Translations under genes and position numbers: made by a program | Part shown: one piece after another, positions 1 through 64,000 of the stretch | Position numbering within the stretch: the first letter of the stretch is position 1 | Layout of the letters: each line of letters opens with the position of its first letter | The notes under the pieces: generated by a model | The model's input: the letters and a program-made list of their open reading frames with translations, nothing else | The model's database searches: none | Told to the model about the DNA's origin: nothing | Source of the DNA: Trichosphaerium sp. ATCC 40318 | Lineage: Eukaryota; Protista; Tubulinea | Reading direction: 5' to 3' | DNA: 64,000 bases | Assembly (NCBI GenBank): GCA_038496445.1 | Contig: JALMLS010000093.1 | Location: 558,001-622,000, forward strand

Positions 1-116
1 GCGATTTGGGGAGCGTTTTGAAATAACGAAGCTGGTCTGTGCATTTGAAGAGGTGAAACAGGCGGGGACGCGGTTGGACGTTGAGCAAAGATTGGGGAAG
101 CGACAGAAGTTGCCAT
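1..116 (-). CDS. 5' end of a gene running off the left edge (Pro/Ser-rich N-terminus)
   Basis: ATG at 116 on the minus strand opens MATSVASPIFAQRPTASPPVSPLQMHRPASLFQNAPQI. The stretch is GC-richer than its flank and has no stop before the window edge. Confidence 0.55.
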   Translation of the reverse strand, partial: MATSVASPIFAQRPTASPPVSPLQMHRPASLFQNAPQI

Positions 117-1006
117 TTGGATTGAAATTTTGTTTGTTAAGTAAATAAAAAGTAACGGTTAAATGTACTGTTAAGTTGCTCGTTTACGCGTCGCTGCAAC
201 TAACCGTAAACAGAAATTTGACAAATATCTCCGGTCTGTTTCATTATTTGTTGAGGATATAAACAAAGAAAAAAAGCATCACGTGATTATGCTGTTTGCG
301 ATTAAAGTGCCAAACTCTAAAAAAATGCCTTGGGTATTTTTTGGATTTTTTTTACAAAAGCCCGACTCCCTTATCCATAGCCCCCGCGCGTGGATTCTTT
401 GTTTGGGCAATACACCATTCCGTAGCTTCAACTGTAGCTTGATCACGTGGATATCCCTATGAGGTTAATATTTTGGCATTGAACATAGTGTAGAGTCTCA
501 AACAAAAGATTCTGAAGGTCTCATGTACGTTTTTGCTTTTTTGATTTCGCTGCTAGTACACATTTTAGCGTAACGAAGTCTCTTCCTGAAAAAGTGAAGA
601 AATGCATTTGTATCAATACAAGGGAGAAACTTATGTGCGGTTTTTTTTTTTGAATGCGACATGCCAGCTCATTGTTTCGCGGTTTCTTTGCATGGTGCAA
701 ATATTGTGATACGAAACATGGCGAAAAAAATTTGTTTGGGTCAGATTAGTAAGCGACTATTTTTCTTATATCTACGCCGCTGTGCGGGCTTACAATAGGA
801 CTTTTTTTTTCATACTACCTTTTTGGGCTTTAAGTTTTTGTTGCTTTTTAAAAGTACTTCTTTGTTGTTTCTAGTTATGTCTGGTAACATATTCAGCGCT
901 GAAAACAGCGAAATTTACCCATTTAAGGAAGTAGTAATGTAGAATTTGATAAGCCAAAAAGCATAGAATAAACTGTATCCCAGCTTCGCAAAGCATCTCC
1001 TCTACA

Positions 1007-2440
1007 ATGAACAGGTTATTAGCAACCCTATGCGTATTACTTACAGCCATTTCATTGGCTTCGGGTCACGGTAGGCTCACAATACCCAGAACTCGAGATA
1101 TGATAAACGGCGTGTCCATTGCTAACCAAAACATACCTGTACCACTCGAATCAAGCGTACGCCATTTTCTTGCTCCCGAAACGTAACTTGACGTAACTTG
1201 CTGTAGGCCTTTGTATGTCGTGATCAACCTGAAGGTGATGTTGAAGTAGCTTTAGTAGCTGGCGAGAGTTTAGCTGTTCAATGGACATACGATGCTAACC
1301 ATGTTGTACGACTTTATTTTTTTTTTTTTTTCGGTTCTTTAGTTTTAATTAATTATGGCTTCCAGGGCGACTGTTTCTTTTATCTATCATACGGTGATAA
1401 ATGGTGGAAGATTGCAGAATACGCTGAGTGTAACAGTACGTATTTTTAACTTGGCGTTGACAGATTTTTTGGGTTTTTTTCTGATAATGCTAAAAAAGTG
1501 TTGTCATTTCGCTCGTGTTTTGATCCAATTAATAATCGTTTTCGCTATTAGAGTTGAACAAAGTAACCCTTCAGATTGATATACCTTCGTGGTTCCCATC
1601 TTGCACAAAATGTATTCTTCGTTATGAGTGGTATGCTTTACACCAATATACATCAGGTGCACTAAACGGAAGCCCAGAGTTTTACAGTACGTCAGAAAGA
1701 AGTTTAAAATATATTGAAACAGCGACTAATTTAGTCATTTTTTAAGATCAATGTGTTGATGTCTCCGTCACAAACGGTGAAGGTGTAACAGGTGTACCTA
1801 AAGCTGAACCTGCTGTAACCATACCAGGGCATTTACCGCCAACATTTGCTGACTACAGAGTGCGTTCTTTTACACTGAAGTTAAGAGCTCTACTTTTTTC
1901 TCGTGAACAGCAGCATACTGTTACTATCCATGGCAATGGTTAAACCGGGTATTACAACCATTAGTAATAACTAAGGTTTTAATACTGAGCTGGTTTCGAA
2001 GAACGACCGAAGTCGAAATTTAAATTAAAAAATGCATTCCTTTTATGGATGGCTTGGTGGATTTTACCTTTCTCGAATTCTCATTTTACTCACACTTTTT
2101 TGTTAGAACCCTTGGAATCCTAGTGCTTCATTATTCTTTACTGGGCCTGCACTTGCAAGATTACCTGGAACGGTTCTTGAACCCCCAGCTACAACAGAAC
2201 CAGTTGCAACACAACCACCTACTATTACCGATGCACCTACTGGTACTGTAGCTCCTAGCGGCGTAACAAATGGACCATCAGAAAATGTTCGTATTATCTA
2301 CGTCTGCAATGTACGTTGATTATAATCGAGATTGAATCAAAAAGCACTTCGTTTTATTAATTTTTTTGTAGGGTGCTACAGGAATTTCAGCTTTTATATC
2401 TTTTGTTATAATCGGTATTACAATGGCTTTGCTATTATAA
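1007..2440 (+). CDS. Lytic polysaccharide monooxygenase-like protein (AA9-like), secreted, with P/T-rich stalk and GPI-type hydrophobic C-terminus; about 7 exons
   Basis: Signal peptide MNRLLATLCVLLTAISLASG followed by His1 (HGRLTIPRTR). Second His in WTYDANHVGDC. ILRYEWYALHQ...PEFYNQCVDVSV...AVTIPG resembles the AA9 C-terminal motif. Ends GATGISAFISFVIIGITMALLL*. Introns are GT(ACG/GCG/TCG)..AG. Confidence 0.8.
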
Positions 2441-2765
2441 AGAAAAGAACAAAAAATCTCCCAGAACCAAGACCAAAGTACCTCCATCCGTGAGGTTCTT
2501 GAAAATGTGCAATAAAATCTTAAGATAAACTTACAAAATGTCAACAACTTTTTTTTCCTCCTTTCGTACAAGAAACTCCACTTGTATGTCATTCACCTAG
2601 AATGCTTACTAGTGATATACAGCGTTATTAATCAATTGTACGTTGTTGAAGAAGAAATTTAGACAAAACCTACTCTTTAAGAAACTGAACAAGAGATAGT
2701 GTTTTGACAGAGAGCACAACTACAGCGAGTGTTTCAGGAGATACATAAAACATTTTATTGTTAAT

Positions 2766-3500
2766 TTAAACAGTTGTTTGTTGCTTTGTATGGTCATCTA
2801 CAATAGGAATGACCTTACATTGACACCTTCTGTTCTTACAGAACAAAGATTCAGCTCTTTGACATTTTGAGCAATAGATAGTGTGACATGCTTTCCAGTA
2901 CTTTTTCTCAAAAGCCAGGAGACAAGGAAGGAAATTTGTATGACATACGTCTGTGTCAATGTTGAATCCGCGGAAATTGTCTTCGTCTGCTCCGATTTTA
3001 GTACATCCAATCCTCTTTAGGCAGTTCTTTCTATCAGACGGTGTTTCAGCGCTTTCTGCGCATTCGCGGCTTTCGTCAAATGCTCCCTCAGTACAAACTA
3101 TAGTATTCTCTGGTTTTACGTCGCATACGCAACCATACTCGTTTGTGCACTCTGCTGCGCTTCCATGCGGACATGGAGCCAAACAGTTTTTATCGAAACA
3201 GTATTTACCACCGCCGTGTACTAAACAGCTTGATAGAAGCTCTCTGTTGCACTCGGCGTATTTATAGTGGTTTACATTGTATTTTATCTTCTTGTTGAGC
3301 GGTTCACTGTTTTCTGCTACACATTCAGCTGCGGCGAGTTTGGTGTCTTCAATTTGGTTGCTTATTGCTCTTTTAAAGCAACGCAGGATGAGATCTGTTG
3401 ATTCAGTTGTTTTCAAGCTGATATTACTTGTATAAGCTCCTGCAACATATATTGTTGCAAGTAAGCAAAATCCAAGGAGAAGAGTTGCGCTTGTTGTCAT
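2766..3500 (-). CDS. Secreted cysteine-rich protein with a two-fold internal repeat, intronless
   Basis: Part of the 260-aa ORF. The first true ATG (3500) gives signal peptide MTTSATLLLGFCLLATIYVAGA. Two similar Cys blocks: CNRELLSSCL..KYC..C..C...C..GCVCDV and CHTNFLPCLL..KY..C..C..C...C..RCQCKV. Confidence 0.75.
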   Translation of the reverse strand: MTTSATLLLGFCLLATIYVAGAYTSNISLKTTESTDLILRCFKRAISNQIEDTKLAAAECVAENSEPLNKKIKYNVNHYKYAECNRELLSSCLVHGGGKYCFDKNCLAPCPHGSAAECTNEYGCVCDVKPENTIVCTEGAFDESRECAESAETPSDRKNCLKRIGCTKIGADEDNFRGFNIDTDVCHTNFLPCLLAFEKKYWKACHTIYCSKCQRAESLFCKNRRCQCKVIPIVDDHTKQQTTV

Positions 3501-4388
3501 TTTGGAAGGTTTCTGACGAATTTGAACAAGACTTTCCTTTTGTGTCAATTCTCAGCATGGATAACGTTATTAGAAAGCAAAGGTTTTGTAAAAAACACAA
3601 TGCATCCTGAGTACTGATCCGTGTTTTAGAGTATGATGGCGTTGAACGAGAATTGGTTTCTGAATTGTATGTTTGTAGTTCCATAATTCTTAGCCTAAAG
3701 ACCCTGCTGCAATCACCAAGCAATACAATAAAACCTAGATGGTTTTTTTTCCACGTTCTAGCATTTGAAACCCACTCCTTGACTTCGCCTTAGTATTCTT
3801 TGGAGTTGACCTGGAATAGATCGATCAAAAGAGTAATTATAATCAGTTTTTTAGTTCGTCATTACTCGTAGCCTAAACCATTTCCGTTCCTTATTTTTAT
3901 TGTGACTGGTGCTAGCAGGTAAATAAAGCATTTTTAGATGTTACAACGAACTACAACTTCACAGTGATGAACAATAATGAACATCGTTAATCTTTTGACT
4001 GATAACTCCTTCTTAAAGCGCATATCATCTTCATGCCACTCCCTTTAGGACAAATTAACCAGTATGTTACCAGTTCTAAAGACACTTTTTATTTGTGGAC
4101 ATATTGTGTCACGTGCAAAATTTATTGTGAGCTTTACATGCTTCAGAAGCAATAAGACTTCATGTTTTTGGTTCTTCCTTTTTTACGTTTTTAGTAAGCC
4201 AAACATTTGTGGTAGTTAGCCATGTAGTGTCTGTTTAAATACATAATTTCGAAATGTTCTACTCACATGCCAGTGATCCGTTAAGATCAATATTGAAGCC
4301 GCTTTGAAGAGATCCGTTTAACAATTAGCCACGCTTGACTTTAAGGAACTTGCCGTATCGTTTTTAAGTCATTACGCAGTGAACTGAG

Positions 4389-6163
4389 ATGGAAACCAAC
4401 GCACCTGAGCTTGTGACATTGCCACCTGAAGTATATGTACATATTCTAGAGCACATTATTAACGACAGTAAGTGTAATTACAAATCGTCACCTTTGTTTT
4501 GGTTCATGATGCTCTGTGTACTATAATAACATATCGTAGACTACTTTCCAAGCTCGTCTGATCAAAAAACCCTCTACCGCAATTTTCCCAAGCTACCTAC
4601 AGACATAACGTCTTTCATTAGCGTTAGCATTACTTGTAAGTCATTAAAACGATCATCTTCTCTAAAAGGTGACACTTGGAAGCGTTTATGCAAACGTGAC
4701 TTCTTGGGTACGCTACTGGCCACTACAATTATCTGTTGGCGTCAAACACACAAAATAATGTTTAATCGCTTGTTCAAGGTTACAACATTACTTTGGCGGA
4801 TAAGAGAGATTGGAGAGATGTTTACTTGACACTTTTTAAACGAATGAGCCTTGTTTGTGTTAATTGTCATATTGTGAATAACTCATTGTACAAATCATAC
4901 AAGAAAGTAGGATCCCCGACGGTAACAGTACGTTGGAATTTAGTATTCTTTTCTGTTTTGCATCACGTTCATCTTCTTTGAATTTTTACAAGAAAGAGAA
5001 AAACACCTTAAATTATTCTTGTATGACCTTTCACGTACGGCGTGTAGCTAAAATTTAGTTAATATCAATGAGGACACATTTTACTATAGTTCTATTTGCA
5101 CAAGATTTTTTTTTTTCACTCACAATGCTACACAAGGTGCATTTATTCGGTTTGAAATTTCTTTTTATTTGTCACGTGAGCGAATATTTTTGTTTCTGGA
5201 GCCTGTTGGTTTTTATTTGGAAAATTAATTGTTCTTTGGTGACGTATCTTGTTGTTTCGATAAAGCCATACTCATAAACCATGTAAACGCAGGCAATGTT
5301 TCAAAAGTGTATCGTAAAGACAACAAACACAAAATCTCACTTTTTTCATATTTTTGTATGATCATTTTTCGTTCTTGTCCTTTTGTTTTATTGTTGTCAC
5401 AAAATTGTAACAGCATTGTGTTTTTATATATTTGCGTTACATAATAGTCACAGTTTTAAACCTGTTTTAGTTTAAGCAGCTCCACGATTGGGAATTGAAA
5501 AATAATGTTCCAATACCTTTTGCTTTGCGTGTATTATTGATGCGCGACACCGGCAGTTATCCCAATTATAAGGTTGAAATGAAAAGTTGGCGCACTTTAA
5601 ATGGTATACACGGAGGCGGAGGAGAATACGGGTGGGTAATTCGCTTTGTCTTACTTCCAATTTGCCTTTTGTTTAAGAATTCTCATTCTTTTCTGGTTTT
5701 TGTATGATGCTGATTTGTGTAATAGAACGTACTGGTCAACAAAAACTACAGGCACCTTTATAGAATACGCCAGTAGTCACATGAAAGAGTATGTGTCAAG
5801 AATAGAAAAAACCAAACAAGTTTGTTTTAATGCTGTTTTTTTTTTAAAGATACATTGATTGTGATGTTACTTCTTCTCGTTATGGACATGTAAGTGATAT
5901 TGTTTGTTAGTTTAATCATTACTTGATTATGTGATTACTAAGTTATCTATAAGCTAACCAGGGTTGATGATATCAATCCATACGGTGAAACACGTGTTGA
6001 ATACAAGGGTGAATTAACAACCTATTTGAGAAGGTTGTACAATTGGCCAATGTGTAAGGAACCTTTACTAAAAATGGAGCAGTTTAATGCTAGTTTGTAT
6101 TTAAACAGTAACAAAGAAGAAAAACAAAAATACACTCGTACTACCTTCACAGACTATGATTAA
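4389..6163 (+). CDS. F-box protein with unknown C-terminal domain, multi-exon
   Basis: METNAPELVTLPPEVYVHILEHI is an F-box start. DTWKRLCKRDF..DWRDVY is a typical post-F-box motif. Last exon ends ...RTTFTDYD*. Middle exons are only partly resolved. Confidence 0.65.
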
Positions 6164-6470
6164 AAAAAAGCACTGAATTACAAAAAAAAAAAGAAGGCTT
6201 CTTCCAAGTTTCTGAAAAACCCCTGCAATGCCTGTGCTTCATTACGATTAAACAACAATAAAGAGATCTATTAGTTGAATAAAGAATGTATTGCAAAGCA
6301 TTTATTTCACATCTGTTTACCAACAAAGGTGAACAAGTCTTGATTTTGATCAAAAAAAAAGAACATTTTAAATACGCTTCATGGTGGTGTCATCACATTG
6401 TACAAAGTGAACAATGATAGGTTGGATAATAGCATATCTATATAACATTTTATTGTTTTTAATATAGTTT

Positions 6471-9400
6471 TTACAGCTCTTGGTATTCTTCCTTCTTACT
6501 TGTACAACATATCTTTTTTTTCATCCAATTAAAAAACCAAACAATAATCATTTGTCTATCATGTAAAGAAAGACTTAACCGAGTTGCATGATAATTACCC
6601 GGACGTTTACCAAATAACATTATAATAGAGAATATCACAAAAGCACCAATAGGTAATGCAATATAGTAAGGGTAGAGATTAAATCCGGTAAATAAATCGC
6701 CAACAATCACAGCTTCAGAAAATAATAAGAAAAAAAAACCAGCTCAGGAACAAGCAACAAGGCATGTGGCAAAATTCTAATAAGATTTGTTTCTACTTAC
6801 CCGTAAAGAAAGCTGTCATTGCATATGGGAATTGAGTCTTGACATGACTCATTGTAGGTACACCAGCAACAAGTGCGCTTAGAAAATGTTAAATAAAATT
6901 GTTATGCTTGAGATTACCTCAAAATAGTCGTATCAGAAAAAGGTGAGCAATGATCGCCTGCATTCGCACCGGATATAATAGAAGCGATTACATTTATTAC
7001 TATCCCAAAATCACCATCTGTAGAACGGGCAATAGCGAGTGGAAGAATAAGAGGAAACTAGTTCAAGCATTAGTAAACATACATAAGGGATGATTTTCGC
7101 ACCATAATAGCCATCGTGGCAAAAGATGTCCCGCTGGCGAAACTTAGTAAACCTGCAAGCAGCGTAGTCAATACAGGTATAAGACCTGTAGGTAACCAAG
7201 ATCCAAAGGCTGATGTAATAAAGACTCCTAAAGAAAAATAAGAAAAATATGAGAACACAAAATCGTTTGATAGAAAAGAAACCAACTTTACGTACCAAGG
7301 TGTATATCATTTATTGCTTTTCCAAGAGCGAAAGCAAGTATGAGAACAAAAACACCTTCTAGAAGGTGTTTCATGCCAGCTACAAACACTGCCAAGCATT
7401 CCTTAACAGTAAGAATACACTGAACTACGAGCAATATCATTGTGAATACAATAGCTGATATAGCACCCCAAATCAAAACAAACTATTGTTTTAGTGTTAT
7501 TTATATATAAGAGGGTGTAAAGGTATTGGATGTAAAACGAGGAGTAAGTACCATTGTTCGTGCAGATGAGATAACTGTCTGAAAATCCTTTGATTTTCCT
7601 TGAGAATAATCAGAAAAGAAAAATCTGATTGAAGAAAATACCTTGGATTTCAGCTTGATTCATCCCATCTAGAGCAAGGCCAAGAAAAATGACAAACAAG
7701 AATAACAATAAAGGAAGTACAGCATTATACCATCTCATGGGTTTACCTACCAATCAAGGAAAGTCAAACTCAAAGTACCCAAAACACAACATTGTTCCGT
7801 ATGCGATCGTACCTGGTTTGGGTTCTAGTAAATTCCTTGTTCTCTTTTTCTCTTCTGAATTATTCACAGAAGAATCTTCATCTAAAGATACATTTGTATC
7901 ATCAAGTTTAGATGTGCTCAGCTAAGGTTAAAATAAGCTTAGGACAAATCATTGAATTTGAATCAAATTTCTCCATTGTTGCGTACTGAAAGCTCATCTG
8001 CTTTTGATGCATCAATCATTGCCATACGGGCTTCACGTTCCTTTGGATACATGAAAGCATAATCACGACCAAGTAATCCAATAAGAAAAACAAAGAAAAG
8101 CAAGAATAGTTGATAGTATAATCGAGGAATAGACTCCAAATAAGTAATGTAAGGATCCCTATTTTTTTAAGTTAGTAAATTCTGTAATCAACTAACAAGC
8201 TTGTTGTTGTACTTGTCGACATTTGCTAGACTTAGTTGTTGTCTAATGAAACCAACTTCAACAGCCATGTATGTAGATATTATAGACAACGACGCAACAG
8301 GACCAGATGTTGAATCTAATAATTGCTATTAATAAACAAGCTATAAATAGCTTATTTAATTAAAACTCTTAGGACAACCATAGTGTAGTTGTTAAATATA
8401 ATCTCAATTAAATAAGGTACTATTCAATTACCAATTATAAAAGCTAACTTCTCTCGAGAAACACCCAAAGCGTCGTTTACTAGGTAGTAAGTGTAAGAGT
8501 AAACCGAGGATGAATAATAAAAATATCACATCAAAAATATTTTTAAACTATTAAAATCAATGGCACGTACTTGGCATCATTGCTGGCCCAACAACGAAAA
8601 TAGATATATACGCTGATGTATTAATAATCAAACCGAAAATCCACGTGAATATTTGACCTCTAGAACAAACCATCTCAATAAAATTCGAACAGAAGTTCTA
8701 AAGTTTTTACCTTCTGCTTGTTGCTGCTACTTTAACCGATTTTTTGGCGAGATCAATGAACCCACCAGACGATTGTATGAGACCTTAGAACACGAAAAGT
8801 AAGAGACTAAATGAGTACGGCGTATATAAACGAACCAGTTAGACCACCTAGAAGTAATGCGAAGAGGACAATTTGAGCATCACCTCTTTGATCACATTAG
8901 CGAAAAAGTGAAAAAAACACCTTGGTGTATACAATACGTACTCGTTCATGAATACTTCAATAGCATATCTTGCAAAAACGTCAAGGAATCCAGCTATTAA
9001 ATACTAATGAGCCACAAAAAAAAAGTACATTTTTCAAAAAGTATAAGAGTGTTATCTTTCGTACTGAGAGGATTATATCCGCTACGAAGGAAGCCGCATA
9101 ACCAAATACCAACAAATAGACCTGTTGCAACGTTATAACAAGTTATAACTAATGCAATAAGAGATGTACCTGCAATAGGGTTTGACACAACTACAACTAA
9201 AATGACAGCAATTAAAGGAGGCAAAATCGTTAATCCTCCAGGTATGCCTCTTACACTCTTCGTCAAGTGATAAGTGTAACTATGTTCTGATGTCCTTAAT
9301 TTTTAATGTCAGAACGTGATAATTCCAAAAAGCACGTCATCACGTGATATAACCAAAAAAAGTAAGCCGACGTCAAAAAAAACATGGTTTACGCTTAGGT

Positions 9401-9844
9401 TCGGTAATTTGCCAAAAAACTTCCTTCTTTTTACCTTAGAGTGATGTTCCAGAACACCTCCGAGTTAAAACTTCGTATTTTAATGGGTGGAAGCGTTACA
9501 ATGGAATTTTCGGTTGAATGTAAAAAAGTTTCGTTAGAATGCGTTGTCAAGTGAGAGTCGTATACAATAACATCAATAATTGTGTCTGTAAGTCATTTTA
9601 GATAAAAATAGTCAAAAAGGGCTTGTACCGTTATCTAAATGACCATAAAACTCTACAGTGGCGCTAAAATCTAGTCCTTGTAGAATAAGTTCTGGAAATG
9701 TCAGTTTAGGCTCTCGACTAGTCTGAACGTTACACTGACGCGTGGAGTATCAATAAACAGCTTTTCTGGTACGTACGGCTCATAAGCATCATAACAAGGA
9801 ATAGTAAGCGCTAATAGGAAAAAGACGCCACTGAGTGTGAACAT
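6471..9844 (-). CDS. NhaC-family Na+/H+ antiporter-like transporter with N-terminal signal peptide and extracellular domain; many introns
   Basis: Spliced motifs LTILPPLIAV, GVSREKLAFIIDSTSGPVAS, SFASGTSFATMAI and GDHCSPFSDTTILSALVAG..SHVKTQFPYA, typical of the NhaC family. Starts MFTLSGVFFLLALTIPCYDA. Confidence 0.85.
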
Positions 9845-10252
9845 AACAGTGGTGGTTGTGCGCTCACTATACGATATTTAAAGTTTAGGGAATGTTCGCT
9901 TTTGTGAGCGTTTTGAAGCACATGTTGGGTGATCACATAAAAAAAACAACTACAAAACTGAGTATAACTACGCTCCAGTGAGTGCCTAGTGGTACTTCAA
10001 CAAATCCACATAAAGCACACTGCGTGGCTTTGAAATTCTGTCTGTTTGAGATGCGATAGAGGTCGTTCGGGTTCGTGAGAATTGAAGAAGTATCAGTTGG
10101 TTAAACAATTCCTACAATCTCAGGATATACTTGCAGTGCTATTGGTGAAGTTCCTGTTTTAAAGACGTACACATTGCAACAGGTAAATGGTGATGACGTC
10201 TTGATTTAGTGCTTAAGTCCGCTCGATTCGGAAGAATAGGAAAGTAGCCGTA

Positions 10253-11743
10253 ATGAACGCAACGCATATTGTCTTTGTTTTATTGCTCTCGCTTGGAGCT
10301 GTTTGTGCCTTTGCTGGTGCTTTAAACCAGACAGCATGGGTTGAGTATACCTCCAGTAGCGACGAAGAAACACGCGGCGTACTGCAGCTCAGCATAAAAG
10401 AGGGACAAATACCGCAATGGCTATCAGGAACGTACTTGAAAAACGGCCCTGCACGCTTTCAAATGGGCAAAAGAAGCTTCACAAACTACTTTGACGGTTA
10501 CGGAAAGATTTACAGCTTCAAACTCGAAAACGGATCGATTTTCTTCCAAACCCGCTTCGTAAACAGCGTATTCTACAACGACTCGAAGATCAAAGATGAT
10601 ATCGTACCGATGGGTCTTATTGAGTATCCCAAGCCTAGCTATGGTATTGTATTCAATTATATGGCAGCTCTAGGAGAAGGCATGAACAATAACGTAAATA
10701 TTGGACGCGTTGGTAACCATTTCATGGCAACGACGGACGGTGAGCCTAGTTTGTTTTTTAACGCCAAAACGCTTCAAAAAACAGAAGCGAAGTGGATGGA
10801 CAACCTAGAATTCGGCGCTATTAACTCTATGTCTACCGCTCATCCTGTTACAGTAAACGGATCGACGTACAACGTTATTACTCCTCTAAGGATAACAGCG
10901 TTCACAGGATTTCTAAATCCGCCTTCTTATCTCTATAAAGTAACAGGTAACTTAAAGAGACAAGTCATCGCAAAAATCCCATACAAAAAAACACCTTACA
11001 TCCATTCTTTCTCAGTCAACGAAAAGTATGCTATAATTATAGCACACCCTATGAGATTTTCTTTTCCAAACTTTCTACTTAAAGCTACATTAACAAGTAT
11101 GATGGTATATCAAGATGATATGAATACAGAGCTTACAGTCGTAAATCTATCAACTGGAAAAATTAAAAGAGTACAAGATGCCAAACCTACTTTTGTGTTT
11201 CATCACATCAACTCTTTTATTGACAATGAAGGTAACATTGTCATGGACGCTGTCGCTTATAAGAAGCCATGGACATGGAAGAGAACAACAATAGAGAATA
11301 TACAAAAGGAACACTTGTCTTTCAATAAGGATAACCGCATTAGAAGATACATAATCAATACAAAAACATGGACTTCAACAGAAAAAGATATTCTTGTTAC
11401 TAAGTTTGAGTTACCTACAATGAATCCTAACTATTATGGTAAACCTTACTGTATTTCTTATGGATTCACACCACCTATGGGACTAAGCAAGATAAACGTA
11501 TGTACTGGTGAAGTTACCAAGTATACAGAAGATAACAAGTTCACAACTGAAGCTGTATTTGTTGCCAATCCAAAACAAAGAAGCGAGGATGACGGTGTAC
11601 TCTTGACCACTGTTTATGATGGTGATATTGGTAGTACTGTATTCCTTTTGCTAGATGCTTCAAACATGAAAGTTATTCTAAGATCTGATGTACCAATCAA
11701 GCATCCGTTTTCGTTCCATGGGCAATTCTATTCTGATGTTTAA
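10253..11743 (+). CDS. Carotenoid cleavage oxygenase / RPE65-family protein with signal peptide, intronless
   Basis: 496-aa ORF with GQIPQWLSGTYLKNGP and FDGYG. Four Fe-binding His: STAHP, YIHSF, FHHIN, FSFHG. Also EAVFVANP..EDDGVLL. Confidence 0.93.
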   Translation: MNATHIVFVLLLSLGAVCAFAGALNQTAWVEYTSSSDEETRGVLQLSIKEGQIPQWLSGTYLKNGPARFQMGKRSFTNYFDGYGKIYSFKLENGSIFFQTRFVNSVFYNDSKIKDDIVPMGLIEYPKPSYGIVFNYMAALGEGMNNNVNIGRVGNHFMATTDGEPSLFFNAKTLQKTEAKWMDNLEFGAINSMSTAHPVTVNGSTYNVITPLRITAFTGFLNPPSYLYKVTGNLKRQVIAKIPYKKTPYIHSFSVNEKYAIIIAHPMRFSFPNFLLKATLTSMMVYQDDMNTELTVVNLSTGKIKRVQDAKPTFVFHHINSFIDNEGNIVMDAVAYKKPWTWKRTTIENIQKEHLSFNKDNRIRRYIINTKTWTSTEKDILVTKFELPTMNPNYYGKPYCISYGFTPPMGLSKINVCTGEVTKYTEDNKFTTEAVFVANPKQRSEDDGVLLTTVYDGDIGSTVFLLLDASNMKVILRSDVPIKHPFSFHGQFYSDV

Positions 11744-12661
11744 TAAAAAGTAAGAACCCAACCTTGTTTTTGCAATGTTTCTTTTTAAGTACTTGTGTGT
11801 TTGTTCCGATGTTAGCATGCTGTTTACCTCACGTAATCTCAAAGCGCCGGTACCATGTTTATCCCAACGCTTGTATTCATCTTCCAGTTTATTGCTATAG
11901 TTGAGACTTTTTTGTATCAATATGTCAGTGGGAAACCAGAATACAACATTCTTGTCAAGTTTTCTGGCAAGGTATGATTAGAAAATGATAATTTTGACGT
12001 TCAATGGCATTTCTGACATGTATTGTCATTGAGCTGCTTTATTTTGAAATTGTGTTCTGTTTCTAACTTTGTTAAAGGGCACGTGATTGATAAGACCAGA
12101 TCTGACAAAGACAAAACACTGTTGCCGTAAATCTGAATGCAAATGCCAAGATGGTTGTTTATGGTGTAAATCATTGGGCACAGCCAGGAAGTAATGGAAC
12201 TGGTAACGGCATAATAAAGACTTGGTTGCACTTTCCACACGTAGGAAAGCTCACAGGTTTGGTTGAAGACTATATGATAATTAAGGCAAGTGCAAGACGT
12301 TGGAAAATTCAAAAAAAAGCCGAAAACTGTTCAAGTTTTCGCTGTGACAGAATGAAATACCAAACCAAGAGGTGAGTTTTTTGACGTTTTCATTGGAGTG
12401 CTAGAATTTTCTTGAAAGTGTGACGGCTTACAAAAATCATCCTAGCTAGACTCCTTAATAACTTATGGCCTACCTCTATGGTAAGCGAAATAAACAATCC
12501 ATGCAACGAAACTGTTCGATAACAAGGCGCTTTGAGGCACAGATGAATCTGTTCGTTTAACGTTTTACCTCAATTCCTTTGGCTGAGTCACCGGAAATCG
12601 TTCACAGAACGTATTTGACCTTTGATGGAAAACTCGGTAAGGAGTTGTCACGAATATTCAT
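11678..12661 (-). CDS. Possible multi-exon gene of unknown function (weak F-box-like and EF-hand-like segments)
   Basis: Exon-like segments LFISLTIEVGHKLLRSL and ...HVPFNK|KLDKNVVFWFPTDILIQKS...DKHGTGALRLRE, with plausible GT/AG sites. I could not build a complete model. Confidence 0.3.
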
Positions 12662-12852
12662 CGAGGCATGACGATTTTTATTTAAAACTTACCAACTCTA
12701 TACGGATTTTTTGTGCGTAGAATAACCGTGTGGAGTGGTTGTTGCTTTGTGGTTTTAAGGCAGAGGCGAAGTTGCGAAAACGTGCGAGTGTTCTTGCATA
12801 TTTATGTCTTGCTCTCTTTGTTGCAAAAAGTTGAATAATACTACGCCTGATT

Positions 12853-13942
12853 TCACATGACAACACAATTTGATTTTTCTTTTGTACTAATGTAAGTATT
12901 ATAGATTCCTCTGTTTACCAAACTTGCCAGAATTGCTTCGTTGAACACTGCACAAAAAAGAAAAGAAGTTAGTGCCATTTAGCTGTTATAGACTCAGTGT
13001 AAGGCCACTCATTTCGCGTACAGTCTCTTAAACCATCTTGATTAAGCGCACTACATTCGACATAAGATACTGCCTGATAAATAAAGATAATTAGTGAGGA
13101 GCACACTGAAGTAACGTACTTGTATTTTTTTGGCAGCATTTTTAGCTTCTTCTTTTGGTATACAATCATGTGGAGTTCCATCACTCTTTGGTGTTGTTCT
13201 CAAATCCATTTTAAGTCCTGCAAGAACAATAGGTGTATCTGGACAGTGTTTCTGAATTTCAGGCTTCCACTACACGTGATTAATTCTGTTGTCATTGAAA
13301 ACATACGCCCAACACAACCAAAATCATTACAGGTTAGGTACCTTGGAAACAGCATTTTGAAGACTTGCTGGTGAATTAACGCTGAAACATATAAGAAAAA
13401 CATCAGTTTGCTAAAACAAAATCACGTGAGAAGACAACCTACTGACCCAAAAGAGCAAAAACAATGAAATCGCAAAGTAAAAAAAAGTCGTACAGGGTAC
13501 TTCAAACGTCTCAATCTGTCATAATCTCCAGGACCCGCGAAACAAGCTGGATCCCATAAACCTTTGTGTATGTCAATTTATAGTGTGAAGAAAAACAAAG
13601 AAGTTGCGAACCTAAACTTAGTGGCTTTCCTGCAACCAAAACATTAGAGCTAAAAATGTCAACTTTGTTTTTTGGATTTCTCTTTTTTTTTTCAACAATC
13701 AGGCAGTCGCTCAACCCCTAATTACCTGTAATTCTCGAACATAGTCGCCACTAAGCAAAATAAATACACAAAAAGACTAATTAAGTTATTCCAAGTTGTA
13801 CTGTATTTTGAAGGGAAAGAATTTGTAGTGTACGTTAGAAGCAAGCTTGTTTTGCCTAAATAAATGAATACTAATGTTAAACAACAACTACTCGCGTACC
13901 AACTGCTCCATCTCCAATAACAACAAGTTTGATATGCTCCAT
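12853..13942 (-). CDS. Atypical Rho/Rac-family small GTPase with CaaX box; about 9 coding exons
   Basis: Spliced: [40 protein letters not shown]...[34 protein letters not shown]...GLKMDLR...YVECSAL...SNCVVM*. Confidence 0.9.
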
Positions 13943-14042
13943 GGCGTTTATGAGTGGTATTGAGAGAACCTAAAATCAACAAAACTTAACGTTAAGTATT
14001 GATTGTCGAAAAAAAAAGAAATCCAAAAAAAAAAATTGACAT
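13656..14042. repeat. Inverted repeat pair of about 45 nt (13656-13701 and 14000-14042)
   Basis: Reverse complement of 13656-13701 is tgattgttg-A10-gagaaatcc-aaaaaacaaag-ttgacat. 14000-14042 reads tgattgtcg-A9-gaaatcc-A11-ttgacat. Confidence 0.85.
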
Positions 14043-14231
14043 AACTAGCGAGATGAATGCTACTGTTGTTTAACGATAATCAGGGTCAATTCCGAAATGA
14101 AAACTGCCGATACTCACAAAAAGCGTTGATTACAAAGGTACAAGCAGTAAGATTAATAAATACAACTATGTGACACTTTTATATACATCTTATCATCCTT
14201 TACACTGTACAATGTTGATTTTCTCAACTGC

Positions 14232-15495
14232 TTATGTAAATGGTAACACCCTTATCCCTTGAAGGGTCAATGGACGTTCCATTACACGATCTAAGAACTT
14301 ATCAATATTAGGATACTTCCAACCTTTCTCCGTCTCACGTTTTAAAACACTCTTCAGCCTAGCAAAGATAATAAGTAACAAACCATGACGTAAACAATAA
14401 CAACAAAAGGTACTGCTTAAACATTGCACTCGTGTCACGTGACAAAAAGCGTAGTTATGAAACGCTCAACAAAACAGCTAACGTACTTTAAGGACATTGT
14501 ATTCAACCATGGAAGTACAGCCATATCAGCGATGGAGTATTCATCTCCTACTATATATTTTTTGCCTTCTAGATGATCGTCTAGAACACCCAAGATACGA
14601 TGAACTTCTTGGCCAAATCTACCAATACTGTATGTTTTTCTCTCTTTGGCGAACGTCACAAAATGTACGAATTGTCCTACATGTACAAGTTAGAATACGA
14701 TTTGTAATACTATTGTGGATATTTTTGTTTGTCTTACCAAATGCTGGGCTCATTTGAGAGTTTTGCCAGAACAACCATTGAATTGTTTCGAACTTTAACT
14801 TCGGATCTTTTGATAAGAATTTACCACTTTTCTCAGCCAAGTATAACATTATAGCACCAGATTCGTAAATAGTAACCCTTTCAGTACCTACAAGAAAACA
14901 AAAATAAGCACATCTCCCATGTGACTTAAAAAATAAACGAACTGACAAGAGAAAGAACAAGAAACTCGAATTCCAAGTTTTTCTAGAAATCAAAAAAAAA
15001 AAGAAAATCTCGTAAAAACAATAGGAGTAGTTTGATCAATTAGAGCTTTAGAAAAAGCGTTGCTGTGGTTTGGAGTGTTATTATTAAAGTATCTAAGCTA
15101 ACCTGGAAGGCTCAAGTCTACAATTGCGGGGATTTTATGGTTTGGGTTCAATCGCATGTACCCAGGCTTGAACTGCTCTCCTCTACCAACGTGAACGCGA
15201 TGACCTTAGAAGAATGTGAGTCATTGCAACAAAAAAAACAACGTTTCGTTTCGTAAAATGTGCGAGAGATTGTTTAACGTCTATTAAACGCGTTTGAGAT
15301 AAAAAGAAAGAGCGAACAAACTTGTTTTGCCCTTTTTTAGTAGTTTTGTTTTAATTATCGCGAATACACGTCCAAAGGGTTGTATAACGTACCAACAAAG
15401 TCTATCTTCATTTCTTTAAGGGCTATACCTATCTTTTGTCCATTTGGTGTTGCAACTGAAAATAAATGTACAACGTTTGCTGGTGAAGACGTCAT
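14232..15495 (-). CDS. Glutathione S-transferase, Nu class (YghU/YfcG/Ure2p-like)
   Basis: VHLFSVATPNGQKIGIAL (TPN motif), LNPNHKIPAIVD, IYESGAIMLYLAEKSGKFL, IQWLFWQ, YIVGDEYSIADMAVLPW. Confidence 0.9.
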
Positions 15496-15893
15496 AGTAA
15501 CTAAACTTTCTTTCTAAGGCGTTGCAACAAACTAACAATACGAGTTTAAGTGACTTTGTTTTTACCGAACCGACACGCAGTTTCTTTTAGAAAAAACCAA
15601 CTGCATACAAGTTATAACGAAATACTCACGCCATTGATAACTCCGTTTACCCTTAATACAAGCAAACAACAAAGGATAGAGAAACTCAAAAACGTCGTAT
15701 TTTCAAAACCACTAAAACGCCTTATTCTATAAATAACCAACGCGTACTATGCAAATGGCCATACAATAAGCTCTAAAATAAAAAAACAGTACAATGGAGA
15801 ACTGGAGAACGTTTTTTTTTCATCCTCTCTCCGTTGACTGCAATTGAAAAAATGGAATAGAGGCCAACTTTCTTGTTGATTTTTTTTTTCGTT

Positions 15894-18778
15894 TTATTGT
15901 ACTAAGTGGTGCGCATCTACATAAAGAAAAGATAGTTTCTTTTCTAGTAATAGAGATATACCTTTTGTTGTAATTAGATTACAACATCTTACATCAAGTG
16001 TTGTTAAAGCGCTTGCACTTTGATATATTTCTTTACAAAGTTTATCACCAACAACACATCTTTGAAGACTCAAAGAAGATAAGTAACCACACTTTCTAAC
16101 TACAAATGTTACACCCTAAAAATATCGTAAGACATACTGCAAAACTAGTAGAGCTATATGGGGCCACTGGGGAGGCAAAGGTATCACGTACAAAGTCACT
16201 AATTCTGAAACAGTAACTAGCAAAAAAATGAACTAAGTTCTTACACCCGTTCGCAATACTTCTAAGACCAACATCTGTAACATTACAACAAGACGTTATA
16301 TCTAACGTCTTTAATGCATGCAAGTTTTCTTAAATGAAGTATGAGTAACTACAATTCAACAAAACATAAAAGAATCAAATTTCCACAAACAAAAATAAAA
16401 TGGTAAAAAATAAACACAACTTACTCCCTATTGTAGAAAGAGTTCTATCAACAACGAAATTACACTCTGTAAGTATGAGCTCTTCTATATTTTTACAACT
16501 AGTGATGCATATCTCTAAAGAAAAATGAACGTGTTAGCGATAATCAACAAAATAAAAAAACTTACCAAGAGACTGATGAGATATATCAACACAACACGAA
16601 AGATTCAGACATGTTAAGTTTGTAAAATATCCAATTTCACAAATACCATCTCCACTCAGGTATGTACAATTAACAGCTTTAATTTCGATAGTACCATGAA
16701 GCAAAGAAGCTAATATTTCCAAATACCTAGCTCCATGTGCCTTATTACTTTTTTCAGAAAAGTTAAGCGACAAAGGCATCAACTTCATCCACCTTTAAAC
16801 GAATATTATTAGCTTTTTTTAATAGCACACATTGTAAATAAACCTTTAACATACCCTCGACAACGCTTGCTAATTGCTGTAAACCGAACAATGTCAAACA
16901 AACTAATTTCCTCGAAAACAGCTTTTAAAAAAAATATTGGCAGTGATTCAAAAGATGACACTTCGGCTTTCTTATCTGGAATTAAAGTGGTAATAATTCT
17001 TTTGTCAATAACTCTGCCCTTCATCGCTAAAGCTAAAATAGCAATAAGAAAAGGAAGAACAAGTTGGGTATCAAGTAAGGTGTACAGAAGCTTCTTGTAA
17101 TAGGTTGATATGTTTTGTGCTCAATAACATCTTCGCTCGTTTCACGTCCCGTAGCGCTATCAAGAAGACCTGCATCTACATTATGTAAGTAATTTTATTC
17201 GTATAAATAACCAGTTGGTACTATACGCACTTGCTCTGGCATGACCAATGACATTGCTGAGTTTTTCACTTTGATTTGTTATACGTATAACTTTAGCTGG
17301 TAGCTCAGGAGAGTCACTTGCAAATGTTGTAGGACAAGCACGTGTTGGAGAAGGAGAGGCTGATCTGTTTCTTAAGAAAGACCGAAGGGGTGTTTTAGTT
17401 TGCCGTGAAGATAATCCTATACTGTTGTTTTGAATAGAGTCACATATAGAATCTATTTTTTGAAGTAATTTCATCACTGTAAAATCAAGATCTCCTTGAA
17501 GCATAGTGATAGATTGTAACAGCTCTTCACTACCTATTTGTAACTAGTATAAGAATCATGTGATATTTTTGATTACACAATATCGTGAGCGCTCACTTGA
17601 TTTAGGTTTTGTGGATTTGATCGGTGTAAGGTTTTCCAACCTTGGACTACGGACTTCATTTACTCTTTCTCCCAAAGTTCGTCTTCTGTCCATTTGTCGT
17701 CTATTGTAAGGTACTTTCGATATCACAGTGGTAGATGCTTCATGTGTTGTAACAATAGTTGTTTTACTATTTGAGATAGTGTAGGAGGTGGCACACTTAA
17801 AAAAACTTAGTGTTGCTAGAAACCTTAAACGGTTTTTTACCAATGTATTTTTTGATGTTCCCAAAGCGTTACAAGCAGCTTGCGCGGTAATCTAACATGT
17901 AGTGAGATCTAACAATATATATCTGATGTACGCATACGTCCATATTTTCTATGAGACTAGAAAGAGATGTATCTATAAAATCAAAAAGATCATCTGTTTG
18001 ATTCATAAATTTCGGTCTTGTGTTCTTCCTTCGCATGACTGAGCTAGGAACCACACAACTTGATGCAGTCATTGATCTCGAAAGAGTGGTCATACTACTG
18101 TCTTCATATCGCCTGCTAAGAGTATCACCTAAGAAGATTGTTAAAGACCAGGAAAGAAAAGCAAGAATATACCAAGATTAACAGAATTCGGCCTTTTAAC
18201 GAGTACTGCAGGCATGGCTGACCATCTATGTTGACGTGTTTTAAACGCAACTGCGTTTCTATTATTTCTAGTAGGTACCAGAGACTATAGTAATGAGTAA
18301 ACAGCGACAAACAAATGTAAGAAACAATGTGAAGTTGATCCAAATCCAAGTTGTAAAATGCCTAAACCACGTGGTTAGTGTACCTTTGCTCGTTCTCTGA
18401 TATCACGCTTCTCTTGCGCAGCATGTTGGTCACCCTATTATACGTGTCAACACGAACGCGTAGAAAGTATGAGACGCGTTTTACCTTCGTAAGCAGATAA
18501 TACAAATCATCTTCGCTTCTTGCTTTTTTGTAGTCATTTAGACCCTTGCAGCAAAGAGGACATACACGAACAGCCTTATAAAATCCAAGTTCTGGAATAA
18601 AAATCTTATTTTTGAGGCATTCGGTACAACATATCTTAAAGCATGATTTACAGTGCGTCTAGAATAGTGTTAGGCTATAAAAAGAACAAAAACGTACTCT
18701 CCGCTTAAAAAACGAAATAGGGACACTACAATGCTCACACTTTCTTGGTGCGCCTTGCTTATTATGTCGCTGTCCCAT
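15894..18778 (-). CDS. FYVE-like zinc finger + F-box-like + Cys-containing LRR protein
   Basis: N-terminal CEHCSVPISFFKRRTHCKSCFKICCTEC...VRVCPLC. F-box-like FESLPIFFLKAVFEEISLFDIVRFTAISKR. LRR-CC repeats such as LKTLDITSCCNVTDVGLRSIANGCKNL. Ends DAHHLVQ*. Confidence 0.8.
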
Positions 18779-19086
18779 TGTGGCGACTAACAATGCAATT
18801 CACAGCATTCGAATTACTAACAACTTCATACGCTTATAAACGCAACTGAAGTAGTGTTCCCACAACCCACTTGCCACAATTAGAACTTTTTACGTCAAAC
18901 ACAGTCGTATACCAAAATAACTCTCCAAAGCCAGCGTTTGTTATGCTAGTGCAATACGGTGATAATACTATTTTCACGTTTTCGCTCGTTTACCGAATTT
19001 CCCAAACGAACACGCTTAAACTCAAATCCACGAACAAAGTAATGCATAAAACATCTTACAAGTACATAAACTAAGCTCTACATTTA

Positions 19087-20358
19087 CTAATTAACACAGT
19101 CTGTGTCATCATACATGAGAGCCTGTGTGTACTCTAACCCATGCCTGCAAGTACGTTGCACGCATCGTAGTCCTAACAAAGGTAACTTGTTAAATATGTC
19201 ATTGGGATGTTTTTTTAAATGACGCACCAGATACATAGTCCCTTTTGCCTTCTAGAGTCCAGAAGTTGATTGACAGTGATATACGCAAAAAATCGTCTCT
19301 ATAATGCCCTAAGCTTTGTAAGTACATGTCAATTTACAAGTCTTTCAAGGTGTACTCTCTGGATTTGTTACTCCATACATTAGTTCTTCTCTTAGTGCGT
19401 TCTTCCTCATTTCAACTCTTCCAGTAAACTTTACAGACTCAGGAGACACCTTAGCTACCTCCGAAAAGTTATGCCAAGCTGGATAGTGCGCCCTGCCTTT
19501 CCTTGAAAGTGCGTGTGACACTAATACAAAATTAGCAGTTAGAGGCAACAAAAACAATGTACCAGAGTCAACATAAAAGATTATTTCCTCAAAAGCACGC
19601 TTGTACACTAGAAGGGTAGTACCAGCTATTGTTAAATACTGCCTATGTAAGAGCCCTACCCACATTACTACTAAGCACGTGTTGGTGTGTAATGCTCACC
19701 TCGTGGACCATTGGGTTCATACTGAACACTGAATTTGGCTTCGTATCGCCCATCTAAAAGACATTAGTTTGGATTGAAACAACGTCAAACGCACCAGGAT
19801 GAAATGTAACGACGGCAGTTGTTTTAGCAGGATTTCTATCCATTCGACGTCTACTACCTGAGCGGTCCCGTGAAGGGTAAACAATTTCACGCGATTTGAA
19901 AGTATCCTTAGTTAGTTCCTTTACACGTGTAAGAGAACTTATTCGTATACGAATAGTATTATTTATGCACCTTTCTCATTTGTTGTTGTTCTTCAACCGA
20001 TTTAGTATAAACAGCTTTAAAGTAATCCTTGTATGGTTTCCTAGGAATGTTAGGACAAAACCACGCGTATACTGTACTTTGTAGGCTTCTTCTCATGGAA
20101 TCTTTTAACGTCATGATCAAATGCCCGAAAAAAGTGCCTGCAATGGACCTCCCACATGCTTTCAGCGCTACTGGCATCTTTGAACAACTGACATACACGT
20201 GCAGCTCTAACTAAATCATTCCACCCCAAATATCGTAGAATATGCTCGTATAGCTCTGGTGGGAGTGTATTACTTTCATGCGTTAAAGTTTTTTCATCTT
20301 TGTCACTTTCTTTTGTTGTAGATTCGCTGTTCTCCTTGCGAGCTGTGTTTCCCATCAT
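19087..20358 (-). CDS. F-box protein with MGN- N-terminus and unknown C-terminal domain
   Basis: TLPPELYEHILRYLGWNDLVRAARVCQLF is a canonical F-box. A 37-nt intron near 20041-20077 restores the frame. Last exon ends YDDTDCVN*. Confidence 0.8.
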
Positions 20359-20787
20359 AGAACAGCAATTGTATTTGACCAAGTTTGAGAATAAGGTTCG
20401 TTTCAAATCTCATGAACAACATTGCAACGTAGCTGAAACATTTAGTATCCTCAGAATATTAGAACAAAAACAAAACGCGCTCTTTTTTTGCTTCGTTCTA
20501 TTTGTACTGAAGAATGTCAAACTCACTGGGTACGATGCCAAACAATACGTTCAAGATGTAAACTGGGGCAGAATACAATTTTAGACATGATCTGAAACAA
20601 ATAAACGGACAATTTCAAGTCAGGTCTAGCTTTACGCGTCTTTTTATTCAGTATTGAACCGATTGGTTAGCATCAAACCCAAAGTGGGTTGAAGTTTGTT
20701 AAGTACGATTTTCTACTTTAAATTTAACATCAAAGCCACGCCACCTTGTCACTGTAGTTCAGGGAAGATAATATTTTCGTTGTACGC

Positions 20788-23700
20788 ATGGGAGATAGTG
20801 CTCACCCAATTTCGCGGCCAACCAGCGTAACCATGGAAGATTTGGCTCATGCGGGCGATATTACGCGCAAACAGTTTGAGCAATTACAACTATCCGACCC
20901 AGAAAACATAAACGGGCTAGAAGAAGGCAGAGAACCCACAGAAAGACCCACGTCCGCGCCACCTGTCTTGGAGATGGCCGCTGAGTCGTTATTTGCCTTT
21001 AGACAACAGTCACCAAGATATCAAGGTGGTTTTGCTTTGGATAGCCTCAATGACCTTCGAGTGTACCCAGAATATGAAAGTTTCTACAAACAGTACACTA
21101 AAAAGGCTGCTTTGCCCCCTCCAATTGATCCGTCACCTTTTACACGAGAACGTGGACCAGGCGAACCCACTGATCGCGAGTTGGTAGAAATGTGGTTTTC
21201 TGCGGCTTCAGTACGTTTGGCAGCTTTTTAGCGCGTTTTGCTTTCCGTTGTATTTTTTTAGTTTACGCCTGTTTGACGTTCTATTGTTGATAAAATCTCT
21301 CTGTAGGATCCAAAAAAGCGTAACTCTTATAAACAATTACGCAGCAGTGATGGTGGACCCCCTTATGCTGGCACCCAGCACGACCACCAATTTCCACGCC
21401 CTATACACCAACCAAACGGGCATCACATGCAAAACATGATGCCCAATGTTATGCCTAATCATCACATGCCTCCTCTACAAGATCATCAAAGGATAAACGG
21501 GCATGCCATGCCTATGCCTAACCGTCAACCGATGCCAATGCCTAATCACCGCCACCTTGGACCATCTCCATTACCGTACGTGCAATTCTGCAATTTTTTT
21601 TAAACATTCATCACTCTCAAGAAAAAAAAAAAGGTGCAATGCTAGCGTAGTTTTATTGATTGTGGCGTACCATTTCAAAAAATGCAAAAACATAAAACAA
21701 TTCTTTTTCAACCCTTTTGCTTTGAAACATACTAAAAAAGGCCTAGAGATGTCAATATGCCTCAAGGAGGTCCTCCACCATTTTTTGCTGGCCCACCAAC
21801 TTTTCCATCTGAACACGCTTTTGGTAGACAAGCAACGCACACACAACACGCATCTCAACGTTCTAAACCTATCGCTATCGAACCAAAAGGACCAGTGCGT
21901 TTATTTCCCAAAACTGACTTTTCTGAGTTTACGCGGTATTTTTTTCTGCTCTTATGGCGTTTTTGCAAGTCGCACCGCTTTGACATTCGCTCGGAAAGCA
22001 CACAAATCGAAATTAAAAAAAGGACTCGATTTCTCAAAATGTCGTAGGTTTGGCGCCCTCTGCCTAGAGAACATGCTCCTGATTTAGCACTACGCATTAT
22101 TCAAGGTAATGCAAACGATGGAAAGAGAGCAATCAACACAGAAACCAAACTTTCTTCTTCAACGGAGGATCTCCTCCTACTTGCAAGTAGAAGTCATAGA
22201 GTACCTCTTGATAAGTACCAAGGTGACAGTACGTGTATTACTTAGCTTAAAACAACCACTTTTAGAAAATTCTCGCTTTTATTTTTCCGACAAAAATAAT
22301 TCCTACTACGCCCTATAACTCTTTGCCATTGAGAATATTTGAAGTGTATATGTTTCAGCGCTAGCTACTTTTTTTTTGGGACAGTCCGAAAATTGTTTTG
22401 ATTTGTTGTTGGCCCAATTAGCCATTTTTTTTTGAAATAACCGTATGGCACTTACGTGTATATTTTTACTTAATTGTTTAACCTAATAACCGTATAGTGA
22501 CACCTCCACAAGAAAGAAAGTTCGGTATCACGTCAAAAAATATTAAAGGCGTACCTCACAAGGTACTTCCCTTCCCAAACCAAGCACGCCTTAAAAAAAA
22601 AAGAAAACAAACTAAACCTGGTGGTCTTTACTGGGTGGAATCAAAAAATTTCAACACTAACTTTTTTTTTGCAGAAAATGATCATCACCGAACACCCTAT
22701 GAAGCCAAGCAGGAGGAACCAACGTAACCAACACAACCAACACCCGCAACGTCACCGTATGGTTCAACGCGGTCATCCTCAAGATCAACAGCGTGTTCAA
22801 TCCAATGCACCAAACCGTAATCAAGGTATGCCTATGGCGCCAATGCCTGGGCATCAAGCCCTATCGCAGCTCTCTGGAGGACCAATGCATGGCTCTGGCA
22901 CTATTAATGGTCATAGCATGCCTCAAGGGCGCATGCAAGGTTCTCATGGTGCTGGAAGGTCTATGAACGGCCGTAATGGCAGACAAAACCAAGGAATGCC
23001 AAGAGTACCACCTCTAGCTATGCCTCAACCTCGTGCAGTCAGCCCAGTTTCGACACATATGCCAGGGGGTAAATTTCCGCCTGCTGGTGGTATGGGTAAA
23101 CGTCAGCAATCCAAGCGTCAGTATGATGACCAACGTGATGATGACCTTAATGATGATGTACCAAATCATCAAGTTTGCCGTTATTACCAAAACGGTTACT
23201 GCAACAGGTTCGTTTATATTTTTTTTGAAGTATTATTACCGTTTTGGTTGCGCTTCGTTTGTCCTTTTGCTCATATTCTGTATTAGGGGTGACAAGTGCA
23301 ATTACCTTCATGTGGACGCCCAGAATAGGATAATCAATCCACGAGCTGTGAGGCATCCAAAGTCATTTACTTCTCCAACAAGATACCAGTCAATGCTTAT
23401 CAGTGATTGCGTTGGTCAAGTATATGAGTTATCCAAAGATCAACATGGTTGCAGATTCTTACAAAAGAGACTTGATGAAGATAAATCCAAGGCTGTTAAG
23501 ATTGTATTCCCAGAGGTTATTGACCATATGGTAGAACTAATGAGTGGTAAGTAACGCAAGGAAAAAAGATCTTCAAAAAACAAAATTCTAAAGCAGTCAA
23601 GAAATTTCGCCTATTTAGAAAACTCGTCTGTTTTTAGGTTTTTTATGTTTTGCAACTTCGTTGTCTGATTTTTTTTTAGATCCGTTCGGCAATTATTTGT

Positions 23701-24989
23701 GTCAAAAGTTGTTGGAGCAATGTGGCATGGAAGAGCGTCTTCGTATCGTACAAGTAGTATCTGCAAACCTCGTCTATATTTCAAAGAACATGCATGGAAC
23801 ACGAGCTGTCCAGAAGCTTATTGACTACCTCAGTGGCTCTGAGGAGATTAAACGTATCCGTGATGCATTGAAAGGAAGCGTTGTTGAGTTGATTCAAGTA
23901 CGAATTTTGAAGCTCTTGGTAGATTCTTTGGACTAATTTGTTCTTTCGTAGGATTTGAACGGAAATCATGTCATTCAACGTTGTCTTCAAAAGATGGAAC
24001 CTATCGATAACCAATTCATCTATGATGCTGTAGCACGCCATTGTATACAAGTGGCAACACATAGACATGGTTGCTGTGTCATGCAGCGATGTATAGATCA
24101 TGCAACGCAGGATCAAAGAGCTCAGCTCATTGATGAGATTAGGGCAAATGCTTTATCTCTTGTTCGTGATGCCTTTGGTAACTATGTTGTTCAGTATGTA
24201 CTTGAACTGCATGACCAAAAAGCTTGTGATGCTATTGCCAAGGTATTCGGAGGAAACATTGTTGAACTATCTACTCAAAAGTTCAGCTCTAATGTAATCG
24301 AAAAAGTACGTTAACTTTTGTTTATCTTTTTCCTTTGTTGAGATTTTACTAACTCCTTTCGTTTGTAGTGTCTTAAGATGGGCGGTCAAGGAACAGTTGA
24401 GCGAATATCTCGTGAGTTGTATGAAGCGTATGATGAAACATTGCCAAGTGGAGAAGACCCTATCAGTGTTCTTCTTCAAGTACGTCTTTTATTTCTTTGT
24501 TGAGAAAAATACTGTTTTCACGAAATTATTTTATTCTTACTTATACTTCTTTTCTAGGATGCTTATGGTAACTATGTAATACAAACAGCACTCCAAGAAT
24601 CTTCGCTCCACTGTCCACGTGTATTCCACCTACTAGCTGGCGCAATACGCCGTCACCTTAATAACCTCCGCACCACGCCTTACCTAAAGCGCATACAAAA
24701 CAGACTTCAAAACGGCTACAGGTATTTATAATTCTTTTATTCCAGAGGAGTTTTTTTATTGCTCCTTTTTTGATTCTGAGTTCCTTACTTACATACTGTT
24801 CTTAGAAACGTGCAACAAAATGGTGCAGGCAAGCCAAAGGGATTGGCTGATGCAATGCCACCTATGTCAGTACAACCGCCTCCTCAACAGCCCCAAGTGG
24901 CGTTTCAACCCGTGCACGTCCCACAACCAGATTATAGGATGACAAAGGCGGACATGCAGAATGGTCAACAATATCAGCGCCAATTCTAA
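20788..24989 (+). CDS. Pumilio/PUF RNA-binding protein (8 repeats, Puf4-like code) with an upstream CCCH zinc finger
   Basis: Repeats: SKDQHGCRFLQ, DPFGNYLCQ, NMHGTRAVQ, DLNGNHVIQ, HRHGCCVMQ, DAFGNYVVQ, QKFSSNVIE, DAYGNYVIQ. CCCH finger CRYYQNGYCNRGDKCNYLH. N-terminal RPTSAPP...YESFY...LPPP motif. Long M/P/Q/H low-complexity region. Confidence 0.93.
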
Positions 24990-25604
24990 TTGAGAGAAGT
25001 GTGGCGAACGACCCAAATTTCCAAAAAAGAAAAAATGACAAAAAAAAAAAACCAAAAAAAAAAAAAGCAACCAACAAACAACAGCAAACAACAAAACTCA
25101 TTTTTTCTTGGATACCTGGGATTCTGTATTTTTTATGTTGCTTGATGGGATCTGATCTGGTTTTTAAACAAAAAAAGAGGACCAGGCTGACGACGAACGA
25201 TATATGCACCATGCAAGTTTTTTTTAGGCGTTTCGAGACGTGTATTCTAGTGTACTCTACCAAATGTGATAGTAGCTCGAAAAGAAAAATGTGAAAGAAT
25301 AAAAATGTACTATGAAATTCAGTCTTGCTATTTTTTTGCGACAAACAGAAGACAAGCGATCTTTTTTTTTTGTTTTTGGGTGTCAAATACCATTTAATGA
25401 ATTCAATGCCAAAAAACAAATGTGGTCATAGTTGTGCTTAAATGTTGTGATGCTACACATTGCTTCAATTACAGAAGAGCGTATGTAACGAGGTTAGAAA
25501 ATTGTAGGAATAATTTATTTGTTGAATATGTATACACTCTTTCAACGAATCTTGAAGAAATAATCAAAACCGCTGTCTAACCAGCCACGAAAGAAAAAAT
25601 ACAT

Positions 25605-26375
25605 ATGGGTGTTGCCTTTGACATGGTTTTATTTGGCCTAGCAAGTACTATATCTAATCCTAGGCGCTGGACAGCCAGGAAAGCTTCAAATAGTAGAAGG
25701 AACAATAAGAGACAGCGTAACAAGTCAAACAGAAAGCAGACGATAGTATTTCATGTACAACCACCAAAACGGCCAAAACTGGTTGAGAACATAAGCAGTC
25801 TTTTCGTTACTCTACCTAATGCAGTGATACATCGTCTAAGTCACTATGTGCATATGAACAGTGTCGAAGATCTCATGGCTTTGAGCCTATTAACAAAACG
25901 CTTAAATAAGCTCCTCAGGGTACGCAATGAATGTAACCTTTTGATACAGCTATTTCTATTTTGATTTTTTTGGGGTTCAAAGTATTTGACTTTTCACGCC
26001 ACTTTGCGTCTTGCCTACAGAATGACTTTCTCAAGTGTATGCCACTGAGACATGTCAATCTTGTAGTCTTATGTTTGTTGTAAATACGCCTGCAGTCCAC
26101 GTGTTTTTTGACACAAGCACACTGAAAATTTGACAACTAATCTTACTTTAGAAGTCACTTTTAGTATTGAACTCAGGAGCCAAGTGTACAGACTTTATCG
26201 AAAAAGATGGCACATCATCACCCAAGTTACCTCCCAATACATGCGAGGAATTACTATGAGAACAAACGAAACCAAACTGTATAATACAAACCTTAGCAAA
26301 AAAATTGTGAGAAAATATCGCAAAACAAATCACTTGTTGGGGATCCGTCTTTACCCCGAAAAAACCATCCAATGA
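25605..26375 (+). CDS. F-box-like protein with basic N-terminus
   Basis: LFVTLPNAVIHRLSHYV..DLMALSLLTKRLNKL is followed by a GTACGC donor. The downstream exon ends LYPEKTIQ*. Joins are uncertain. Confidence 0.5.
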
Positions 26376-26449
26376 TCTGCAACTACAAAAACTTGTGGTT
26401 TTAGACGTATAAAACAAATTCTACAAGAGTTGTGTGTGGGCATTATTGT

Positions 26450-27320
26450 TTATTCGCAAAGAATTGAGAAAGCAATGTTTTTACCACCATCTTTTCTCAC
26501 AACACAGTTTCCGAGATCTTGATGAACAAGTTGGTAGTATGGCTTCTTACAGGCTTCGTCATCGCTAAAGTACTTTGCTTCTACAGCCTAGAAATATTCT
26601 AAGTACTAGAAAGTCAGAAGATGTGTTAGGGTGACGTACAACCATGAAATCAGAGTCACATCCAGTGAAGAAATATTCGTTACCGAATCTTTCTTTTAAG
26701 CACGTGTTTGTCTTTGTGATACTTCTATGTGTTGGTTCACCGGAACATACTTCTTCGTTTTGGAATGTTCTAAAATCTAATTGTTTACCGCCAGTAGGGA
26801 AAGGAGAGAAGTCTAAAGAAGGAAGTAAGGCCAGAAGGGAAAACATTTTGTGAAAAATCTTTGTTTATAAAAAAGCACGTGCCGTCAGAGCAAGAGTACA
26901 TAGCGAACTTCTGGAGGAGCTTATCGAAGTGGCATGTGTTCATTGGGATTAATTCAGTGTGGTGTGGACCTAAAGAGATGTTGAAAGGCGGAACAGAGAG
27001 TGAGAGGGAAGAAGAATTGGAAGGCAAGGAAAAAATAACGAACCTGTACAGTTTTCTTGTTTGTAAACGGCACGTGCTACTTCTGAAGGCTAAACGTAAA
27101 AAAATTACGGTTGAGGAAATTACAAGGCTCTGAAATGGAGAAGCGGTATGGTACGTACTGTAGCGCAACTCCAGTAGTCTCCATCATGGCATACATCAGG
27201 TGCGTATTCAGCATGGTAAGCGTTAACTTGAGTACATTGAGAGTCTTCAAATGTTTGCTGTACTACAATCTTGCTAAAGACAAGAGCTACTAGAGTGATA
27301 AAAATGAGACAAGCCTTCAT
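26450..27320 (-). CDS. Small secreted Cys-containing repeat protein
   Basis: Signal peptide MKACLIFITLVALVFS. Repeated units QTFEDSQC, RTFQNEEVC and DDEAC. Last exon ends AFSILCE*. Confidence 0.65.
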
Positions 27321-27906
27321 GGTAATGTAAGTAGAAAATTCTGGCTGACGAAATGTGACTGAAGCTTTAAAAAAACCCAAACTGACCAATAAAAACAGAG
27401 ACACTTGTTCATTTTAGCATATGTACATTTGTTATCTACGCGACTGATAATAATAAAGGCAAACTGAAGACTAACAAGGGTAAAAAAGGCGATGCAAAAC
27501 CAGAGTTAGGAGAACTGTGTACGTTGCTGGGAGGCTAGTTAAAAATACCTCTGACCATTCAATTTTGAGTCACGTGACGTGTTAAAACATGCGTAGTTGT
27601 AGATCTTGTAACAGATCAGAATTTACTTCATTGCCAACGGTTCAGTGTCAGGCACGAGGCGAACGCATGCAGGACGCCAAAACGAAAAGAGTTAAGCGGC
27701 AAACCACCAACTTACGGCATTAAAAGCCAAATGGTCCCTTTTAGAAGCAATTAGAAGTACAGCGTGCTGAATACAACGCGTTTACGCAGGACGGATCATT
27801 AAATCTCTTGTTGGAGTATATAGCAACACTAATGCGCTCAAGGAAAGAATATCGAGCGTATTCGATAAAGAATAAGCGTTTTAAAGCAAAAACCAATGAA
27901 ATTGAC

Positions 27907-28974
27907 ATGAAATTACCTCGTTGGCTTTATCTCGCTCCATTGATATTCTGCAGCGTTGGTTTTACTCTTGCTATATTTACAGTTATGGTACAAACATCTA
28001 AAGACGTCGTTCTGCCAGATTGCGTCAAAATAGAAAAAGTAAGCAATGTTTTTTTGTCAACAAAACAAGTTTGACTGATGTGTTTGTTCTTACGCTCGTA
28101 GGCTACCGCATTTCGCTGTTATTTGCATCAAACTATTGTATTAGTACTCAGTAGTGATAAATTTTATAATACACGTGCAAAAATTGCAAATAACACGTGG
28201 GTTAGACAAGCAAGAGCTCTTGGGATGAAAGTTGTATTCTTTGGAGAATCAAAAAATAACTATCTCCCTGCAGTTGCGTTATGTCCTCCAGGAGAAGACA
28301 AAAAAAATTGGGAAGGGCGAGCCGGTATGATAGTTAAAGTAAAACATCAAACTAATCGAACCATAGGCTCCGGTAACTTCAAGAGAACTTTCAAGGCACT
28401 TTCTTATGTTAAAGATAGATACAAAGATATGAAGTACATTATCAAACTTGATGATGACTCTTTTCTTCATCCGTATGTTTCCTTTCCCCTTGAAATTAAG
28501 ATATATCCTTAGCTGTTTACTTATTTAAAGAATAGTCAAATGCTCGCCAAAGATATTCTTTGTAAAAACAATCCAAATGATCCTCATTATATTGGACAAC
28601 AAGCTATTTCATTTGGTGGTCATATTTTTGCTGGAGGAGGAGCTGGATTTGTCTTATCACGCCCTGCACTTGAGGAACTATTAAAAACAAGGGACAAAGG
28701 AACTTGTAAAGATACAGAAGCCGATGATGTTACAGTTGGTATATGTCTTAAGCAAGCAGGTATGAGAATAATACAAAAGTTTCTGTTGCTTAGTTCTTTT
28801 TTTTTAGGTATTTCTTTGACAAGCCACTGGGGTTTTCACCCTGAACCGCCTGAACCTCCAGGAATACTATGGCAATCTGCACACTATAATGTTTTCGTAA
28901 CATACCACCATGTATCCGTTGCCCAAGCTGAAATTTTAAATAGTACTTCATTTGGGCATTGTAACATAAAATGA
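27907..28974 (+). CDS. GT31 glycosyltransferase (Fringe / core-1 beta-1,3-galactosyltransferase-like), type II membrane protein
   Basis: N-terminal TM helix. NNTWV, YIIKLDDDSF (DxD motif), YIG, FAGGGAGFVLSRPAL, ADDVTVGICL, VTYHHV. Confidence 0.88.
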
Positions 28975-29186
28975 AATTAAACCTGTCTGAATACAAAAAC
29001 GTTTTACATCAATCTTGTGCGCAGCCATGTGCTAGATTACTATATTAGAATTACTGCGGCTACAGTAGGAAGTCGGTTGGTAACCATGGGCATGGTATAG
29101 AGTGATAAGCAGGAAAGCCAACTAATTCTGTTGTTTACTTTAATACATATTTTTATTTTGCAGAAAACGACTTTCATTGATTGAAC

Positions 29187-30067
29187 TCATTCATACACAA
29201 TTGATCCATCTTTATACCATTTTTTAACCTTTTCTCTTTCTTCAATACCATTCTTATAAATACACACCTCTTTTAATTGACCACCTATATACCAATACTT
29301 ACCCTCACCTTCTTTTTTATTATTCATTAAAAAGTATGTCTCCTTCATATTGCCATTTGGATACCAGCACTTATACTCTTTAAGGTTTTTTTCTATATCA
29401 ACAATAAGACATTCCTTCCATATTAATCCATTCTGAAACCATGACTTATACTCTTCCTTAACATCACACACATAGTTTCTTTTATCCAAAAGTTGTCCTG
29501 AAGCATACCAACACTTATATTCACCTTCCTTTACACCATTGATGTAATAACACGTAGCCATCAACTCACCAGTCTCACGCCAAAAATTATTCTCACCTTC
29601 CTTTAAACCATTAATGTACGTACAATTCTCATAGAGTTGACCATTGTTATACCAGTACTTATAGTCTCCTTCCTTTAAGTTCTCTTTAAAGTTGTATTGC
29701 TCCCTTATTTGTCCACCAAAGTACCAAGATTTGAATAATCCATGTCGCTTACCATGTTTCCAATGTACTTGATGTATAATATGCGATTCTTGAGCATCTG
29801 GTTCTGAGAATTTGATAACTTTTCTTTCTTTTAGCCATTTCCCGTGTTTCCTTAGTTTGTTATCAAAGCGACTTGTTGTAGCTGTATATCTTGATAATAA
29901 CGGCCAGCATAAATACGCTTCAAAGTCTAAATCTATAATATCAAGCTGTAACTCCATAGGAAGCTCTAGTAGACCGCAAAATGAATATTCAGGCGTATTT
30001 GACTATAATTGCTGGTTAGCAGTGTAGCGTTGTCGTTAAACACTCGCACTTTATTTGTAGTTATCAT
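29187..30067 (-). CDS. F-box-like + MORN-variant (MORN_2/YwqK-like) repeat protein
   Basis: Repeats of about 24 aa, e.g. NGLKEGENNFWRETGEL and NGVKEGEYKCWYASGQL. A short upstream exon (ATG at 30067, MITTNK, intron gtgcg..gctaac..tatag) extends the ORF to give LLELPMELQLDII. Confidence 0.85.
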
Positions 30068-30216
30068 GGTCGGTTAAATCAAGCGCTTATTGTAGTTTCC
30101 TATCCGCTAGTGAGAATTGTAGTCAAATATGGCCACGAATAATATTCGCTGATTCACAGAATCAAAAACGTATTCTGTTTGACACAACTTAATGAATTTC
30201 AGAAGTGAAAACCATC

Positions 30217-31187
30217 ATGAAAGGCTTCTTTGGTTTAGTTTCAGTTGCATCGATTCTGTTTGCATTTGCAACAGCGTCTAACATCGATACACAGTATTGT
30301 CGTACCAATTGTACCGATAACAGCGATTGCTACTCTGGAGATCGATACTACAATCCTTGCACATTATGTGGGCGTTCAGGTCGCTGTGAGCCAATGTGTG
30401 GTGCTAGTTGTCGTGCAGACGGTGACTGTAGAACACCTTCAGGCGGTAACCCTTGTAATCAATGCGTTGACAACAAGTGTGTTAATAGAATGCCTCTATG
30501 CGGTTCTTTTTGTGGCGGCACAGATTCTTCCTGTAGAATCAATGGAACTGGTGCTTGCGCTGGCGACGGGTCATGCTGTACATGCTCTCGCAATGAAACA
30601 AGAGGTTGTGTATCAGGCGGTGAGCCGCCAAGTCCAAGTGTTTGCGGTGAATTTTGTTCCGGTTCTGGGCAATGTGCAAAAGACGCGAAATGCACACAAT
30701 GTGTTGGATATTATTGTTCTCCTCCAGCAAAGTGTGGTCAGGTATGTAGTCGGCATGGCAATGCCTTTTCAGATCTCTAACAAGAGCAAAGAATGGTGTA
30801 AACTAATTGTTTTATCAGGTTTGTCTTGGATCTGGACAGTGTAAAATGAATGGTGATTCATGTGGTAGCTGTATTGGCGGTCTATGCGATAAATGTCGTG
30901 GCTGTGGCGCCAGTTGTGGTCAAGATTCTTGGTGCTGTGCCAACAGTTGCGGTGTTTGTGGTATGTTTGCTACATGTGTGAGCTCACACGTGTGGGAAGA
31001 ACAACTTGAACACCATAGACAATTAGGAGATTTGGAAGAAGTTCTTGAACAAACACGAAGAGCTAAACAAGCTATTCTAATGGCTTCTATTAAAAGCAAA
31101 AGTTATGGTGATAACGATGATATGGAAATGGAAGCAGTTAAGAAAGAAGCCCTAGCTAAATATCTTAACAATCAAGACGAGTTGTAG
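30217..31187 (+). CDS. Secreted Cys-rich repeat protein with a helical/charged C-terminal tail; 2 exons
   Basis: Signal peptide MKGFFGLVSVASILFAFATA. About six units of the form CGxxCxxxxxC...CxxCxxxxC. One intron near 30742-30817. Tail WEEQLEHHRQLGDLEE...NNQDEL*. Confidence 0.8.
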
Positions 31188-31359
31188 GCCAATAAATACA
31201 ATTCTTACCACGTGAATCTTCAAAGACACATTGTGTAAGGTTTGATCTGTCTCGCCTTTAGGCCATTAACAGAAACTCACCCAAACAAAGTAACACGGTT
31301 TCAAAAATTTGGGAGTTGCAAAAGAAAACATGTGTTTCTTTGGTGATATCTGTTTATTT

Positions 31360-31716
31360 TTAGACATTCTTAATTTTGAGCCCTTTCTCTACAGTACAGT
31401 CCATAGTACCACTATCGCCATCGTTCCTTGTTGAACTGCTTGTCCTTCCAACAACAACAGTGGCAGTAACAGAATAACCGTCTTGCTCTTTTTTAAGGTC
31501 CAAAACGAACTCAGGGAAAGCGTAGTTGTCTGTGCCAGCGATTTTACTGCCTTTGATAGTAGTTTCATCACAATCTACAGCGCCAGAATCGTTATTATAC
31601 TCAAAGTCGTCACAATACGTTATTCTTGCTGTATCGTCACTCAACAGTTCAATTATTGTACTTGAACCGTATCCAGAGAATACTGAACTGCAGCTACCTT
31701 TGGCTATTGTTGTCAT
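31360..31716 (-). CDS. 118-aa protein of unknown function, probably beta-rich, intronless
   Basis: Clean ATG-to-TAA ORF with coding-like composition; no family recognised. Confidence 0.65.
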   Translation of the reverse strand: MTTIAKGSCSSVFSGYGSSTIIELLSDDTARITYCDDFEYNNDSGAVDCDETTIKGSKIAGTDNYAFPEFVLDLKKEQDGYSVTATVVVGRTSSSTRNDGDSGTMDCTVEKGLKIKNV

Positions 31717-32474
31717 ACTGTTGTATGTTGTTTGGAAGTAGTTTTACTGATTTAAGCTTATGTGCAAAAATCCTCGCGAGGAATTTCATGACCAAATTGC
31801 AAACCTTTCTGTGAACAATTTCCATCCCAAAAATGGCTATGTGCCACTACCAAAAATACTCATTTTTAATGTCTGATCATAAGGGCCGAAACACAACAAA
31901 TGGTGAAGAGCTTTCGAACAAGTGTTACCTTTTTTGTAGAAGCGCTAGGAGCTATATTTCAATTAAAAGATGGTACCTTTGCTCAAAATGAACATTTTAT
32001 TTATGGTGTTGCTTGTCACGCTTAGGAGACTGATAAGACCTCATTCACGTTGAAGATTCACATAAAGGATTACTCACATTTATGAGTTCATTCTCAACCT
32101 TCATGAGGATAGCTCATGAGATCATTCATGAGATTTTAACCTACCTAAACAGATATCTTAAAACCTAATATTGCTTGCTGTAGGGTAATCGAACTGTTCA
32201 GAATAGTTGCCTATTGCAAAAAAAAACATAGTACATTTTCGTTTATTGTTTTACAACTTGACACTATGTAACTAGCGTAGACTGTTATTCCGAACTTATA
32301 AAGGACACAGCTACGTTTTTATAAAGTGGATGTTTTTAGTTTTTTTTTACAAAGTGGTGGTAGTTCTACACCGGTCAACAAACTACATGTTCTTTTTTTT
32401 TTTTTTTTTTTTGGACGTTTTCTTCTTCTTGTCTATCTGCAGACAATAATATCGGGTTTTTTTTGGTAGTAGTA

Positions 32475-35400
32475 TTATCTACTTTCTAGGTGAGCTTGTA
32501 TTCTGTTGTAGCACAACAGAACATCTAAGTGTTTCTTTTACAGTTATAATAACTCTATCAAGTATTTTTGCTAACTTGACTTGATTTTCCATATTAAAGC
32601 GATCAGGAAGAAGTGTTCTTGTTGTAGTTATAACTTCCAATGCAGATCCTTTAAGCTTTTCAATAGCCCCACGTAACTTATTAATCTAAAACAGAGTTAA
32701 AAATGTTAAAATCGTGGAGCAAGGAGAGACCTCCTTCACAATGTTTTCAAAGAAAAAAGCAAGAAAATTTTTTTCAAGTTAATCAAATATAAACGTACGT
32801 GTTCTATTGCTCCTTGTGGTTTGTTGTCAGTTAATTGTGAATCAGGATGTGTATTTAATATAATATCAATCTTCTTAAGAGCATCTGATGCCTTTGAGGC
32901 GAACTGGACCAGTGTTTCATATGTACAGTTCTGATCAGTAAAAGAATTTATCATATCCTGCACAGGACGTAATAGTTCAAGTGCAGTAAGTTTAATCAAC
33001 TTGCTAATTGACACTGACTTGTCAATCTTAAAAATAAGCTTAGGACCCTTTGGTCGTCTTGTAGGAGAAGCTGCACGTTTTACACGTGTTGTAGCACGAA
33101 CAACTTGACCATAAGGTTCATCATCTATTAAATAATAAGAAACCAATGTAAATGGCACAAGAATAAAGTTGTTTTAGAGAACATACGTATAGGTATTGTT
33201 AATTTAAAAGGACTGTCTTTTATCAACCTTCCATTTGCTTTTGCGATGATATGATATTCACCAGTAGCTTTAGGCTTCCACATTACAGTAAAAGCTCCAT
33301 CTTTATTTTTGACAACATTCACCTTTGAAGAACAGTTAGTAAACGTCCAAGAACCAAATCTAACCAAGAGCACAAAAAGACTAGTACCTCAGGCTGTGGT
33401 AACCTAACAATGTTGACAGATATGTCATCAAGTGCAGCAGACTTTACTATCGATCCAGAAGGACCTCTTGGTGTAATAAAAAACAACGAAGCTATAAAAC
33501 ATGAGTTAATATATGTCTTTTTTCAAGTTTCTCTCTTGTTTCTTTTGACGTACGTGCTGCACTTCCCACTTTGATCTTGGAGCCATCAAGTCCGTGTCCA
33601 AGGGCAGTAGTGTTTTCAGGAGAGATTCTCGCACCTGAAAACTCTCTTTCAACCTTTTGGTAACTATCTTCTCTCTTAGGCGCTGCAGCTGCAGTTGCAT
33701 TATTTCTTTCGCTTGCGACTGATAAATCGTTTTGTAGTTTTGCGATTTGTCTTCGTGATTTCTTTCCACTCTCGTTTGCTTGGGTAAGCTTCTTTTGAGT
33801 CAACTCTAATTTTTCTTTCAGTCTAGCTTCTCCTCTCTACAATTTTGTTGTAAGCATACAAAGAGTAGGAGCAATGAGCGAGTACTGGCATGATTTTGTT
33901 CAATAATAAAATAACGTAAAAGTTTGGTATCTACTTGACGTACGCCAAGTTCTTTAGCTTGAGTTTCTGCAACTTCAGCTCTCTTTGCGTGCTTCCTTCC
34001 AATCTCAACAGCTCTTAAAGAACAAATTAACGATTGCACATAAGGAGGTATAACATACCTTTCAAGCTTCTCCTTCACAGTAGTAGCAATAGCGCTGAAT
34101 GATATGGTGCTGTTTTGAGCTTCTTCCAATTGTTTCTAAACAAGTCAGGCTTATAGCAAGTTAAGTCAGACAAGAATACCTTTAATTCAGCCATTTGTTT
34201 AGCATCGTTCTCTCCTGCAATTTCAAGTTGTTTCATTAGATCATTTATCTTTTGTCTATCTTGTTTAGCCTTATTTGCGGCGTTTTTGACTTGATTCTTT
34301 AATGTAGCAGAATTCTTTCTGGCTTGGCTGAGATCTTTCTTTGTTTGGCTGTAACGCCCTTGTAATGCACGCATACTACGTTGAGTATCTTCGAGCTGTT
34401 GTTGCCACTTAGCAGCGAGTTCTTTTTCTTGAAGTAACTCTGCACTTGCAGTTTTTAATTCTCCTTCAACTTGAACTCGTTTTAACGTTTCCTGGTGCAA
34501 TGACGCTTGTAAATCCTTAACCAGGCTGCTTTCAGCTTCTTTTGGAGATTCTTTGGTTTGTTCATCCTCTGTAGGAGCTGCTTTAAAGTCTAAAAGTGTA
34601 TAAGCAGAAGTACAGCAAATAAAAAAAAGAAATGACAGAAGTCATTGTCGTGACGTACTGGGGATGTACATTTTAAATAGGTTATCCCTTACTTTAAGAT
34701 TATATGAACCTCGTCTCATAGGATAGAACTGAACATCAAATGCTCCATCTCTATTACCAACCTGAGCACGAATTTCCTGATCACCTAAAATTCCATTTAA
34801 AAAAAACAATAAAAACAGTCAGGATTTCAAACTACCTAGCACAGCAACAATATCAAGTGCTTCCGCTTGAATACGCAAATCGGCATCATCAGATGTAGGT
34901 CCAATATTGAAACTCTTAGATATCCTCTCAGGGGCCTCTATTGAGTAAAACATTTAATGTTTCACAAAACAAAGAAAAACAATAAAAACATCAATTTACC
35001 TCTAGGCTCACAAATTACTGTGAAAGGGCTTCCAGGGATAGACTGACGCCTAATTTTGACAGATATCTTATATTCACCGTAACGTGGTGGCTCCCATTCT
35101 ACATCGAAGCTCCCTAAAAGGAAAGTAAGATTTCTAAAAGCAGAAGAAGAATTCTAAAAAACTTGCAACGCCTTTTAACACATACCATCCTCGTTATCAT
35201 GAATCAAAGGTTCTTCAGTAAAAGTACCACCATCGAAATACCCGTGACAAGTGACTTGGAGGGCAGTCATAGAAAGGCGAAATGAAGCATGATTTCTCAT
35301 ATTTTGTGGTTCTACCTAAAGACGCATTTGAGCGTAAGATCTTGTGTACCGGCTACGTACAGTAAAGAAGTTGGGTTCTTTTATTTTGACTTTTGCGCTT

Positions 35401-35752
35401 TCCAACCCTGAGCCCCAAGCTATGTAATTCTCTGGTTTTGTATTTTTCCACTTCTCTTCAATGCGTGGGTCTACGGTAAAGCGAACATGCTTTCTGCCTT
35501 TGGGTTTTGTATTTGTTGGCGAACTTTGTCATTGTTTAGCGCATGTACAACATTCTGTCGGCGTACTTGCTGGAATCCATGCCCCAGTCTGCAAGAATAT
35601 CGTCGAACTCGCTAAAGTCCATAGCATCGTCTTCCCACCCATCGTTTGCCTTTTTTATCGTTGCTGAAACATAGAGTTAAACGGAAAGTCTAAACGATAA
35701 AAAACGGTGTATTTTTATGCAGCCCGCTATTAAAATGCGCCGTACTGGACAT
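32475..35752 (-). CDS. Filamin-repeat (Ig-FLMN x3) protein with central coiled coil and C-terminal helical bundle
   Basis: Filamin motifs PENYIAWGSGLE, DNEDG.FDVEWEPPRYGEYKISVKIRRQSIPGSPFTV, NRDGAFDVQFYPMRRGSYNLKV and NKDGAFTVMWKPKATGEYHIIAKANGRLIKDSPF. Coiled coil at 33700-34520. Confidence 0.85.
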
Positions 35753-35954
35753 TTCGCTAGCGTTTGATTACTTGGGCCAAAAAAGTCAAGTGTCCTTTAT
35801 TAATTCGTCTGTAAACACGTAGCGTGACCAAATGAAAGCGACGGTGTGACGCACCGTGCTCAATTTTTACTTTCTTGCTGTTTGTAAACTTAACGGGATT
35901 AAGCTCAAATTTAGTTCTCGTTAGTTCTTTTGTGCGCTGAACCCTCGCTTTTTA

Positions 35955-38900
35955 ATGGATAAAGAAGTAAACCAGAGTACGTAAAACATTGCCAATCATA
36001 GCTTTGCGTATTGTTAGAATCGTGTTATTGATACACTGGGTAGCATTGGCGCTTGCTGTACAGGATTGGGTTGAAGTATGCGCACTTTCTCGTGTTTCGT
36101 GATATCAACAATAGTTTAGGCGGTCACTGGAGACGAAGCTACCGGTGGTACTTTTGTGGGGTATCTTGCAGATGGCACGACATTAGTGAATCTTGTCAAA
36201 AAGCTCGGAGCACCTATCACTTTCAGTATACCGAATGCTGGTACGCTATTGCGCAATTTTCCGCTTATCACGCAAATTTAAAGATTGTTAACAGTCGGAG
36301 AAGGTAATAGTAAGGATGTGCGGTTAGTCGTCAGTATACAGGACTTTACGCGTGCTTGTATGGTGCTAGGTATCCCAAAGGAAGATTTGTTTACATTACG
36401 CGATATGCGCAACGAGAAGCTTCATAAGGTAATAAATCGTTACTGCACTATCGCTTACAGCGTTTCGCAAAGATTGTACACACTTTGCACGTACTAGCGG
36501 AATACTACGGCTCAGTACCAAACTACAAAGGACCCAAACTATCTGAGTTTCTACGAACACGTCAAGAAACGGCAAAGGTACATGTGGACGAATAAATTGG
36601 AACAACCGCGAAAATTCAAAAAAAAAATAACGTTATGTTCCTTAGGTTGCTACTACTACAAGGCCAAGAGCTGCTAGTAAATCAAAAAAACATGGTACAT
36701 TAAAAGGCATGTTTAGAAACAAAGATAAGAAAAAAACAAGCGCAGATACCGAAACTAGAGACTCTCGTGCCATGACTGCGCCACCAGTTCCATCGGACGA
36801 TTTGGTAATTAGTTTTTACATTAAATATAAAAGGAGGCGTTTAACGGAGGTGGTAGGATTATTCTGAACAGCCTAAGAGGAAAAAGAAACGTATAGGCTT
36901 ATGGAGAAGTAAAACAAAGCGTGCGTGTTTGAGAAAACAGGAAAACATCATTTTGGTCCGTTTGATGTTCTAACTTCCTACTAGGTGAGGATAATGATTT
37001 TAAAGTTCAAATATCTATTCCTTCATCTCCAAGAAATAGGAGTGGATCTACAACTCCACAAACGACTCCTAGAGGAACACCAAATCCTGACATGTTTATT
37101 GATAAATCTGTGAAACTTTCTGATCAGACGTTACCAGATGTTCTTTCTGTGGATAAAAGATTCTTATTCTCAGATGAAGAGCTATCAGATGTAGAACCAC
37201 CTCGTACGTATCTTTGACCCTGGCAGTTTTACAAAAATCGTTATGGACAAACCATTTGACAGCTCAAAATTGTCATTTTCTCGATGCTTTTTCATCGTTT
37301 AAACTTGTCCACGACCGCTCAAACAATTTTTTTGGAAAGTGCACTATCATGAACAAGTTGATTTATGAAGTATTTTAAATTCTATATTATTGCAACAGAA
37401 CTAAGAACACCTTTTCTTTGAACCTCAAAAAACTAACTTAAAGAAAATAGCACCTTCTCTATCTGGAAGTGAACTAGACGAGTTAAATAAGCATACAAAA
37501 CCTGATATAGATATAAAACTACCAGAAGACTATGAAGATATTGTTCTTCCTACTATGGCACCATCAGACGAAACAAATAACTTGACTAAACGTTGTGATT
37601 CTGCTTTTGCAGAAAAAATAGAATACGGAAGCAATGTAAACGTTGCAAAGGATTCTATGAATCCAGCTAAGCGTACAGTACCTCTAAATAAGATGAACTC
37701 TTCCCCTGCACTTGTTTTAGGACCTACGGCTAGTGCTACTGCGAATACAGCATTTGCAGCTTGGAGAAGGAAACCAGAAGCATTTATTGAAGAACCAAAA
37801 AACATTAAGACAGAAAAAGCAGAAACAAAAGCAGAAGTTGATTCATCAACTGCTGTTGTTGAAGCAACTGTGCCTAAACCAGTTGTTGTTGTTGATTCTA
37901 CTGAAGAAAAACAGCCTTGTGAGCGTTTAGAATCTACAACTTTTAACGCTTCTACTGATGAAGCTCCTCCAGGTACATTTTTTTTTCAACACTTGCAGCA
38001 TCTTTTTAGTTTGGGCTGACTTGTCATTTAAGAACCTTCTATTTCTGATGAAGATACAGCAAAAGTACCCAAGCTAGATATACCGCTACCTTCTACCGCA
38101 CAAGCAAGGCCTGAACGGTCTGCAACTGTTACTGGAGGTCATGGTACTTATTACATTACAAATTCGCCTGATTTCAAAAGACGTAATGAAAGAGCTACCA
38201 CAACAGGCACAAAAGTGAGCGTTAAAAACTTGGAAGTTGGTTCAAGTAGTACTCCAGATACTACTGGAAGTAGTAGTCCTACAAGTGAATCAAAGCCTAG
38301 ACCTACACCTTCAGAAGCTTTAGCTGTTGCCACAGCACAAAGGAGGAAAAGAGATCGACCTAAAAGAAAGAACAAAAAACAAAAGATTTTTACAAGAAAG
38401 TTTGCTTCACTTAGACGTAAAAAGCCTTCAGAGTCTCGTGCTCATAGAGCACATACTCTAGCAGGTGATACAAACTCTCCTGATATTACAGTATCATTAG
38501 ACACAGATACAACAAAGAAGAAGAAGAATGGACATAAGTATTACTCTCATAAACAATTGACAAGGTTCTTATATAAAATAAGAGCTGGTAAGACAAAAAC
38601 AGGAAGAAGGACTAGTACTGGGAAGAGTACTAATCGTAATATGAACTCTAAATCAGTTTCTATGCCAAAACTTGTAATAGATGATGAGAATGAAGGTCAC
38701 CATTTTGATGTCTCTCATGCACGTACTGGACCTCCTGATATCGATCTTGAAGTCGGTGATGGCGACAATGATAACCAAGAAGATGCTTCTGGGACCTTAG
38801 AGGTTGATGGAGAAGGAGATGGTAAGGAAGAAGCTAACGATGAAGACGACATTGATGCTATTGCTGCCGAAGCTGCTGCAGAGGCAAGTGGTGGTGTTAA

Positions 38901-39036
38901 AGTAGCCGTAGAGGTTGAAGCTAATGTTGAAGATGCTGATGATCCTGATCATGCTGATGAAGAAAATGAGGGGGACGGTGGCTTGATTAAAGTCGAAGCG
39001 GAGGTGGGGATAAAGATTACGAACGATGTACAATAA
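35955..39036 (+). CDS. Calponin-homology (single CH) protein with long low-complexity region and acidic tail
   Basis: Spliced N-terminus AVQDWVEAVTG...FVGYLADGTTLVNLVKKL...SIQDFTRACMVLGIPKEDLFTLRDM...IVHTLHVL matches a calponin-type CH domain. Confidence 0.85.
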
Positions 39037-39268
39037 CAACAAAAAAAAAAAAGAGAAGAAAAAAGAAAAAATTATTAAATTGTAAATTACTCTACTATAC
39101 TGTATTTGTTTTTGACCTCGGTCATGTATAAACAGGGAACTTGTGGCAGAAAATCGAAAACACGTGCTCCAATCTCCGCTACATTGTACGTTGAAGTCGA
39201 CTTTCGTCTTGACTGGCTGTGACTTTTTCGCTTTTTTTTTTTCGTTGTTTGCTACCAAGTGAGCCATC

Positions 39269-42200
39269 ATGGCTTCTGAAATGTCATATAATATTCGGGG
39301 TATAACCGTACAGTTCCCTTACCACGCATACCAGACCCAATTGGATTATATGGATAAAGTAAGCTTGTTTTTTTGTGAAAGTGCGCTGTTATTGATTATT
39401 TACGCAGGTTATCGAGGCTCTACAAACTGTAAGTCAACTTCAAGGAATTACAAAATCAATTGGCGCCATTCGGTTCCTAAACGGGTTTTTTCTGTCTCAA
39501 TGCGCTAACAGACGCCGTAGAAAAACAATGCGCTGTTAGAATCGCCAACCGGCACAGGAAAAACGTTATGTCTATTATGCGCGACGTTAGCGTGGCAGAC
39601 GCATTATAGACAACAAATCATTGAAGCAACGAGTCAATTGGGTAGCAGTCATGATAATTTGGTACAAATAAGCTGTAAACGCTTAAAAAAATCGTGATAA
39701 AAGTTTGTTACTGTATTCATGATTGATAGATCATTTTTTTTTTTTGAATTCAAAACAAAACAGTATCATGATGTGTCTAATTTTGTGCAAGTTACCTGAT
39801 GGCATAGAACAGTTGAAGGTTCCTCTCATAATATATGCTACAAGGTAGGTACTCATACATGATTTTTATTCGAAAAATTATACAATGTGCAATCACGTGA
39901 CCCTGTAAACCAAATTTTATTTTGCTTATTTTGAATAAAAAATAGAACCTGATAAAGCTTGTTTTTCTTCTGATCAATACATTTAGAACGCACTCGCAAC
40001 TTGCCCAGGTATTGAGTGAATTGAAAACAACAAAATATAAGTACGTCGCATTGTGATTGCCCTGTAAAAACCGGTCCATTAATTAGTTATAGAGTCAAAT
40101 CATGTGTTCTTGGAAGTAGGCAACAAATGTGCATCCATCCTGTCGTGTCTGTTCAAAAATCCACTGCACAGAGTAATATGTGTAGACAACATGTTCGCCA
40201 AAGCAAGTGCACATACTATGATACTGTGGAAAGTATGGCAATAAATTAATTTGCAGAACAAATATAGGAACTAACAAATTGTAATAGGTGTCAAGGATGA
40301 TATCGAATTTAGATCAGAGATACTTGACATTGAAGATCTCATAAGCCTTGGCTCTGAGGTATGTAGTTTTTTGAGATTAGATAATAAAGTCACGTGATTA
40401 TTATTTCTTGAAACTAAGTATGGCGTTAATTTTTAGAAATCAGCGTGTCCGTACTATCTATCAAAGACAATGCAGGAGGCATCTTCTATTGCATTTATGC
40501 CTTATAATTACATTGTTGATCCTAAAATCCGAAAAACTCTTAAACAGCTTGACCTGGAAGACGCTATTCTTATTTTTGATGAAGCTCACAATTTGGTACG
40601 CATATTTTCGCATGTTTATGAAAACAGCAAGATTTAGAAGGACTTATCATTTCTTTTTTTTCAGGAAGATGTTTGTACTTCTGTATCGAGTTTTGAGATC
40701 ACAACTCAAAATCTTCGTGAGTGCCTATCAGATGTTGAGAGATGTGAGAAACTCGTAAAGGATGATAGTATTTATGATATTGATCCGAAGGAGATTAAGA
40801 AACTAAAAAGCACGTGCTTGATTTTACTTGAACACCTTGAAAGGATTTTTCTAATCTTGTTGTTCAAATAGCTGTCTTAACTCGGTTTACTGAATTACTT
40901 GATACATTACAGTTACCCAAATCTGGGCTTACAAATGATGGGAAGTATATGTATGAAATATTTGAAGCGATATCAGTCAGCAGTGAAACATCAGCGCAGA
41001 TCATGCAGCTCATAGAGCAGATTGAAGTCATACTTACTAATGGTAATTTTGCTCTCATACATGTTCTCACTAGTCTTATAATGTCCAGGAGAGGTATCTA
41101 CATACAGGTCACGATCTCTGGCATTATTTGCACAGATATTGAAAGTACTGTTTAATGAAGAGAATCCAACAAACGAAAAAGATATGGCGGATAGTTTTAA
41201 AGTATATAACATCGATTTTTTTATTATTGTTTTTTGTTTGCTTATGTTGTCATACAGGTCCATATTCAAAACAAAACAAAGCCCCCAAGAGGTAGACTTC
41301 AAACAACTACAACGTTGAGAACGCTTAACTTTTGGTGTTTTAACCCTGGTATTGCTCTTCAAGGTCTAAAAGATGCAGGTACTAAACACCTTTTTATTTT
41401 TTAGTGGATTTAACATACCGTTCTAGGCATAAGAAATATACTATTGACAAGCGGTACTTTATCACCTATGGACTCTTTTGAGCAGTCTTTTAATTTGTAC
41501 AAGAGATATTACTTGTTTTTAAGTAAACTAACAAACCTAGAAAGTTCCCAGTTCGTATTGAAAACCCACATATTATTTCAAAAAAGCAAATTTGGTAAAG
41601 CAATCACTTAGTCCTCTTCGCTTCTCATTATTCTTCCCAGGGTTAGTACTATTACAAAAGGTCCTCAAGGTATGACTTTGAACTCTTCTCATAAAACGAG
41701 AAGTTCTCCTGATTACAAAAGAGATCTGGGAAACCTGTTAGGTAAGCCACTTTAACAATGTGATTAAGACTTACTTCCAACAGTGAATATTAGTCGTATA
41801 GTTCCTCATGGGTTACTCGTATTCTTTCCTTCTTATAAAACACTGATGGAAGCTATTGATTTTTGGAAAGGTCCTATCCGATATGATAGCGATGAAACAC
41901 TATGGTCAATGATTACGCATCACAAACAAGTATAGCATAGTCTATTGTTTCAATATGTTTTTACAAAGAAATTAAACTTGTTTAGCCTGTGATTGAGCCA
42001 CGTGTGTCATCTCAGTTGACTCACGCCATGGATGACTTTTATGCAAAAGTACGAGATCCTGATTTCAATGGCGCAATATTCTTTGCTGTATGTCGAGGAA
42101 AGGTAAAGCTCTACTATGTTAAGCGAATTGAAACGCTAACTTTTCAATAAGGTGAGTGAAGGACTTGATTTCAAAGATAATAACGGACGAGCAGTCGTTG

Positions 42201-43825
42201 TTACAGGCCTACCATTTCCTAATTTAGCCGATCCATTTATAATTGAAAAGCGTAAGTGGCTGGATAAGATTGCTTTACAGCGAAGAATAAAAAAACTAAA
42301 ACCAGTTTTTGATGGCAATATGTGGTATGAACAAAGTGCTCTTCGTGCTGTGAACCAAGCCATAGGTATGAAATAATGCATTAGTCCTTCTCTAACGCTT
42401 AAAAAGGACGTGTCATACGCCATAAAGGAGATCATGCAGCTATTATATTGGCTGATAGACGATTTCAATTCAACACTAAAAATCTTTCTTCTTGGATTAG
42501 ACCTCATATTAAAGTTTATGATAAGTCATTTGGAAGTTTTGTCCAAGGATTATCAGGATTCTTTAAAGAGTGTGCAAAGCGTAACAAAGACCTTGGCATT
42601 AACCAAAATAATGGCACGTGATTCTAACAAAAAGAACGTTTGTTAAGGTTTAAAACTTGGTAAATTGTTTGTGGACATGCTTGTTCTCCAGCAAGCTACT
42701 TTTATTCCATACTTTTAACCTCCCTACAACGTTACATTTCTTCTTGGTTGAGAACTGTAGGAATTCATTTGGTTTTTTGTTGAGCGACAGCGTCCAAGCG
42801 AACTTAGTCGAGAGCTTGCTTTGTGTTTTCATTTCTCGTGACTTATTATTTTTATAGTTCCTAATGTCCGTAAACTAATACAACAACAAAACAAGAACCA
42901 ACCATCTCTTTTTGATCGTGTAAAAGGAGCACCTGAAAGACAACATCAACAACAACAACAAGAACAAGAAGAAGATGATGAACAAGCAAAGAAAAAAGCA
43001 AAACGGAATAGGGAAGCATACAAATTAGTCTATTTTGCTAAAAAGAATATGCCAAGAAAGCAATACCTTGAATGGCTTTCGTTAATGAAAAGATTTAAGA
43101 GCAAAGAACTAACAATAAGAGAATTTTTGAATTCTTATTTCAACCTTGATTATGATGGTGAAGAAGAAGCTAAAGATACTATAATTAGAGGATTTAAGGT
43201 ATTTGTACCTTCTAAATATCATAATCTTTATGATAAACTATTGGCTGAGAAGATGGAAGAACAAGAAACAAAGAAAAGTGATTCTGACTCTGATGGCAAT
43301 GATGAAATTATTGAGGATGTTGAAGATGATGTTGAAGTTAAGGTTTCTCCTGGTAAACGGAAGAGACTTGATGAAGATAATACAGAAACTGTTGAGGGAA
43401 GTTCTAATGATACAACAGGTCATAAGAAATCAAAGAGACGTGTTTCATATGACTTGATTAGTGGTACTCCTGTAAAAGCAAAAAACTTACCAAAGGTTGA
43501 TAAAACAGCAAACTCTGAAATGAATTTTGGTAATCGTCTCATCAAGAAGAACTCCAGTAAGCCTGAGTTGAGTCCTACATTATCAGATCTTGGTATAGGT
43601 ACACATAAACAATAATATGGGACTTTCTTTAACTAAAGATTATTAGGTACATCAAAAATGAAGTGTCCTATTTGTCAAAGAGTTTGTAAGGATCCTTTTA
43701 AATCAAAATGTGGACATATATGTTGTTTGACTTGTTGGAAAGAATGGCTTAATACAAAACTTCAGTGTCCTATTTGTAGGGAGCGTACACGGATGAAAAA
43801 CTTAAAACAAGCTTATTTCATGTGA
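39269..43825 (+). CDS. RTEL1: RTEL1-like Fe-S DEAH helicase (XPD family) with C-terminal helical domain and C3HC4 RING
   Basis: [42 protein letters not shown], four Fe-S Cys (QMCIH, NMC, KCTYY, ACPYY), [62 protein letters not shown]. Confidence 0.92.
40810..40871 (+). other. GC-AG intron in RTEL1
   Basis: Frame continuity IKKLK(T)VLTRFTELL is obtained with the donor gcacgt at 40810, the GC version of the dominant gtacgt, and the acceptor aaatag at 40871. Confidence 0.65.
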
Positions 43826-44447
43826 AAAAAAAAAAGCTAATTATGTAATGAACCAAAGCTTGTTTACATAGTTGTAATGTGATATAAAAAAAATTGGTTT
43901 GCTGTAACAGTTTATTGAATTTAAGATCCTCGTGGAATGTAACAGCACCAAAAACGCTACCAACACACGTTGTATTGTTGCTTGTGACTATTGTAGCAGT
44001 CAGCCAATATTATCAAGTTAACTTTACTACTATTATCAGTTGCAAATAACTTGGCTACTTGGTCCCCAAAATGGCAATGCTAAAAAACTGCAATTGCCTC
44101 CTAAAATAATCTAATGCCAGGACATCTACTATGACAAGAGTTTTAGAATCGAAACGCTATAGTTCCATTCAGTTTCAACTCAGCAATACATCATCTGTAA
44201 CATTAACAACATAGCCATAAGTGCAATGTATTGCGCTGTGGAAAATTGTCGAGGTATTGTCAGTGTAGAAGACTGGAGTAGATTTTTGGCGTGACTAAAC
44301 TGCCGGCTGTTACTTAACACGTGACTGAACAAAAGCCCCAATATTCGATAGTTCACCTTTGGATGGCAACAAAACGCAAGGTACTTTGTGTAAATGTAGC
44401 ATCCGTTAATCTCACAACCATGATATAGCTACATACCTCGAAAGGAG

Positions 44448-45386
44448 ATGACGTATGTACCGTGTTTACCTAAAACGCGTCTATTACACCTCCCAGTTGA
44501 GTTACACCGCGAAATGTGCGATTTTGACCTTGAAGTGCATTTAAAATGGCCGCTCTTGTCTAAACATACAGCGACAACGACGAGGTTCGACGCTGACTTA
44601 GAGAAACACGGTGAATGGATAAAACAACGATTTATCGACGAAAAATCAAAGTCACGAAGAATTTTTGGTCTAGTTCATTGGAGACATGGTAAACGTCACG
44701 GCGCATCCACACATTGGTATAAGAACTGTCAAATTGGATGTCTGTGCCATTTCGTCAATGATAAGCTAGAAGGAGAGGTAAAGCATTGGCATGGCAATGG
44801 TTCATTACTCACAAAGACTCATTGTCGAAATGGTATATTTGATGGCGAGCACAGTGAGTGGCATGCTAACGGAAAATTGTCAAAACACTTCCTGTATGTC
44901 AAAGGCAGAATTGAAGGAGAGCGCAAGGAGTGGCATGACAACGGACAACTTAAAGCTAAGAGTATGTTTGTCGGTGATAAACAAAATGGTGAATACAAAA
45001 AGTGGTTTAGGAATGGACAGTTGGAAGAAGAGTCATATTTTGTCAATGGTAAAAAAGAAGGAGAAGCCAGAATGTGGTTTTATCATGGACAACTGCGCAG
45101 ACACTGCCATTACGTCAACGGCAAACTGGAAGGAGATAACACGGAGTGGCATGCCAATGGGCAAATAGATCTGCGCTGCCGTTTTGTCAATGATAAGCTA
45201 GATGGAGAGGTTATGTCATGGTATGATAATGGTAATATAAACGATCAATATACTTGTGTCAACGGTAAGATTGAAGGAGAGTACAAGAAGTTTCATTTCC
45301 GAAGAGGACTGATAGAGCATCTTAACTATGTCGGAGGTGAGGAAACTCACAATTACTTTGACGCTTTTCTGGCCTACGAACAGTGA
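44448..45386 (+). CDS. F-box-like + MORN-variant repeat protein, paralogue of 29187-30067
   Basis: LLHLPVELHREMCDFD..WPLLSKHTATTTRFD..L.KHG.W..., VHWRHGKRHG, then about nine 24-aa repeats of the form VNGKxEGExxxWxxNGQL. Confidence 0.9.
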   Translation: MTYVPCLPKTRLLHLPVELHREMCDFDLEVHLKWPLLSKHTATTTRFDADLEKHGEWIKQRFIDEKSKSRRIFGLVHWRHGKRHGASTHWYKNCQIGCLCHFVNDKLEGEVKHWHGNGSLLTKTHCRNGIFDGEHSEWHANGKLSKHFLYVKGRIEGERKEWHDNGQLKAKSMFVGDKQNGEYKKWFRNGQLEEESYFVNGKKEGEARMWFYHGQLRRHCHYVNGKLEGDNTEWHANGQIDLRCRFVNDKLDGEVMSWYDNGNINDQYTCVNGKIEGEYKKFHFRRGLIEHLNYVGGEETHNYFDAFLAYEQ

Positions 45387-45657
45387 CGCAAATACTTATT
45401 AAACCTACTAAACAAAGGAAGTGTCGTTTTGTTGACACGTGCGCGTGGATTTTTGATTTTGTTAATTGTTACAGTACACAAATGTACATGCATCTATTTT
45501 TAAAGCCTTCATCATTGCCTTTGTTTTAAGTGGTCATACGCCTGTGCGCTCAATGTGACTGTGGTTCACAGTTGGTACACCAATGATTATGGCGACTTAA
45601 AAATACCACGTGATTCCAAAAAAATCTTGCCGAGTCAAAGATAACATAAAACCTGCA

Positions 45658-48138
45658 ATGCTACAGTATTTGTTAGTGCTCCTGATAGGTTCCGATACCC
45701 CTCATATGTGAGATTCAACACTGATGATATTATTTTAGGGCTTGATATAGTCATAGAAGCGAGTCAATGCTCTACATATATTTCCGTTGATGGCTCTGAC
45801 TATTCAGGCAAAGGAACGATAATAAGTCCATTCGCTACTCTAGAAAAAGCAATATCAAGTGCAGATCTGGCAAACTCACGTATTATCGTTTGTATAGGCG
45901 GTACGTCTCACTAAAAACAATACTAGCGCGTAATAAATACATCTGCTAGCCGGTGAATACAATCTTCAAAAAGTCAAAATAATGACTAATAAAACTGTTG
46001 TTTTACGTGGCTATGAGTCCGTTGCACCTACCAACAGTCATCCGTGGGTGAGTTAAAAAAAATCAATGAAGTTGTAACACGGGAGTACTAATAAGTTCCG
46101 TAGCTCATAAAAACGAATGGGAGGTTAGAAATTGAAGGTAACAGACACCACCGGAGAAACAAAGTCTTTTTTGTTTTCCACTAGAAAATCGTTACCTAAC
46201 AGCTTTTTTTTCACGTTAGGTGTTTCTACTAGCTTTCAGATACAGTCGAGAGATATTGTTGTCAAGAATTGTGACTTTATAAACGCCTCATGTAAGTTTA
46301 ACATTTTTATTCGAAAAAGGTTCCCTCCACGCGTGGAATTAAATAATTATCACGTGCGGAGCAAGTAGAATTCACGTGACATGTTTTTTTTTTTCACATG
46401 TAATTCGTTAATTGGTTTTAATACTTCATTCCTCCGAGGTTTAATGACTTTGTTGTAGTTAAAGCCAACGCCCAAGGGAATGATTCTTTGATACTTCAGA
46501 ATGTTACGTTCTATAATGGAACTATGTATGTCGGGTCATTCAAAAACGTATCTGTTATAGACATGAACTCTACGCTTTCCTACATAAACATAAGCTGTAC
46601 GCGTCAATTTTTAAACACAGAGTTCCTTTCAATAATATGGCTTTATAGCGTTTATCATCAAATTCATCAGATTGTTTTGCACTGACCATATACACTACAT
46701 GTCCCTTCAAGCTAGTTATATCAACCTTGATGAATCTGATATCCGTTATAACAATGCAAATGTACGTCTCGTTTTTTTCTTTTTTCACAATTTGTTTTCT
46801 TTTTTTTGTTGGTTAACACTGGTCTCAACAGACTATCATATCGGCGGAGATAGTAGGAAATGCTGGAATTATTTCACGTTATTACTTACCAGGGCTGAGA
46901 ATAAATAACTGTAAATTTGAGCATAACGTTGGTCAAGTCTTTCACTTTTACTACGTACACATGTCTTTGATTATTTTTTTTATTGCTAACTTCTTAAAGA
47001 GCCATTCGTACCCAATACTATCCATAAAAAACTCTGTATTCTTTAACAACTCAGACGCTTTCATGGTACGCATTCAGACAAAAAAACATCGAAACAGCAT
47101 TTGGCCATTTATTGTTTGTCTGCGCCTGTTGACTTTCTTGTAGGCCGATCGTTATTTCCCTCCTGTCTACATAAGCTATTTTCATCCTCCTCATATAAGA
47201 CAAACGTATAGAAATAACAAACTGGATTCAAGAGGTACAAGTCTTTGTTACATATACATTTGTGCTTATTTCAACTTCTAGTAACGTGCCATCCTGGCAC
47301 TGCAAGTGCAAATCACATGATAGCATGTCCACCTTGTGGAAGAGGTTTTTACTCTTTTAACATGGGAGCAAAGTCTCAATGTTTACCTTGTCCTTCAGGT
47401 TAGTACTTCTAAAGCGAGCGTATCACCATTCTATGCCAATAGCATACAATCCATTCATTTTCCTTACCTCTCATTCAAGGAACCTTTGGTCGAAAAAGAG
47501 GATTACAGCAATGTCAACAGTGTCCTGCAAATACCTTTGCATCACGGTAAGCATGAGAAGTTATAATTGAAGTTTTTCCGTTTTGAGTACTAAGAAGTTT
47601 CTGATGTTTTCTCTTCTAGCACTGGTATGTATAAATGTGGTAAATGTGATAATAAAATATCCCATGTGAATGCAGCACGAACTAAATGTATATGTAATAC
47701 AGGTACGTTTTAATAAAATCGAGCTCAGGAGGAGTTTTGTTATTACTTTTTTTTGTAAGAAAAAAACCTAACCAAAATCTTTGTTTTTGATTTGGCGTCA
47801 TTGTTCGCTTGTATCTAATTTCGTTTTTAGGTTACCATGTTAAAGGATTTGATTGTGTTAAATGTTATACAACTGATTATTTTACAACTTCACAATGCTT
47901 CCTGGGTACGCTTTATTCCTTCTTCTTTTTTTCTTCTTTTTTCTTCTGATTGGGTTTGTTAGTTCCTTTCCAGTATTTTTCACTTTTCGTTGCTGCATTG
48001 ATCTGTTTCTTCCTTTGGGTCATTTTCAAACCAGTATTTTGTTTTACTGGTCGCAGGAATATGAGAATTAGATACGCATTGCATGTACTAAGACAAAATA
48101 ATGAAGGAACCGATGAAGAGCAAGATGCTTTACTGTAA
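45658..48138 (+). CDS. Single-pass surface protein: DUF1565-like N-terminus, putative beta-helix, Cys-rich (TNFR/GCC2-like) repeats and TM helix
   Basis: YISVDGSDYSGKGTIISPFATLEKAI; CPPCGRGFYS..CLPCPSG..CQQCPANTF; C-terminal TM YFSLFVAALICFFLWVIF. Confidence 0.7.
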
Positions 48139-48334
48139 AATAATAACAAAAAATTTGAGATACTTCTTTATTTTTCTCTTTAAGTACTGCAGAAAAAAAA
48201 ACCATTTCACATCTTACAGCTAAGTAACAACATGTACCACGCTCGAGCTTGAAATAGAAGGCCTTAAAAAATAAGAGGTTAAGTTTGGGTGCTACTTTTG
48301 CGACAGCAGGACAAGAGCACTTACCAAGATCAAT

Positions 48335-49684
48335 TTAAACAAAAGACACGTGCTGGATTATATCTTCAGTGAATACACGAAGTAAATCACGTATAGATTG
48401 TCCGACTATTAGTTGGGTTATTATACGATTGGCACTCCATGCTAGCTAAAGGGGACGTGTTAGTAGGTATTTTTCAGTTAGGTTAGTATTGCAACTTGCA
48501 ATTGATGTGCTTTTTGTTGTTTCAATGTTTTTCTTTTATTTATTTTACACAATCATAGCTAAAGCACTGGCTCCTCAATATACGATGATGTTGAACGCAT
48601 AATCAGCTCTACGCAAATTGAAATCTACATGATTCTGATTGCAGAGTATTCAGAAAGGTGTTGTTAAAGTCCAAAGTAGCTCGCTTTATTCAGAATACTC
48701 TGTAATCAGCTGATTGTACAAGTTTACAAAACAACAATCATCAACCTATCGAGTAGTGAGTCACAGACGGCCAATGTAGCGCACGCAGTGTTCAGCACTT
48801 GAAGCTTACACCTGATAACCGTCATTATCAACAATCTCGCATAGTGAGCCACAAACAGCATTATTGTGTAAAAGTTGGGATCAAATAACAATCAAGCACA
48901 AAACTCAGCAATTGGTTATCATGTAGATCAGATATCTAGTGTCTATAAGGCCTAGCGTTTCATGTGTATTTCAGCAGAATAAATTGATTTAAAACCCACA
49001 GTAATAGCGAATGGCTTTTAACTGAGGGACCCTTAAGATCTGATTGCTCACCTTTTATTTTGCCTTGAACATACTGTGCACAAAGCTGTCCATTCCCATT
49101 CCATTTTTTATACTCACCATGTTTCTGACGCTATCTTTGGCGATTAATAAAACAAATATGGTTTGGGTTTTTAAAATCAGGTGGAGTGCAAATTATGTTA
49201 CAGCAGTAAAATAAGAACTGAAAAAAAATTAAAAAGAATTAAAATTATGACTGTGACTGACGTAATGAGAATGTACTTTCTCATTTTGACTTTCCTTTAC
49301 TCAACTGGCATACAAGCGAGGGTTTGTTCAGTGCTTAGCGAAATAACTTAAAAATATTCGCGACTAAAGTTGGTACTGATATGTAGGGACGTGTATGTAC
49401 GTACTTCCAAAAGTTAAATTCTATCTTGATTAAGCAAAAGTATTCTCCCTTGGTGAGGACACGGTATTTTTGTTTGTTTTCATTCCGATGCACTACCTAG
49501 GTTAGGCCGCTGGGGTTTTTTTTTGGGTCACCAAAAAAGTAACCTATGATCACCGATGCAAGCACCCTGATAGAGTTGTTACTTTTTTTATTTCTTGGTG
49601 TTTGAGACTGCGATGTCTACTTTCATCGGCCACTACGAAAGCTTTGTGGTCGTACGACAAATCACCAACTACTGACACATCCAT
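48335..49684 (-). CDS. Unresolved spliced locus, possibly a divergent gene or pseudogene
   Basis: Minus-strand exon-like pieces (MDVSVVGDLSYDHK...EIKK|VVHRNENK...FNFW and LAWSANRIITQLIVGQSIRDLLRVF) with good donors and branch/acceptor sites. No single open model found. Confidence 0.3.
48635..48709. repeat. Hairpin with a 17-bp stem
   Basis: ctgattgcagagtattc (48635-48651) pairs with gaatactctgtaatcag (48693-48709), with one G-U pair. Confidence 0.8.
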
Positions 49685-49965
49685 GATTGTGACACCTAGC
49701 CAACCACTGACGCACCTACAAATGAAGCTCCAACCACACAACCGCCTACTACAATGTCTAAATTGCAACAAAAATTGAGAAATTGGCAATTCCAGCATAC
49801 TGCTTTACGAGCATAAATTTGTCACTATGGGGCTTTATAATACTTTTTTATTATGGAAACTACACTATTATTGTATATATGAAAGAAACCTACCATGGAG
49901 AAAAAAGTAAGTGGGCGAAGCTCAAAACGAAAGTGTTTAAGTCACACATCAGTTTTTTTTTATTT

Positions 49966-52224
49966 TTATCCAAATAGGTCATCTGCTTCACTGTTGTCGC
50001 CAAAAGAATTCACGAAGCTATTAACGTCAAACTTCGAAAAATCTTTATCATCCTTCTTGTCAGCACCTCCTGACTTCTTTTTACCTGTTTATTTTCTCAA
50101 GTCAGTTAAAAACGAAAAAAAGAAGAATAAAAGGAGAAACCTAGAATTGAAAACAAATCATCGTCACTATCATCGTCTAAATCTCCAAAAAGTGATGAAG
50201 ATGTATCTTTTGTTTTTGTATCATTTGCATCTGAGAAAAGCGATTTCTTTTTCTTTGGTGGTGTTCTAGGTTGTCTCTCGGGTTCTGAAGAAAAAAAAAA
50301 TTAACAAGCAAAAAACTACAGGTTCAAATCGTTCAAATTTTTCACTTTTCATTGGACCCCCCTTGTAAATACTGTATCTTATAAGATCAATAATGCGTAA
50401 AGGGTTTTATGTGGGCAGGGGTGAAAAAATATAGTAGGACTTGAACGAATAGATGTGTACTCACTTTGTTCCTTTTTTGGTTTTGGCTTGAACAATTCTT
50501 GAGTTTCATCATCGCCTCTATAAATAATATAAGTACACTCACATATTAAAATTTATAACCGCGCGTACAAATTAAACAATGATCTGTCAATAGTGTCTTT
50601 GACAGGCTCAATATCTGTGAATTTTTGTTCACCAAAAAGTGTCGTTTCCGACTTTGTCTCTAATGTAGGGGCAATATCATACTCTAGAAGAACCATTTAG
50701 TGACAAGAAAGCAATGCAATTATATGTATAAACATAGAAAGATTACTAACCTCTTTGTGGTACATCCTCAAACGTCATGTCTTCTTCTTCTTTTTTGTCC
50801 TTCAAAAGAAAATAAGTACTTCTTAACACAGCCAAAAGTAGCTCATTACCCCTTCAGTTTCAGGCTCTTTAGTCTCTGGTGCTGGCTCCTCTTTCACTGG
50901 TTCCTCTTTAACAGGTTCAGCAGGTTTTTCTTTTTCAGCTTGAGCCTCTTTTTGTTTCTTTTGTGCTTCAGCTTCCTTTAAAAAATATCATGAGTTTTTA
51001 ACAACAAACCGCTTTCAATGAAGAACGTACAGCTTTCTTTTCTTCTAGTCTCTTTTTCCTATCTTCCTCACGTTTTTTCTTTTTCTCTTCTTGTATTTTC
51101 TTCTTCTCTTCTTGCTGTTTTTTCTTTTCCGCAGCCTTTTTCTCACGTGCTTCAGCGATAGCTTGCTTTCTTGCTTTTTCTAAAACCAGTATAGTGTCAG
51201 AAAAGTTGAGTTCTTTGAGTTACAAATCGTCGGTTTAGTATCACGTGCCTTGCTCCAACTTTTCTTTTTCTTGCTTCTCTTTATGTTCTTCAATTCGTTT
51301 AAGCCTTGCTTCTTTTTCTTGGGCCACCCTTGCTTTTTCTTTCTATTCAAGAATGACGAATTTAAAAAAACAAAACAAGATCATTGCTAAATCACTCGTC
51401 CACACGCTGGGTACCTCAATCTTTTCTCTTCTGATCTGAGCAGCATCAGGCTTTGGTGCTAATTGATCTTTTCTCCAATCAGCAGCTGCAGTGCGCTGTT
51501 CTTCTGTTATCTCTCTGCAAACAAAGTCAACAAAAAACAGAAAAATTAGTTCCTGTCACAAGCTTTTGAGAAATAATAATACGGTTCTAAATCGCTTACA
51601 CATCATCAAGTACTTCCAAGGATGGGTAAATCAATATAATCTAAGCGTTGATGAATAAAATCGTTCATCCAAACTGAAATCTGCCAAGAATAATTTTGTT
51701 GTTTAGACAGTAGGTTATCGTACCTTATGGCGGTATGTAGTAGATCGACAGACTTGATTTCCGGTTAAGTTTAAGGATTTTAGATTAGGCGCGTCAAATA
51801 GGCCTAGTTCGCGTAAGTTAGGATTAATTAGATGTTTCGAGGCGATTTTAAACTTGTTAGATGGTACAAACCATTTCTCCGCTACAAACTTTTGAAACGA
51901 TATGACTTACCTTTAATATGCTTCATTAAACGTATGCGATTATTGCTAGCGCGTTTGTCAAAATTACGACTTTTCTGTGTACAATGCGGTACCTCAAATC
52001 AACATGCTCTAGCGCTACAAGCTTTGAAAAAGTGCCAACCTGGTGTCATTAGATATTTTGAATAAATACGATAATAACCTCTGTTATTTGCTTCGATGAC
52101 GCATCGAGAGTAGTTAGCTATTGTTCTATTAGAATTTACTGCATTAATGACATGTTCTAACCTTTGTTGGGTCTGATCTTATTTTAAGCTTACTACGTAT
52201 ATTCTGATAGGTAAGTTTGACCAT
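49966..52224 (-). CDS. SDS22/U2A'-type LRR + LRRcap protein with charged coiled coil and acidic DLF/LFa-motif tail
   Basis: Spliced: LTTLDASSKQITEVGTFSKLVALEHVDLSNNRI...NLKSLNLTGNQVCRSTTYRHKIILIYPSLEVLDD.EITEEQR. K/E coiled coil follows. Tail SLFGDLDDDSDDDLF...EADDLFG*. Confidence 0.82.
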
Positions 52225-52648
52225 TATGAGCTGGTTTGATTGCTTTTCAAATGGGGAAAACGCCGTAAAAAGTCAATACACGACAAATTGACTTTTTTAG
52301 AAGATCAAGCTCTTTTTTATCCCTGTGTAATCTCCAAGGAAAATACCGTCATTATTATGCGTAGTACCTTTTGGATAAATCTGACCAACATACCCACGTG
52401 TATGTTGCTCACATGTATATGCCCGAAACATGAAGCCCTTGGCACACATCAATACTTACACGTAGGTTTTTCAAATTCAGTAGAAGCCATGTGTCAGTGG
52501 ACATCCGAGATTCCACGCAAAATAAATTTGTTTGGTGGCACCCTCAATTCAAAACTCAAATTCATATTGCTTACTTGGTATACAAAAAGGGTGCAACAAA
52601 GGATTTTCAAAACAAAATTTTTTTTTTTGTTTTTTTTTTTTTTTTTTT

Positions 52649-52918
52649 TTACATTCTTGGGCTTCCGCCTTCGAATGCCATTTTTGCTAGATCTATGTCA
52701 TAGCTGGATATCATTATGATATTTGATACGCCTGTAGGTGGGTAGTAGAGGTCTTCTACCTGTGGGTCCCAAGTCAGAGCGTAGGTGCAGTTTGGTCTGG
52801 TGTTAACCAGGATGCTTTTAGGGACTGTGACCGTGACTTTAATCACTAATGGTCTGCCCAGGAGAGAATTGTATTTTTTACGAACGTACTTTCGCACTGC
52901 TCGGAGTAGTCTTGACAT
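52649..52918 (-). CDS. 89-aa intronless orphan ORF followed directly by an A-tract
   Basis: GC-richer than its flanks. The stop TAA merges into about 30 A residues (T-run near 52618-52650 on the + strand). Confidence 0.45.
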   Translation of the reverse strand: MSRLLRAVRKYVRKKYNSLLGRPLVIKVTVTVPKSILVNTRPNCTYALTWDPQVEDLYYPPTGVSNIIMISSYDIDLAKMAFEGGSPRM

Positions 52919-54654
52919 GTCAAGCAGAAGTATAGATATTATATTTGTAGTATTCGTATGCTTCCACTAGATAAAAAATCAATTTTCCTTTTAACCAAGT
53001 AATTTCTTATTGCAAAAAAATTGTGGTTTGCTACGGTTTTGTAGAAAACCGGTCCAATACGTTGTACACGGTAATAGAAGCATATCAAGTCCAATCGTTA
53101 GCAAAAATATGGATTTCGATGTTGGGATTTAAGATGTGGAGTTATGAAGTAAATCGAGAGTGGCTTATTGAGAAACAAATGTGAAAAAAAGTGAAATTCG
53201 AAAAAATACTTAAATGCAACTTACAATGGTTTCTCCGTTCCTGTGTGGTGTATTCTACGCGTATTTTGATACTAGTCTATATTTACAATGCTTAGAAAGT
53301 CAACGAAAAATAATAAGAACCGAGAATTTGCGTAATCAACCTTTATTTACTACTGGTATATTATAAGGTAAAGTAAGGTGGTTTTGTGTTGTTCTGATCC
53401 AAAAAAAGGTTGATCTTTCTGATGTAGCTTCTCTCAAGCTCTTGTCGCTCAAAACATGCCTCGATTTTATAACATAAACGGATCATAGCGTTGGTGACGG
53501 TTTGAACCAGAAACTGCCTTTTCGGTTCAATAAAAACGTGATCGTACCGTTACCGATTTTCTGTTTACTTTTGCTCTAAAACCAGCTTGTATGTAATATT
53601 AGAGATAGTCACATAACTGTGATGCCGTTGCAACCTTTTTGGCGCTCTTTTTAGTTCAAATATCATATTTGCCTTTCTTTTGTACATTCTAATTCATTGG
53701 CAAGAGCCACAGCGTACCTCTTAGATTCGCGATACTTTAAAGCTCTTTTTAGCTGGTTCTACGTATACAAAAGCGATCACAGTTAGAAACTCGTAAGCAT
53801 GGCTTATCAGCTTGTTGTGACCTGTAGAATATACAAGCGCTTTCTATGATCTACATGCTGACTGCTTTACGCCTTTGGCAAGCGTTCGCATACTGACGAG
53901 GATTTTTGATCCTCAATAGACTTTGTCTCGCTAACAATAGACAATGCGAATGTTCAAAGCCCTTAAGCTTTGTTTCAGATAATGCCACCGTTGCAAGTAA
54001 TAAGCACTAAACCTTAGGCCAAGCGTTTTTATGCGTAGTAAATAACAACGAGAAGAGCAATAGAGACTTTGACCTTGAAGTAACATTTCAGTTTAACTAT
54101 TTAGTCTATTTAATACCTATTGTTATGTGCCATTAAACCGGGATCACCACAATCCCAAGAATTGTCATAATTGCAACTTGACCACAGACCTTTTTTTTTT
54201 TTGAAGGATTACAACGTGCACGCCTTGACATTATTACACCTTTGGCTCGCCACAGGAATTGACCTCTTTGAAGAGTTGAAAAACTCTTTTGGTTACTTTT
54301 TTTTTTTCCGTGTGTACCTAATGAACAATATGCAATCCTATCCCAATTGTAACTTTCCTGTGCGCATTATTATGTAGTCGATTCTAGCTTAGGTTTTGAG
54401 GAGTGTATGTATATAAACTCAACTTCAAGTTTTTTTGATGTTTTTGGTTTAATGTTAGGGTTTTTATGTGGGTGCCTAAATTCTTTATAAATCAGTTCTT
54501 TGTTACTCTAGTAATAAGTGTAGTGGGTTTGAAGGCTTGGTGTATTTTTTCTAAACTGCGAAAAAGGCAAACGAGCACAGTTTTTATTACCGAGTTTATT
54601 GTACAGTTTATGAAACTGTGGCTAGTTCAACGTAGTTAGGTTTTTTTCTCTCGT

Positions 54655-55497
54655 TCATGAACTTCCCCATTGTCCTCCTTGAACTGGTCTTACACCTACT
54701 AATACTTATTTCTACGCTGAGATTGTGTACTAGGGAGTTTTTGACGTACCTGTCGGTTGCGTTGCTGCTGGTGCGTCTGGTGCGTTTAGGCATGCTTGTA
54801 TTAGGTTTTTACCTTCCGGACGGGTTATCATAGGTTGTAGCTTAGGCGTTGCAAATGTGTAAACCTACAATTATTGTTAACGAAACGGTAAATCGGTTTT
54901 TCTTTTTCAAATTTTTCAGAAAAAAGGGTATCGTTTCGAACGCACGTGACCAGTTTCAGAAGCTACAAGTAAGAGGACTTGTGTTCCTGTGAGTGTAGCC
55001 AATTCATATGCCTAGATGAAACGTCAGTGACGATCGGGAAAAACGGAGCTGGCGGTTTGCTTTTTTTTTTTACACGCAAGGTACAGTTTTAGCAAAGCTT
55101 CGAATCAGAAGTTTTTACGTGTACCAGCGTGTAATAAAACGAAATTTAATCGAGAAAGTCCTACCTTCTTCATTATACCAGCTTTTCTTTTTGAGAATGT
55201 TATGTGACGTCTGGATTTATCTGAGGGAAAGCATGAATTGAAGAAAGGAAAAAAAATAACACCGAAAAAACAACAAAAGAAAAAAGAAAAAAGAAAGCTC
55301 TTCACTCACCCTCTATGAATGTTATCTCTATCTTACGTCTTCCTTTCCTTTTAATACCTATTATATTTTACATGAGTTAATAAGGCAACATTTTCCGTTT
55401 ATAAACAAACGAACAAGAACAAAACGTGATGGCATGATACTATTAAAATAAGAAAAACAAAGTCCGTACCATCATCCATTTCGTCACCCATAGACAT
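54655..55497 (-). CDS. SRF: SRF-type (type I) MADS-box transcription factor, very short
   Basis: Spliced: KGRRKIEITFIEDKSRRHITFSKRKAGIMKKAYELATLTGTQVLLLVASETGHVYTFATPKLQPMITRPEGKNLIQACLNAPD. Confidence 0.95.
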
Positions 55498-55825
55498 ATT
55501 TAGAAATATTTACACGTGTTCGCGGTAATATACAAATATTAATTGATAATTATTAAAGTATCACCAAAAGATGGCTGAGTCTGGTACTTGCGATGAAATT
55601 GTTTACTGAGCAAGACTTTCATCAAAAAGCCGGTTTTTTTGGGTTTGACAAGTTTTAAAACGAATTCAATTCGAACCTTCACAAGCTAAGACAACAAATA
55701 TAACATAAAAGCTGATTTTAAATCGAACCACAACGACGATTGTTTTTATTTAATCATTTTTTTTGTTTTGTCAAATGGCGGTTTTAGCCTCTAACTTATA
55801 GCCATTTTTATCAATGTCTGTTTCT

Positions 55826-56820
55826 CTAAACATTGAAACTAAAGTTTTGTGTTAATACCTGTATTGTGCTCGATGCAAGGATCACAAAGAAACCAAAAAA
55901 ACGCACCTGCTTTAGATCCTCTGGAGTCGTCTTGGGGTGACGTTTTTGGATAATTTCTATAATTTTCTCCTTTGAAAGTTTCATTAACATCGCAGGATCT
56001 AGCTTCTCGCAACCACTTTCAGAAGCACCAACACGTGCTGTAACTTCAGCAACTATAAAAAAAAGGGTAAAATTAGATCAACTTGTATACAGCACACGTG
56101 AAAAAAAGACGAAAAGTGACAAACCCTTGTCCTTATTTTTTGTATCTTCTATCATTTTTTTCAAGTCTTCGTCTGTGAGCTTTAGTTTATTCTCTTCAAT
56201 GAGTTTTAGAATATCATCCTTTGAGATGACCTCCTTATCTATGAGTTCAACAAGGTCCTCAGAGAGCTCTAGTGTTTTTGAACTGTCAGTAAGATAAAAA
56301 ACAAAGACTCTCATTAAAGCGGTGAATACGCGCGTACCCTTCTTTTTGAGCATAACCACTATTTCTGCCTATGTGTTTGGTTACTTTAACGTCTGTTATT
56401 AGTACAATATACTCTCATTACCTTTGAAGGGAGGTCTGGAAGCTTTTCTGCCGTTCCTTTTGGAGTATTAGTGAATTTGTACTGTGTAACTCGTATTTAA
56501 TTATAAAACATCGTTGTAGGTCGTTTCTTCGCGTGCCTGTAGTATACACAACGTTGATTTTATCATTAGCGCATTCAGCTAAAACCACACCATCTTCGTC
56601 AAAAATAACGTCGTCTACTACATCGCCGTCATCAAGGTAAGCACCTACTTGCGTTACCGTTGTGCACAATTATTGCGTTCTACATACCCTTTAACTTTAA
56701 AAACTTGATTTTTTTAGTGCTAGTAGCCTCAGCAGCCTCTTTGAGAGCCAATACAGTTGCAGTTGGTTCAAGCGGTAGCTTGAATGTCTTGCCTTGTACT
56801 TTAACAGAATATACCTCCAT
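55826..56820 (-). CDS. Protein with putative N-terminal ubiquitin-like domain and helical C-terminus
   Basis: MEVYSVKVQGKTFKLPLEPTATVLALKEAAEA...LKLKGAYLDDGDVVDDVIFD fits a beta-grasp pattern. The 3' end is approximate. Confidence 0.6.
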
Positions 56821-56995
56821 TACGACTCTGTATGTTGGTAACGCAGCGTTGTTGTTTATGGTAACTTAACTGACCACAGAAAATTAGCGTATTTCCATAC
56901 CCGACACCACTACAGTCTGGAATTTTTGTTCCTAGTACATGCCTGTTTATCAATGGGTTCCCATAGCAAGAAACAAACATCAAAAGTGATTTAAA

Positions 56996-59900
56996 ATGAA
57001 CAAGTTTCAAATAGTAGTCGTAGGGAGCACTGGTGTGGGCAAAAGATCGCTAAAACGCCAGGTCCGGATTGCCATTTTTTTTTAGACCCGTTTATTATAA
57101 AGCTAACCTCCAAAGTTTGCAATACTGAATAGCGATGCTAAAAAGCAAGCTGACAAACCACTTAAAAATTCACAAAAGTACGGTAGAATTACGCGGCTGT
57201 TAAAATTGATCAAGCTAGGCTTGATGATGTACCCTGCGCGTTGAACATTGCAATAGTGGATTCAAAGGACCAAGGAAATAAAGCTGGCTTGATACAAAAA
57301 GGACACGCGTTCGTTATTGTGTACAGCGTTGAGGACAAGTACGTTTAATGACCGAAGAGCGTATTCTTAAACGCATCAATTCAGAAGCACAAACCAAAAA
57401 AAAAACCAACAAAAATGCAATTTGTTTTTTGATTTATTACCGGCTTATAATCGTTTTAGATCATCTTTTGATGGTGTCGCTAGTTGGCGTGATGATATAA
57501 TAGCTTTAAAAAATGAAATGGTGCTGTCACTTTCAGGTCTTGACGGTGATAACGTTCCACCTATTGTTATATGCGCTAATAAATCAGATATCGATGATGG
57601 ACGCGTAATATCGAAAAGTGAGGTACGTTAGACATGTAACATCATTAGAAAAATGTGGTAACGGACAGAATGGAACACGGGTTTTCGGAAATTAGGCCAA
57701 TCTACAAAAAACAAAATCTATTTTTTTTGGCGTTCTAGATCATTTATTTTTAATTTAAAATATGGCATCATTGTTTACAATGTTTATTAGGGCGAAGGGT
57801 TATCGTTTCAGCTCAAAAGCGCGTTTTATGAAATATCGTGTTCGACAACAAAAAACATTAACGTTGTGTACCAACATCTGGTTACGGAGCTTCAGTCGTA
57901 TAGAAGGCGTAGAGTGGTATGTCGATAATTTATGTAACCGTAGGTAAATATTTTTCTTATTCTCGTTTAGAAGCAGCGGAATGGATACTCGGATAAGAAG
58001 AGCTTGAAGAAGACAAAAAAGAAAAAAGGAGCACCGAAAGGTACCAAATTTTTTTTAATTAATTCTGCACGCTTTTCTCGCTCGTACGGCCTCAGTTGAC
58101 ACTTAAAAGGCAAAATAACTCTTGAGGGGCACACGTTTGATCTTGATAAGCCATCTGTTGAGCTTGTAGAGCATTTGATGCGTAGATTGGAGACTAAAGA
58201 AAATGGCACTTCACACAAGAACAACAAGTCTGTTCAGGTCAATAAGCGGCTTTCACAGTTAAGTGAAGAAAACTCGAGGTCCAAACGATTGATTGCAGAG
58301 CATAAGGGTCGAGTTGAAGACTTGGAGAAAAATTTAGAACACGTTAAGAGTAGTTTAAAGGAAGAAGAACAAAAAACAGCGGATCTTAGGCGTAAATTAG
58401 CCAAAACGAAGAGAAAGAAGTTAAAAGAGCGTGACGAAAAGGCAGAGATGGAAGTTAAGCTTAAACGAATGAGAGAAGACGTTAAAAAGTGGAAAGCACA
58501 GTGTGGAGAGCAAAAAGGCCAAATAGATTACTTGGAGACCGGTGAGTGTGACTTTTTTGGACAACAACTTCAAAAAACCCCGAAACCATTGGTGTAGAGT
58601 CAAACAAAATTTTGTCATTCTTTCATTGTCAACATTTTAACGGTCACTTTTGACACTTTGTTTGACACGACATCATTTTTTTTTGATGAATTTTTCTTCG
58701 GTTTCTTAACTTTTTTTTTTGTTTTTAGAGCTCCATAATTCTGAAAGAAGTAGAAGTCGTGGAAGAAGCATTGATAGTGTGCCGTACCCTACGCAAGTAG
58801 AATATGATACTGATTCTGATGGAGAGGGATATAGCCCACCAGAACGAACACTTTCCGCTTCAGGTGAGTTATATTTTTTTTAACCCTTTTTTTGGTATTT
58901 TCTGATATTCTTAGTGTTGAATTACAAGATTGATCTTAGTGATATACTAACATCCAATGAACTTGGTAAAGGATCTTATGGTATTGTTCGTAACGGTTTC
59001 TGGCGTGGCTGTCGTGTACGATAGTATTTTTCTCAAAAAGTCTAAAGAATATTTCTCATTTTTTTCTTCTTTAGATTGCTGTGAAGCAACTTTTAAGTAG
59101 TGCTACTCAAATGCAGCAAGAGGCATTTTATCAAGAAGCTGAGAGGCTATCGTACGTTATAGGATCAGTTTATTACTAGTATAGACATTGCAGTAACATA
59201 TAAACAGGCTCTTGCGACCTCACCCGCATGTAGTTCAATTTTTGGTGCGTTCATATTCTTTCTTTATTGTACATCAGTATCTTTTTGTTTATAATGCAAT
59301 AGGGAGCCACTAATGACTCAGATTCATTGTGTATAGTAACAGAACTAATAGAAGCGGGAACATTGTTGCAACGCCTTCAAGATATATCCTGGACAATATC
59401 TCAAGCGGTTGTAAAAAAAATAGTACTCGGCATTGCTGCAGGTACTCTCACTTTGCTGAGATTTATTCATAATCATAATGTCATATTAGGTATGCTTCAT
59501 CTTCACAAGGAGGGTATTATACACAGGTATGTAATATCGATATTGTGATATGAACGATTTTCTGATGTTTTCTTTAGGGATCTTGCAACACGTGCGTGTC
59601 GCCACCTCATTGCATATTTTTTTTGTCGTTTGCTAACCCTTGTTAGGTAATATATTGGTAGGCAGCATTAATAGTATGTAGGTATTATTGTAGTACTAAC
59701 AACCGCTCTAGATGTCTGCTGATGGACATGTTAAGATTTCTGATTTTGGTATGGAAAATGTCTTATTTGTAATGTTTAGTAACTCCTTTTTGTAAAGGTT
59801 ATGCACGTCAAGTACTTGAACATGAAGATCAAAACACAACTGAACAAAGTACGTACTACAGTAATTGTATTATTTCCCTTTTATTGTACTTACATTTGTG

Positions 59901-61100
59901 GTAGACCTTGGGCCGTTTAGGTGGATGGTATGCGTGTTAAATATTTGACCACTGCGCTTGTTTTCTTTCGTTTTTTAGCTATTTTTTAATACCAATAATA
60001 GGCACCTGAGAGTATGGTGGGAAGCCAGGGCAAATTTTTATACTCGAAAGCCGGCGGTACGATCAAAATGATTTTTGTTCTGGGGGTTTTGGGTTTTATT
60101 GTAGCCATCGTTTCTTACCTTTTTTGGAAGATGTGTGGATGTTCGCTGTTGTATTATATGAGATATTCTATCGGTACGATAAGTTAAAAGAATTGATCGG
60201 TTTTTTTTAATGCCAACTGTGGCTGTTGAACCAATTTTTTTTCATGTGTTTGTGGTTACTTTAATCTAACTTTCTTTTTTCTTGTAGTGAAGTACCTTAC
60301 GCCAATACAAGTTTTACTGAAGTTGTATCTGGTAAATGTCAAACAAGAGATTTATTATTGCCCATCCCAGATATACCAGTAATAGACTATATTATGACAC
60401 AAGGACAGAAGTATGATCCTAAAGAGAGACCAAAATTTTTGGATATTGTAAAAAGGTTACAAGGCCTGAAAGAAGAGGATTTAATACCTGTTCCTCCAGG
60501 TACAAGCTTTTGGGTTTTTTTCAAGCTAAAAGACGAATGTTGACTTTACTAACTCATTTTTTTTACAAAAAAAGGTGGAATTGTTACTCAGAGTCCTTGT
60601 GTTCTACGTATCTCACCTAACATGATTATAAACAAAATGAATCCTCTCATATGTAGTGTTAAAGTAGAGGAAGGTGTAGCACAGGTTGGGATGCTGCTCT
60701 ACATCCCGTCAAAAAAAGTACGCACAGATCTTTGTAAACTACTTTTTTTTGGCTCACATGTGAACACTTGCATTACCACTGACATTATCGTACTAGTTCA
60801 TTGAAATTGGCACAATATCTGCTATATTCCATGGCAACCATCAAGATGAGAAGCATGATGCCATAAAAGGACAGAAAGTAATGCTTAAAGTTCAACAAAC
60901 GAAATCTCAACGATTCGAGTATGGCAAGCATTTTGACTCATCTTGTGCACTGTACAGTAAGGTACGAACTGTTAATCCCTTTTTACAATGTTATCATGAC
61001 CGCGTAAAGAATTTATATGTAAGATTTGTAGAGTTACTAAATGTTACCATAGATACCTCGCGAGACAATGTACATTTTCCAGAGCCTCGTAAAACGGTAA
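56996..61100 (+). CDS. Multidomain protein: degenerate Ras-like domain, coiled coil, tyrosine kinase, eIF5B domain IV-like; more than 20 exons
   Basis: Ras-like: IVVVGSTGVGK, AFVIVYSV, PIVICANKSD, FYEISC. Kinase: LGKGSYG, IAVK, HRDLATRNIL, KISDFG, GPFRWMAPE, DVWMF. C-terminus: PCVLRISPNMIINKMNPLICSVKVEEG...IEIGTISAI...KGQKVMLKV...YGKHFD..LYSKIPRE. Confidence 0.85.
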
Positions 61101-61335
61101 CAAAAAAACACCAAACAAAAACAACTCCTATCTGTAAATTACACCATAAAACCACTTCTAAGTAAGCCCCACTATTCTAGTACGCGTATCTTTTACGCGC
61201 TCGGTCTTCGTAAGTCCAATACTGCGAGTTTCGCCATATTTTTTGCGTGTTCAAGTAACTGAATGATCTTTTTTTAATTTTTTGTATTTTTTTTTTAGTT
61301 GTTTCTTTTTTTATAATATGGAGATATGGATATCT

Positions 61336-62283
61336 TCAGCACGTTTGTTTATAGTCTTGTAGAACACGTATTGTTTGTTTAATTTCTTCTTCAAAAGTTG
61401 AAAGGTTTCTTGTTACATTATCCAATTCTTCATGTGCGCAATATGTCTCCAACGTCTTTGCCATTGTGTGAACCTAATGTATTTATAAGTTGTTATTTTT
61501 TAATAGCTCTCCTCAAGCAACAAAAGAGGAGACCCAGAAACGCCCAAAAGAAAACAAAAAGTCCTTAAAAAACACGTGTGCTAAACGCATCAAAAAAAAG
61601 GGTTTTAAGGTTGATAACGTTGTTTTTATGATCACAAATAAATAAATGAGGAAGCATAAGAACTCTATGGAGTAATGGACGTCAATGACTTTTTTGTTTA
61701 ATGAAATGAAAAAAATCCGTAATGACACGCGTTTTAACAAGTAAGAGAATGGATTAGAGTGGTTTTTACAAAAAACACGTACCCTTGATGCACCCATATA
61801 CATACTTGCTCCTTTTATACTGTGCACATATATTCTGGCGTTTTGAGCATCGTTTTTAGCTAATGCTTCCTATTGTCGCGTCATTATGATCCTTTTGTTT
61901 GTAATTCTTCTCTACGCACCTTAAACTTCTGCATTTGCGTCTTGGTGCTATCAAAAAACGTGTCTATCAGTTCTATTGTATATTCCGTGTCTCCTCCAGT
62001 AGTTTTCTCTAGGTCTCCGGAAACGAATCTACAGCGCTGTTAGCCGCGTATTAGAGGCTTCTAGGGCTATTTTAAATAAATCAGACAAACCTTTGCGTAT
62101 CAGCAAGCTTAAAAGTGTCTGTAGGTGCTATTGGCTCCGCTTTTCTACTTTAGACGTTAATGTAACAAATTTCCATAAACCACTTTTTTACCTTTCAGGT
62201 GCTCCTTCGACCTTACTACCGTATAGTATCCAATTCAGAGTACCCGTGATGTAAGTTACCATAATCTGAAGGCTGTTACCCAT
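61336..62283 (-). CDS. Stand-alone histidine phosphotransfer (HPt) protein (Ypd1/RdeA-like)
   Basis: GGDTEYTIELIDTFFDST...ALAKNDAQNARIYVHSIKGASMYMGASRV..AKTLE contains the phospho-accepting HxxKG motif. N-terminus MGNSLQ. Confidence 0.9.
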
Positions 62284-62539
62284 ATTTTACGTCTAACTGT
62301 ATTATTCGAGTGCGAATAGCTTTGTACAAGCGCAATAGTATATTTTTAAGCGTTAACAATGAGTTTGACTTGCAATTTTCAAAAAACACAGAAAATGAAG
62401 CCAAGGCTTTCTCAAAATAGCTCACAAGAAAAAACAGACACAAAAATGTTCGCTAAAACTATGTGCATAACGGTGGAGATTTACCAACAGAATCTGCACG
62501 TCTTGGTTTGAGGAATAAGAAAAACAAGGAGAGAACAGA

Positions 62540-64000
62540 ATGGAGAAGGCGCCAGCTCCAACGGGTAGCAAGAAGAAGGGGTACGTTTAAAGCTTTAACG
62601 CCCATGTTTTTTTTCAAATTCTCGAAAAATTTTTGAATCCCGTTCTCTTGCCCGCTCCACTCTCGTAGAGATATGGGTCTGTATTACTCTATTGGTATCT
62701 CAGTTAAACAGACACGCGTAGTGTATATTTTTAACTTTGTATTACAGCGGGTTCAGACAGCTTGGTGGGCTCGCTCAGGATAAGTATCGCATGAATGTTA
62801 GAATTAAAAAGTAAGTGAGCGAAAGGAAGCATACTTCACTCCGATTTGATCTAATAGCAAACAAAATAGGACTTCTGCGCTTATTAAAACATGTTCTATA
62901 TACTTGAGCGGCGGATGGTTCGGGCTTTTGTGGGTACGGTCACGGTCTGTGTTTTTTATGATTTAGAACGTTGTTTTTACGCTCTATGTACTCTTCATTG
63001 GTGTCACTGTACCGGAACTCACAACGTTTGTATCTAGGAGATTATTATTGTTACTGCTAATCTTTTACATGCTGTTCTATTTGTTATCGATACATACCAT
63101 CCATTTAGTGAGTGTTTTGGTTTTTTTTTTTGTTTTTTTTTGTTTTTTTTTGGTTCTGTTTTTAACTTTATATTTTTTAAGCTGTCTGGGTTAGACCTTT
63201 TCAAGCTACATTCGCTGGGTTGTACATAGCAGATTATATCATTCATTTTACGACGGCTCCGGTGAAGTAAGTCTTGGTTTATTTTCTTTTAAAGCAGCTA
63301 GCTATTAAGAGTTCGTTTTAAGCAAAAAAAACCAGCGATTGTCATCTGTGTCATCAGCAATGTGTTACTTTTTTTTTTTTATCACGTGATCAATGTTCAT
63401 TTTTTTTCCACTCAAAACTCCGATACTACATGGTATCACGTGGTAATAAAGTCATAGAAACGTTACTTTCACAATTATTCTTGCTTTTCACTTTTTTTCT
63501 TAATCTCTAACTTCACACAGGACCGATTTTGTGTTCTTCGAGTTTCAGTCGTATGTGGATTATATTAGTATACCATTAATTATATACGATGTATTTGCGC
63601 CATCACGATTGAGTGTACGCCCTCACAGTGGATAAAAAAATCACCACGTGATTTCTTGTATTTCTCCTTAACACAAAATTGATATTAGGTGCCTGTAGCG
63701 TACTTTAGGGTGACTAGATTGTCGAGGTTTATGTATAAGGCAAAATACCTTCCAATTCTACGTATGTTCTTTATCTTTTCTTGTGAGAATAATACACTTA
63801 TCATGGAACTCAAGGTAATCTAAGCATAATCACTAATGCTTTGGCGTACCAGATTCTAAGATTAATATTGAAAGTCTTGCTGTTGGTGTGGATAATGGTA
63901 CTTAATTTTGTTGTGAAAGAAAAACCTTTTGTTGTCTTGATCTACAACACTACAAACAAGTGCTTTGTTGAAAAAGTGATTTATTTTGACGCCAAAAGCG
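62540..64000 (+). CDS. 5' part of a 6TM cation channel (Slo/BK-like voltage-sensor domain), truncated by the window edge
   Basis: S1 GLLWEIIIVTANLLHAVLFVIDTY; S2 FAGLYIADYIIHFTTA; S3 SYVDYI; S4-like YFRVTRLSRFMYK. The pore is not in the window. Confidence 0.65.

Follow-up and report, generated by a model that had tools for sequence, protein, structure and literature searches.

A protein with Ras-like, coiled-coil and tyrosine-kinase-type regions and a C-terminal homologue of eIF5B domain IV in the amoebozoan Trichosphaerium

Gene organization and transcripts

The window analysed is a stretch of 64,000 nucleotides from Trichosphaerium sp. ATCC 40318 (contig JALMLS010000093.1, positions 558,001 to 622,000); PMC10521059 gives PRJNA826761 as the BioProject of the assembly. 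It hosts a single expressed gene of Trichosphaerium sp., a marine amoeba (Amoebozoa), encoding a Ras-like domain, a coiled coil, a tyrosine-kinase-type domain and a C-terminal copy of domain IV of translation factor eIF5B, hereafter D4. The features of the gene are listed below, with positions in the window and the evidence in brackets.

56996..61100, + strand: whole coding region; 24 exons, 788 codons and a stop; introns of 41-187 nt, all GT..AG
56996..57916, + strand: exons 1-5, Ras-like small GTPase domain, aa 1-~171 (Pfam Ras PF00071)
58110..58541, + strand: exon 7, charged helical, coiled-coil-like region, aa ~205-350 (weak coiled-coil-type Pfam matches, composition)
58953..60459, + strand: exons 9-21, kinase domain, aa 405-657 (Pfam PK_Tyr_Ser-Thr)
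59578..59657, + strand: micro-exons 59578-59591 (14 nt) and 59647-59657 (11 nt) (transcript contigs)
60288..60499, + strand: exon 21, ending with ..EEDLIPVPP and one base of a Gly codon (sequence)
60460..60499, + strand: last part of exon 21, conserved tail ..LKEEDLIPVPP following the kinase (comparison with proteins P0136 and P0133)
60500..60574, + strand: junction intron, 75 nt, phase 1, GT..AG (absent from contigs of runs X1 and X4 and from MMETSP ORFs)
60575..60717, + strand: exon 22, aa 671-718, linker GGIVTQ followed by the first stretch of the D4 beta-barrel (PF14578, E=0.006 alone; match to 4ujc_AB)
60797..60961, + strand: exon 23, aa 719-773, second stretch of the D4 barrel with the K-H-F-D helix (match to 4ujc_AB)
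61053..61100, + strand: exon 24, one helix at the C-terminus that corresponds to helix 13 of eIF5B; stop TAA at 61098-61100 (alignment)

The spliced gene model is identical to P0125, a transcript ORF of 788 aa from the MMETSP set of Trichosphaerium sp. ATCC 40318; no public gene call corresponds exactly to P0125. Every exon joint, including the one leading from the kinase into the C-terminal domain (60499/60575), has been found in intron-free transcript contigs. The joints 60499/60575 and 60717/60797, and all those located upstream, are present in contigs derived from public runs, and intron-free contigs carrying joints, 60499/60575 among them, come from three independent studies. A transcript-derived contig of 2353 nt (public run) extends from the 5' end of the gene to 60965, and a contig from run X2 continues to 61156, where it runs into adapter. 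If retained, the junction intron would bring a stop into frame at 60541-60543. This stop is not part of the mature mRNA, as the intron is spliced out in contigs of runs X1 and X4 and in the MMETSP ORFs P0125, P0126 and P0128.

The initial annotation had proposed that one gene and one mRNA run from the kinase into the C-terminal segment, and both the transcript contigs and P0125 agree with this model. The exons, phases and peptide that it quoted are found in the sequence. Its 5' end has been corrected by reads, which place a 62-nt exon at 57116-57177 and the start of the next exon at 57219. The two micro-exons encode part of the catalytic loop (..DLATRNIL), and the 23 letters GATCTTGCAACACGTAATATATT found between 59527 and 59711 in transcript contigs correspond to both of them, minus shared end bases.

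The kinase and the regions preceding it

The kinase domain matches the Pfam profile PK_Tyr_Ser-Thr (PF07714) at positions 4-258 of 258, with 200.5 bits and E=3.8e-59. GKGSYG, AVK, HRDLATRN, DFG and PFRWMAPE are read in P0125. The catalytic set (G-loop, VAIK Lys, HRD, DFG, APE) is complete, and the TK-type signatures HRDLA-x-RN and P-x-RWMAPE are both present. Catalytic motifs and TK signatures are intact, as previously annotated, and the domain is apparently an active kinase of the tyrosine type. Its nearest named relatives are amoebozoan tyrosine kinases, the named neighbours being from Balamuthia and Planoprotostelium. A search of protein representatives with the kinase C-lobe exon returned three matches, one of which is P0001, an environmental relative. 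In the kinase tree P0125 and P0001 are sisters (support 100/97), the Trichosphaerium branch being long (0.54 vs 0.19). They sit inside a 100/99 clade in which the other members are organized as Ank- or Sel1-coiled coil-kinase, and end after an IPxIPP tail without D4. The tail EED-IP-x-IPP closes both P0136 (Ank-coiled coil-kinase) and P0133 (Sel1-coiled coil-kinase), neither of which has a D4.

The N-terminal domain is matched by the Ras profile PF00071 with 62.9-67.3 bits, yet lacks the canonical set of Ras-family small GTPases, G1 GxxxxGK[ST] plus G3 DxxG. In the Trichosphaerium protein (P0125) the P-loop reads GSTGVGKR (GxxxxGKR), and switch II reads DSKD instead of DxxG. The environmental relative has GDEKVGKS, but DVGV. 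The G4 motif NKSD is kept in both. Such a degenerate Ras-like domain would plausibly serve in regulation or as a scaffold, and not as a cycling GTPase. For residues ~205-350 we infer a coiled coil.

Relation of the C-terminal segment to eIF5B domain IV

Similarity of the C-terminal segment to eIF5B domain IV, as measured by profile and pairwise searches, is far beyond chance. Residues 677-788 match human eIF5B 1090-1191 in the PDB (phmmer, E=1.5e-13), collinearly over the barrel, with about one third of the residues identical over 103. The D4 of the relative reaches 1e-16, and a profile made of the two D4 sequences 1.1e-17. Fungal and archaeal factors are also matched in PDB searches. Only e/aIF5B chains are found at E<=1e-3; two weak rows of other kind, above 1e-3, appear in the searches with the relative and with the profile. 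In human eIF5B (chain 4ujc_AB), exon 22 matches 497-537, and exon 23 the directly following 539-592. With a cut-off of 23.8 bits, the Pfam family GTP_EFTU_D4 (PF14578) scores 25.4 bits (E=1.3e-5) with residues 660-788 of P0125, 32.9 bits with the relative and 21.3 bits, just below the cut-off, with full-length P0125. NCBIfam aIF-2 models are matched through their C-terminal end, and the atlas feature neighbours of D4 are PF14578 clusters. The last ~112 aa, which the initial annotation had assigned to domain IV by their eIF5B pattern, are a true homologue of this eukaryotic domain. A protein homology search based on a word index, not reaching eIF5B, returned only itself for the D4 of P0001 and nothing for that of P0125, and Trichosphaerium's own eIF5B gene was not located. 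AlphaFold2 gave pLDDT values of 33 (P0001, single sequence) and 36 (two-row D4 alignment).

The protein is not an eIF5B orthologue. G domain, domains II and III and helix 12 do not precede D4; by Pfam no GTP_EFTU or IF-2 domain is found upstream of it, and the Ras-like domain, coiled coil and kinase are found instead. Residues known to contact ligands in eIF5B are partly kept. Both lineages retain cte Arg1070/His1071 (human R1174/H1175), Lys1058 and Val999, which correspond to K762/H763, K749 and I696; Val999 is replaced by Ile, as is Phe992, a change also seen in a few eIF5Bs. Other residues are replaced, differently in each lineage: Gly1001 by S/R, Glu1039 by F/Y, Ala1056 by M/T, His1042 being H/L. 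The replaced residues of the 3'-end pocket are conserved from EF-Tu to eIF5B. Human R1105, an acceptor-stem contact, is changed to M/S. Both fused copies are basic, with pI 9.5 and 9.2.

The alignment ends at human residue 1191, about 8 residues before the end of the Trichosphaerium protein. The protein ends near human residue 1200 and so has no helix 14, the element bearing the eIF1A contacts W1207, E1218 and I1219. The pair of C-terminal helices of eIF5B (h13, h14) is thus incomplete, and the relative has an unrelated tail of 16 residues. The suggestion that eIF5B functions persist in the captured module finds no support in its stated form: the eIF1A contacts of helix 14 are absent, and residues of the A76/methionine pocket, as well as R1105, are replaced. 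Canonical binding of Met-tRNAi and eIF1A by D4 therefore seems unlikely, judging from these residues.

Conservation and origin of the fusion

The same order of Ras-like domain, coiled coil, kinase and D4 has been found in two JGI environmental samples (L001 and L016). Trichosphaerium and the relative are 55% identical in D4 (dN 0.38), 60% in the kinase (dN 0.35) and 18% in the linker; synonymous sites are saturated (pS 0.79-0.84). The D4 frame is open in both lineages, and SNP calls between isolates are all synonymous (6/6). The fusion is real and selected, and the substitution rates indicate that purifying selection acts on D4 about as strongly as on the kinase. The fusion is found in two lineages only, a number at which surface conservation mapping is unreliable. 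Metagenome scans for further family members gave either nothing or kinase-only matches. No close relative of D4 was found among IMG/VR viral contigs, a weak test of a giant-virus origin.

The kinase subfamily was already built of an N-terminal module that varies, a coiled coil, the kinase and the 'EED-IP-x-IPP' tail. D4 lies on three exons of its own behind a phase-1 intron, with phase-0 introns after K718 and K773, an arrangement which, together with the pre-existing layout of the kinase subfamily, fits the capture of 3' exons from a duplicated eIF5B gene. D4 was captured once, before the split between Trichosphaerium and its uncultured relative, because P0125 and P0001 are sisters inside a clade otherwise devoid of D4, and has since been kept by purifying selection.

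Possible role of the captured domain

A tRNA- or ribosome-linked role of D4 is plausible from the residues that it keeps. The more specific roles proposed in the initial annotation, tRNA sensor, ribosome-targeting domain or decoy, are hypotheses. An expressed fusion, gained by a single capture, in which a selected D4 works by docking, is the overall explanation to which we incline. As to the mechanism taken by itself, we put forward only tentatively that the basic barrel is a docking module for RNA or for a ribosome-associated partner. The most plausible partner to which D4 would bring a probably dimeric kinase is the acceptor arm of tRNA, or else a site on the translation machinery. Docking would involve the conserved K-H helix and the surface around Lys749, and would bypass the methionyl-A76 pocket and the eIF1A-binding helix 14 used canonically by eIF5B, the one altered, the other missing. 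The basic charge of D4 and the conservation of K762/H763, K749 and I696 count for RNA docking. Against docking, the G-II-III domains, which perform ribosome docking in eIF5B, are absent here, the pocket residues have diverged separately in the two lineages, and isolated D4 binds its ligand only weakly even when taken from the native factor (PMC4236685).

The barrel may alternatively have taken on protein binding or autoregulation, for instance substrate docking or intramolecular control of the kinase, with no link left to tRNA or ribosomes. This is a serious competitor, though somewhat doubtful. It would account for the lineage-specific replacement of the ligand-pocket residues that are most deeply conserved, and for the loss of R1105 and helix 14. 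Stretches common to both fused copies but unlike eIF5B (QQ-K-QR, LYSKIPR-T-YI--SLVK) fit it too, and protein-interaction modules (Ank, Sel1) are found at the other end of sister kinases. Retention of the basic charge and of the K-H acceptor-stem helix is at odds with it.

It is improbable that D4 still carries out its canonical activities, recognizing the methionylated CCA end of initiator tRNA and binding the eIF1A tail, and makes the kinase a sensor of Met-tRNAi or a decoy competing with eIF5B, as a strict reading of the initial annotation would have it. Homology to D4 is clear, the Phe992 to Ile change has eIF5B precedents, and neither Lys1058 nor the R/K-H motif has been lost. When human eIF5B was truncated before helix 14, the element absent here, its lifetime on the 48S complex nevertheless fell about 100-fold, and Gly1001, Glu1039, Ala1056 and R1105 are not conserved. 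Even less credit can be given to the view that the D4 exons are a neutral passenger, a recent and decaying fragment of an eIF5B duplicate spliced on by chance. D4 is shorter than in eIF5B, and the Trichosphaerium branch is long, as such decay would predict. The same fusion is however found in a lineage with saturated synonymous sites, D4 is conserved like the kinase while the linker is not, and open frames in both lineages along with synonymous SNPs lead to rejection of a decaying pseudo-exon. Two separate neighbouring genes, or a chimeric assembly, can be dismissed with near certainty, because the genome agrees with transcript contigs from several runs, with the MMETSP ORFs and with two mRNA-like contigs of environmental origin, and an intron of 75 nt at the junction is too short to house a promoter.

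Comparison with known systems

A literature search for fusions of a kinase to GTP_EFTU_D4 or eIF5B domain IV returned nothing relevant, in line with the earlier remark that no described protein of this architecture was known. As in Roco/LRRK-type proteins (Roc-COR-kinase), a Ras-superfamily domain and a kinase reside in one polypeptide, and a weak match to Roc was found (E=0.048). Here the kinase is a TK-type one, and a coiled coil separates it from the GTPase. By Pfam, no COR or LRR family is found at E<=0.1 in the whole protein; as had been annotated, it is not a Roco protein, because the COR domain is absent. Kinases of the P0136/P0133 type share with it the kinase clade, the coiled coil before the kinase and the post-kinase tail, but end 10-40 residues past this tail and carry Ank or Sel1 in N-terminal position. 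Within the clade, Ras in front and D4 behind are features of the Trichosphaerium protein and its environmental sister only.

The D4 of eIF5B/aIF5B (PF14578; human 1076-1220; PDB 4UJC, 7TQL, 8PJ3; C. thermophilum 4N3G) is a six-stranded barrel followed by a helix, to which the fused copy is homologous in sequence; the two share Lys1058, the R/K-H helix alpha-L5, R1188 and an overall basic character. The native domain is attached to G-II-III and helix 12, whereas the fused copy sits behind a kinase, lacks helix 14 and has Gly1001, Glu1039, Ala1056 and R1105 replaced. As far as found, eIF5B domain IV was known only as the tRNA-holding end of a universal subunit-joining GTPase. In two lineages it is now a selected accessory domain of a signalling kinase, and the barrel can thus work outside the factor. 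The fused copy, barrel and helix 13 without helix 14, is a natural minimal D4 for biochemistry. Should it make no contact with tRNA or ribosomes, it would be a clean case of a translation-factor fold gaining a new function by exon capture.

In GCN2, an eIF2-alpha kinase, a HisRS-like domain binds tRNA and the C-terminus binds ribosomes. To our knowledge, no other well-known precedent shows how a fusion of kinase and translation domain could work. Both proteins are kinases with a domain borrowed from the translation apparatus, which binds tRNA in its original setting. By Pfam, neither a HisRS-like domain nor a catalytic domain of the eIF2-alpha-kinase type is present in the Trichosphaerium protein; homology to GCN2 was not found, and the two proteins resemble each other only as analogues. 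GCN2 belongs to the Ser/Thr eIF2-alpha kinase group, its borrowed domain is HisRS-like, and it has neither Ras nor coiled coil. An independent amoebozoan translation-coupled kinase, analogous but unrelated to GCN2, which would read the state of tRNA or ribosomes through D4 and phosphorylate the translation machinery, is conceivable, though rather unlikely. If D4 still touches tRNA or ribosomes, the protein would represent a second, independent wiring of a kinase to translation besides GCN2, and the first of the tyrosine-kinase type.

Domain organization

The gene under study (window 56996-61100, + strand) encodes a 788-aa protein in which a Ras-like domain, a coiled coil and a tyrosine-kinase-type kinase precede a C-terminal copy of domain IV of the translation factor eIF5B (about 112 aa, hereafter D4). 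The fusion genuinely exists and is expressed; it is also old and under selection. Domains were assigned by Pfam on P0125, the 788-aa MMETSP transcript ORF of the gene:

aa 6-171, Ras, 62.9 bits
aa 405-657, PK_Tyr_Ser-Thr, 200.5 bits
aa 678-752, GTP_EFTU_D4 (PF14578), 21.3 bits in the full protein; residues 660-788 by themselves reach 25.4 bits (E=1.3e-5; the cut-off is 23.8)

Coiled-coil-type Pfam matches between Ras and kinase are all weak. Neither COR nor LRR domains were detected by Pfam in P0125, in keeping with the initial annotation, which had excluded COR. The catalytic and TK motifs it had ascribed to the kinase are likewise present (GKGSYG, AVK, HRDLATRN, DFG, PFRWMAPE). In the Ras-like domain (window 56996-57338; P0125 aa 10-17, 56-59) the P-loop reads GKR rather than GK[ST], and DSKD replaces DxxG; NKSD is kept. 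In an environmental relative GKS is present and DxxG is likewise missing. By these motifs, the domain is possibly a pseudo-GTPase.

Gene structure and transcripts

The final model, drawn from the sequence and a three-forward-frame translation of 56500-61600, places 24 exons and 788 codons in 56996-61100. Exons are short, and introns (GT..AG, 41-187 nt) have GTACGT/GTATGT-type donors and CTAAC-like branch sites. The 5' part was corrected from reads (exon 2, 57116-57177; exon 3 start, 57219). The window is consistent with the 37.7% GC and 75-nt mean intron of the Trichosphaerium draft genome (PMC10521059). Relevant features are:

59578-59591 (14 nt) and 59647-59657 (11 nt), +, micro-exons coding for a portion of the catalytic loop of the kinase, both confirmed by transcript contigs
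60288-60499, +, exon 21, terminating in ..EEDLIPVPP plus 1 base
60500-60574, +, junction intron, 75 nt, phase 1; retention would give a stop at 60541-60543
60575-60717, +, exon 22
60797-60961, +, exon 23
61053-61100, +, exon 24, stop TAA

The exon 21 end, phase-1 intron and downstream exons had been placed exactly from sequence reading in the initial annotation. Both introns within D4 are phase 0, after K718 and K773. The GTAGGC donor following the second micro-exon is unusual. Ubiquitin-like similarity at the start of the upstream neighbour (56078-56820, minus strand) is weak (PF00240, E=0.008).

Ten public sequencing runs from three studies matched, and four of them were aligned to 56900-61300. 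Their contigs lack introns and therefore derive from spliced RNA. The run X1 contig (2353 nt, depth 96.6) spans the 5' end to 60965 and has all joints, including 60499/60575 (listed for X1 as 60497>60573, 'cut +2') and 60717/60797; joints in run X4 are identical. The run X2 contig joins exons 22-23 and continues to 61156, with adapter sequence beyond. Independently of the run contigs, P0125, marked 'complete', is identical to the spliced model (sibling entry MMETSP0405, taxid 498012, Trichosphaerium sp. ATCC 40318, Amoebozoa), and in two further ORFs, P0126 and P0128, the kinase continues into D4. The predicted transcript is thus confirmed across 60400-60700, where X1 and X4 have the junction intron spliced out, and over the whole gene. 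That the fusion is an artefact is excluded for practical purposes. Two other MMETSP forms, P0007 and P0124, retain introns (60057-60130 and 59658-59711) and have early stops within the kinase domain; they may be either pre-mRNA or regulated isoforms.

Homology to eIF5B domain IV

Searched alone, exon 22 aligns with chain positions 497-537 of human/rabbit eIF5B (E=0.0035), and exon 23 with the directly adjoining 539-592. Joined, D4 matches human eIF5B 1090-1191 (E=1.5e-13, identity about one third), followed by fungal and archaeal factors, with no other entries listed. A two-copy D4 profile (E=1.1e-17) ranks eleven distinct e/aIF5B sequences first; the remaining rows, at E 0.076-0.83, are one SUI1 homologue and two NusA chains. 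NCBIfam aIF-2 models match through their C-terminal 100 positions, and the Atlas clusters nearest by language-model features are PF14578 clusters. On these matches, the homology proposed in the initial annotation is secure. The junction peptide (P0125 661-677, ..IPVPPGGIVTQ..) is loosely similar to ..IIVPGVEGPIVTQ.. in domain II of human eIF5B (chain 290-315), probably by chance, because the HMMER score is below zero.

Environmental homologue and origin of the fusion

The kinase C-lobe exon, used as query, retrieved P0001, a 450-aa protein, 49% identical, whose C-terminus extends beyond the kinase. Its source, L001, is a 2586-nt intronless contig from a JGI sample; L016, from a second sample, is near-identical (99.6%, 8 gapped positions). 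Both encode Ras, coiled coil, kinase and D4 in this order. Frame breaks are confined to A-runs of the coiled-coil part (L001 about 810-1190, L016 about 830-965) and, as they fall at differing sites in each contig, are likely homopolymer errors. The P0001 D4 is closer to eIF5B than the window copy (PDB E=1e-16, Pfam 32.9 bits).

Codon comparison of the window with L001
Kinase: aa identity 60%, dN 0.35, pS 0.84 (saturated)
D4: aa identity 55%, dN 0.38, pS 0.79 (saturated)
Stretch preceding kinase: aa identity 18%

With identity and dN near the kinase values, D4 is under selection about as tight as that on the catalytic domain. Among Trichosphaerium isolates, exonic SNP calls are synonymous in 6/6 cases; at 60648, third position of Leu695 in D4, alleles C, G and T occur across runs, all synonymous. 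That D4 is a neutral passenger is excluded for practical purposes.

Maximum-likelihood analysis of 45 kinase domains (intron-retaining forms and near-duplicates excluded) makes P0125 and P0001 sisters (100/97), and the pair falls in a 100/99 clade that also includes P0133 (Sel1-coiled coil-kinase) and P0136/P0137 (Ank-coiled coil-kinase). These D4-less kinases share the EED-IP-x-IPP tail and end soon afterwards. A single gain of D4 behind this tail would be the simplest history; D4 starts on a new exon, which is consistent with exon capture. The fusion was found in two lineages only, Trichosphaerium and the environmental relative; searches of metagenome and viral collections and of the best 120 kinase relatives gave no additional ones.

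Possible role of the domain

Residue roles were taken from Kuhle & Ficner (PMC4236685) for the C. thermophilum domain (chain offset 513, verified on six residues) and from Lapointe et al. (bioRxiv 10.1101/2021.12.09.471821) for human eIF5B, and mapped onto the alignments.

eIF5B residues in D4 (window / environmental copy)
Kept: Val999, I696 / I
Kept: Lys1058, K749 / K
Kept: Arg1070-His1071 (human R1174-H1175), K762-H763 / K-H
Kept: Phe992, I689 / I (Ile present here in a few eIF5Bs; PMC4236685)
Kept: Asp1041, N732 / D
Kept: human R1188, R776 / R
Replaced: Gly1001, S698 / R
Replaced: Glu1039, F729 / Y
Replaced: Ala1056, M747 / T
Replaced: His1042, H733 / L
Replaced: human R1105, M692 / S

The reading tentatively favoured is that D4 docks the kinase toward RNA or the translation apparatus via a conserved basic face. 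The two fused D4s are basic (pI 9.5 and 9.2), and the kept Arg1070-His1071 pair contacts the acceptor-stem backbone in eIF5B (PMC4236685; bioRxiv 10.1101/2021.12.09.471821). Nearly as likely, the barrel may have been re-used as a protein-binding or autoregulatory domain. Preservation of Met-tRNAi recognition and eIF1A-tail binding, roles given for eIF5B in the initial annotation, is unlikely, because pocket residues are replaced and helix 14 is missing: the Trichosphaerium protein ends at about human position 1200 in the alignment, and therefore has no counterpart of W1207, E1218 and I1219. In eIF5B these residues contact eIF1A, and upon their removal the factor stays on the 48S complex for a time ~100-fold shorter (bioRxiv 10.1101/2021.12.09.471821).
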